The notes beneath the pieces were generated by a model. That model was not told where the DNA came from, searched no databases, and saw nothing but the letters and a program-made list of their open reading frames with translations. From Stegostoma tigrinum (lineage: Eukaryota), in assembly GCF_030684315.1 (NCBI RefSeq), contig NC_081387.1, forward strand, positions 24,856,647 to 24,920,646: a DNA stretch of 64,000 bases, given 5' to 3'. Below, one piece after another: positions 1-64,000 of the stretch. Position 1 is the stretch's first letter. Each line of letters starts with the position of its first letter. Position numbers and translations under genes: made by a program.

Positions 1-254
1 TTATCGTCTGGAATGTGCGAACGATGGAATTTATCTTCTCACCTAGTGGGTCTTACAGGGAATGGAGCTAAGGATTCAATAAGGTCTCAGATCACCCGTC
101 GTCTCATTCATTGGCTGAAACTGACACAATTGACTGAATGGCTCCCCATCCTCCTGTTCTGAGTTCCTGAACAGCAATGAAACCTGGCCCCAAATATAGG
201 GGAAGGCCTATTTTGCTGTGTTGATAGAATGGAAGGAATTGATAGAATGAATGA

Positions 255-1040
255 TAGAAGCTTGTGACAGAGGAGGCCATTCAGTTCATCATAACATCTT
301 TCTAGAGTTGTCTAGCCTAATCTCACTTTGCAGATGTTGGAAGTTATGGTACCTCAAATGCATACTGAGTGTTGTTTTTCCCAAATGCCTTGGAGGGTTT
401 CTGTATAGACTGCCTCTTCAGCCAGTGATCACCATACCAGCTGCATATAAAAGTACTCCTTAACTGTGCTTTCACCCTTTCAGCCATTTCTGTGATCCTA
501 CTGATCTCTCCGTGAATGAAAACAAATCTCCTCTATGACACTTGGTCTAGGTCGCACATTATTATGTTTGCCTCAAACAAATCTCACCTCTCCCTGGTCT
601 GTTTGAATGGAAATAACATCAATTTACCTCTACTATTCCTCATCACTAACATTTTCCATCTCTGGCAACATCTTGCTAACTCTTCTCTTCCTTCTCTGGA
701 GTGCTTATATCTTTCTTGTACTGACATGACCATAACTGTACGCAATGCTTTAACTGTGGCCTAACTGATGGTTTGTGCAGCTGTAACTGTTCCGTATTCT
801 ATGTTTGAATGGTAAAGGAAATGACCCCAGATGCCTTCCTTATCTAACTACCTTGCTAACTTCAGGAACTTATAGCCATACAGCCCAAGTTCTTTCCATT
901 TGTCTAGTCTTCGAAGAATATGAACTTTATTTTGTTTTTCCATCTTGTATTTGTTTTCTCCAAATGCATTACCTTGCAACTTCTCCAAAGTGAATTCCAT
1001 TTGCCACATTTCAGTTTGGCTAGCCAATCTATAAATATCT
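255..1040 (-). mobile_element. Highly decayed CR1 fragment
   Basis: Antisense CR1-like blocks (CTGGCAACATCTTG, TGTGGCCTAAC, TGAATTCCATTTGCCAC). Confidence 0.55.
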
Positions 1041-1070
1041 TCAGTTTACTAGTTGCTTTCTTCCTTGTGT

Positions 1071-2045
1071 CTAGGAACGTATGAAATAGGAGCAGGAATA
1101 GGCCAACTGGCCCGCCAAAATGGTCCGCCTTCCAATAAGATCATGGCTGATCTTTTCATGGACTCAGCTCCAACTATCCACCCGCTCACCATATTCCTTA
1201 ATTCCTTTACTGTTCAAAAATCTATCTGTCTTTGCCTTCAAAACATTCAGCGAGGTAGCCTCAACTGCTTCACTGGGCGGGGAATTTCACAGATGCACAA
1301 TCTTTTGGGTGAAGAAGTTCCTCCTCAACTCAGTCCCAAATTTGCTTGCCTTGTTTTGAGGTTATGCCCCTTGGTTCTATTTTCACCCAACAGTGGAAAC
1401 AACTAACCTGCTTCTGCCTTGTCTATTCCATCTTCTATAAGATCCCCCTCCTCATTCTTCTAAATTCCAGTGAGTATCGTCTCAGTCTACTCAATCTCTC
1501 CTCGTAAGCCAACCCTCTCAATTCTGGGATCAACCTAGTGAGCCCCCTCTGCACCTCCTCCAGTACCAGGACATCTTTTCTCAAGTAAGGAGATCAAAAC
1601 TGTATACAGTACTCCAGCTGTGGCCTACTAACACCTGATTTACCTACGGCATAACCTCCCTGTTTTTAAACTTTATTCCTCTATTAATGAACGACGATAT
1701 CCATTTTGCCTTCTTAATTATCTGCTGCACTTGTAAACCAACATTTTGTGATTCATGCACAAGGACACCCTGATTCCTCTGCACAGCGGCATGCTGCGGC
1801 TTTTCACCATTTAAACAATAGTCTGTTTTGCTCTTATTCCTACCAAAATGGATGACCTCACATTCACCAATGTTGTACTCCCTCTGCCAGACCCTTGCGC
1901 TCACTTAACCTATCCATGTCCCTCTGCAGACTTTCAGTGCCCTCTGCACACTTTATTCTACCACTCATTTTAGCGTCATTTGTGAACTTTGACACACTAC
2001 AGTTGGTTCCCAACTCTAAATCATCTGTGTTAATGGTAAACATTG
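1071..2045 (-). mobile_element. CR1 LINE 3' fragment
   Basis: Minus-strand ORF 1644-1904 WQ.EYN..ECEVIHFGR...RGIKFK matches the CR1 RT C-terminal region. Confidence 0.85.
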
Positions 2046-3204
2046 CAGTCCCTCATTACTGTATCATCTTCAAACCTCTTAGACAGGGTACCTTTGAATT
2101 TAAATCTCATCCATTGACAAAATAGGCCAACTGGCCTACTTCCACACTGTAGGGTTTCTACAAATCTGTTCATTTCTTTACTTCTAATGCCACTAAGCAC
2201 CTTAACATTTTCTCCCTGTCAACAAGAGAGTAGGTGACGGTAGAGGGGTGAGGGGAGGCATAAACAGTGCTTGGGCCAAATGGCCTTATTTTTGCATTGC
2301 TTGGTGCATGTAACAATTCTAACTATTACTGCTGAGCTCACAGCAACAACCAAAAATAGTATCCAGTATAGAGGTGGGGTGATTTAACAAACAACTTCCT
2401 CTGTTTGCTCTTGAAACACACATCAAGAACTGCTTAACATAAAAACAAAGGAATTCACAATTCAGGGGATTTAGATGAGATAATATCCTGTGTCGTCTCA
2501 GCCAATAGAGCAAACAGACTTTCAACATTCCTCCCTGTGTGTTTCAGCATCACAAAAAAATGCCTCAGTCATTTGATAGAGAGTGAGATCATTTTTAAAT
2601 GGTTCCACGGGATTTCCCATCTGGAGAGCTGCACATCCCAAGCACTTCCTCCTCCCTCTTCTTCCTCCCACATTCCTGTTGCTATTGAAGCAGTCGTGTC
2701 AATATAATTTGCTGAATTGTTTGCACGAAATTGCATCAACACCCTTGGTTAATTGAATGCTACCTGGCCCAATGAGGAGGCAAAGTTAGTCAGGAGGGAT
2801 GCAGTAGGCCAGGAGACTGGACTCGAATCTCACCTGTTCCTGAGGTGTGTCATAAAAGCTTTGAATAGTCTCTTTTTAGGAAAAATATGTTTAAAAAGCT
2901 CACCACACGTTGAATCAAATTCAGAAGAGTCGGTCACTTGTTGATCTGGAGTCCAGTAAAATGTCTCAAGGTGTGTCACGAGAACATTAGTGAGATATGA
3001 GGCCCAAGTGTTAAAATTCTTGCTCAAAAGAGACAGATCTTAAGGTTTTGAGGATCACTTGATTGCAGGAGTGAGCCAGAGAGAAAGAGGAGTGGTTTAG
3101 CCTGGAAATTCCAGAGTGTAGGGCCTTGGCAACTAAAGGCCTGACAGCTTATGGTGGAGAAATGAAATCAAGCGAACAAATCATAAAGCAAAGTTAGGAG
3201 ACAA

Positions 3205-3421
3205 AGAAGTAAAGAAACCTACAGCACAGGAACAGGCCCTTCGGCCCTCCAAGCCTGCGCCGATCAAGATCCTCTGTCTAACCTGTCATCTATTTTCTAA
3301 CGGTCTCTGTCCATTTGCTCCCTGCCCATCCATGTACCTGTCCAAATATATCTTAAAAGAAGCTAATGTGTCTGCGTCTACCACCTCTGCTGGCAACGCA
3401 TTCCAGGTGCCCACCACCCTC
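3205..3421 (-). mobile_element. CR1 3' terminal fragment
   Basis: TACAGCACAGGAACAGGCCCTTCGGCCC is the antisense of the CR1 tail; GGCAACGCATTCCA is antisense of the WNALP codons. Confidence 0.75.
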
Positions 3422-4631
3422 ATATCTCAGACAATGCCAGGACTGAAGGAGATGACTGAGACTGGGGTTGGGGCATTTCTGTTTGTGTAAGGCAATAGAT
3501 GGGATTTGAACAATCGTTAATAACGCCATGAGAAAGAGGAAGAGAAGGTCATTCAGTCCCTTGAGCCTTCTCTGCCAGTCAGTAGGTTCATGGCTGATCT
3601 AGTAGTGACCTTTGTTCTGTTTTCCTGTCTTTCACAACCTTGGATCCTGAATTGATCAAAAGACTACTTAACCCATCCTTCAATATATAACCCAGGATTC
3701 TTTCTGAGGAGCACCAACAGGCCTCATCTGCATCTGAATGGGAGACAATTAGTTTTGAATGATGCCCACCAGTTCTAGTTTCTCCACTGAATCATAGAAC
3801 CTGTGCAGTATGGAAGTAGGCCATTCAGACCATCAGATTTACATCGACCCACTGAAGAGCATCCCACCAAAACCCACCCTCTAACCTAACCTTGCATTTC
3901 CCATGGCTAATCCACCATGCCTGCATATCCCTGGGCACTGTGGGCAATTTGGCGTGGCCAATCCACCTAACCGGCACGTCTACCTCCATGAGCAGTAATA
4001 TTTTCCCAGAACATTTTATTTCAAAAATATACCTTATTCATAAAAAGGAGCTTTATGTATATACATAGTCACGAATGCAGTTGAGTTCTGTGTCGTAGCA
4101 TATCCATGAAACAAGGAAATAATGGAGTTTGATTCTATCCAACAAATCAAAGACCTCTCTTGCATATGTGTCTGCACCAAACTTCAAATTAAATCTATTT
4201 TTCTGTAACGTCTCGATTAAAGCCTAGCCTGTAATGCACACCTGAGTGTCTGTTACTGTATGCATAAATCATGTGAACACCTTTCTTAAGTTCTGACATG
4301 TACATTGTTCTGAAGAATGTGCCATTCTATATTTAGGTCAACAGAACTGCTCGATTAGGTTCCAGTCTGTAATGGACTCCCAGATCTCCATTATTCTATT
4401 TTTTTTATAAACCACCTACACTCTCAATTACCATTTCTTATGCAATCAGCTTCCAGGTGTATGTTATTCTGCACAGAAATCATCTGAATTTCTTAATGAA
4501 ATCTTCACCTGAAACTCAATCCTTGATCTTTTGCATACAAAACCTGTTGCAACACCCTGTTAAGATGTGTCGTGATAATTGCTCTTGACTATCTTGTTTT
4601 CCAAAGGTAAGCAGACTAAACTACTAACACT

Positions 4632-4816
4632 ATAACAAAGTGTGAATGAAGCTGGATGAACACAGCAGGCCAAGCAGCATCTCAGGAGCACAAAAGCTGA
4701 CGTTTCGGGCCTAGACCCTTCATCAGAGAGGCTGCTGCTTGGCCTGCTGTGTTCATCCAGCTCCACGCTTTATTATCTTGGATTCTCCAACATCTGCAGT
4801 TTCCAATATCACTAAC
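4632..4816. mobile_element. PLE pLTR fragments in inverted arrangement; hammerhead core on the minus strand
   Basis: GCTGACGTTTCGGGCCTAGACCCTTCATCAG at ~4696-4726. TSD CTACTAACACT at 4621-4631 and 4817-4827. Confidence 0.8.
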
Positions 4817-4845
4817 CTACTAACACTCCTATTGTCGGTGTTGCA

Positions 4846-5480
4846 ATTTGGTACACTTGGTTTCATTGGTCAGTGCATTGAGTATAGGAGTTGGGAGATT
4901 ATGTTGTGGCTGTATAGGACATTGGTTAGGTTACTTTTGGAATACAGCATTCAATTCTGGTCTCCTACTATAGGAAAGATTTTGTTAAATTTGAAAGGGT
5001 TCAGAAAAAGCTTACAAGGTGGTGCCACAGTTGGAAGGTTTGAGCTCTAGGGAGAGGCTGAATAGGCTGGGGCTATTTTCCTTTGAGTATTTGAGGTTGA
5101 GGGGTGACCGCATGGAAATTTATACAGTCACGAGGTGCATGGATAAGGTGAATAGTAAAGGTCTTTATTAGGAGTAGGGGAGTTAAAAACTAGAGGGCAT
5201 AGATTGAAAGTGAGAAGAGAAAGACTTAAAAGGGATCTGAGGGGTAACTTTTTCACACAGAGGATGGTGCGTGTATGGAATGAACTGCCAGAAGAAGTGG
5301 TGGAGTCTGGTATAATTACAACATTTAAAAAGCATCTGGATGAGTATTTACCTATGAAGGGTTTAGAGGGGTACGGGCCAAACGCTGGCAAATGCGGCTC
5401 GGTTTATTTTGGATATCTGGTCAGGATGGACAAGTTGGACCAAAGGGTTGGTTTCCTGCTGTACATCTCTATGATTCTAT
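4846..5480 (+). mobile_element. CR1 3' fragment
   Basis: Peptides IEYRSWEIML.LYRTLVR..LEY..QFWSP and GNFFTQRMVRVWNELP. Confidence 0.85.
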
Positions 5481-5569
5481 AACTCATTGTCACTTTTAAC
5501 AGGGAATACATTAAAAAACAAACCAATTCCGATTCGTTAAGAGCATGTGGAATTTTACTGGTGCCTTCC

Positions 5570-5870
5570 ATCCTATTGCATTGATTCCCCCTTGTCCTGG
5601 CCGTCCTCCCCACACTGACCTATCCCCTTCCTACCTCCCCACCCGTACTCTCCTCTCCACCTATCTTCTCCTCTATCCATCTTCGGTCCGCCTCCGCCTC
5701 TCTCCCTGTTTATTTCAGAATCCTCTCCCATCCCTGTTTTCTGATGAAGGGTCTAAGTCCGAAACATCAGCTTTTGTGCCCCTGAGATGCTGCTTGGCCT
5801 GCTGTGTTCATCCAGCTACACACTTTGTTATCTTGGATTGTCCAGCATCTGCAGTTCCCATTCTCTCTGA
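5570..5870 (+). mobile_element. PLE 3' fragment with degenerate hammerhead
   Basis: C-rich tract, then CTGATGAAGGGTCTAAGTCCGAAACATC at 5741-5768 and the pLTR tail. Confidence 0.8.
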
Positions 5871-6574
5871 CCACCTGCCTGGTCCTGGCCCATATCCCTC
5901 CAAACCTTTCCTATCTATCCAAATGTTTTTTAAATGTTGTAATTGTACCCGAATCCACAACTTCCACAGAAAGTTCATTCCATGTCATGTAATTTCCGTA
6001 TCTAGTGACCAGATTTGCATAATGAAACCTCAATACTTTCTCCAAATTATTGATACTTTGCATTGTAAGGTTAATGGAAAACCCAATGTGGCTTGTGTTT
6101 CCTAGATTTCTCTGTTAAGGTACAAACAACAAATACTTTGTTAGAGTGAGAACCAGCTCCAAGAAGGAAAAACAATTTGTGACATGAACTACATTTTGCA
6201 TTTAGCAGGATCTGCCATTTGGATTTCCCAGTTCAGCGTCACTTCTGCTGACTCACTGACTCCGGGGATTTGTTAATATTTCCTTGTTGATCAGTCTAAT
6301 TTGTTCAGTCCCACCTCAATTTATGTATCGAGCACTGCATTTATTGAGAGGTCTCATGAGGTCATTGTTTCCTGTGTTAACACTGGGAAAATTTTTAGAT
6401 TAAGTTGAATATATGACACTAGAAAGAAAGTTATTAAGTGCTTCATCTATGCTTGAGACTCCCCCCATCTTCCCTCACTCCAGTTTTGTCACCAACTATG
6501 CTCCCCTCTCTGAAATTTGCTTCTAGATTCCCTTTAAAAAACGATAATATTTGCTTCACCCCTTCCCCGTGTGT

Positions 6575-7275
6575 ATTGTTGAATGCTGCAATTACAGGAC
6601 AGGAGCGGGCCCTTACGGCTACAATATTGTGCCGAACATGGTGCCATTGATCAATATCACCCCATTCCTTGCATATTCATGTACTTATCTAAGAGTCCCT
6701 TCAACACAGCTATCATATCCACTCCTACCTCCACCACCACCCCTGACAATGCTTCCCAGACTCCTGCCTCTCCCTGTGTAAAAGTCTCCTTTGAACTTCC
6801 CCCCTCCTATCTTAAATGCATGCGCCCTAGTAGTAGATATTTCAACCCTTGGAGAAAGATTCCTATCTATACATCCCACAATTTTATATGGACTTCTATC
6901 AAGTCTCCCCTCAGCCTTTGCTAGAGAAAATAACCTGTATTTTTCTAGCCTCTCCCCATAGCTCATACCTTCCAATCCACGCAGCATCCTGGTAACCCTC
7001 TTCTGTACCCTCTCCAAAGCCTCCACATCATTTCTTTATTGTGGTGATCAGAACAGAACACAATACTCAAAAGTGTGGCCTAACCAAAGTCTTATAAATC
7101 TGCAACATTACATCCTGACTCTTGTACTCAATTCCCCACCCAACAAATGCAAGCATGCTGCATGATTTCTTTTTCACCCTATCTAATTGTGTTGCCACTT
7201 TCAGGGAGTTATGGACTTGAACTCCAACATCCTTCTGCCTGCCAGTGCTGTTCAGGGTCCTGCCATTAACTGTAT
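6575..7275 (-). mobile_element. CR1 3' fragment
   Basis: Minus-strand ORF EALERVQKRVTRML.GLEGMSYGERL. Confidence 0.85.
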
Positions 7276-7719
7276 AGTTTCAAGTATTGACTTAAGTGAC
7301 AAATTTCTTTCTACAGCTCTGTATCTGTCAACCTCTATCCCTTCACGTTTGACTAAAAACATCAGATTTGTTTTGGAAATCTTTTGATTCTGAACATGCC
7401 GTTTGTTCATGAGACAATGGATTTAGCAATTTCTCCACTTCCATCGTACAGAAAGTTCTGTGAACTTGCTACTCTAATGTTACAGAATACAACTGAATGC
7501 ATAGAATTCTGTTCTTTATTTATTCCTTCATGGGATGTAGGTGTTACTGATAAGTGCAACATACATTGCTCAATCCTATTGTCTTTGGCTTGACTTGTTT
7601 GGCCATTTTGGAAGGCAGTACTTTTGGATTGGTAGTCACATGTATGTTCGCCTAGGTAAGGATGATATATTTCTTTCCTTAAACTAAGGAAATTAGAGAG
7701 CTAAGTGGGTTTTGACAGC

Positions 7720-8252
7720 TTATAGAGTACTGTGTGCAGTTCTGGCCACCCTGTTGCAGAAAGGAGGTTTTCAGCTGAAGAGGGTTTAGAGAAGAATTAC
7801 CAATATGTTGCCAGGAATGGAAGGTTTGAGTTATAAGGAGAGGCTGGGACTGGAGTGTAAAATGTTGAGGGGGTGACCTTATAGAACTTTATAAAATCAT
7901 GAGGGATTCAGACAAGGTGAATGGCAGGTGTCTTTTTCCTGGAGCTGCGGACTTCAAGACAATGGGCTTAATTTTAAGGTGAGAGAAGAAAGATTTTAAA
8001 AAGACACGAGGGGCAATTTTTTTAGACAGATGATGGTTTATATGTGGAATGAACTTGCAGAGGAAGTAGCAGATGCAGGCACAGTTGCAACGATAAAAAG
8101 ACATTTGGATAAGTATTTGAAGAAGAGGTGTTTGGAAGGATATGGAATAAGTTGCAGGCAGGTGGGACTAGTGTAATTTCGGATTATGGTGAGCATGGAC
8201 AGGTTGGATCGGAGGGTCTGTGTCCATGCTGTATGACTCCATGACTCTATGA
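7720..8252 (+). mobile_element. CR1 3' fragment
   Basis: EYCVQFW.P codons at the start and a (ATGACTC) tail. Confidence 0.8.
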
Positions 8253-9338
8253 GTGGTGTATTAACCAGGATTGTTGCTCATCATCACCCTCCTTATTACA
8301 GAGGAAGGGTCATGAAACGTTAACTCTGATTTCTTTCTCTTCACAGATGCTGCCAGACCCTGCTGAGCTTTTCCAGCGACTTCTGTTTTCGCTCCTCATC
8401 ACTAACACTCGCTTCATTACTGTGTAGCCACCTATCCCTCACCAGCTCAAAACTAGATGCTGAGAATCCCCGACATGATAGTCAGAGCAGATACCTCATA
8501 CAGAGCTCAATCAGGATCAGTGGTCTTGGGAGATGGAGCAGGGGATCGCGGGTGAGGAGGGATATTTGCAGGCAATCGTGAGACTGGTTGAGGAAGTGAT
8601 TTGGAGGGAGGTATGTGAGGGAGAGTGCGAGTGAAGTAGCGGAGAGGACCGTGTGGCACCTTCCCTGGATGAATGGAGAAAGACTTGGACCTTCTTCCTG
8701 TTCCGCTAGGTTGTTCATTCAGAGGGCTCAGACTACCCTGACCCAGGCTACAACCTCAAACCAGGCTGACAAGTTCTGGGGTGCTGGCTTACTCAACTGG
8801 CCCTGGGGGAAAGGGGACGCCTCTACTCTGTGCCATCCAGTCCTGCGAGGCAGGGTGCCAATTTCTCTTTGTCTGCCATGTCTGGGGAAGAGGGCACAAA
8901 CCGTGCAGGACAAATCCACACTGCCAACGCTGGGAACAGCCTTTTAAAGGAGGCCGCAGTGCCAGGGATCCCAAAGGTGGCGAGTACTTCCATCTTGGGG
9001 AGAAGCAGACTTTAGCATAGAGCAACCGGCTCACCACATGGGGTGATACAGCTTGAACATGGTGAGTTTGGAACAATAATGTGAAAAGGTCCACTCAGCC
9101 TCAGGGACAGAAGCCCCCTCACAAAATGGGATGAGAGTGACACTTTACCAATTTCTGTTAAGCTCAAGTCTGAAATCTATCACCCAGTCTCACATGTAAT
9201 TCGAGATTTTATTGAATTGAATTGAATCATTTACTTTCATGCGTATTCAATGTAAAAACACAGTGAAAAGTATGTATCTTGGTATTTGAATGTAAATTCC
9301 ACCAGCAGAGGATTCAAACCCACATCTCCAAAACTGGG

Positions 9339-9472
9339 ATCCAAGATAATGGGAACTGAAGATGCTGGAGAATCCAAGATAACAAAGTGTGGGGCTGGAT
9401 GAACACAGCAGGCCAAGCAGCATCTTAGGAGCACAAAAGCTGATGTTTCGGGCCTAGACGGACACTTTGTTA
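9339..9472 (-). mobile_element. Short PLE pLTR fragment
   Basis: Same tail family, truncated within the hammerhead. TSD TCCAAAACTGGG at 9327-9338 and 9473-9484. Confidence 0.8.
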
Positions 9473-9754
9473 TCCAAAACTGGGCCTGGGACTTGAAATC
9501 CAGTGAGCACTTTGCGGCTATATGCCTCAATTACGTTTTTATTTTCCCCTTTGTACAGAGAGTACAAGATGATAATTCTCTCCTTTATTTCAATTCCTAT
9601 AGGAGCCTGGTTATTCCCTGACCCTTCACGTGCAGAAATTTCCAGTGTACATTGGCACCAATCCCACCATTGTTTCTGTGCTTTCAGCAATTTGCCCACA
9701 GTCTGCAGCTCCCCTGAAGCTGTGATCCTACCTGCTGTTGCTTCACCTTCTGGT

Positions 9755-10325
9755 TTCATGTTGCAGCTGTACAAAATTCTGGTGTGTCCGCAGTTAGAGT
9801 ATTGTGTACAGTTCTGCTCGCTGCATTATAGGAAGGATGTGGAAGCATTGGAAAGGGTGCAGAGGAGACTTACCAGGATGTTGCCTGGTATGGAACGAAG
9901 GTCTAATGAGGAAAGGCTGAAGGACTTGAGGCTGTTTTGGTTACAGAGAAGACTGTTAAGACGTGACCTAATAGAGATACACAAGATGATTAGAGGATTA
10001 GATAGGGTGGACAGTGAGAGCCTTTTTCCTCAGATGGAGATGGCTAGCACAAGGGGACATAGCTTTAAATTGAGGGGTGATAGATATAGGGCAGATGTCA
10101 GAGGTAGGTTCTTTACTCAGAGAGTAGTAAGGGCATGGAATGCCCTGCCTGCAACAGTACTAGACTTCCAAGTTTAAGGGCATTTAAATGGTCATTGGAT
10201 AAACAAATGGATAATAATGGAATTATGTAGGTTAGATGGGCTTCAGTTTGGTTTCACAGATCGGAGCAACATCGAGGGCCGAAGGGCCTGTACTGCGCTG
10301 TAGTGTTCTATGTTCTATGTTTCTA
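9755..10325 (+). mobile_element. CR1 3' fragment
   Basis: MLQLYK.LV.PQLEYCVQF...RFFTQRVVRAWNALP; (TTCTATG) tail. Confidence 0.88.
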
Positions 10326-10564
10326 CTTATAACTGTTTCCCATTTAACCTGAAGCTTCCTCATCACAGAGTTTTCTGTGTTTCCCTGGGTATGATTGGTT
10401 CTTTAGTCATGCAGCATACCTGCCCGGTTCAGCTGCTATGTCGACTGATTTTTAAGTGCACAGCCTCCAGAATGTGACCAGGTAGGATCACGCCTCCATT
10501 CTCACAGCCTGAAGGTCACAGGCTAACACCTGTGCTCCACCGCAAACACTAAGATGAATAGCCA

Positions 10565-10872
10565 AGTATTTTTTCCCCAGCGTAGGGGAGTCTAAACCTA
10601 GAGGGCATAGGTTTAAGGTGAGAGGAGAAAAATTTAAAAGGGACCTAAGGAGTAAGCTTTTCAGGCAGACGGTGGTGTGTATATGAATGAGCGGCCAGAG
10701 GAATTGTTAATTTACAACATTTAAAAGGAATCTGGGTTGGTACATGAATAGGAAGGATTTAGAGGGATGTGCGCCAAATGCTGGTAAGTGGGACTGGATT
10801 AATTTAGGATATCTGGTCAGTGTGAACAAAGTGGACCGAGGGGTCTGTTTCTCTGCTGTACACCTCTATGAC
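10565..10872 (+). mobile_element. CR1 3' fragment
   Basis: Homologous to 5160-5480. Confidence 0.75.
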
Positions 10873-11009
10873 TGGAAGGATCTATGCCTGAGTGTTGAGT
10901 CTGGGCTGACAATGGAGTGCTGCACCATCCAATGTGTAGTCATCTTCTGTAGCGCATCCTCAAACTCACTTTCATCCAAGCCAGTTTGGCCAATTAGGAG
11001 GCAATAACC

Positions 11010-11355
11010 TAGCGGTATTCTTGCTACACTACTAATCCAGACACCAAAATAATGTTCTGCAGACCCAGATTGTTACCTGCTGTGAAAGATGATGGATTTT
11101 AAATCCATAATTAACAAAATCTGGAATTAAAAGTCTAATGGTGTCCATGAAACTACTGATTATTGGAGGATTCCATCTGGTTCACTGATGTCCTTTCAGG
11201 AAGGAAACTGCTGTCCTCATCTGGACTGGTCTACATGTGACTCCAGACCCACAACAATGAGATTGACTCTTAGCTGCCCTCTGGATATTTAGGGATGGGC
11301 AGTGAACAATGACCGAGCCTCTGGCACCTATGGACCATAAATGCATGTATAAAAA
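11010..11355 (+). mobile_element. Decayed shark SINE (probably DeuSINE/SacSINE1-like)
   Basis: Core CCATCTGGTTCACTGATGTCCTTT..GGAAGGAAA..CTACATGTGACTCCAGACCCAC. Its 3' tail TAGGGATGGGCA is shared with the LINEs at 11720 and 16340. Family name from recall, not searched. Confidence 0.55.
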
Positions 11356-11719
11356 AATGTGGATATGCTTTAACACACACTAAGTGAGTTATACTATTGT
11401 CAGTAAAATTGTGTACTTGAACGGATGGGAAGGGAGCCAGAACTCTTTGCCACCAGCACACAACATTGGGTATCTCCTCCCTGTTTGCTAGGGGCTCTCT
11501 TGCTGTGTCAGGGAACCTGAGATGACAGCATTAACCGCCTAAGCTGACAGGGCCGGAGCACCTTACCCTGGCAACAATTGTATAAATAACTGATATTGTT
11601 TATTCAAGCGATACAATCCTGGGTGGGATACTCTACAGGGGGCAGGGGTCAGGGGTCAGTGCAGACGTGATGCACTGAACGGCCTCCTTCCATACTGTAG
11701 GGATTCTATGATTCCTTAA

Positions 11720-13290
11720 TGATGGAGAAGTCCAATTCATCGGTATAAAAGAAGAGGCTGAAGCATTCTCAAACCGCTAGAAGCACTGAGTAAAGGATCC
11801 ATTTTGGCCTCCTCTGCTGGACAGATACCAGTCTTCGGCCAATTCAATTCATTCCATATGATCCCAAAAACCTGACTGAAGGCAACAGATACTGCAAATT
11901 CTGTGGGTCCCAACAATATCCAAACATTAACACTGAAGATAAGTGCACCAGAGCTAGCCACATTCCTCAGCAAACAGTCCCAGTACAGAAACAAAATTGA
12001 CATCTACTGAGCAATGTGGAAAATAGTCCACAAATAAAGGGCAAATCTAATCTGCTCAATTACTGGCCCATCAGTAAACTGCTGGAAGATGTTGGATGGT
12101 GCTATCAAGTAGCTGATACTCAACACTTGTCTGCTCACAGACACTTAATTTGGATCCTGCCAAGAAGGATCAGATCCTGACCTCAATACAGCCTAATTTC
12201 AAACATAGACAAAAGAGATGAATTCTAGAGGTGCAGTAAGAGTGCAAGGAGGCCTAGAAAAACTGGATTCAATGTGAATCAAGTAGTAAGATCTCTGCTA
12301 GTTAAAGTGATACCCAGGAAGTTAGTTGGAGATGAGTAATTTCAGGTCCAGGACATCTCTGCAGGAGTTCCTCAGAGTAGTGTCCTAGGCCCAACCATCT
12401 TCAGCAATGACCTTTCCTCCATCGTAAGGTCAACAGTGGTTATTTTTAAAGATGTTCAGTACCATTTACAACTCTTCAAATGCTCAAGTAGTTCACATCA
12501 GCATTCAACAAGATCTGGGTGATACTTTGATGTGAGCTGGTAAATGATGTGTAACATTTCTGCTATCTGAATTAATTACTTCCAATAGGAGAGAATATTA
12601 ATATCTCCCTTTGACATTATGTGGTATTACCATCACTGAATCCTGCGTAATAAACATTCTTGGATTACAATTGACCAGAACCTAAACTGGACTAGCCATA
12701 AAAATATTGTGGCTATAGGACCGAGCCAGCAGATTGGAATTCTGTGGCAAATGAGTCATATTCTGACTCCCCAAATGCTATCTAGTATCTACAAAGCGCA
12801 AGCCAGGAGCCTGATGAAATACTATCCACTTGCCTGGATAAGCTCAACAGCATCAAGAAGGTCTACACTATTTAGAACAAGTTAGTGCCCATCCATCATC
12901 TTCAACATTGTCCACTACTGACTCAAAGAGGCAGAAATGTCTATCATTTATAAGGTGCACAGCCATATCTCAATAAGCCTTCTTTAACAGCACATTCCAA
13001 ATCTTCAACCTCTACCATCTAGAAGGAGAAGGAGAGCACATGCAGAGGAACACGTTCACCTCCAAGTCCCTCACTATCCTGACTTGGAACTATATAGCTG
13101 TCCCTTTACTGTCATTGGATCAAAATCCCAAAGATCCCTCCGTAAGGACTTTGTGGGTATATATACAACACTTGGAGTGCAGCTGTTCAAGAAGGCAGCT
13201 CACCATCACCTTCTTGAGGGCCATTAGGAGTAGGCAATAAATGCTGGGCCCAGCCAGCAAAGCTCACATCCTTGTTAACAATGAAAAGAA
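11720..13290 (+). mobile_element. Decayed LINE (CR1/L2 group) RT and 3' end
   Basis: GGAGTTCCTCAG..TAGTGTCCTAGGCCCAACCATCTTC (GVPQ.SVLGP) at ~12364; 3' tail GGCAATAAATGCTGGGCCCAGCCAGC. Confidence 0.75.
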
Positions 13291-13559
13291 ATGGAGAACA
13301 ATTTAAGGCAAAGGTTAAGGAATTAACTGTTTCACTTTTGAATGGGATGGTGGAGTCAGTCAGATCAGTTCAGAGCTGGGAAAACCCAGTTTACTCAGAG
13401 AAAAGCAGCCTCAGAAACTGGAATTTTTCTTCAATAACTCCTGCGTGATGTGGTCACACAGTAACGCTCACTTCCTTGGTACCAAGTAATCAACAGCATG
13501 AGGATCAAGCTTAGCACCTTCTCAGGTCGACTGTAAGCGTTTCTTAACATGAACATCTA

Positions 13560-15175
13560 CCTTTGACGTCTTCTGCTTTCCATACAATTAGGAGACCCAA
13601 TTTAATCCCTGGCATGTCTGAAGAAACTGAAACCCGCTTTGTAGCCTTTCACTTGGAGACCATTGCTTCTCTCTTTCTTTACAGCCTCCACTCAGCTCGC
13701 TCTGTCTTTTTTTCAGGTCACCAGTCTGTGCCAGATCCCATGCTGCCACCCTGTACCATTCTATCTTCCTGCTCCCCTGCCAGTGTCCCTTGATTTGCCC
13801 ATGACTAAGCCCACAGTTCCACTCCCTGCCTTTCCTACCAATCTCCAAAAGCAATGCCCTCACCATGGTCTTGTTTCAGGCAAACGCTGCCTAGAATGAA
13901 TGTTTCACCCAGAATTGCATTCTCACAGAGACCAGGGTTATTCTCACCGAACACTGTCTCTTTCCCAGTCACTCCCACTACATTGGCCACCCTGGGTTCT
14001 ACCAAAGACTCAATACTCCCTGCCCTGTTCTGCTATTGCCCTCAGAAAGTCTTTTCATGTGACCAAGGTCCACAACTTTAATCCATTGACAGCACAGTTT
14101 CGACTGGACATCAATATAGCCTTGCCCCTTAACCAATGTCTTCCTTAATGTCTTTCATTCCCACCTGTACCCCATCCAGAGTTGACATGGCTATTAGCAC
14201 CAGACTGCATTCTTCAGTTTCAGCACGCTGTCTCTGAGGGCACCTCACGCTCCTTTGAGTAGCTCATTTTTTTCCCAAGTCTCTCATCTCTCCATTCATA
14301 GCTTTGATCTCTTTCTCCACTAACCCCTAAGGCATTCGCTGATTTTTGGGAATTGGTGCTCCTTGGGTGCTGACCTCTGTCTCCTTCAAATCTGCCTCAT
14401 CACTTTCTCCTCAAATTTCTTATACTTTCCATCTTTGCACGCTTACCATTCCAGTTGAACACCTCTTCCGTGGTGGCTCAGTACCTAGTTCTGTTCTCAT
14501 TGGATTATACTATTACCTCTTCAGTCTGATCTACTTCCAGGAATGACTTCTCTTCCTGTCTCTGCGTCCATACTTCTGGAGATTCTCAGGCATCTTGTCT
14601 TCTTGTCCCTTGTCTTCCTCATTTCCATGTTATTCTTCAACAACACCATTCAAGGACTTGATACCAAATTCCACCTAAACACCAATGACAGTCAGTCTCA
14701 CATTTCTACATGTATCCTTGCTCCCTGTGTAATGCCACATTGGCAGATGCCAATGTTTAGCCCTGGGTGTGACATCATTTCTCCCAGTTAAAGATTGCAA
14801 AAAGCCAGGGTGCCTGACTTTATACCTTGCTGAAAACTCTGGAGTTTATCGCTGATTTCACCCCCCCCCCCCCAACTTTAGCCTCAGACTGTTGACTCTT
14901 CTCATCATCGGCAGTCTAACTTAGAGCTGAGATACTGACACTACATTCCCATGATCAACAGACCATCTCCACTATATCACTCTCCTCTCACAGTCTTTGC
15001 TTCCGACCCACTCATCCTACAACTTCTGATTTAATTATTCCAATGGTATCTATGTTTAACAAAGTTTGCTGACCCAATTTTAATACCAATAATTTTCCAC
15101 CCATCATCCTTGTGTGGCTTCCAGCCCTACAACACTTACAACTTTAAAATTCTCACCCTGATGTTTGAATCACCT
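13560..15175 (+). mobile_element. Highly decayed L2-like LINE remnant
   Basis: Pyrimidine-rich body ending in TGGCTTCCAG...TTTAAAATTCTC (WLP..FKIL-like L2 C-terminus). Boundaries approximate. Confidence 0.4.
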
Positions 15176-15394
15176 AGTCCTAATGGGAATTGTATTCCTA
15201 TCTAGATATTGAATAAGAGAAGTGTTAGCCCTCTTGAGATTAATGGCACAACCATGCTTTGTCAGGTCAAAGAGAGTGAATGACCACTTGGGTCCATGAT
15301 GGTTCTGGCCAAGCAGAGATTGTGGTGACTTGTGGTGGACTGGACTAATGAGAAGTGGATGTGGAAGAATTTAAAAAAATAGTGATTGTTGCTG

Positions 15395-15628
15395 AGAGAT
15401 AATGGGAACTGCAGATGCTGGAGATTCCAAGATAATAAAGTGTGAAGCTGGATGAACACAGCAGGCCCAGCAGCATCTCAGGAGCACAAAAGCTGATGTT
15501 TCGGGCCTAGACCCTTCATCAGAGAGAGTCTCTGATGAAGGGTCTAGGCCCGAAACGTCAGCTTTTGTGCTCCTGAGATGCTGCCTGGCCTGCTGTGTTC
15601 ATCCAGCTTCACACTTTGTTATCTTGGA
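15395..15628. mobile_element. Inverted pair of PLE pLTR tails (palindrome, 100-bp arms) with two hammerhead motifs
   Basis: Arms 15426-15525 and 15529-15628 with spacer GAG. TSD GATTGTTGCTG at 15384-15394 and 15627-15637. Confidence 0.85.
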
Positions 15629-16339
15629 TTGTTGCTGCCTGTTGGACCACCCACCTTCCATAAATCTCACTAGGATCTCACATGAGTTGGGTGGTAGAGA
15701 AAATGTCTTGAGTTAAAAGGTTGCCTGCTCCACATCCACCCCCACTCACCTCCTTCAGAGCCAGGATATGAAGAGGGAGCCCAACAGTGTAATGAGACCA
15801 CAGGCGTCAAATTAAAACAAACCTAACATGAGAACAATGATAAAGAATGAAATGGGATAGGGGGACTTGCCAAATTGAAATGATCTGAAGCAATTTGAAA
15901 TCCTATTTTACGCTGCACCATTGTCTCCTGGATGAACCATGTGTGAAGGCGCTCTCTCTTTGTCTCATTCAGAGATCTGTGATCAGTAAATACAGGGCCT
16001 GAGACAATGGACACTGTCTTCAACGTCAGGCAGGAAAGGCTTGTCAATCATTTCAAACACATCACTCACATATTGCTTCATTCTCAGTCAACCCAGTGCA
16101 CACTCATGACTCCTCCAACTCAGCTCCTGGACTGACTTCACCATCACTCACTGGTCAGACAGAAATAGCACAATGTTCATAAATGGCATGAACTGTTTAC
16201 CGAATCTCCTGTTCATCTGCAGTGAATCAAATCAAGTTTCTGTCTGCGATCTGACTTGTACAGTCACAACACCAGCTGGTGTAATGTCAATATTTATATT
16301 CTTTATTTACCCATTCAATATTAATCTCAATTTAGGAAC

Positions 16340-17280
16340 AGTAATGTCTTCGGCCCAACATCTTCAACTGCTTCATTAATGACTGTCCCTCCATCATAAG
16401 ATCGGAAGTGGGGATGTTTTTCAATGATTGCACAATGTTCAGCACAATTTGCCACTCTTTAAATACTGAAACAGTACATATTCAAATGCAGCAAGATCAG
16501 AATAATATCCAGGCCTGGACCAACAAGTGACAAGTAGCATTCGCACCACACAAATGCCAGACAAAAACCATCTCAATAAGAGACAATCAAATCACTGGCC
16601 TCTGACATTCAATAGGATTACAATCACTGAATTCCCATTATCAACATCCATGGGTTACCATTGACCAGAAACTGAACAGGACTAGCTATATAAATAGAGT
16701 GGCTACAACAGCAGGTCAGAGGCTATGAATGCTATGGCAAGTAACTCACCTCCTGACTCCCTAAAGCCTCTCTACCATCTACAATGCATAAGTCAGGAGT
16801 GTGATGGAATACTCCCCACTTGCCTTGAAAGGTGCAGCTCCAAGAAGCTTGACACCATCCAGGACAAAGCAGCCATTTGTTTGGCACTACTTTCAACAGC
16901 ATTCACTCCCTCCACTATTGACGCTCAATAGCAGCAGCATGTACCATCTGCAACATGCACTGCAGAAATTCATGGAAGATCGTTAGAAAGCACCTTCCAA
17001 ACCCATGACTACTTCCATCAAGAAGGAGAGAGCAGCAGGTACATGGGAACACCACTGCCTGCAAGCTCCCCTCCAAGCTACCCACAATCCTGACTTGGAA
17101 ATATACCGCTGTTCCTGAGGGGTCACTGGTCAAAATTGTGGAATTTCCTCTCTAAGGGAATTGCCTACCATGGTCCAAGAAGGTAGTTCACTGCCACCTT
17201 CTCAAGAGGGAACTAGGGACAAGCAATAAATGCTGGGCCCAGCCAGCGACACTCATGTCCATAAGTGAATTTTAAAAAAT
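16340..17280 (+). mobile_element. Second copy of the same LINE family 3' part
   Basis: Colinear with 12380-13290 and has the same tail. Confidence 0.75.
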
Positions 17281-17607
17281 TCTCTCCCAGATGCAGATGA
17301 AGGATCCCTTGCTTGTATTTGAAATAAGAATATAATTACTAAAACTGACTTCCAAATATATATTTCCAAATTATCTCTCTACATATGCTGCCAGGCTTGC
17401 TAATTTTCACCAGTAATTTTTGCTCTTGTTTAAGATCTCCAGTATTTGCAGTTTTTTTTGTTTTATTTTGCCAAATTATCTGTTTATTGCCAAAGATTAG
17501 ATTCACAGAAACAGGACGATAGCTCTCAGCTCAGTCAAAAGTCTTTTGACGTTCAACTCAAATACTAATCTGTATCTTCATTTCACTGACCCACCTTTGG
17601 TCCATAT

Positions 17608-18275
17608 TATAGTCATAGAATTGTACAGCACAGAAACAGACTGTTCGGGGACCAACTAGTCCATGCCAACAATATTCCCAAACTAAACTAGTCCCACCTG
17701 CAATTGGCACATATCCCTCCATGCATTTCATATTCACTTACTTATCCAAATGTCTTTTAAACACTGTAACTGTGCCCTCATCCACCACTTCCTCTGGAAG
17801 TTCATTTGCACATGAATCACTCTCTGTGTAAAAAAAATTGTTTTTAAATCTCTCCTCTCACCTTAAAAATATGCCCCTCGTCTTGAAATCTCCCAATGTA
17901 GGGAAAAGACACCCTACTTTCACTTTGTCTACCCCTCATGATTTTGTAAACCTCTATAAGGCCACCTCTCAACCTCCTATGGTCAAAAGAAAAAAGTCCC
18001 AATGCTCTTTATAACTCAAACCCTCCATTCCTGACAATGTCTTGGTAAATCTCTTCTGAATCCTCTCCAGCTTAATTATATCCTCCTTATAACAAAGCAA
18101 CCAGAACTGGGCACAACATTCCAGAAGAGGTCTCGCCAACATCCTATACACCTCAATGTAATGTCCCAACTCCTAAACTTAAAGGACTGAGCAATGAAGG
18201 CAAGTAAGCCAAATGTCTTCTTAACAACCCTGCCTACATCTGATACAAAATTCAAAGAATTATGTACCTGAACCC
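17608..18275 (-). mobile_element. CR1 3' fragment
   Basis: Minus-strand ORF YRMLARPLLECCAQFW...LERIQKRFTKTL. Confidence 0.85.
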
Positions 18276-18599
18276 TTTATCCATTAACCCTCTATCCTTT
18301 CATACTCTTGAAAAAGAGTTTGCAGCCAGAGTTCTGAAAGTTCTTATTGACCCAACATCCTCAGCCTTTTGAGAATGTGAGATCAAGGCTTGCACAACAC
18401 TGTGCCTAGAAGTGTTTTCTGTTTTCACTTGAATAACTTGCTCAAACTTAACACAATATTCTTTGATCCTTGCTTCCCCAGCCTGGAGGAAATAGTTTCT
18501 TTGCAAGAGTAACCCTAAGAAGAGATTACATTCTAACGCTTTCCTTCATTCAGAACTGATTTTCCAGTGTGTAAAATGGCAAAAAATAAATTCCCATGG

Positions 18600-20400
18600 A
18601 AAGGTAGGACATTGCCAGATCCCCCATGATGACAAGAAGTATTGAGAGCCAGATTGAGCAGAAAAAGGAGTGTGTGAGATAGGTTTCAGGTGGATAGCGC
18701 AAGTGAGAACCAAGGTATCTAGATAAAGTCCAGAGAAACTTTGTTAAAAAAAATACAAGTTTTTTGTCGTTACTAAAGAAGAAGATACTACACATATCAG
18801 TGTGAAAAAGGGGGGTAGTTATGATGTTTGATGAATTGAAAATTGATGTGCCAGAAAGGCTGGCTGTACTTAAAATCGACAAGGCATCTTGTCCGGATGA
18901 GATTCATCCCAGAAAAGCAACAGGGAAATGGGAATTACAAAGCCGTCAGCTTTAATTTTCAAATTCTCCTTGGTGGAGCTAGAAACATGGAGAATTGTAA
19001 ATACTCCACTCCTGTACATGAAAATACATAAAACTAAGCCCAGCAACAATAGCCAGTGGCTTTAACATCTGTTGTGGAAAAATTGAACAGCATTGTTAAA
19101 TAGCCAAACAAATTTAACAATCACTTGCGCAAGTGTGAATTTAAATTCAGTAAAGCTAGCATAGTTTTGTCAAAGATATCATAAATTCTTAGAGTTACAG
19201 AGAAAGGCTGTTTGAGTCTGTGCCAGTCAAAAATAACACCTAACTATTCTCAGGTTTGATGTTTTTTGAAGAGGCAACAAAGAAGGTAAATGAGAGCAGA
19301 TGGAATTCCAAAATAAAGTGCTACATTACAGCTTTACCAATGAAGTTAAAACCTCTGGAATAAAAGCTACAGTAGCAGCATAGCTAGGAAATTGGTGGAG
19401 TTATGGAAAACATAGCATCTGTTTACCTTTTAGGTTTAGAAATGAGCACTGCAGAAGTCAGTGTGATGTCCTCTGCTATTCCTGTTATATATTAATAGCC
19501 TAGACACAGGGAGGGCAAGGCTCAGTTTCAAAATGTGTGAACCACATTTGAGGGATCAATGAACATTGCAGAGAACTACTTACACTTCAGAAGGATGATT
19601 GACAGAAGAGACAGGCTGATGGAAATAATTGCAGAGAGATGTGAAGTGGTTCATTTTACTGGGAACACTGGGAGAAGGGAGTGCAACTAAAAAGAGTGAT
19701 TCTGAAGAGGATGAAACAGCAGAGGTAGCTGTACCGTACCACACATGGACTGCAGTGGTTCAAGAAGGCAGCTCACCACCACTTTCTCAAGGGGCAACTA
19801 GGGACAAGCAATCAATGCTGGTAAATGAGGATAAAAACGCGTAAATTGTTCGAAATTGTAGGGCAGGGTGAAAATAGAAGTCAATAAAACTTCCAGAATC
19901 CTGGGCATGATGACTAGAGGCTAGCAATACAGGAACAAGGAAGAAAAGGTGAACCATATTGAGTTGCTAGTTTGGAGGGGCCATTGGTACCTCAGTTTAG
20001 GAAGGACATAAAGGCAGCAAAACAGAAATGCAGAAATGTTGTATGAGAAAGATTTTATTTGTGAGAGGTTTCAGTTCTGAGGATAGATTGGTGAAACTGG
20101 GTTTGTTCTCAGCAGGGATGGGGAAGCTCAGAGCAGACTCATTTCAAATTTTCAAAACCCTGAGGGGTCTGAATAGTGGATCGGGAGGAAATGTTGCATT
20201 AGGAGGTAAGGATCTAGAAAGCACTGCCTCGCAGTGTGGTAATGGAAAATTCAAAGGTGACTTAATTGGATTAAGTCCTGGAAAAAAAATGAATTTGTGG
20301 ATCAGCAGGAAGCGGGGCTGGTGAAATATCTTTCACAGAAAGGCATCATGGGACAAAATGAGCCAAAGTGCCTTTCTCTGCAGAACCATTTTATGATTCA
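18600..20400 (+). mobile_element. Old degenerate CR1 ORF2 remnant
   Basis: Remnants of PD.IHP (18895), the RT body and 3' DRLVKLGLFS/FKTLRG. Interrupted by small inserts. Confidence 0.6.
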
Positions 20401-21412
20401 TTCTTTGGTTAACTCAGTTCCTGTTTTCTAGAAAGCAGGATGAAATGCATGATTTTGAGGAAGAGCGAGACAGTGAATTGAAGTGAACGCAGCTGCCAAA
20501 AGACACAGCCTGTAGTTCCATGAAACCAAAAGAAAGGAATCTTTGATCCTTCTCCATCTCTGTTCCTCTTAGTCCACCTCTGGGTAAACCTCAAAATGTT
20601 CAACTACACAGCAATGACAGCTGTTCAATTACGACTGGGGAAACAAGATTATCAAACAGTAACAGTTCTTTAATGATAATAAACTGATCTTATTCTCAAT
20701 TTTTATGCATGCTTTTTGTTTGTGTTTAATTTCAATCATTGTATCTGCACTTTACTTCCGAACTTTATAAACTGTTCATGGACTGGAAGAATAAACAAAG
20801 ATCAAGTGCTGCAGAAGGGACTAGTAATAATTAAATTGTTAAGAGACAAAGACAAGCTGTTACATAGGGAATTGAAAGCTGTTAGACGTGTCTGTGAAAA
20901 GAAGGGGTTGAGGCCACAAGCATAAAACTGTTTGGGCACCTGCTTGATAACTGGCTGGCATATGCCACAAGGACAAATGAGGAACAGTCACTCGAAACAA
21001 AATATTAACTTTGACTTCTCTCCACAAATGCTGCCAGAGCTGCTGAACTTTTCCAGCAATTTCTATTTCTGCTTAGGAAAAATGACTGCCGGCTGAAGAA
21101 CACAAGAGTTAATTTGAAGACAGGTTGGGTCTTCAAACAGACTGTGAAGGCCAAATGCAACAAGGATCAGAGGAGTTACTTCTGATAAAGAAGCAAGCTG
21201 TGGACTCAAGGACTCTAGAGGAGTAATCACCAATAATGTAACAGCATAGGCCTGAAGGATGAAAAATTGTATAAGTTCAACTCCAGAGCTCATCAGCAGC
21301 AGAACTTCAAAGAACAACACTGCACAAGTATTGAACCCTGGGCATCCACTGTTGGTTGGAACTGTAGCTAAATGCCACCATCAATCAACTAATAGACAAG
21401 TTAAATTATGAG

Positions 21413-21893
21413 AGATAATGGGAACTGCAGATGCTGGAGATTCCAAGATAATAAAATGTGAGGCTGGATGAACACAGCAGGCCAAGCAGCATCTCAGGAG
21501 CACAAAAGCTGACGTTTCGGGCCTAGACCCTTCATCAGAGAGGGGGATGGGGGGAGGGAACTGGAATAAATAGGGAGAGAGGGGGAGGCGGACCGAAGAT
21601 GGAGAGTAAAGAAGATAGGTGGAGAGGGTGTAGGTGGGGAGGTAGGGAGGGGATAGGTCAGTCCAGGGAAGACGGACAGGTCAAGGAGGCGGGATGAGGT
21701 TAGTAGGTAGCTGGGGGTGCGGCTTGGGGTGGGAGGAAGGGATGGGTGAGAGGAAGAACCGGTTAGGGAGGCAGAGACAGGTTGGACTGGTTTTGGGATG
21801 CAGTGGGTGGGGGGGAAGAGCTGGGCTGGTTGTGTGGTGCAGTGGGGGGAGGGGATGAACTGGGCTGGTTTAGGGATGCAGTGGGGGAAGGGG
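21413..21893 (-). mobile_element. PLE 3' fragment (same family as 59189-59814) with intact hammerhead core
   Basis: Reverse complement of the intron-1 element. Hammerhead at ~21507-21540 on the minus strand. TSD AGTTAAATTATGAG at 21399-21412 and 21894-21907. Confidence 0.87.
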
Positions 21894-22430
21894 AGTTAAA
21901 TTATGAGGCTTAATGTGCTTACTTCGCTGGTCTTATTTTGGCTGCCACGTGCAATAAAGTTTGAATCATTAAGTCAGTACTTGATTGCCTTTGAGATTTC
22001 TTAATGAGTAGCTGATTTAAGGTAACTTGTGTTGATTTACCCACAACAACATTAACTGAATTACAGTGTTACTTAGTAACTTTCAGAAATATTTGTGCAA
22101 TAACTAGCCTTTGATCTTGTTCAAAATATAAAGCTTTGCTATTGGCACTTCTTAAATGAGCTAACTCACATACAAATCTGAAAGGGGTCAAAATGAACTT
22201 AACTCATTCACAACTCCCGAGTCATTGTGGTAGAATGATTAGCCAACGTCTTTTCCCTAGGGTGGGGAGTCCAAACCAAAAAGGCATAGGTTTACAGAGA
22301 GAAGAGAAAGATTTAAAGAGGACCTGAGAGGTAACTTTTTCATGCAGTGGATGGTACATGTACAGAATAAACTGCCAGAAAAGTGGTGGAGACACGTACA
22401 ATTACAGCTTTTAAAAGGCAGCTGGCTTCA

Positions 22431-23056
22431 GGCAGCACGGTGGCTCAGTGGTTAGCACTGCAGCCTCACAGCGCGAGGGACCCAGGTTCGATTCCAGCCT
22501 TGGGTAACTGTCTGTGTCGAGTTTGCACATTCTCCCCATGTCTGCATGTGTTTCCTCCAGGTGCGCCGGTTTCTTCCCACAGTCTAAAGATGGATAGGGA
22601 GAGCCTTTTTCCTAGGATGGTGAGGGCGAGCACGAGGGGGCATAGCTTTAAATTGAGGGGTGAAAGACATAGGACAGATGTCAGAGGTAGTTTCTCTCAG
22701 AGTAGTAAGGGAATGGAACGCTTTGCCTGCAACGGTAGTAGATTCGCCAACTTTATTTACATTTAAGTCGTCATTGGATAAGCATATGGACATACAAGGA
22801 ATAGTGTAGGTTAGATGGGCTTGAGATTGATATGTCAGGTCGGCACAACCTCGAGGGCCGAAGGGCCTGTGCTGTGCTGTAATGTTCTATGTTCTATGTT
22901 CTATGTGCAGGCTAGGTGGATCGGCCATGTTAAATTGCCCATAGTGTTCATGGCTGTGTGGATTATAGGGGGATGGGTCTGGGTGGGATGCTTCAAGGGG
23001 CGGTGTGGGCTTGTTGGGCCAAAGGGCCTGTTTCCACACTCTAGGGATTCTAATCT
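22431..23056 (+). mobile_element. HE1-type tRNA-derived V-SINE interrupted by a CR1 3' end (22591-22905)
   Basis: A-box TGGCTCAGTGG and B-box GGTTCGATTCC. V-domain GAGTTTGCACATTCTCCCC...GGTTTC. CR1-like tail. The inserted piece ends in (TTCTATG)n. Confidence 0.85.
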
Positions 23057-23472
23057 ATTCATATAAAAGGAATATGAATACAAAATGTTTTGAGGGGTAT
23101 GGGCCAAGTGCTGGCAAATGGGACTATTTATAGAGTCATCAAGTCATAGAGATGTACAGAACAGAAACAGATCTTTCAGACCACCTCATTTATGCCAAAC
23201 AGATATATTAAACTGATCTCGTCCCATTTGCCAGCATTTGGCCCATATCCTTCTAAACCCTTTCTATTCATTTAACTATCCAAGAGCCTTTTAAATGTTG
23301 TAATTGTACCAGCCTGTCCCCTCTCATCTTAAACCTATGTCCTCTAGTTTTGGATTGCCCTACCCTGGGGAAAAGACCTTGGCTATTCACCTCATCCACA
23401 CCCCTCATGATTTTACAAACCTCCAGAACGTCACACCTAGCTTCTGATGCTCCAGGGAAAATAGCAGCAGCT

Positions 23473-24681
23473 GGATGTGACTAGAAAAGTTGATGAGGGT
23501 CGAGCTGTGGATGTGGTGTATATGGACTTCAGTAAGGCATTTGATAAGGTTCCCCATGGTAGGCTCATTCAGAAGGTCAGGAGGAATGGGATACAGGGGA
23601 ACTTAGCTGCTTGGATACAGAATTGGCTGGCCAACAGAAGACAGCGAGTGGTAGTAGAAGGAAAATATTCTGCCTGGAAGTCAGTGGTGAGTGGAGTTCC
23701 ACAGGGCTCTGTCCTTGGGCCTCTTCTGTTTGTAATTTTTATTAATGACTTGGATGAGGGGATTGAAGGATGGGTCAGCAAGTTTGCAGACGACACAAAG
23801 GTCGGAGGTGTCGTTGACAGTGTAGAGGGCTGTTGTAGGCTGCAGCGGGACATTGACAGGATGCAGAGATGGGCTGAGAGGTGGCAGATGGAGTTCAACC
23901 TGGATAAATGCGAGGTGATGCATTTTGGAAGGTCGAATTTGAAAGCTGAGTACAGGATTAAGGATAGGATTCTTGGCAGCGTGGAGGAACAGAGGGATCT
24001 TGGTGTGCAGATACATAGATCCCTTAAAATGGCCACCCAAGTGGACAGGGTTGTTAAGAAAGCATATGGTGTTTTGGCTTTCATTAACAGGGGGATTGAG
24101 TTTAAGAGTCGTGAGATCTTGTTGCAGCTCTATCAAACTTTGGTTAGACCGCACTTGGAATACTGCATCCAGTTCTGGGCGCCCTATTATAGGAAAGATG
24201 TGGATGCTTTGGAGAGGGTTCAGAGGAGGTTTACCAGGATGCTGCCTGGACTGGAGGGCTTATCTTATGAAGAGAGGTTGACTGAGCTCGGTCTCTTTTC
24301 ATTGGAGAAAAGGAGGAGGAGAGGGGACCTCATTGAGGTATACAATATAATGAGAGGCATAGATAGAGTTGATAGCCAGAGACTATTTCCCAGGGCAGAA
24401 ATGGCTAGCACGAGGGGTCATAGTTTTAAGCTGGTTGGTGGAAAGTATAGAGGGGATGTCAGAGGCAGGTTCTTTACGCAGAGAGTTGTGAGAGCATGGA
24501 ATGCGTTGCCAGCAGCAGTTGTGGAAGCAAGGTCATTGGGGTCATTTAAGAGACTGCTGGACATGTATATGGTCACAGAAATTTGAGGGTGCATACATGA
24601 GGATCAATGGTCGGCACAACATTGTGGGCTGAAGGGCCTGTTCTGTGCTGTACTGTTCTATGTTCTATGTTCTATGTTCTA
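23473..24681 (+). mobile_element. 5'-truncated young CR1 of the same family, inserted into an older minus-strand CR1
   Basis: 369-aa open RT ORF 23477-24586, near-identical to the array CR1s, with a (TTCTATG)n tail. The flanks (23130-23472 and 24682-24730) are continuous antisense CR1. Confidence 0.93.
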
Positions 24682-25559
24682 CTCAGCCTCTCCCTGTAGC
24701 TCAAACCCTCCAAGCCTGACAACATCCTGGCATGGATGAGTTGAACTGAAGGGTCTGTTTCTATGTTGTATGACCCTATGTGGAAATTCCATCCAAGTTC
24801 AGACATTTCAGAGAATTTGCATGCCCTTTCACAGGGAGATCAGGATGTTCAATGAACATTTCCCTCTCTAGAGGAACCTAATTGGCTCCATTTGACAGAG
24901 GCATCTGTCTGAACGTTGTAGAAAAATTTGGTTAATCTGGAGTTCTCACTCGGGAAGTTTGGTTGATCGGTCACATCCACCCAGTTGGATTTTTGATTCT
25001 GTTGATGTGAAGGCTTGACATGTCCACCATAACAAAATAATTGGGTCCTCTGCTGTTTCACTGTATGACACCAGTAACTGTAAACCAAGTGGGATTTCTT
25101 TGCCCGTGCAGGGCTTCCAGACGCTGTGGAAGTTGCTACACAAATGCAAGTCCTATAGTTCTGTTCTTTCACTTTGGTCTGCCCAAACCTTGTTGGCCAT
25201 TCAGAGCAAGGAGTCAACCCCGAGTGTTACACACTGGCACTTTCCAAGGTCTAAGACTAGGGACGAAGTGACGCACGTGTGCTTGGGGCAGCTGCTGCCA
25301 TGGTGCAGTGGGGAAACACCACTGTTTGCGGTCTTCCTGCCGAAGCTAAATGGGGTCCATTCAGTAGTTGGATCCTCCAGGTGTCTCAAGTGTATGCAAA
25401 TATAATCTTGTACAAGTAAGAAATACCTTTGGCTTGTTTGTTGGATAGAGTTAAACTCCAAGGTTTGTTTGTTCCTTTATATGCTAACATACAGAACTGA
25501 ACTGTCCAGTGACTATGCCACGAGCACAAAGGGGATCAATGGAGAATCTGGATGAATTA

Positions 25560-25765
25560 CTGGAGCCCACTTTTGGTTCAGTGCAGCTTTCCCCGGTTTT
25601 GGGGAAAACAGCTCTGGTTCCGCGTTGGGTGAAAGTTACACAGAGCCAGTCTCACATTCGGTCAGGAGAATGGTCGCTTTCCAAACGCTAATGTTTCTGC
25701 CTGGGTATTTCCACTCCATTGCATCACAGTTACCAGTGATGTGGTTCTGCTCGTTATAAGGAGCT
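25560..25765 (+). promoter_or_regulatory. Proximal promoter of TNF copy 1
   Basis: TATAA 25755-25759. kB-like GGGTATTTCC 25703-25712. C/EBP-ATF composite ATTGCATCA 25718-25726. RUNX TGTGGTT 25740-25746. Inverted TTTCCCC/GGGGAAA pair 25588-25607. Conserved in all four copies. Confidence 0.7.
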
Positions 25766-25886
25766 GTTGGTGAGCAGCAGCAGTTACAGAGCAGGCAGCT
25801 CCCACCGAGAGAGAGAGAGAGACAGAGAGGCTGACCGGCTCAGAGACACACACTCACACACCGAACTCCGGCTGCCGTCTGACACC

Positions 25887-28265
25887 ATGAATCCCGAGAA
25901 CAAGTTGCTGGAGCTGGAGAATGGGGGGCTGCTTCCCGTCAGGGACGGAGCCTCGAAGAGAAGCTACTTCTGGCCGGCTCTCTGTGCGCTCGCTGTGCTC
26001 GGCTTGTTGCTGGTTTCGTCCTGTCTCTTCCTGGCTCATTTTGGAGTTCTCCCTTCAAAGCAGGTGAGTGAGGATCTTGCATTTTGGAGAATAGGGGATC
26101 GGGCTCCCGCCTGCCGCTTGCATAGCTCCGGCAGAGGCGGGTGTTTGGAAGCGGTGGGGCCAAACTGGGAAGTGATTTCAGTCTCAGTTGCTGCTGTCAG
26201 CCTGGAGGCAAACAGGAGACTGTGATCCAAGTCGCTACTTTAACTGCTGTCTCCCAACGGCGAAGGAAATACCAAGCGATCTTCTCGCCAATCCTTCTAT
26301 GTCTCCAGTGTTAGCTCCGGGAAATGTTAGGATTGCTCCCTCTTCGGTGGTAAACACCAAGCGGGATTTCTCAGTCAGCGCTGCCGGTGCTACCATAGGA
26401 TAAGCAGGTACTGGCTGCTGTCAGTCTGGAATGGACAGTCACCGGTCTGAATGGCCCCATGGTGTGGCTCTGCACAGTCTGGATGGACAATAGTCGGTCT
26501 GCACTTTGCAGTCCAAAGTAGTGACTGTGAAAGGCAGCGTCTCTATGCAAAGTAATTTCTCTGTACAGTATAGTATTTCCCTACAATACACTGTCTCCCT
26601 CCGATACAGTGTCTCTCTGCACGACTGTGTTTCTTTACAATATGTCGAGTTTGTACAGTGCAGTGAGCTTGTTCATAGATCATACAAACCATCTACCTGC
26701 AGACCTGGGTTGATCATTACACCTGTTAGCAAATTTCACACCTTAACATCTGTCTTTTATTTTAAAATTCTTCAGGATTCAAGATCAACATTGCAAGTTG
26801 CCGGTCCATTGCTTTCAACAGCTGCTCAGACCAGCGGTAAATGTTATCCTTATTATTCTTTTTCTCTCTTAGCAATATCTCCGTCTGCCTCTGTGTTAAT
26901 ACTTGTCAATATTTCAGTCTTTTCATTGGCACGTTTCCTAACATTGCTGCATTTATCTTCATTTGCCAACCTTACGCTGAACCATTTCTCTATCCATTTT
27001 CCTGAATCATTATCATTCTAGCAAAATCTGTCAGATTGTAGTGATATTGGGCTTAACTCTGGGCTTCCAAACAAAGAGGCTGCCAGACCTGCTGGGTTTC
27101 TCCTGTCTTTTCCATTTTAAACTCACTCACTCGGCTGTCTCAGCAGCCCACCTGTGTATTGGTCTCTTCGTCACTCCCCAGCGCCCTCCGCCCCCACCCT
27201 GTCTGTCTGTGTGTCTGTCAGTCTGTGCTCTGTGGGTGATACAACAGTGACTGAACTTCCATCCTTTCCATTTCCAGGTTTGCCTCGTCTCATGAAGCAG
27301 GTGGGAAGTGACCCACGGCCGAGAATCGCTGCTCACCTGACAGGTACAGAACTTTTCTCAATGTGCCTGCATTCCCTGGAGAATAGTCCACAGTGGATGG
27401 GGAGGTGCAGGGGAGGACTGGGAAGGCATCTACTTACTTTATCAATAATGCAACGTGGAGAGAGCACCACAGGAGGAGAGCAGGAGATTACAGAGTTCTG
27501 GGCAAAGAGAAAGGGCATTGGTGTGAATTGGTTTATCTGAACACAGAGATAGCGCAGCACAAGGGTTAAAATCTTTCTGTGATCGGCATCTCTGTGAGTG
27601 CCAGAGTGATAATTGCCCTCGGGTGAATAATTAGGATGTAGACCACCCAGTTACTCCGATATTGTAAGCTGTGGGTCCTTGCTGTGCATAGATTGGTTTC
27701 TCCATTTCCTGCAATAGCATAGTCTTTCCATCAAAAACGCATCATTGGTTGTAAAGTGTTTTGTCATATCCCAGGTCATGACTTGGGCTACATAAATGCC
27801 TTTGTTTGATCCTCATGATGTCTTCTTTCTCTCCTTTTCCCAATCCCCTCAGCTTCAGCAAGGAATGAAAAAAAGAACATAATTTGGCAGAATTTGAGTG
27901 ACTCCACCTTCACTGAGGGAGTAGAGTTCAGGGACAACAGTATCATCATCAAGAGGCCAGGGCAGTACTTTGTCTACACTCAGGTGGTCTTCCACAGCAT
28001 GGGCTGTGAGCAACAGGCCATCTATCTCAGCCACGAGCTCACCAAGCAGTCGGCAAGTTATCCTGAGGAAGCCATTCTACTGAAAGCCACCAAATCTGCC
28101 TGCCACTCTCACCAACGTAGGGAGCCCTGGTACAAAACCTCCTACCAGGGAGCCATCTTTGAGTTTCTGGAGGGAGATCAGATCTTCTCCAGGGTTAATG
28201 AGGATGCAGTGGGATATGCAGACACAACCGAAGGAAAGACTTTCTTTGGAATATTTGCCTTGTAA
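25887..28265 (+). CDS. tnf: TNF-alpha-like type II membrane cytokine, copy 1 (divergent copy); exons 25887-26063, 26776-26836, 27278-27343, 27853-28265; 238 aa
   Basis: Start context CACCATG. All introns are GT-AG with phases 0,1,1 as in vertebrate TNF. Exons sum to 177+61+66+413=717 nt with an open frame. TM helix ends in HFGV (human TNF LHFGV). TNF homology domain motifs: AAHLT, W..., GVEFRDN, GQYFVYTQVVF, two Cys, PWY..YQGAIF, GKTFFGIFAL. TNF vs lymphotoxin orthology needs a phylogeny. Confidence 0.9.
26540..26670 (+). repeat. Degenerate ~18-nt tandem repeat in TNF intron 1
   Basis: Units such as TCTCTGTACAGTATAGTA / TCCCTACAATACACTG / TCCCTCCGATACAGTG; fewer units in copies 2-4. Confidence 0.5.
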
Positions 28266-29340
28266 CAATCCCATGTCACTTCCATTGGTTACCAATGGCT
28301 GATCAAGAATTTCAAATTGAAATTCAGTGCAATCTGACAAAGACATATTGTCTTCTTTATGACAGTTATATAGAAATTGCATTCCAAAACTACTGATTCT
28401 TATTGATGTGTATGCAAAGTGTTATCGGTTCTTTAATTTATTTCTTATTTAAGTTGTGATTTCTGTTGCTCATTTTATTTATTTAAATTAGTACTCCTCA
28501 CAGAGAGTTATCTGGCTATCCCTGGAGGAGGGAACAAGGATCCTGGGTCTGATATTTAGACTGATTATTCCCTGAGACCAGTTACACGTCCTTGAAGAAT
28601 ATGGACTATTCCTCATGAACAATTTGTATTCCAATGAATCACTGATTTCTTTGGGAAAACAAAGTAAGATGATTTATTTAGCTGCTGAGTGATGAAGGTC
28701 AAGCAAGACCCAGCAACGCATTGGCTTTCTATCTCCACAATGTGTTTTGTCCAGTCTTCACAGGACTTTACCTGTTGAGTATCTGTATGGTCAGTACTGT
28801 GATTAAAATGGTGAAACAATATTCAACAAACACTAACAATTTGGCTCAATAAATGTCGATTATTCACAATCTGAAGTGACCAATTGGTTTACATCTGCTT
28901 GGTTGCAGTGGATGTCGGAGTGGCATGTTTGCTGCTCTGATCAAAGGGTATTGGTTGAGTTTGTTCCTGAATGGAAATGCCGATTTCCCTTAGTGTGTTG
29001 TCGTCTCCAGTGGTCATCTTCAGAGTGGGTAATACACAGTGATCCTGGTGATAAAACTGATTGGTTCTGCGTGCGGAAAGATTTTTCATCTCAAATGTTG
29101 GACCGCTGAAGTTTAATTACTGTTCATTGACCAAACTCAATGTTTCATGTAAAACTGTAACATCTGTAATACAGGTGGCTTTCAATGGCAATAATATTGT
29201 CAAGTTTAAGAGGTTCCAGATTGATATAAGTTATTATTTAATTGTATTTATCAATAGGTGTATTTATATTATTTATATTAATATTTATGTGTGCAAAGAT
29301 AAACAGAAATTAATAAAACTATTTTCAGAGCATAAACTGT
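28266..29340 (+). promoter_or_regulatory. 3'UTR of copy 1 with AU-rich elements and poly(A) signal
   Basis: ATTTA clusters at ~28430-28490 and ~29231-29290 (five pentamers). AATAAA at 29312-29317 followed by GT/T-rich sequence. Extra AATAAA at 28848-28853. Confidence 0.7.
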
Positions 29341-30289
29341 TTCATTCTGAGTGTTGCACATTGATTTGGATGTGGAAACGTTTATGGACAGTGTTTCAAT
29401 GTGAGGATACTCTGGGTACTCTGTTAGAACTGACTGTCCCAATTCAGTGTTATCAAATTGGGAAACTGGGAGAGAGACAATTGAATGTTTGGGTATCTTG
29501 CACGATGAGGAGATTGTGAATCTGAGCAAAGAAATAAGAAGATTGATTGCTAATCTGGTTGGATTGGGATATTGCAGATTTGAGAAACAATAATGATCTT
29601 GGTAATCTTGCAGGTTGAGGGGATTGGGAATCTGAGAGAGGGAATCAAGAGTTTGAGAAAAAGGAACGAACAACAAAGGAAGGGAATAAATCGTGTGGCC
29701 TCCCCATGAACCTGCAGCATCATTCGATGAGGTCATGGCTGCCATTTGCATGCAGCTTGACTTTCCATCGAGAGTCTAACATTTCCTGATGTCCATGGTG
29801 TTGAAAAGCTTCTGTTCCCAACCTCAGTAATTGAGGATTGGAAATACTTGAATGAAAAATTTTGCTAATGTTTCTCAACTCTCCACCCAATGAGATTTCT
29901 TCCAAATCTGTCTATAATGGCCATTACATAATCCTCTGAATGTAGTACAAATCCTGCTTTGCCCTATTGGACCAACACTGCCTCTCAGCATCTTTCCTAA
30001 TGATTGGTCAGACTTGGTTTTGTTTCAAAGAGATCACGTCGTACTCATCGAAGCTCCAGTGAGTACATCTCCATTCTCCCACTCGCCACAGATGGGAGCC
30101 ACTGACTCAAGGAACCAAAGCTTTAGTCTATCATCTCCAAAATGAATGTATCTTAACCCAGGTGAAATGATTAACACGATACACAATTCTCCCGATGTGG
30201 CCCTCTGAATTGCCTGCCTGTGAAAAGGGAACATTTTTATGTGTCATTCAAGAAAATTTTGACAAAAAATAGTTAGAGTTGTGGATGAT

Positions 30290-31130
30290 GAGGTAGAATG
30301 TCAAAGGATTACGGGTTACAGATCGGTTAGAAAGTTGGGCAGAAAAACTGGAGATGGCAACAGCTGTGAGGTGATGCATTTTGGGAGGGCAAATCAGAGG
30401 TAAATATACAGTAAATGTCAGGGAGCTTCAGAGGGTTGATACACTAAAGGATTTTGGGATGTAAGTGCACAGCTTCCTGAAAGTGGCAACTCAAGTGGAT
30501 AAAGTGGCGAAGAAGGCACAGGGCATGCTTGTGTTTATCAGTGAGGGCATTGATGATAAAAGTTGGCAATCTTGCTGCAACCGTGTAAAACAATAGTTCA
30601 GCCTTGCTTGTGTTAGTATGTGTTGTTGTTGTCGCTGTACTATAGGGAGGATGTAAATGTTTTGGAGAGAGTGCGGAAGAGGGTTATCAGGATGTTGGCC
30701 ACACTGGATCATGTTAACTGTAAGCAGAGTATGCACAAGCATCAATTGACATCACTTGTGCATTCAATGCTGAAGGGTGACCTAACAGATGAACACAAAA
30801 TTCTAGAGACCTTACACAGGGTGGAGAGTTTGAGTCTTTACCCAGGGTGGAAATGCCAAGTAGTGGTAGCATTGTTTTAAAGTGAGAGGGTAAATGTTGA
30901 ATGCAAGTGTATGAGGATAGTCTGTTGGGTGCTGGGAATGCACTGCCACGAGATGTGGGAGAAATAGATACAATAGCAACGTTTAAGTGGCATTTAGACA
31001 TTCCATCAACAGGCAGAAAATAGTCGGATATGGACCATGCACAAGCAGAAGGGATTAGTTCAGAGTACCATCGTTGTTGGACCTGACATATTGGTCTGAA
31101 GAGTCTGTTCCTGTTCTGTGTTATTCTAAG
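30290..31130 (+). mobile_element. Old CR1 3' fragment downstream of copy 1 (5' half deleted in units 2-4)
   Basis: CEVMHFGR, ATQVDKVAKKA, YREDVNVLERVRKR remnants. Confidence 0.8.
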
Positions 31131-31534
31131 TTGAATGTTTTAAGATCAGCCAACTCCCTCGAAGTAGCAACAGGAAAGTAATGACACATATAGGAGGGAG
31201 AATAAAAAAAACCTTTTGATCCCAGATCAGTTCTTGGTAAAACATAGATAAATGTTCTGTTTACTATCCAGTGTTGCGAAACCACATCAATGGTTTTAAA
31301 AGCAGGCCAGCAGGTCACTTGAGGTGTAAGATGATGAGATAGAGAGCTGAGTATAAAAATCACTCGAGTCAACATGTAAGCATTATTGAAAAATACAAGG
31401 ATGTGGTGTATTGAAGAAAGCAAAACTCATATTCCAAAACTCCGAACCACAAGTAGAGACATCCAGCACTCAATGTCTGAGTAAATCACAGGTTTGTGAG
31501 AGATCAAAGGGCTTTCAAGAAGAAGTATTTAAAT

Positions 31535-32355
31535 TCTGTGGTTGATTCGCTCTCCGAGCTGGTTTGTTACTTGCAGCCTTTTCATTACACTGCTGGGAAA
31601 CATCATGACTAGCCTCCAATGAAGCACTGTGGTGTTTTCCCGCTTCTTATTTAGACTCTGGTGTGCACTGGATTCGGTCACCTCATTGCCAAACAGCTGG
31701 GTCCGATGATGTGTGTCACACAAATAACAGGAAGAAATAACAGAATTGACACATTTCCGCACATCCAGAACATGTCGGAACTGACCATAAGACTCTTGAG
31801 GCGACTGGGAATCAGAGTATCGCGCAAACCTGAATCAATGCTACACCAGCTGCTAACAAGAACCAAAGATCTCTTATCACTGTGCACAAACCCAATGTAA
31901 TATATGGGATTCCATGCAATGACTGCAACAAACATCACATGAAGGAAACTGGCTGCGAGAATACATGAACACCAACTCGCATCAAAAAGAAACGGCCAAT
32001 AGTCACTGATCTCCACACACACAGGAAGGAGAACCACCAGTTCGATTGGGACAGGATCAGGATCCTCGGGCAAGCCAATCAGAGGCAAGCATGCTTTCCT
32101 CCAAGAAGGCCATCAATAAACATGTGGGAATTAGACCCCTAACACACACCTATCTACTGCAAAGAAAAGCTGGAAATGAGGTAATCTGATGCAACGGACC
32201 CAGAGATTGAATAACAAGAGGGAGAACACAACCATGCTTCATCGGTGGCTGCACTGATTGTGTTACCCAGCAGGGCAATGAAATGTCAGCAAACTCATGA
32301 ACTAGCTCAGCGAGTGAACCAACCATATCAATCACAACCCGAGAAACATATCTCC
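31535..32355 (+). mobile_element. Second PLE family (Penelope/Poseidon-like) remnant with inverted 5' pLTR
   Basis: Remnant peptide TFPHIQNMSELTIRLLRRLGI..KP..LHQLLTRTKD followed by GIY-YIG-like IPC.DC/RIHEH. Decayed hammerhead CTGATTG-TGTTACCC-AGCA-GGGCAAT-GAAATGTC ~32254-32287, with an inverted copy at ~31570-31610. Confidence 0.75.
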
Positions 32356-33169
32356 TCAAGAAACTGAGCTGTTCACTTCTACATGAAAACCATTATGTAA
32401 AGGCGTTGTCTTGAAGGATGCCAGGCAAGCCTGCAGATGATTGACAATTGTTTGGAAGTAAACACTTTCTTTACTTTATATTGCTGTCCTTTTCCAAGAG
32501 AACCTTTAAAACTCCTTAAATTCATCATTTGATGCTTTCATCAACAAAGGATGATGCAGATGTGAGCGCAGCAGAACATATAGTTACAACTGATATTTAT
32601 AACTGAGAATCATGAACACCACCTTCGTGCTCAATGGAATATAATGTCCATGTCAATGGAGTTGGGCAATGAGAATCCAATTGTCAGGTGAGTCTCTTTG
32701 CTTGACTTATTTCAAAGTCACCTAGCCTGCTCCATGATGCATCAGTCTTGGCCGAGCATAGGACACACCAATAACAAGCTTCCCCCACTCTTTGAACAAA
32801 TGCTTTCATCAATTTTAATGTGAATTTGACGCAAAAGAAACGGCCTCCCAGACCTGATCTGTCATCAGGAATGATGTGTGAATTTGATAATATCACCCAC
32901 TGTGACTCTGTCAGGCGCTCTTTGAAAGTGTGTCAGGCTAACTCAGCCAAACACTTGTCCATTACGGAAATGGCTTGGTTTGTGATTTATTTTCCCATTT
33001 CTAGAAAGCATCTTGTAGCATATTGTTTTTGAGGAAGGGATGTTCAGTGAATGGAAATACGCACTCATTAAGCTCAATCTGACCAGCTGGAATGCAGGGC
33101 TTTCCATTTCTCAGGGAAGTATGGTCTGGGGTCAATCTTGAAAAATTCCTTTCAGTCCCAATCGTTGAT

Positions 33170-34480
33170 GCACTTTTTCCCCAATCCAAAATAGACATCA
33201 CCTCTCACTCCTCTGAAATCCAGTGAAAATAAGTTCACCCTGAAAAATCAATCCTTATCAGACAACCCTCCCATTCCAAGTATCGATCTCACAAGTCTCC
33301 TTCAGCACATTCACATTTTTCCCTTGGCAGTAGGATCGAAAATACAGACAGTGTGTCAAGAGAGCACAGTGTCCTTTCTTAGATATATAGTGTACCCAAT
33401 TGATTTTATAATAAAACACATGATTCCAGTCCCATTTCTGGTGATGTGATTTAGCTGCATAATAGCTTTACGGGATCCTTGCTCGAGAACATCAAGATAC
33501 ACTGGACTTCTGGAGTCATTCCATGTGGTTTCTTTCTGCCAATCAGAGAAAGGTGAACTAATGCATCTGCTGTGTTTGCTGCCGGCAAGCCAATCTTCTG
33601 TACATGTTAATGTTATCCCTACATCATGTGTTTCCATCCTGCACCATCACCATGATGTGACAACTTGGCAAATGCCACCTGTCTAATCCAGGTACAGTGC
33701 ACCAGTAACCTGTCCTTTATCCTTCATTACTCCTCCGAACATTTCTAATAAACCAACTAAATATGATTTCTCCTGACAAAAATCAAGTTGGTTCTTTTTC
33801 ACGAGCATTAATTGCAGGTACACAGAGAGAAGGCGTTGTAACAGTGTCCCTCTGAAAGATGTCATGTCAACTCTCCTATGGTTTCCCTTCTTGTATAGAG
33901 ACAGTACATGAGTTAATTTCAGTATGGTGGAACATTTCGTGCATCTTTTGAACTTTTAAAAATTCACACCAACAAATGGGCTGCCGCATTAGTCCTGCAG
34001 TATGACCCTGTCTTGCTCTGTCTATGTGTTCAGTAATACTTCCCGACTGAATATAATTTCATCATATTCCTGCACCCATTCCACCTCCGGATTTAATAAA
34101 TACCTGCTGATGCCTGCTTTCATTTCCTTATTCTCTGTGATTAACTGACCCATCTCACTATCCAGGGGACCAGCACGCAGTGTCCTTCCTCCGCTATGTT
34201 TGAAGTGGCCTGTAGAAACTGTTGTTTTTTCATGTTGAGTTAATTTTCTCATTCTGTCTCGTTTTGTCCTCTTGATTAATTTGTTCGTCATTCACTTCTG
34301 CTCCTTCGTATTTTTGCCCCAACATCTGATAAGTCACACATCCGTGTGCAATTGTATGCTTTTTATAAGCTTGATATTTGTGTACGTTATTTCGTTCACC
34401 ACTGGGGATGCATCTTCCCCTGACTAAAGGAGAAACCATGATTTCCCTGAGAAAGTTCGCGCTGTGCCCACCTGACATCT
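33170..34480 (-). mobile_element. Old CR1 ORF2 remnant directly upstream of the copy 2 promoter (duplicated at ~45150-46460 and ~57133-58443)
   Basis: Minus-strand peptides QLDFCQEKSYLVGLLEMF...ALYLD (QHGF.KGKSCLTNLLEFF...VVYLD) and GPLDSEMGQLITENKEM. Confidence 0.7.
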
Positions 34481-34544
34481 ACACATATCCCTCTATCGTT
34501 GTTGTCAGTGAAAGTGAGCACAAAGGAGAGACTGGGTGATATAT

Positions 34545-34750
34545 TGAAGCCCACTTTTGGTTCAGTGCAGCTTTCCCCGGATTTGGGGGAAACTGCTCTG
34601 GTTCCGCGTTGGGTGAAAGTTACACAGAGCGAGTCTCAATTTCGATGAGGAGAATGGTCACTTTCCAAACGCTAATGTTTCTGCCTGGGTATTTCCCACT
34701 CCATTGCATCACAGTTACCAGTGATGTGGTTCTGCTCGTTATAAGGAGCT
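34545..34750 (+). promoter_or_regulatory. Proximal promoter of TNF copy 2
   Basis: TATAA 34740-34744, GGGTATTTCCC 34687-34697, plus ATTGCATCA and TGTGGTT; homologous to the copy 1 promoter. Confidence 0.7.
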
Positions 34751-34867
34751 GTTGGTGAGCAGCAGCAGTTACAGAGCAGGCACCTCCAACCGAGTGAGAG
34801 AGACTGAGAGGCTGACCGGCTCAGAGTCACCCACTCACACACCGAGCTCCCGCTGCCTTCTGACACC

Positions 34868-37208
34868 ATGAATCCTGAGAACAAATTGCAGGAACTGGAG
34901 AATGGGGGGCTGCTTCCCGTCAGGGACGGAGCCTCGAAGAGAAGCTGCTTCTGGCCGGCTCTCTGTGCGCTCGCTGTGCTCGGCTTGTTGCTGGTTTCGT
35001 CCTGTCTCTTCCTGGCTCATTTTGGAGTTCTCCCTTCAAAGCAGGTGAGTGAGGATCTTGCATTTTGGAGAATAGGGGATCGGGCTCCCGCCTGCAGCTT
35101 GCATAACTCCGCCAGAGGCGGGTGTTTGGAAGCGGTGGGGCCAAACTGGGAAGTGATTTCAGTCTCAGTTGCTGCTGTCAGCCTGGAGGCAAACAGGAGA
35201 CTGTGATCCAAGTCGCTACTTTAGCTGCAGTCTCTCAACAGCGAAGCAAATACCGAGCGATTTTGTCGTCAATCCTGCTAAATCTCCATTGTTAGTGCAG
35301 GGAACTGTTAGAATTGCTCCCTGTTCGATGGTAAACGCCACATAAACGGGATTTCTCAGTCAGTGCTGCCGGTGCTACCATAGGAGAAGCAGGTACTGGC
35401 TGCTGTGAGTCGAGGGCAGTCACCGGTCTGAATGGCCCCATGGTGTGGCTCTGCACAGTCTGGATGGACAATAGTCTGTCTGCACTTTGCAGTCCAAAGT
35501 AGTGACTGTGAAAGGCAGCGTCTCTATGCAAAGTAATTTCTCTGTACAGTACAGTTTCTCAGTAAACACACTGTCTCCCTCCGATACAGTGTCTCCCCAA
35601 AATGTGTTGAGCTTGTACAGTGCAGCGAGCTTGTTTACAGATCAGACAGACCATGTACCTGTGGGCTGGGATGTCGAACCACTTCTGTTAGGTGCAGTGA
35701 AAATTCAGTGTATTTCAATATCTTAACATCTGTCCTTGTTGAACTTCTTCAGGATTCAAGACCAAAGCTGGAAGATCCCCATCCAGCCCTGACAACAGCT
35801 GCTCAGGCCAATGGTGTGTACTGTCACTGTCCATATATTATATTGCTTTGCTGATGTGTGTCTCTGTGTCAAACCTTTTCAATATTTCTGTCTTTTCATC
35901 TCTCATTTCCAGTATTACTGTATGTCACCTCTCTCAATCATGCTCTTTTGCTGTTTATGTGTCGATTTCCCTGAGCCATCGTCAGACTCTTGAGGACCCT
36001 CTCCCAGTTTGGAGTGATATTATACTTGAAATCTTCCCTCTCTTTCTCCCTCCACTGGTGTGTTTTCTCCTACAGTCGTCTCTCTCATTATCCCATCTGT
36101 GCAGTTGTCTCCTCTTCAGCCCCTCTCTCTCACCCTGTGTCTGTCATTCTGTGCTCTGTGGGTGTCACAACAGTGACTGAGTTTCCATCCTTTCCATTTC
36201 CAGGTTTGCCTCGTCTCATGAAGCAGGTGGGGAGTGTCCCAGGGCCGAGAATCGCTGCTCACCTGACAGGTACGGAAGTGTTCTCAATGTGACTGCATTC
36301 TCTGGAGAATAGTCTACAGTGGCTGGGGAGGTGTAGGGGAGGACTGGAAAGACATCTACTTTCTCTATCAGTAATGCCATGTGGAGAGAGCACCACAGGA
36401 GAAGAGCAAGAGGTTATTGGGATCTGGGAAAAGAGAAAGGAGATTGGTGTGAGCTGGTTCAGCTGAACCCTGAGATAGAACAGACACAAAGGTTAAAATC
36501 TTTCTGTGGTTGGCCTCTCTGTGTGTGTCAGAGTGAAAATTGCCCTCAGGGTAATAATTAAGTTGCAGTCCATCCAGTTTCTCTGAGATTGTAAGCTGTG
36601 GGACCTTGCTGTGCACAGATTGTTTGCTGCATTTCCTGCAATTGCATAGTCTTTCCATCAAAAACACATCATTGGTTGTATCGTGCTTTGTCATATCCCC
36701 AAGCCATGATTAGGGCTGTGTTAATACAAGCTGTATCTTTGTCTTTGTTCGATCCTCATGATTGCTTCTTTCTCTCCCTTCACCCTCCACCACAGCTTCA
36801 GCAAGAAATGAAAAAGGGGAAGTAATTTGGCAGAATGAGAGTGACTCCACCTTCACCGAGGGAGTGGAGTTCAGGGACAACCGTCTGATCATCAAGAGGC
36901 CGGGACAGTACTTTGTCTACACTCAGGTGGTCTTCCACAGCATGGGCTGTGAGCAACAGGCCATTTACCTCAGCCATGAGCTCGCCAAGCAGTCGGCAAG
37001 TTATCCTGAGGAAGCCGTCCTACTGAAAGCCACCAAATCTGCCTGCCACTCTCACCAACGTAGGGAGCCCTGGTACAAAACCTCCTACCAGGGAGCCATC
37101 TTTGAGTTTCTGGAGGGAGATGAGATCTTCTCCAGGGTTAATGAGGATGCAACGGGATTTGTAGACGCAGCCGAAGGAAAGACTTTCTTTGGAATATTTG
37201 CTGTGTAA
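34868..37208 (+). CDS. tnf: TNF-alpha-like cytokine, copy 2; exons 34868-35044, 35753-35813, 36204-36269, 36796-37208; 238 aa
   Basis: Same exon sizes (177/61/66/413) with GT-AG sites. Open frame MNPENKLQEL...GKTFFGIFAV. Confidence 0.9.
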
Positions 37209-38280
37209 CAATTCCATGTCATTTCCATTGATTATCAATGACTGGTCAAGAATTTCAAATTGAAATCTGCAAACTGACAAAGACACAATGTCTTTTTTAA
37301 ACAGTGTTATACAGAAATTGCGCTTTGAGTCTGCTGATTCTCAATTTTGCGAATGCAAAATGTGACAGATTATTTAATTTATTTGATATTTAAATAGTGT
37401 TGTCTTTTGTTTGTTTTATTTATATTAGTACTCCTCATGGAGAGTTATTGAACCATCCCTGGTGGAAGAGAACTAGGATACCGAGTCTGATATTCAGACT
37501 GATTATTCCCCTTGGACCAGGTACTGGTCCTTGAAGAATATTGACTGTTCCTCACGCACAATTTCTATTCTATTCAACCTTTGATATCATTATGAAAACA
37601 AAGCACGATGATTGAGTTAACTGCAGGGTGATGAAGGCCAAATCAAGTGCCCAGAAATGCACTGGCTTTCTAACTCCACGATATGATTGGCCAAGTCTTC
37701 ATAGCACTTAACCTGTTTAGCAAGTGTATGGTCAGCAATGTAATTGAAATGGTGAAATAATATTCAGCAAACACTAAGAATGTGGCTCAATAATTGTTCC
37801 TTATTCACAATCTGAAGTGACCAGTTGGTTTACATCTGCTTGGTTGCAGTGGATGTCGGAGTGGCATATTTGCTGCTCTGACCAAAGGGTAATGGTTGAG
37901 ATTGTTCCTGAATGGAAATACCATGTTCCCTTAGTGTGTTGATGTCTCCAGTGGCCATCCTTCAGACTGGGTAATAAACAGTGATCCTGGTGATAAACCT
38001 GATTGGCTCTGCAGACAGAAAGATTTTTCATCCACAATGTTGGACCACAGAAATTTAATTGCAGTTCTTTGATCAAACTCAATGTTTCATGTAAAACTGT
38101 AACATCTGTTATGTAGGTGACTTTCCGTGGCAATAATATTGTCAAGTTTAAGAGGTTCCAGATTGTTAAGTTATTATTTAATTGTATTTATCGATAGGTG
38201 TATTTATATTATTTATGTTAATATTTATGTCTGCAAAGATAAAGCAGGATTAATAAAACTAATTTAAGCGCAAGAACTGT
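37209..38280 (+). promoter_or_regulatory. 3'UTR of copy 2 with AREs and poly(A) signal
   Basis: ATTTA cluster ~38170-38230; AATAAA 38252-38257. Confidence 0.7.
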
Positions 38281-38938
38281 TTCCTTCTGATTGTTGCACA
38301 TTGATTTGGATTTGGAGTTATTTGTGGGTGTTTTTTAAATGTGATGATGCTCTTGATTCTCTCTTAGAACAGACTGTTCCAATTCAGTGTTATCAAACTG
38401 GGAAGCTGGGGAGGCAATCAGGTGTATGGGGATCTTGCATGATGAGGAGATTGTGAATCTGAGCAAGGAAATCAGAAAATTGTTCATCTTGTCGGATCAG
38501 GGTATTGCAAATGTGAGAGAAACAATCAGGAACTTGGTAACCTTGCAGGATGAAGGGATTGGGAATCTGAGCGATGGAATCAAGAGTTTGGGATTAAGAA
38601 ACTAACACTAAGGGAAAGGAATAGATCATGTGTCCTCCCCATGAGCTTGCAGAATCATTTGATGAGGTCATGGCTGACATTTGACCTCAAGGTGATTCTC
38701 CACCCAGAGTCCAGCATTTCCTGCCATCTGTGGTGATGAAAAGCTTCTGTTCTCAACCTCAGTAATTGAGGATTGGAAATATTTGAAAGATGGGTGACCT
38801 AATAGATGAATACAAAACTCTGAGGAGCTGGCATGGAGAGGAGTGTTTGAGTCTTTACCCAAGGTAGAAATGCCAAATAGTGCCAGTATTGTTTTAAAGT
38901 GAGAGGTTGAACGCTTAATGCAAGTGTGTGAGGGTAAT

Positions 38939-41900
38939 GATGGTAGAGTCTCCCACCCACCCTCCTCCTCTAACCTAGTTAATAAGGTAAGGTTCATTCT
39001 AAACTTACTCTATTGAATATAAGTTTGTTATTAATTTATTATTATTACTTGAGGTAAGCTTTCTACTTTAGTATTGAGTGGGTGTTCAGATAAGTGGGGC
39101 AGTTGCTTGCTCCTCCTGCAGAATGTGGCAGTTGGGAGATGTGGCACACGTCTCCGCTGGCTACATCTGCGGGAAGTGCACCCAACTCCAGCTCCTTTTA
39201 AACCGTGTTAGGGAAATGGAGCTGGAGCTGGATGAACTACGGATCATTCGGGAGGCAGAGGGGGTAATTGAGAAGAGTTATCGGGAGTTGGTCACTCCTA
39301 AGGCTCAGGACGAGGATAGATGGGTTACAGTTAGGGGGAGGAAAGGGGACAGACAGACAGTGCAGAGATCCCCTGTGGGCATTCCCCTCAGCAATAAGTA
39401 TACCGTTTTGGATACTGCTGTGGGGGATGACCTACCAGAGGAAAGCCATAGTAGTCAGTTCTCTGGCACTGAGCCTGACACTGTGGCAAAGAAGGGAAGG
39501 GGGCAGAATAGAAAAGTACTCGTGGTAGGGGACTCGATAGTTAGGGGAATCGACAGGAGATTTTGTGGGAAAGATCGGGATTCCCGGAAGGTATGTTGCC
39601 TCCCTGGTGCCAGGGTCCGGGACGTCTCCGATTGGGTGTATAAGGTTCTAAAAGGGGAGGGCGAACAGCCAGAAATCGTGTTACATATTGGCACAAATGA
39701 TATAGCCAGAAATAGGATTGAGGATATAAAAAGTGATTTCAGGGAGTTAGGATGGAAGCTGCAGAGCAGGACGAACAGAGTAGTGTTCTCTGGTTTAATA
39801 CCGGTGCCACGAGATAGTGAGGCGAGGAACAGGGAGCGGGCGCAGCTGAACACGTGGCTACGCAGCTGGTGTAGGAGGGAGGGCTTCAGATATGTAGATA
39901 ATTGGGATGCCTCCTGGGGAAGGTGGGACCTGTACAAGAAGGACGGGTTGGATCTGAACTGGGAGGGGTCCAATGTCCTGGGTGGAAGGTTTGCTCGAGT
40001 AGTTCGAGAGGGTTTAAACTAGTATGGCAGGGGGGTGGGAACCTGAGCTGTATGCAGAGAGTTGTTGCAGAGAGTATGGTGAGAGTTGATGCAGGTGAGG
40101 CAGTAGCAAGAGATAGACCAACTAGTGGGAAGGATTTTCCTGGGAAGGAACCAAGGGATCGGTTAAAGTGTGTTTGCTTTAATGCAAGGAGTATCAGGAA
40201 TAAAAGTGATGAACTTAGAGCATGGATCAGTACCTGGTGCTATGATGTTGTGGCCATAACAGAGACATGGGTTTCTCAGGGGCAGGAATGGTTGCTGGAT
40301 CTTCCAGGGTTTAGAGCATTTAAAAAGAATAGGGAGGGGGTAAAAGAGGAGGGGGTGTAGCACTACTAATCAGAGAGGGTATCACAGCTACAGAAGCTTC
40401 CTTTGTCGATGAAGATCTGCCTACTGAGTCAGTATGGGTGGAAATGAGGAAGAGCAAGGGAGTAGTCACCTCGTTAGGGGTTTACTACAGGCCCCCCAAT
40501 AGCAGCAGGGAGATTGAAGAAAGCATAGGTCGACAGATTTTGGAAAAGTGTGCACGCAGTAGGGTTGTTGTAATGGGTGACTTTAACTTTCCTAATATTG
40601 ATTGGAACCTCCTTCGAGCAGAAGATTTGAATGGAGCTGTTTTTGTAAGGTGTGTTCAGGAGGGTTTCCTAACGCAGTACGTTGACAGGCCGACGAGGGG
40701 AGAGGCCATTCTAGACTTGGTGCTTGGAAACGAGCCGGGGCAGGTATCAGATCTTGTGGTGGGAGAGCATTTTGGTGATAGTGACCATAACTGCCTCACA
40801 TTCTACATAGCTATGGAGAAGGAGAGGATTAGGCAAAATGGGAGGATATTTAATTGGGGAAGAGGAAACTATGATGCGATTAGACATGAGTTAGGAAGCA
40901 TGGACTGGGAGCAGTTGTTCCATGGTAAGGGAACTATAGACATGTGGAGACTGTTTAAGGAACAGTTGTTGGGAGTGATGAGTAAATATGTCCCTCTGAG
41001 ACAGGCAAGAAGGGGTAAGATTAAGGAACCTTGGAAGACGAGAGTGGTGGAGCTTCTAGTGAAAAGGAAGAAGGTAGCTTACATAAGGTGGAGGAAGCTA
41101 GCGTAATGTTCAGCTAGAGAGGATTACATGCAGGCAAGGAAGGAGCTCAAAAATGGTCTGAGGAGAGCCAGGAGGGGGCACGAGAAAGGCTTGGCAGAAG
41201 GAATCCGGGAAAACACAAAGGCATTTTACACTTACGTGAGGAATAAGAGAATGATCAAAGAAAGAGTAGGGCCGATCAGGGATAGCATAGGGAACTTGTG
41301 TGTGGAGCCTGAGGAGGTAGGGGAAGCCCTAAATGAGTTTTTTGCTTCTGTCTTTACGAAAGAAACGAAGTTTGTAGTGAATGAAACCTTTGAAGAGCAG
41401 GTGTGCATGCTGGAATGGATAGAGATAGAGGAAGCTGATGTGCTGAAAATTTTGTCAAACATTAAGATTGACAAGTCGCCAGGCCCGGACCAGATTTGTC
41501 CTCGGCTGCTTTGGGAAGCGAGAAATGCAATTGCTTCGCCACTTGTGAAGATCTTTGCATCCTCGCTCTCCACTGGAGTCGTACCTGAGGACTGGAGAGA
41601 GGCAAATGTAATTCCTCTCTTCAAGAAAGGAAATAGGGAAATCCCCGGCAATTATAGACCGGTAAGTCTCACGTCTGTCGTATGCAAGGTGTTAGAAAGG
41701 ATTCTGAGGGATAAGATTTATGACCATCTGGAAGAGCATGGCTTGATCAAATACAGTCAACACGGCTTTGTGAGGGGTAGGTCATGCCTTACAAACCTTA
41801 TCGAGTTTTTTGAGGATGTGACTAGAAAAGTTGATGAGGGTCGAGCTGTGGATGTGGTGTATATGGACTTCAGTAAGGCATTTGATAAGGTTCCCCATGG

Positions 41901-43009
41901 TAGGCTCATTCAGAAGGTCAGGAGGAATGGGATACAGGGGAACTTAGCTGCTTGGATACAGAATTGGCTGGCCAACAGAAGACAGCGAGTGGTAGTAGAA
42001 GGAAAATATTCTGCCTGGAAGTCAGTGGTGAGTGGAGTTCCACAGGGCTCTGTCCTTGGGCCTCTACTGTTTGTAATTTTTATAAATGACTTGGATGAGG
42101 GGCTTGAAGGATGGGTCAGCAAGTTTGCAGACGACACAAAGGTCGGAGGTGTCGTTGACAGTGTAGAGGGCTGTTGTAGGCTGCAGCGGGACATTGACAG
42201 GATGCAGAGATGGGCTGAGAGGTGGCAGATGGAGTTCAACCTGGATAAATGCGAGGTGATGCATTTTGGAAGGTCGAATTTGAAAGCTGAGTACAGGATT
42301 AAGGATAGGATTCTTGGCAGCGTGGAGGAACAGAGGGATCTTGGTGTGCAGATACATAGATCCCTTAAAATGGCCACCCAAGTGGACAGGGTTGTTAAGA
42401 AAGCATATAGTGTCTTGGCTTTCACTAACAGGGGGATTAAGTTTAAGAGTCGTGAGATCTTGTTGCAGCTCTATAAAACTTTGGTTAGACCGCACTTGGA
42501 ATACTGCGTCCAGTTCTGGGCGCCCTATTATAGGAAAGATGTGGATGCTTTGGAGAGGGTTCAGAGGAGGTTTACCAGGACGCTGCCTGGACTGGAGGGC
42601 TTATCTTATGAAGAGAGGTTGACTGAGCTCGGTCTCTTTTCATTGGAGAAAAGGAGGAGGAGAGGGGACCTCATTGAGGTATACAAGATAATGAGAGGCA
42701 TAGATAGAGTTGATAGCCAGAGACTATTTCCCAGGGCAGAAATGGCTAGCACGAGGGGTCATAGTTTTAAGCTGGTTGGTGGAAAGTATAGAGGGGATGT
42801 CAGAGGCAGGTTCTTTACGCAGAGAGTTGTGAGAGCATGGAATGCGTTGCCAACAGCAGTTGTGGAAGCAAGGTCATTGGGGTCATTTAAGAGACTGCTG
42901 GACATGCATATGGTCACAGAAATTTGAGGGTGTATACATGAGGATCAATGGTCGGCACAACATTGTGGGCTGAAGGGTCTGTTCTGTGCTGTACTGTTCT
43001 ATGTTCTAT
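38939..43009 (+). mobile_element. Two-ORF CR1 LINE, apparently near full length (ORF1 zinc-finger/SGNH esterase; ORF2 APE+RT), inactivated
   Basis: ORF1 ~39078-40022 with CxxC..CxxC, GDSIVR, HIGTND. APE motifs NARS, ITETW, YYRPP, GDFN, SDHN. RT 41128-42927 with DFSKAFD, GVPQGSVLGP, FADD. (TTCTATG)n tail. GTAAT at 38934-38938 and 43010-43014. Frameshift ~40330 and stop 41104-41106. Confidence 0.95.
41128..42927 (+). pseudogene. CR1 ORF2 reverse-transcriptase portion (599 aa open, cut off from APE by TAA)
   Basis: RT motifs PGPD, YRPVSL, QHGF, DFSKAFD, GVPQGS, FADD. Confidence 0.9.
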
Positions 43010-43619
43010 GTAATTATTTGATTGCTGGGAATGCACTGCCAGGAGATGTTGTAGAAATAGATACAACAGCAACGTTTAAGTGGCATTTAGACATACCATC
43101 AAGATGCAGAAAATAGTCGGATATGGCACAAGCAGAAGGGATTAGTTCAGAATACCACCATTGTCGGAGCTAACATATTGGTCTGAAGAGTCTGTTGCTG
43201 TTCTGTGTTATTCTGAGTTGAATGTTTTAAGAACAGCCAACTCCCTCGAAGTAGCAACAGGAAAGTAACGACACGTATAGGAGGGAGAATAAAAAACCTT
43301 TTGATCCCAGATCAGTTCTTGGTAAAACATAGATAAATGTTCTGTTTACTATCCAGTGTTGCGAAACCACATCAATGGTTTTAAAAGCAGGCCAGCAGGT
43401 CACTTGAGGTGTAAGATGATGAGATAGAGAGCTGAGTGTAAAAATCACACCAGTCAACATGTAAGCACTATTGAAAAATACAAGGATGTGGTGTATTTAA
43501 GAAAGCAAAACCCGTAATCCAAATCCCTGAACCACAAGTAGAGACATCCAGCACTCAATGTCTGAGTAAATCACAGGTTTGTGAGAGATTAAAGGGCTAT
43601 CAAGAAGAAGTATTTAAAT

Positions 43620-44360
43620 TCTGTGGTTGATTCGCTCTCCGAGCTGGTTTGTTACTTGCAGCCTTTTCATTACCCTGCTGGGAAACATCATCACTAGCCT
43701 CCAATGAAGCGCTGTTGTGTTTTCCCGCTTCTTATTTAAACTCTGGTGTGCCCTGGATTCGGTCACCTCATAGCCAAACAGCTGGGTCCGATGATGTGTG
43801 TCACACAAATAACAGGAAGAAATAACAGACTTGACACATTACCGTTCATCCAGAACATGTCGGAACTGACCATAAGACTCTTGAGGCGGCTGTAATATAT
43901 GTAATATATGGGATTCCATGCAATGACTGCAACAAACATCACAGGAAGGAAACTGGCTGCGAGAATACATGAACACCAACTCGCAACAAAAAGAAACGAC
44001 CAATAGTCACTGATCTCCACACACACAGGAAGGAGAACCACCAGTTCGATTGGGACAGGATCAGGATCCTCGGGCAAGCCAATCAGAGGCAAGCATGCTT
44101 TCCTCCAAGAAGGCCATCAATAAACATGTGGGAATTAGACCCCTAACACACACCTATATACTGCAAAGAAAAGCTGGAAATGAGGTAATCTGATGCAACG
44201 GACCCAGAGATTGAATAACAAGAGGGAGAACACAACCATGCCTCATCGGTGGCTGCACTGATGGTGTTACCCAGCAGGGCAATGAAATGTCAGCAAACTC
44301 ATGAACTAGCTCAGCGAGTGAACCAACCATATCAATCACAACCCGAGAAACATATCTCCT
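43620..44360 (+). mobile_element. Duplicate of the PLE remnant in the unit 2 spacer
   Basis: Homologous to 31535-32355 with an internal ~80-bp deletion. Confidence 0.75.
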
Positions 44361-46523
44361 CAAGAAACTGAGCTGTTCACTTCGACATGAAAACCATTAT
44401 GTAAAGGCGTTGTCTTGAAGGATGCCAGGCAAGCCTGCAGATGATTGACAATTGTTTGGAAGTAAACACTTTCTTTACTTTATATTGCTGTCCTTTTCCA
44501 AGAGAACTTTTAAAACTCCTTAAATTCATCATTTGATGCTTTCATCAACAAAGGATGATGCAGATGTGAGCGCAGCAGAACATGAGAATCATGAACACCA
44601 CCTTCGTGCTCCATGGAATATAATGTCCATGTCAACGGAGTTGGGCAATGAGAATCCAATTGTCAGGTGAGTCTCTTTGCTTGACTTATTTCAAAGGCAC
44701 CTAGCCTGCTCCATGATGCATCAGTCTTGGCCGAGCATAGGACACACCAATAACAAGCTTCCCCCACTCTTTGAACAAATGCTTTCATCAATTTTAATGT
44801 GAATTTGACGCAAAAGAAACGGCCTCCCAGACCTGATCTGTCATCAGGAATGATGTGTGAATTTGATAATATCACCCACTGTGACTCTGTCAGGCGCTCT
44901 TTGAAAGTGTGTCAGGCGAACTCAGCCAAACACTTGTCCATTACGGAAATGGCTTGGTTTGTGATTTATTTTCCCATTTCTAGAAAGCATCTTGTAGCAT
45001 ATTGCTTTTGAGGAAGGGATGTTCAGTGAATGGAAATACGCACTCATTAAGCTCAATCTGACCAGCTGGAATGCAGGGCTTTCCATTTCTCAGGGAAGTA
45101 TGGTCTGGGGTCAATCTTGAAAAATTCCTTTCAGTCCCAATCGTTGACGCACTTTTTCCCCAATCCAAAATAGACATCACCTCTCACTCCTCTGAAATCC
45201 AGTGAAAATAAGTTCACCCTGAAAAATCAATCCTTATCAGACAACCCTCCCATTCCAAGTATCGATCTCACAAGTCTCCTTCAGCACATTCACATTTTTC
45301 CCTTGGCAGTAGGATCGAAAATACAGACAGTGTGTCAAGAGAGCACAGTGTCCTTACTTAGATATATAGTGTACCCAATTGATTTTATAATAAAACACAT
45401 GATTCCAGTCCCATTTCTGGTGATGTGATTTAGCTGCATAATAGCTTTACGGGATCCTTGCTCGAGAACATCAAGATACACTGGACTTCTGGAGTCATTC
45501 CATGTGGTTTCTTTCTGCCAATCAGAGAAAGGTGAACTAATGCATCTGCTGTGTTTGCTGCCGGCGAGCCAATCTTCTGTACATGTTAATGTTATCCCTA
45601 CATCATGTGTTTCCATCCTGCACCATCACCATGATGTGACAACTTGGCAAATGCCACCTGTCTAATCCAGGTACAGTGCATCAGTAACCTGTCCTTTATC
45701 CTTCATTACTCCTTCGAACATTTCTAATAAACCAACTAAATATGATTTCTCCTGACAAAAATCAAGTTGGTTCTTTTTCACGAGCATTAATTGCAGGTAC
45801 ACAGAGAGAAGGCATTGTAACAGTGTCCCTCTGAAAGATGTAATGTCAACTCTCCTATGGCTTCCCTTCTTGTACAGAGACAGTACATGAGTTAATTTCA
45901 GTATGGTGGAACATTTCGTGCATCTTTTGAACTTTTAAAAATTCACACCAACAAATGGGCTGCCGCATTAGTCCTGCAGTATGACCCTGTCTTGCTCTGT
46001 CTATGTGTTCAGTAATACTTCCCGACTGAATATAATTTCATCATATTCCTGCACCCATTCCACCTCCGGATTTAATAAATACCTGCTGATGCCTGCTTTC
46101 ATTTCCTTATTCTCTGTGATTAACTGCCCCATCTCACTATCCAGGGGACCAGCACGCAGTGTCCTTCCTCCGCTATGTTTGAAGTGGCCTGTAGAAACTG
46201 TTGTTTTTTCATGTTGAGTTAATTTTCTCATTCTGTCTCGTTTTGTCCTCTTGATTAATCTGTTCGTCATTCACTTCTGCTCTCTCGTATTTTTGCCCCA
46301 ACATCTGATAAGTCACACATCCGTGTGCAATTGTATGCTTTTTATAAGCTTGATATTTGTGTACGTTATTTCGTTCACCACTGGGGATGCATCTTCCCCT
46401 GACTAAAGGAGAAACCATGATTTCCCTGAGAAAGTTCGCGCTGTGCCCACCTGACATCTACACATATCCCTCTATCGTTGTTGTCAGTGAAAGTGAGCAC
46501 AAAGGAGAGACCGGGTGATATAT

Positions 46524-46729
46524 TGAAGCCCACTTTTGGTTCAGTGCAGCTTTCCCCGGATTTGGGGGAAACTGCTCTGGTTCCGCGTTGGGTGAAAGTT
46601 ACACAGAGCGAGTCTCAACTTCGATGAGGAGAATGGTCACTTTCCAAACGCTAATGTTTCTGCCTGGGTATTTCCCACTCCATTGCATCACAGTTACCAG
46701 TGATGTGGTTCTGCTCGTTATAAGGAGCT
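46524..46729 (+). promoter_or_regulatory. Proximal promoter of TNF copy 3
   Basis: TATAA 46719-46723 and the same kB/C-EBP-ATF/RUNX motifs. Confidence 0.7.
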
Positions 46730-46846
46730 GTTGGTGAGCAGCAGCAGTTACAGAGCAGGCACCTCCAACCGAGTGAGAGAGACAGAGAGGCTGACCGGCT
46801 CAGAGTCACCCACTCACACACCGAGCTCCCGCTGCCTTCTGACACC

Positions 46847-49187
46847 ATGAATCCTGAGAACAAATTGCAGGAACTGGAGAATGGGGGGCTGCTTCCCGTC
46901 AGGGACGGAGCCTCGAACAGAAGCTGCTTCTGGCCGGCTCTCTGTGCGCTCGCTGTGCTCGGCTTATTGCTGGTTTCGTCCTGTCTCTTCCTGGCTCATT
47001 TTGGAGTTCTCCCTTCAAAGCAGGTGAGTGAGGATCTTGCATTTTGGAGAATAGGGGATCGGGCTCCCGCCTGCCGCTTGCATAGCTCCGCCAGAGGCGG
47101 GTGTTTGGAAGCGGTGGGGCCAAACTGGGAAGTGATTTCAGTCTCAGTTGCTGCTGTCAGCCTGGAGGCAAACAGGAAACTGTGAACCAGGTCGCTACTT
47201 TAGCTGCAGTCTCTCAACAGCGAAGCAAATACCGAGCGATTTTGTCGTCAATCCTGCTAAATCTCCATTGTTAGCTCAGGGAACTGTTAGAATTGCTCCC
47301 TGTTCGATGGTAAACGCCACATAAACGGGATTTCTCAGTCAGTGCTGCCGGTGCTATCATAGGAGAAGCAGGTACTGGCTGCTGTGAGTCGAGGGCAGTC
47401 ACCGGTCTGAATGGCCCCATGGTGTGGCTCTGCACAGTCTGGATGGACAATAGTCTGTCTGCACTTTGCAGTCCAAAGTAGTGACTGTGAAAGGCAGCGT
47501 CTCTATGCAAAGTAATTTCTCTGTACAGTACAGTTTCTCAGTAAACACACTGTCTCCCTCCGATACAGTGTCTCCCCAAAATGTGTTGAGCTTGTACAGT
47601 GCAGCGAGCTTGTTTACAGATCAGACAGACCATGTACCTGTGGGCTGGGATGTCGAACCACTTCTGTTAGGTGCAGTGAAAATTCAGTGTATTTCAATAT
47701 CTTAACATCTGTCCTTGTTGAACTTCTTCAGGATTCAAGACCAAAGCTGGAAGATCCCCATCCAGCCCTGACAACAGCTGCTCAGGCCAATGGTGTGTAC
47801 TGTCACTGTCCATATATTATATTGCTTTGCTGATGTGTGTCTCTGTGTCAAACCTTTTCAATATTTCTGTCTTTTCATCTCTCATTTCCAGTATTACTGT
47901 ATGTCACCTCTCTCAATCATGCTCTTTTGCTGTTTATGTGTCGATTTCCCTGAGCCATCGTCAGACTCTTGAGGACCCTCTCCCAGTTTGGAGTGATATT
48001 ATACTTGAAATCTTCCCTCTCTTTCTCCCTCCACTGGTGTGTTTTCTCCTGCAGTCGTCTCTCTCATTATCCCATCTGTGCAGTTGTCTCCTCTTCAGCC
48101 CCTCTCTCTCACCCTGTGTCTGTCATTCTGTGCTCTGTGGGTGTCACAACAGTGACTGAGTTTCCATCCTTTCCATTTCCAGGTTTGCCTCGTCTCATGA
48201 AGCAGGTGGGGAGTGTCCCAGGGCCGAGAATCGCTGCTCACCTGACAGGTACGGAAGTGTTCTCAATGTGACTGCATTCTCTGGAGAATAGTCTACAGTG
48301 GCTGGGGAGGTGTAGGGGAGTACTGGAAAGACATCTACTTTCTCTATCAGTAATGCCATGTGGAGAGAGCACCACAGGAGAAGAGCAAGAGGTTATTGGG
48401 ATCTGGGAAAAGAGAAAGGAGATTGGTGTGAGCTGGTTCAGCTGAACCCTGAGATAGAACAGACACAAAGGTTAAAATCTTTCTGTGGTTGGCCTCTCTG
48501 TGTGTGTCAGAGTGAAAATTGCCCTCAGGGTAATAATTAAGTTGCAGTCCATCCAGTTTCTCTGAGATTGTAAGCTGTGGGACCTTGCTGTGCACAGATT
48601 GTTTGCTGCATTTCCTGCAATTGCATAGTCTTTCCATCAAAAACACATCATTGGTTGTATCGTGCTTTGTCATATCCCCAAGCCATGATTAGGGCTGTGT
48701 TAATACAAGCTGTATCTTTGTCTTTGTTCGATCCTCATGATTGCTTCTTTCTCTCCCTTCACCCTCCACCACAGCTTCAGCAAGAAATGAAAAAGGGGAA
48801 GTAATTTGGCAGAATGAGAGTGACTCCACCTTCACCGAGGGAGTGGAGTTCAGGGACAACCGTCTGATCATCAAGAGGCCGGGACAGTACTTTGTCTACA
48901 CTCAGGTGGTCTTCCACAGCATGGGCTGTGAGCAACAGGCCATTTACCTCAGCCATGAGCTCGCCAAGCAGTCGGCAAGTTATCCTGAGGAAGCCGTCCT
49001 ACTGAAAGCCACCAAATCTGCCTGCCACTCTCACCAACGTAGGGAGCCCTGGTACAAAACCTCCTACCAGGGAGCCATCTTTGAGTTTCTGGAGGGAGAT
49101 GAGATCTTCTCCAGGGTTAATGAGGATGCAACGGGATTTGTAGACGCAGCCGAAGGAAAGACTTTCTTTGGAATATTTGCTGTGTAA
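46847..49187 (+). CDS. tnf: TNF-alpha-like cytokine, copy 3; exons 46847-47023, 47732-47792, 48183-48248, 48775-49187; 238 aa
   Basis: Offset 11979 from copy 2. Splice sites intact. Protein differs from copy 2 only by K24N as read. Confidence 0.88.
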
Positions 49188-50260
49188 CAATTCCATGTCA
49201 TTTCCATTGATTATCAATGACTGGTCAAGAATTTCACATTGAAATCTGCAAACTGACAAAGACACAATGTCTTTTTTAAACAGTGTTATACAGAAATTGC
49301 GCTTTGAGTCTGCTGATTCTCAATTTTGCGAATGCAAAATGTGACAGATTATTTAATTTATTTGATATTTGAATAGTGTTGTCTTTTGTTTGTTTTATTT
49401 ATATTAGTACTCCTCATGGAGAGTTATTGAACCATCCCTGGTGGAAGAGAACTAGGATACCGAGTCTGATATTCAGACTGATTATTCCTCTTGGACCAGG
49501 TACTGGTCCTTGAAGAATATTGACTGTTCCTCACGCACAATTTCTATTCTATTCAACCTTTGATATCATTATGAAAACAAAGCACGATGATTGAGTTAAC
49601 TGCAGGGTGATGAAGGCCAAATCAAGTGCCCAGAAATGCACTGGCTTTCTAACTCCACGATATGATTGGCCAAGTCTTCATAGCACTTAACCTGTTTAGC
49701 AAGTGTATGGTCAGCAATGTAATTGAAATGGTGAAATAATATTCAGCAAACACTAAGAATGTGGCTCAATAATTGTTCCTTATTCACAATCTGAAGTGAC
49801 CAGTTGGTTTACATCTGCTTGGTTGCAGTGGATGTCGGAGTGGCATATTTGCTGCTCTGACCAAAGGGTAATGGTTGAGATTGTTCCTGAATGGAAATAC
49901 CATGTTCCCTTAGTGTGTTGATGTCTCCAGTGGCCATCCTTCAGACTGGGTAATAAACAGTGATCCTGGTGATAAACCTGATTGGCTCTGCAGACAGAAA
50001 GATTTTTCATCCACAATGTTGGACCACAGAAATTTAATTGCAGTTCTTTGATCAAACTCAATGTTTCATGTAAAACTGTAACATCTGTTTTATAGGTGAC
50101 TTTCCGTGGCAATAATATTGTCAAGCTTAAGAGGTTCCAGATTGTTAAGTTATTATTTAATTGTATTTATCGATAGGTGTATTTATATTATTTATGTTAA
50201 TATTTATGTCTGCAAAGATAAAGCAGGATTAATAAAACTAATTTAAGCGCAAGAACTGTT
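49188..50260 (+). promoter_or_regulatory. 3'UTR of copy 3 with AREs and poly(A) signal
   Basis: ATTTA cluster ~50150-50210; AATAAA 50231-50236. Confidence 0.7.
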
Positions 50261-50917
50261 TCCTTCTGATTGTTGCACATTGATTTGGATTTGGAGTTAT
50301 TTGTGGGTGTTTTTTAAATGTGATGATGCTCTTGATTCTCTCTTAGAACAGACTGTTCCAATTCAGTGTTATCAAACTGGGAAGCTGGGGAGGCAATCAG
50401 GTGTATGGGTATCTTGCATGATGAGGAGATTGTGAATCTGAGCAAGGAAATCAGAAAATTGTTCATCTTGTCGGATCAGGGTATTGCAAATGTGAGAGAA
50501 ACAATCAGGAACTTGGTAACCTTGCAGGATGAAGGGATTGGGAATCTGAGCGATGGAATCAAGAGTTTGGGATTAAGAAACTAACACTAAGGGAAAGGAA
50601 TAGATCATGTGTCCTCCCCATGAGATTGCAGAATCATTTGATGAGGTCATGGCTGACATTTGACCTCAAGGTGATTCTCCACCCAGAGTCTAGCATTTCC
50701 TGCCATCTGTGGTGATGAAAAGCTTCTGTTCTCAAACTCAGTAATTGAGGATTGGAAATATTTGAAAGAGGGGTGACCTAATAGATGAGTACAAAACTCT
50801 GAGGAGCTGGCATGGAGAGGAGTGTTTGAGTCTTTACCCAAGGTAGAAATGCCAAATAGTGCCAGTATTGTTTTAAAGTGAGATGTTGAACGCTTAATGC
50901 AAGTGTGTGAGGGTAAT

Positions 50918-53900
50918 GACGGTAGAGTCTCCCACCCGCCCTCCTCCTCTAACCTAGTTAATAAGGTAAGGTTCATTCTAAACTTACTCTATTGAATATA
51001 AGTTTGTTATTAATTTATTATTATTACTTGAGGTAAGCTTTCTACTTTAGTATTGAGTGGGTGTTCAGATAAGTGGGGTATGGATGCTAGGGCAGTTGCT
51101 TGCTCCTCCTGCAGAATGTGGCAGTTGGGAGATGTGGCACACGTCTCCGCTGGCTACATCTGCGGGAAGTGCACCCAACTCCAGCTCCTTGAAAACCGTG
51201 TTAGGGAAATGGAGCTGGAGCTGGATGAACTACGGATCATTCGGGAGGCAGAGGGGGTAATTGAGAGGAGTTATCGGGAGTTGGTCACTCCTAAGGCTCA
51301 GGACGAGGATAGATGGGTTACAGTTAGGGGGAGGAAAGTTGACAGACACACAGTGCAGAGATCCCCTGTGGGCATTCCCCTCAGCAATAAGTATGCCATT
51401 TTGGATACTGCTGTGGGGGATGACCTACCAGAGGAAAGCCATAGTAGTCAGTTCTCTGGCACTGAGCCTGACACTGTGGCAAAGAAGGGAAGGGGGCAGA
51501 ATAGAAAAGTACTCGTGGTAGGGGACTCGATAGTTAGGGGAATCGACAGGAGATTTTGTGGGAAAGATCGGGATTCCCGGAAGGTATGTTGCCTCCCTGG
51601 TGCCAGGGTCCGGGACGTCTCCGATCGGGTGTATAAGGTTCTAAAAGGGGAGGGCGAACAGCCAGAAATCGTGTTACATATTGGCACAAATGATATAGCC
51701 AGAAATAGGATTGAGGATATAAAAAGTGATTTCAGGGAGTTAGGATGGAAGCTGCAGAGCAGGACGAACAGAGTAGTGTTCTCTGGTTTACTACCGGTGC
51801 CACGAGATAGTGAGGCGAGGAACAGGGAGCGGGCGCAGCTGAACACGTGGCTACGCAGCTGGTGTAGGAGGGAGGGCTTCAGATATGTAGATAATTGGGA
51901 TGCCTTCTGGGGAAGGTGGGACCTGTACAAGAAGGACGGGTTGGATCTGAACTGGAAGGGGACCAATGTCCTGGGTGGAAGGTTTGCTTGAGTAGTTCGA
52001 GAGGGTTTAAACTAGTATGGCAGGGGGGTGGGAACCTGAGCTGTATACCGGAGGTGAGAGTTGATGCAGGTGAGGCAGTAGCAAGAGATAGACCAACTAG
52101 TGGGAAGGATTTTCCTGGGAAGGAACCAAGGGATCGGTTAAAGTGTGTTTGCTTTAATGCAAGGAGTATCAGGAATAAAAGTGATGAACTTAGAGCATGG
52201 ATCAGTACCTGGTGCTATGATGTTGTGGCCATAACAGAGACATGGGTTTCTCATAGGCAGGAATGGTTGCTGGATCTTCCAGGGTTTAGAACATTTATAA
52301 AGAATAGGGAGGGGGGAAAAAGAGGAGGGGGTGTAGCACTACTAATCAGAGAGGGTATCACAGCTACAGAAGCTTCCTTTGTCGAGGAATATCTGCCTAC
52401 TGAGTCAGTATGGGTGGAAATGAGGAAGAGCAAGGGAGTAGTCACCTCGTTAGGGGTTTACTACAGGCCCCCCAATAGCAGCAGGGAGATTGAAGAAAGC
52501 ATAGGTCGACAGATTTTGGAAAAGTGTGCACGCAGTAGGGTTGTTGTAATGGGTGACTTTAACTTTCCTAATATTGATTGGAACCTCCTTCGAGCAGAAG
52601 ATTTGAATGGAGCTGTTTTTGTAAGGTGTGTTCAGGAGGGTTTCCTAACGCAGTACGTTGACAGGCCGACGAGGGGAGAGGCCATTCTAGACTTGGTGCT
52701 TGGAAACGAGCCGGGGCAGGTATCAGATCTTGTGGTGGGAGAGCATTTTGGTGATAGTGACCATAACTGCCTCACATTCTACATAGCTATGGAGAAGGAG
52801 AGGATTAGGCAAAATGGGAGGATATTTAATTGGGGAAGAGGAAACTATGATGCGATTAGACATGAGTTAGGAAGCATGGACTGGGAGCAGTTGTTCCATG
52901 GTAAGGGAACTATAGACATGTGGAGACTGTTTAAGGAACAGTTGTTGGGAGTGATGAGTAAATATGTCCCTCTGAGACAGGCAAGAAGGGGTAAGATTAA
53001 GGAACCTTGGAAGACGAGAGCGGTGGAGCTTCTAGTGAAAAGGAAGAAGGTAGCTTACATAAGGTGGAGGAAGCTAGCGTAATGTTCAGCTAGAGAGGAT
53101 TACATGCAGGCAAGGAAGGAGCTCAAAAATGGTCTGAGGAGAGCCAGGAGGGGGCACGAGAAAGGCTTGGCAGAAGGAATCCGGGAAAACACAAAGGCAT
53201 TTTACACTTACGTGAGGAATAAGAGAATGATCAAAGAAAGAGTAGGGCCGATCAGGGATAGCATAGGGAACTTGTGTGTGGAGCCTGAGGAGGTAGGGGA
53301 AGCCCTAAATGAGTTTTTTGCTTCTGTCTTTACGAAAGAAACGAAGTTTGTAGTGAATGAAACCTTTGAAGAGCAGGTGTGCATGCTGGAATGGATAGAG
53401 ATAGAGGAAGCTGATGTGCTGAAAATTTTGTCAAACATTAAGATTGACAAGTCGCCAGGCCCGGACCAGATTTGTCCTCGGCTGCTTTGGGAAGCGAGAA
53501 ATGCAATTGCTTCGCCACTTGTGAAGATCTTTGCATCCTCGCTCTCCACTGGAGTCGTACCTGAGGACTGGAGAGAGGCAAATGTAATTCCTCTCTTCAA
53601 GAAAGGAAATAGGGAAATCCCCGGCAATTATAGACCGGTAAGTCTCACGTCTGTCGTATGCAAGGTGTTAGAAAGGATTCTGAGGGATAAGATTTATGAC
53701 CATCTGGAAGAGCATGGCTTGATCAAATACAGTCAACACGGCTTTGTGAGGGGTAGGTCATGCCTTACAAACCTTATCGAGTTTTTTGAGGATGTGACTA
53801 GAAAAGTTGATGAGGGTCGAGCTGTGGATGTGGTGTATATGGACTTCAGTAAGGCATTTGATAAGGTTCCCCATGGTAGGCTCATTCAGAAGGTCAGGAG

Positions 53901-54992
53901 GAATGGGATACAGGGGAACTTAGCTGCTTGGATACAGAATTGGCTGGCCAACAGAAGACAGCGAGTGGTAGTAGAAGGAAAATATTCTGCCTGGAAGTCA
54001 GTGGTGAGTGGAGTTCCACAGGGCTCTGTCCTTGGGCCTCTACTGTTTGTAATTTTTATAAATGACTTGGATGAGGGGATTGAAGGATGGGTCAGCAAGT
54101 TTGCAGACGACACAAAGGTCGGAGGTGTCGTTGACAGTGTAGAGGGCTGTTGTAGGCTGCAGCGGGACATTGACAGGATGCAGAGATGGGCTGAGAGGTG
54201 GCAGATGGAGTTCAACCTGGATAAATGCGAGGTGATGCATTTTGGAAGGTCGAATTTGAAAGCTGAGTACAGGATTAAGGATAGGATTCTTGGCAGCGTG
54301 GAGGAACAGAGGGATCTTGGTGTGCAGATACATAGATCCCTTAAAATGGCCACCCAAGTGGACAGGGTTGTTAAGAAAGCATATAGTGTCTTGGCTTTCA
54401 CTAACAGGGGGATTAAGTTTAAGAGTCGTGAGATCTTGTTGCAGCTCTATAAAACTTTGGTTAGACCGCACTTGGAATACTGCGTCCAGTTCTGGGCGCC
54501 CTATTATAGGAAAGATGTGGATGCTTTGGAGAGGGTTCAGAGGAGGTTTACCAGGACGCTGCCTGGACTGGAGGGCTTATCTTATGAAGAGAGGTTGACT
54601 GAGCTCGGTCTCTTTTCATTGGAGAAAAGGAGGAGGAGAGGGGACCTCATTGAGGTATACAAGATAATGAGAGGCATAGATAGAGTTGATAGCCAGAGAC
54701 TATTTCCCAGGGCAGAAATGGCTAGCACGAGGGGTCATAGTTTTAAGCTGGTTGGTGGAAAGTATAGAGGGGATGTCAGAGGCAGGTTCTTTACGCAGAG
54801 AGTTGTGAGAGCATGGAATGCGTTGCCAACAGCAGTTGTGGAAGCAAGGTCATTGGGGTCATTTAAGAGACTGCTGGACATGCATATGGTCACAGAAATT
54901 TGAGGGTGTATACATGAGGATCAATGGTCGGCACAACATTGTGGGCTGAAGGGTCTGTTCTGTGCTGTACTGTTCTATGTTCTATGTTCTAT
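50918..54992 (+). mobile_element. Two-ORF CR1 LINE, duplicate of 38939-43009
   Basis: Same insertion site and GTAAT flanks. ORF1 from ATG ~51079 to a premature TGA at 51989-51991. APE runs to stop 53080-53082. RT 53104-54903. Confidence 0.95.
53104..54903 (+). pseudogene. CR1 ORF2 reverse-transcriptase portion (599 aa)
   Basis: Same motifs; one aa differs from 41128-42927 (GIEG vs GLEG). Confidence 0.9.
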
Positions 54993-55602
54993 GTAATTAT
55001 TTGATTGCTGGGAATGCACTGCCAGGAGATGTTGTAGAAATAGATACAACAGCAACGTTTAAGTGGCATTTAGACATACCATCAAGATGCAGAAAATAGT
55101 CGGATATGGCACAAGCAGAAGGGATTAGTTCAGAATACCACCATTGTCGGAGCTAACATATTGGTCTGAAGAGTCTGTTGCTGTTCTGTGTTATTCTGAG
55201 TTGAATGTTTTAAGAACAGCCAACTCCCTCGAAGTAGCAACAGGAAAGTAACGACACGTATAGGAGGGAGAATAAAAAACCTTTTGATCCCAGATCAGTT
55301 CTTGGTAAAACATAGATAAATGTTCTGTTTACTATCCAGTGTTGCGAAACCACATCAATGGTTTTAAAAGCAGGCCAGCAGGTCACTTGAGGTGTAAGAT
55401 GATGAGATAGAGAGCTGAGTGTAAAAATCACACCAGTCAACATGTAAGCACTATTGAAAAATACAAGGATGTGGTGTATTTAAGAAAGCAAAACCCGTAA
55501 TCCAAATCCCTGAACCACAAGTAGAGACATCCAGCACTCAATGTCTGAGTAAATCACAGGTTTGTGAGAGATTAAAGGGCTATCAAGAAGAAGTATTTAA
55601 AT

Positions 55603-56343
55603 TCTGTGGTTGATTCGCTCTCCGAGCTGGTTTGTTACTTGCAGCCTTTTCATTACCCTGCTGGGAAACATCATCACTAGCCTCCAATGAAGCGCTGTTG
55701 TGTTTTCCCGCTTCTTATTTAAACTCTGGTGTGCCCTGGATTCGGTCACCTCATAGCCAAACAGCTGGGTCCGATGATGTGTGTCACACAAATAACAGGA
55801 AGAAATAACAGACTTGACACATTACCGTTCATCCAGAACATGTCGGAACTGACCATAAGACTCTTGAGGCGACTGTAATATATGTAATATATGGGATTCC
55901 ATGCAATGACTGCAACAAACATCACAGGAAGGAAACTGGCTGCGAGAATACATGAACACCAACTCGCAACAAAAAGAAACGACCAATAGTCACTGATCTC
56001 CACACACACAGGAAGGAGAACCACCAGTTCGATTGGGACAGGATCAGGATCCTCGGGCAAGCCAATCAGAGGCAAGCATGCTTTCCTCCAAGAAGGCCAT
56101 CAATAAACATGTGGGAATTAGACCCCTAACACACACCTATATACTGCAAAGAAAAGCTGGAAATGAGGTAATCTGATGCAACGGACCCAGAGATTGAATA
56201 ACAAGAGGGAGAACACAACCATGCCTCATCGGTGGCTGCACTGATGGTGTTACCCAGCAGGGCAATGAAATGTCAGCAAACTCATGAACTAGCTCAGCGA
56301 GTGAACCAACCATATCAATCACAACCCGAGAAACATATCTCCT
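55603..56343 (+). mobile_element. Duplicate of the PLE remnant in the unit 3 spacer
   Basis: Near-identical to 43620-44360. Confidence 0.75.
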
Positions 56344-58506
56344 CAAGAAACTGAGCTGTTCACTTCGACATGAAAACCATTATGTAAAGGCGTTGTCTTG
56401 AAGGATGCCAGGCAAGCCTGCAGATGATTGACAATTGTTTGGAAGTAAACACTTTCTTTACTTTATATTGCTGTCCTTTTCCAAGAGAACTTTTAAAACT
56501 CCTTAAATTCATCATTTGATGCTTTCATCAACAAAGGATGATGCAGATGTGAGCGCAGCAGAACATGAGAATCATGAACACCACCTTCGTGCTCCATGGA
56601 ATATAATGTCCATGTCAATGGAGTTGGGCAATGAGAATCCAATTGTCAGGTGAGTCTCTTTGCTTGACTTATTTCAAAGGCACCTAGCCTGCTCCATGAT
56701 GCATCAGTCTTGGCCGAGCATAGGACACACCAATAACAAGCTTCCCCCACTCTTTGAACAAATGCTTTCATCAATTTTAATGTGAATTTGACGCAAAAGA
56801 AACGGCCTCCCAGACCTGATCTGTCATCAGGAATGATGTGTGAATTTGATAATATCGCCCACTGTGACTCTGTCAGGCGCTCTTTGAAAGTGTGTCAGGC
56901 TAACTCAGCCAAACACTTGTCCATTACGGAAATGGCTTGGTTTGTGATTTATTTTCCCATTTCTAGAAAGCATCTTGTAGCATATTGCTTTTGAGGAAGG
57001 GATGTTCAGTGAATGGAAATACGCACTCATTAAGCTCAATCTGACCAGCTGGAATGCAGGGCTTTCCATTTCTCAGGAAAGTATGGTCTGGGGTCAATCT
57101 TGAAAAATTCCTTTCAGTCCCAATCGTTGATGCACTTTTTCCCCAATCCAAAATAGACATCACCTCTCACTCCTCTGAAATCCAGTGAAAATAAGTTCAC
57201 CCTGAAAAATCAATCCTTATCAGACAACCCTCCCATTCCAAGTATCGATCTCACAAGTCTCCTTCAGCACATTCACATTTTTCCCTTGGCAGTAGGATCG
57301 AAAATACAGACAGTGTGTCAAGAGAGCACAGTGTCCTTACTTAGATATATAGTGTACCCAATTGATTTTATAATAAAACACATGATTCCAGTCCCATTTC
57401 TGGTGATGTGATTTAGCTGCATAATAGCTTTACGGGATCCTTGCTCGAGAACATCAAGATACACTGGACTTCTGGAGTCATTCCATGTGGTTTCTTTCTG
57501 CCAATCAGAGAAAGGTGAACTAATGCATCTGCTGTGTTTGCTGCCGGCAAGCCAATCTTCTGTACATGTTAATGTTATCCCTACATCATGTGTTTCCATC
57601 CTGCACCATCACCATGATGTGACAACTTGGCAAATGCCACCTGTCTAATCCAGGTACAGTGCATCAGTAACCTGTCCTTTATCCTTCATTACTCCTTCGA
57701 ACATTTCTAATAAACCAACAAAATATGATTTCTCCTGACAAAAATCAAGTTGGTTCTTTTTCACGAGCATTAATTGCAGGTACACAGAGAGAAGGCATTG
57801 TAACAGTGTCCCTCTGAAAGATGTCATGTCAACTCTCCTATGGTTTCCCTTCTTGTACAGAGACAGTACATGAGTTAATTTCAGTATGGTGGAACATTTC
57901 GTGCATCTTTTGAACTTTTAAAAATTCACACCAACAAATGGGCTGCCGCATTAGTCTTGCAGTATGACCCTGTCTTGCTCTGTCTATGTGTTCAGTAATA
58001 CTTCCCGACTGAATATAATTTCATCATATTCCTGCACCCATTCCACCTCTGGATTTAATAAATACCTGCTGATGCCTGCTTTCATTTCCTTATTCTCTGT
58101 GATTAACTGCCCCATCTCACTATCCAGGGGACCAGCACGCAATGTCCTTCCTCCGCTATGTTTGAAGTGGCCTGTAGAAACTGTTGTTTTTTCATGTTGA
58201 GTTAATTTTCTCATTCTGTCTCGTTTTGTCCTCTTGATTAATCTGTTCGTCATTCACTTCTGCTCCTTCGTATTTTTGCCCCAACATCTGATAAGTCACA
58301 CATCCGTGTGCAATTGTATGCTTTTTATAAGCTTGATATTTGTGTACGTTATTTCGTTCACCACTGGGGATGCATCTTCCCCTGACTGAAGGAGAAACCA
58401 TGATTTCCCTGAGAAAGTTCGCGCTGTGCCCACCTGACATCTACACGTCTCCCTCTATCGTTGTTGTCAGTGAAAGTGAGCACAAAGGAGAGACCGGGTG
58501 ATATAT

Positions 58507-58712
58507 TGAAGCCCACTTTTGGTTCAGTGCAGCTTTCCCCGGATTTGGGGGAAACTGCTCTGGTTCCGCGTTGGGTGAAAGTTACACAGAGCGAGTCTCA
58601 ACTTCGATGAGGAGAATGGTCACTTTCCAAACGCTAAAGTTTCTGCCTGGGTATTTCCCACTCCATTGCATCACAGTTACCAGTGATGTGGTTCTGCTCG
58701 TTATAAGGAGCT
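58507..58712 (+). promoter_or_regulatory. Proximal promoter of TNF copy 4
   Basis: TATAA 58702-58706 and the same motifs. Confidence 0.7.
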
Positions 58713-58829
58713 GTTGGTGAGCAGCAGCAGTTACAGAGCAGGCACCTCCAACCGAGTGAGAGAGACAGAGAGGCTGACCGGCTCAGAGTCACCCACTCAC
58801 ACACCGAGCTCCCGCTGCCTTCTGACACC

Positions 58830-61810
58830 ATGAATCCTGAGAACAAATTGCAGGAACTGGAGAATGGGGGGCTGCTTCCCGTCAGGGACGGAGCCTCGAA
58901 CAGAAGCTGCTTCTGGCAGGCCCTCTGTGCGCTCGCTGTGCTCGGCTTGTTGCTGGTTTCGTCCTGTCTCTTCCTGGCTCATTTTGGAGTTCTCCCTTCA
59001 AAGCAGGTGAGTGAGGATCTTGCATTTTGGAGAATAGGGGATCGGGCTCCCGCCTGCCGCTTGCATAGCTCCGCCAGAGGCGGGTGTTTGGAAGCGGTGG
59101 GGCCAAACTGGGAAGTGATTTCAGTCTCAGTTGCTGCTGTCAGCCTGGAGGCAAACAGGAAACTGTGAACCAGGTCGCTACTTTAGCTTTACCAGTCGCA
59201 AACCATTTCCACTCCCCCTCCCATTCTCTTGATGACATGTCCATCATGGGCCTCCTGCACTGCCACAATGATGCCACCCGAAGGTTGCAGGAACAGCAAC
59301 TCATATTCCGCCTGGGAACCCTGCAGCCATATGGTATCAATGTGGACTTCACCAGTTTCAAAATCTCCCCTTCCCCCACTGCATCCCTAAACCAGCCCAG
59401 TTCATCCCCTCCCCCCACTGCACCACACAACCAGCCCAGCTCTTCCCCCCCACCCACTGCATCCCAAACCCAGTCCAACCTGTCTCTGCCTCCCTCACCG
59501 GTTCTCCCTCTCACCCATCCCTTCCTCCCACCCCAAGCCGCACCCCCAGCTACCTACTAACCTCATCCCACCTCCTTGACCTGTCCGTCTTCCCTGGACT
59601 GACCTATCCCCTCCCTACCTCCCCACCTACACCCTCTCCACCTATCTTCTTTACTCTCCATCTTCGGTCCGCCTCCCCCTCTCTCCCTATTTATTCCAGC
59701 TCCGTCCCCCCATCCCCCTCTCTGATGAAGGGTCTAGGCCCGAAACGTCAGCTTTTGTGCTCCTGAGATGCTGCTTGGCCTGCTGTGTTCATCCAGCCTC
59801 ACATTTTATTATCTTCGCTACTTTAGCTGCAGTCTCTCAACAGCGAAGCGAATACCGAGCGATTTTGTCGTCAATCCTGCTAAATCTCCATTGTTAGCTC
59901 AGGGAACTGTTAGAATTGCTCCCTGTTCGATGGTAAACGCCACATAAACGGGATTTCTCAGTCAGTGCTGCCGGTGCTACCATAGGAGAAGCAGGTACTG
60001 GCTGCTGTGAGTCGAGGGCAGTCACCGGTCTGAATGGCCCCATGGTGTGGCTCTGCACAGTCTGGATGGACAATAGTCTGTCTGCACTTTGCAGTCCAAA
60101 GTAGTGACTGTGAAAGGCAGCGTCTCTATGCAAAGTAATTTCTCTGTACAGTACAGTTTCTCAGTAAACACACTGTCTCCCTCCGATACAGTGTCTCCCC
60201 AAAATGTCTTGATCTTGTACAGTGCAGCGAGCTTGTTTACAGATCAGACAGACCATGTACCTGTGGGCCGGGATGTCGAACCACTTCTGTTAGGTGCAGT
60301 GAAAATTCAGTGTATCTCAATATCTTAACATCTGTCCTTGTTGAACTTCTTCAGGATTCAAGACCAAAGCTGGAAGATCCCCATCCAGCCCTGACAACAG
60401 CTGCTCAGGCCAATGGTGTGTACTGTCACTGTCCATATATTATATTGCTTTGCTGATGTGTGTCTCTGTGTCAAACCTTTTCAATATTTCTGTCTTTTCA
60501 TCTCTCATTTCCAGTATTACTGTATGTCACCTCTCTCAATCATGCTCTTTTGCTGTTTATGTGTCGATTTCCCTGAGCCATCGTCAGACTCTTGAGGACC
60601 CTCTCCCAGTTTGGAGTGATATTATACTTGAAATCTTCCCTCTCTTTCTCCCTCCACTGGTGTGTTTTCTCCTGCAGTCGTCTCTCTCATTATCCCATCT
60701 GTGCAGTTGTCTCCTCTTCAGCCCCTCTCTCTCACCCTGTGTCTGTCATTCTGTGCTCTGTGGGTGTCACAACAGTGACTGAGTTTCCATCCTTTCCATT
60801 TCCAGGTTTGCCTCGTCTCATGAAGCAGGTGGGGAGTGTCCCAGGGCCGAGAATCGCTGCTCACCTGACAGGTACGGAAGTGTTCTCAATGTGACTGCAT
60901 TCTCTGGAGAATAGTCTACAGTGGCTGGGGAGGTGTAGGGGAGGACTGGAAAGACATCTACTTTCTCTATCAGTAATGCCATGTGGAGAGAGCACCACAG
61001 GAGAAGAGCAAGAGGTTATTGGGATCTGGGAAAAGAGAAAGGAGATTGGTGTGAGCTGGTTCAGCTGAACCCTGAGATAGAACAGACACAAAGGTTAAAA
61101 TCTTTCTGTGGTTGGCCTCTCTGTGTGTGTCAGAGTGAAAATTGCCCTCAGGGTAATAATTAAGTTGCAGTCCATCCAGTTTCTCTGAGATTGTAAGCTG
61201 TGGGACCTTGCTGTGCACAGATTGTTTGCTGCATTTCCTGCAATTGCATAGTCTTTCCATCAAAAACACATCATTGGTTGTATCGTGCTTTGTCATATCC
61301 CCAAGCCATGATTAGGGCTGTGTTAATACAAGCTGTATCTTTGTCTTTGTTCGATCCTCATGATTGCTTCTTTCTCTCCCTTCACCCTCCACCACAGCTT
61401 CAGCAAGAAATGAAAAAGGGGAAGTAATTTGGCAGAATGAGAGTGACTCCACCTTCACCGAGGGAGTGGAGTTCAGGGACAACCATCTGATCATCAAGAG
61501 GCCGGGACAGTACTTTGTCTACACTCAGGTGGTCTTCCACAGCATGGGCTGTGAGCAACAGGCCATTTACCTCAGCCATGAGCTCGCCAAGCAGTCGGCA
61601 AGTTATCCTGAGGAAGCCGTCCTACTGAAAGCCACCAAATCTGCCTGCCACTCTCACCAACGTAGGGAGCCCTGGTACAAAACCTCCTACCAGGGAGCCA
61701 TCTTTGAGTTTCTGGAGGGAGATGAGATCTTCTCCAGGGTTAATGAGGATGCAACGGGATTTGTAGACGCAGCCGAAGGAAAGACTTTCTTTGGAATATT
61801 TGCTGTGTAA
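58830..61810 (+). CDS. tnf: TNF-alpha-like cytokine, copy 4; exons 58830-59006, 60355-60415, 60806-60871, 61398-61810; 238 aa
   Basis: Splice sites and frame intact. Carries N24, P30Q and R131H relative to copy 2. Intron 1 is 640 bp longer because of a PLE insertion. Confidence 0.88.
59189..59814 (+). mobile_element. 5'-truncated Penelope-like element in intron 1 of TNF copy 4
   Basis: Encodes a GIY-YIG C-terminus (PVANHFHSPSH...EQQLIFRLGTLQPYGIN). C-rich ~39-nt repeats, then a pLTR tail with hammerhead core. TSD TCGCTACTTTAGCT at 59175-59188 and 59815-59828. The site is empty in copies 1-3. Confidence 0.9.
59718..59752 (+). ncRNA. Minimal type I hammerhead ribozyme motif (PLE-associated)
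   Basis: CTGATGA 59722-28, extra A, helix II GGGTCTAGGCCC, GAAA 59742-45, palindromic ACGT helix III, GTC cleavage triplet ending 59749. Helix I is only ~2 bp by eye. Confidence 0.65.
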
Positions 61811-62880
61811 CAATGCCATGTCATTTCCATTGATTATCAATGACTGGTCAAGAATTTCAAATTGAAATCTGCAAACTGACAAAGACACAATGTCTTTTTT
61901 AAACAGTGTTATACAGAAATTGCGCTTTGAGTCTGCTGATTCTCAATTTTGCGAATGCAAAATGTGACAGATTATTTAATTTATTTGATATTTGAATAGT
62001 GTTGTCTTTTGTTTGTTTTATTTATATTAGTACTCCTCATGGAGAGTTATTGAACCATCCCTGGTGGAAGAGAACTAGGATACCGAGTCTGATATTCAGA
62101 CTGATTATTCCTCTTGGACCAGGTACTGGTCCTTGAAGAATATTGACTGTTCCTCACGCACAATTTCTATTCTATTCAACCTTTGATATCATTTTGAAAA
62201 CAAAGCACGATGATTGAGTTAACTGCAGGGTGATGAAGGCCAAATCAAGTGCCCAGAAATGCACTGGCTTTCTAACTCCACGATATGATTGGCCAAGTCT
62301 TCATCGCACTTAACCTGTTTAGCAAGTGTATGGTCAGCAATGTAATTGAAATGGTGAAATAATATTCAGCAAACACTAAGAATGTGGCTCAATAATTGTT
62401 CCTTATTCACAATCTGAAGTGACCAGTTGGTTTACATCTGCTTGGTTGCAGTGGATGTCGGAGTGGCATATTTGCTGCTCTGACCAAAGGGTAATGGTTG
62501 AGATTGTTCCTGAATGGAAATACCATGTTCCCTTAGTGTGTTGATGTCTCCAGTGGCCATCCTTCAGACTGGGTAATAAACAGTGATCCTGGTGATAAAC
62601 CTGATTGGCTCTGCAGACGGAAAGATTTTTCATCCACAATGTTGGACCACAGAAATTTAATTGCAGTTCTTTGAACAAACTCAATGTTTCATGTAAAACT
62701 GTAACATCTGTTATATAGGTGACTTTCCGTGGCAATAATATTGTCAAGTTTAAGAGGTTCCAGATTGTTAAGTTATTATTTAATTGTATTTATCGATAGG
62801 TGTATTTATATTATTTATGTTAATATTTAAGTCTGCAAAGATAAAGCAGGATTAATAAAACTAATTTAAGAGCAAGAACT
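61811..62880 (+). promoter_or_regulatory. 3'UTR of copy 4 with AREs and poly(A) signal
   Basis: ATTTA cluster ~62770-62830; AATAAA 62854-62859. Confidence 0.7.
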
Positions 62881-64000
62881 GTTTCCTTCTGATTGTTGCA
62901 CATTGATTTGGATTTGGAGTTATTTGAGGGTGTTTTTTAAATGTGATGATGCTCTTGGTTCTCTCTTAGAACAGACTGTTCCAATTCAGTGTTATCAAAT
63001 TGGGAATCTGGGGAGGCAATCAGGTGTATTGGAATCTTGCATGATGAGGAGATTGTGAATCTGAGCAAGGAAATCAGAAAATTGTTCATCTTGTCGGATC
63101 AGGGTATTGCAAATGTGAGAGAAACAATCAGGAACTTGGTAACCTTGCAGGATGAAGGGATTGGGAATCTGAGCGATGGAATCAAGAGTTTGGGATTAAG
63201 AAACTAACACTAAGGGAAAGAAATAGATCATGTGTCCTCCCCATGAGCTTGCAGAATCATTTGATAAGGTCATGGCTGGCATTTGACCTCAAGGTGATTC
63301 TCCACCCAGAGTCTAGCATTTCCTGCCATCTGTGGTGATGAAAAGCTTCTGTTCTCAACCTCAGTAATTGAGGATTGGAAATATTTGAAAGAAGGGTGAC
63401 CTATTAGGTGAATACAAAACTCTGAGGAGCTGGCATAGAGTGGAGTGTTTGAGTCTTTACCCAGGGTAGAAATGCGAAATAGTGCCAGTATTCTTTTAAA
63501 ATGAGAGTTTGAACGTTTAAAGCAAGTGTGTGAGGGTAATTAGTTGGTTCCTGGGAATGCACTGCCAGGAGATGTTGTAGAAATAGATACAACAGCAACG
63601 TTTAAGTGGCATTTAGACATACCACCAAGATTCAGAAAATAGTCGGATATGGCACAAGCAGAAGGGATTAGTTCAGAATACCACCATTGTCGGAGCTGAC
63701 ATATTGGTCTGAAGAGTCTGTTGCTGTTCTGTGTTATTCTGAGTTGAATGTTTTAAGAACAGCCAACTCCCTCGAAGTAGCAACAGGAAAGTAACGACAC
63801 ATATAGGAGGGAGAATAAAAAACATTTTGATCCCAGATCAGTTCTTGGTAAAACATAGATAAATGTTCTGTTTACTATCCAGTGTTGCGAAACCACATCA
63901 ATGGTTTTAAAAGCAGGCCAGCAGGTCACTTGAGGTGTAAGATGATGAGATAGAGAGCTGAGTGTAAAAATCACTCCAGTCAACATGTAAGCACTATTGA

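Follow-up and report, generated by a model that had tools for sequence, protein, structure and literature searches.

The 626-bp insert in intron 1 of copy 4, one of five tandem tumor necrosis factor (TNF)-like genes of the zebra shark Stegostoma tigrinum, is in all likelihood a recent, 5′-truncated passenger derived from a very abundant Penelope-like element (PLE), and the hammerhead motif that it carries probably has no activity in the TNF pre-mRNA, whose splicing would be the same as in copies 2 and 3. So read, the insertion is of minor importance, being one among tens of thousands of equivalent insertions. A sequence-only reading of the same DNA had proposed instead that self-cleavage, including cleavage in trans between transcripts during expression bursts, attenuates this one TNF copy; the proposal is left unsupported by the sense copies found in 22 of 31 sampled genes, the missing cis partner, an inactive predicted dimer and the weak activity published for such motifs.

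Copy 4 lies on the forward strand of the window, i.e., the whole 64-kb stretch of DNA that was analyzed. The coding part of its exon 1 (58830..59006) is followed by a GT donor at 59007 and by intron 1 (59007..60354), which has GT..AG ends and measures 1348 bp with the insert and 708 bp without it; then come predicted exons 2 (60355..60415) and 3 (60806..60871) and the coding part of exon 4 (61398..61810), which contains the TNF domain (Pfam PF00229, E=1.3e-31) and has TNF-alpha as its top solved-structure match. Despite the insert, these four predicted exons keep an intact spliced frame of 238 residues. The closest public proteins are zebra shark entries named “tumor necrosis factor-like,” with three near-identical members, and the public protein P0024 has the residues of copy 4. 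At the join between exons 3 and 4 (60871-61404), the public models give 241 aa, whereas GT..AG models give 238 aa or 236 aa. An NF-kB-like site (58649-58659), a TATA-like box (58701-58706) and an AU-rich 3′ element (61967-61987), all recognized by eye in the copy 4 region, are presumably those of an inducible TNF gene. Copies 2-4 have promoter and exons in common and can be told apart at the transcribed positions 58918, 58922, 61485, and 61815, the first and third of which give copy 4 its private residues relative to the other two (N-terminal P30Q, and R131H within the TNF domain); residue 24 is K in copy 2 and N in the other copies. Across 34000-62500, copies 2-4 differ in a patchy manner, each pair agreeing along other segments, a pattern suggestive of unequal crossing over or gene conversion within the array. 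A fifth TNF-like copy lies just past the right end of the window (L027:7552 to L028:1254); its exons 1, 3, and 4 are 91-98% identical to those of copy 4 and its exon 2 about 80%, and its intron 3 holds an older, decayed sense fragment of the same element that is broken inside the hammerhead core.

The insert spans 59189-59814 and is bounded by a perfect 14-bp target-site duplication (59175..59188 on the left and 59815..59828 on the right, the latter also seen in a short-read contig piece). Its first three bases (59189..59191) are extra, non-element bases at the 5′ junction, the family sequence diverging upstream of 59192, and the final element base is common to the element and the right duplication; none of these junction features is assigned a strand. 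Copies 1, 2, and 3, as well as copy 5 outside the window, have a single target site and no insert, and the alignment of copy 5 to copy 4 is interrupted at the insert, its two parts overlapping by 14 bases. Measured against the majority sequence of 44 close genomic copies, the insert has four near-private changes (~0.6%) and is therefore young. The earlier description of a young 626-bp PLE insertion with a 14-bp duplication, confined to copy 4, is thus borne out, and the conservation of the intron site expected of a ribozyme co-opted by its host is not seen in copies 1, 2, 3, and 5.

The even spacing of copies 2-4 and their identity of 99.1-99.4% would suit an assembly artefact, in which copy 4 or its insertion reflects a second haplotype placed in tandem or a mis-joined repeat. 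However, pairwise comparison of these copies finds 22, 33, and 23 differences in 3861 sites, the two target-site copies match without a mismatch, and in the contigs of one short-read run the merged copies stand at a depth of 31-35 against 8-12 for pieces of diverged paralogues, which are probably copies 1 and 5. The right junction itself is present as a 54-base contig piece (59791-59844) with <31 bases on either side, at a depth of 11.7 vs. 33.5 in the adjoining merged flank (short-read contigs from one sample, the sampled animal being perhaps the same as the assembled one), which fits an insert in one of three near-identical copies. On contig depth and on the sequence differences among copies the artefact was rejected, and its probability is put as negligible. 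Bisulfite runs sampled at about 1 in 100 contributed 0-3 reads on the unique flank; the single bisulfite read at ~59817-59918 has the copy-4 letter at 59850, was not counted across the junction and could come from an empty allele.

The element portion of the insert (59192..59814, + strand) corresponds to the 5′-truncated 3′ end of a Neptune-like Penelope element, namely the end of the endonuclease frame and a pLTR without the optional tail, and is 97.8-99.2% identical to unlinked genomic copies. At one locus (L022), a full-length element is made up of a pLTR, a 1088-residue stop-to-stop frame and a second pLTR; the insert matches the end of this ORF and both pLTRs, its sequence and the hammerhead flanking the ORF at both ends as do the direct pLTRs of EN+ PLEs, which result from a partial tandem arrangement. 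The frame, which terminates in the sequence of the insert, appears to encode a reverse transcriptase, a CX4CxxC linker and a GIY-YIG-type endonuclease; because Pfam support was weak (RVT_1 at E=3.4e-5, under the cut-off, with the GIY-YIG families unmatched), its YIDD and VVY..YIG motifs were identified by eye. The linker motif precedes the GIY-YIG motif at L022 and at a further locus (L021), agrees with the definition of the Neptune linker, CX2-5CxxC (PMC8557442), and points to Neptune or Nematis. The 3′ ends of the family fall into two clusters ~35 bases apart, at window-equivalent positions 59811-59819 and 59845-59858, and the insert ends in the first. Such paired clusters are the signature of the tail and are attributed to two reverse-transcription start sites (PMC11167929). 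Inverted element pairs occur at several loci, and the family combines the optional tail, typically of 30-40 bp, with inverted 5′-truncated partners. The insert may stem from reverse transcription that set out from the first internal start site of the two, halted after ~620 bases and took place at a staggered cut in intron 1, once copy 4 was already separate from copies 2 and 3. Elsewhere in the window, another member of this young subfamily, 451 bp long (21445-21895, minus strand), is 98.7% identical to the insert and has an intact core, and very short element ends form head-to-head inverted pairs at 15429-15625 and 4647-4779, where the mirror copy would cover each hammerhead.

The hammerhead is a minimal type I motif (59720..59751, + strand), which reads CUGAUGA-A-GGGUCUAGGCCC-GAAA-CGUC at 59722-59749 on the strand that codes for TNF; the predicted cut therefore falls at 59749/59750, after C59749. 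Its conserved elements comprise CUGANGA (59722-59728), GAAA (59742-59745) and, as the NUH triplet, GUC (59747-59749), to which are added an extra base (A59729), a helix II formed by 59730-33 with 59738-41 and closed by the pair G59730-C59741, and a palindromic ACGU (59745-48). Helix I, formed by 59720-21 with 59750-51, is limited to 2 bp, with mismatches beyond in register, so that the initial recognition of a sense-strand pLTR minimal hammerhead with a weak helix I of ~2 bp holds for both the coordinates and the pairing. A hammerhead descriptor in which helix I was optional was run on 140 tiles of 10 kb (1.4 Mb in total), taken from between the exon matches of 31 genes for myosins and phosphatases, and found 104 matches, vs. 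0 on the reversed sequence, which argues that they are not due to chance. The first pair of helix I is present in 100 of them, the second in 97 and the third in 24. The matches form three families (85, 11, and 8 members) with compensating changes in helix I (U-A/A-U, C-G/U-A), counted over copies that are not independent events. Helix I is 2 bp long in the family of the insert and 3-4 bp in the two smaller families found in the gene tiles, whose helix II sequences are distinct. The motif is a genuine family member with a short helix I that is inherited rather than damaged, and the intact core together with the covariation of helix I makes it probable that the parent motif is functional somewhere. 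Rfam covariance models applied to 57000-62000 (E<=5) gave five matches, none of them to hammerhead families.

As the motif has no helix III loop, a second copy is needed to form helix III. A cis partner was sought in the copy 4 transcript, where the core of the insert is the sole sense core, the next one on the + strand being 44 kb away. The fragment in intron 3 of copy 5 was also considered as a partner and was ruled out, since it is broken inside the core and belongs to another gene. The predicted co-fold of two copies is an inactive symmetric duplex of -38.0 kcal/mol, vs. -5.5 kcal/mol for the active dimer as drawn, with both core and cut site buried, although nearest-neighbour energies exclude hammerhead tertiary contacts and these values are indicative only. 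For the monomer, helix I has a probability of 0.00 in four contexts, and the predicted probability that the core and cut-site strands pair is 0.98 in 49 bases and 0.05-0.24 in longer contexts (0.05 at 301). In published work, single minimal hammerheads showed no activity and dimers a low one (PMC4209133), although the dimer cleavage treated by Lunse et al. may be higher. The hammerhead of an Anolis PLE reportedly did not cleave without the protein of the element, with no RNA-seq ends at its site (PMC11167929). Among Xenopus retrozymes, one of nine dimers cleaved, very efficiently, and retrozymes are under-represented in Xenopus introns (bioRxiv 10.64898/2026.07.22.740005).

The model of attenuation by cleavage, in which the hammerhead would cut the pre-mRNA of copy 4 as a trans dimer of nascent transcripts or with element RNA as partner, perhaps aided by the protein of the element, draws on the intact core, the G-C pair closing helix II, the palindromic ACGU, the sense orientation and the covariation of helix I among the three genome families. 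In addition, long open frames are present in this young family, so that its protein may occur in some cells. Any cut would have to outpace splicing: a fast HDV ribozyme in an intron is reported to block it, whereas introns cut by a hammerhead were still spliced (Dye 2006 and Fong 2009, as cited in PMC2995048), and a review draws the same picture for the rates of PLE hammerheads (PMC6765202). Against cleavage stand the absent cis partner and the off-pathway predicted dimer, a helix I of 2 bp, shorter than the 3-4 bp of the two other local families, a predicted cut only 605 nt upstream of the 3′ splice site of intron 1, and published activity that is low or protein-dependent (PMC4209133, PMC11167929). 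Cleavage that attenuates copy 4 is accordingly given only a slim chance, and the sense copies in other genes weigh against it further.

The exact 30-base core has 90,316 copies in the genome, one per 35 kb, against 0 for the reversed control, and six core copies with up to 4 mismatches lie in the 64-kb window. Tolerance of such copies in introns was gauged in the 1.4-Mb tile sample, with the orientation of each tile taken from its exon matches and nested genes included. Identical sense cores were found in 12 of the 31 unrelated genes, and sense copies with up to 2 mismatches in 22. The ratio of sense to antisense copies was 18:26 for exact cores (p=0.29), 46:58 with up to 2 mismatches (p=0.28) and 68:77 with up to 4, and 5:8, 16:23, and 25:32, respectively, for copies with no opposite-strand copy inside 4 kb, all without significance; the 95% interval of the sense share is 0.34-0.54. 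Other, overlapping sets gave 30:42, 33:47, 28:34, and 49:55, and a BLAST set gave 69:72, in which the core is mutated in 21 of the sense vs. 14 of the antisense copies (p=0.17). Because these overlapping counts lean toward antisense and sense cores are mutated somewhat more often, albeit non-significantly, a modest cost of sense copies is possible; the tile sample does not separate ribozyme from splice-site causes of the lean. Among 141 copies, the G of the core CpG (59742) is changed in 11% and non-core CpG positions in 13-17%, i.e., at near rates, as neutral decay predicts. At the observed density, a 2.3-kb set of introns has a ~7% chance of holding a sense copy. Sense intronic hammerhead copies are thus commonplace in the sampled genes, and that of copy 4 is not special.

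Ribozyme activity is one of several routes by which the insertion could lower the output of copy 4; the others proposed are a cryptic acceptor that creates a poison exon, and methylation or promoter activity of the pLTR. The element carries a candidate 3′ splice-site-like sequence (59677..59699, + strand), a pyrimidine tract with 18 pyrimidines in the 20 bases upstream of a CAG, and donor-like sites follow at 59932, 59994, and 60006 in the host intron. With 59700 as its first base, an exon would run into a stop at 59895, and all three candidate exons have this stop at codon 125. The element also lies ~360 bp past the start codon; the observed/expected CpG ratio is 0.48-0.59 around exon 1 vs. 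0.22 farther along the gene, and the pLTRs of PLEs are reported to carry promoters and sometimes introns (PMC6765202). In the sampled genes, however, acceptor-bearing copies number 28 in sense vs. 34 in antisense (p=0.53), and without a significant strand bias the cryptic acceptor too is probably tolerated. Both the acceptor at 59699 and the donors were scored by a simple rule only, and among the joints listed in four contig sets, from runs not on record as RNA, none ends at 59700; runs X5 and X8 cover the repeat only and carry no information on TNF expression. A deficit of copy 4 through these non-ribozyme routes is considered improbable, albeit less so than one through cleavage, and the acceptor at 59699 would explain any such deficit no less plausibly than cleavage would.

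The reading favored here remains that of an inert passenger. The hammerhead would serve the tandem transcripts of the element itself, whereas in copy 4 a lone motif with no helix III, in a short-lived intron and with neither partner nor protein, would cleave too seldom and too slowly to alter mRNA output. Far less credible is the wider proposition of trans cleavage of host pre-mRNAs by the Penelope hammerheads scattered through the genome, with element transcripts as partners or the protein of the element as chaperone; copy 4 would then be damped, and the slight antisense excess in introns would mark a ribozyme load across the genome. Were cleavage of consequence, most genes of Stegostoma tigrinum would owe conditional cut sites to a retrotransposon burst. 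Copies 2-4, which are >99% identical but distinguishable, offer a test case for the effect of a sense minimal hammerhead on host output in vivo.

Minimal hammerheads in vertebrate PLEs are already known; the literature search, which left most subscription journals outside its scope, found no report on a Penelope hammerhead family of Stegostoma tigrinum. The array itself resembles the shark TNFSF1/2 genes, tandem TNF/lymphotoxin-alpha-like genes being reported in whale shark and white shark (PMC7674686), from which it differs in having three copies >99% identical, a recent further amplification. Among Neptune-clade EN+ PLEs (Craig et al. 2021, PMC8557442), the parent element is provisionally placed by its linker motif, which Nematis has too, and the copy described here differs in consisting of the last 620 bases only and in lying outside any microsatellite. 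With PAc, the Poseidon element of Anolis carolinensis (PMC11167929), it shares a pLTR hammerhead and two 3′-end clusters ~35 bp apart, although PAc belongs to another clade and its ORF begins within the hammerhead, whereas here the first in-frame ATG lies ~165 bases past the core. Conserved intronic ribozymes, such as the HDV-like ribozyme of CPEB3 and the intronic hammerheads of amniotes (PMC6765202), likewise place a sense-strand motif of self-cleaving type in an intron; in contrast to these conserved, single-locus ribozymes, the shark motif is young, missing from four paralogues, spread genome-wide and devoid of a helix III competent in the monomer. The closest likeness is to the minimal hammerheads of metazoan PLE pLTRs (Cervera and De la Pena 2014, PMC4209133), with which the motif shares the type I layout, the conserved core and the position in the pLTR, as well as the extra base between 9 and 10.1, the G10.1-C11.1 pair, the palindromic 15.2-16.2, the absence of loop 3 and an occurrence mostly as single dispersed copies of truncated elements. 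Its helices II and I, of 4 bp and 2 bp, are shorter than the 7-8 bp and 4-5 bp of the Schistosoma families, D. virilis also having a helix I of 2 bp, and its ~90,000 exact cores compare with ~4,000 motifs in coelacanth and ~9,000 in Xenopus (PMC4209133).
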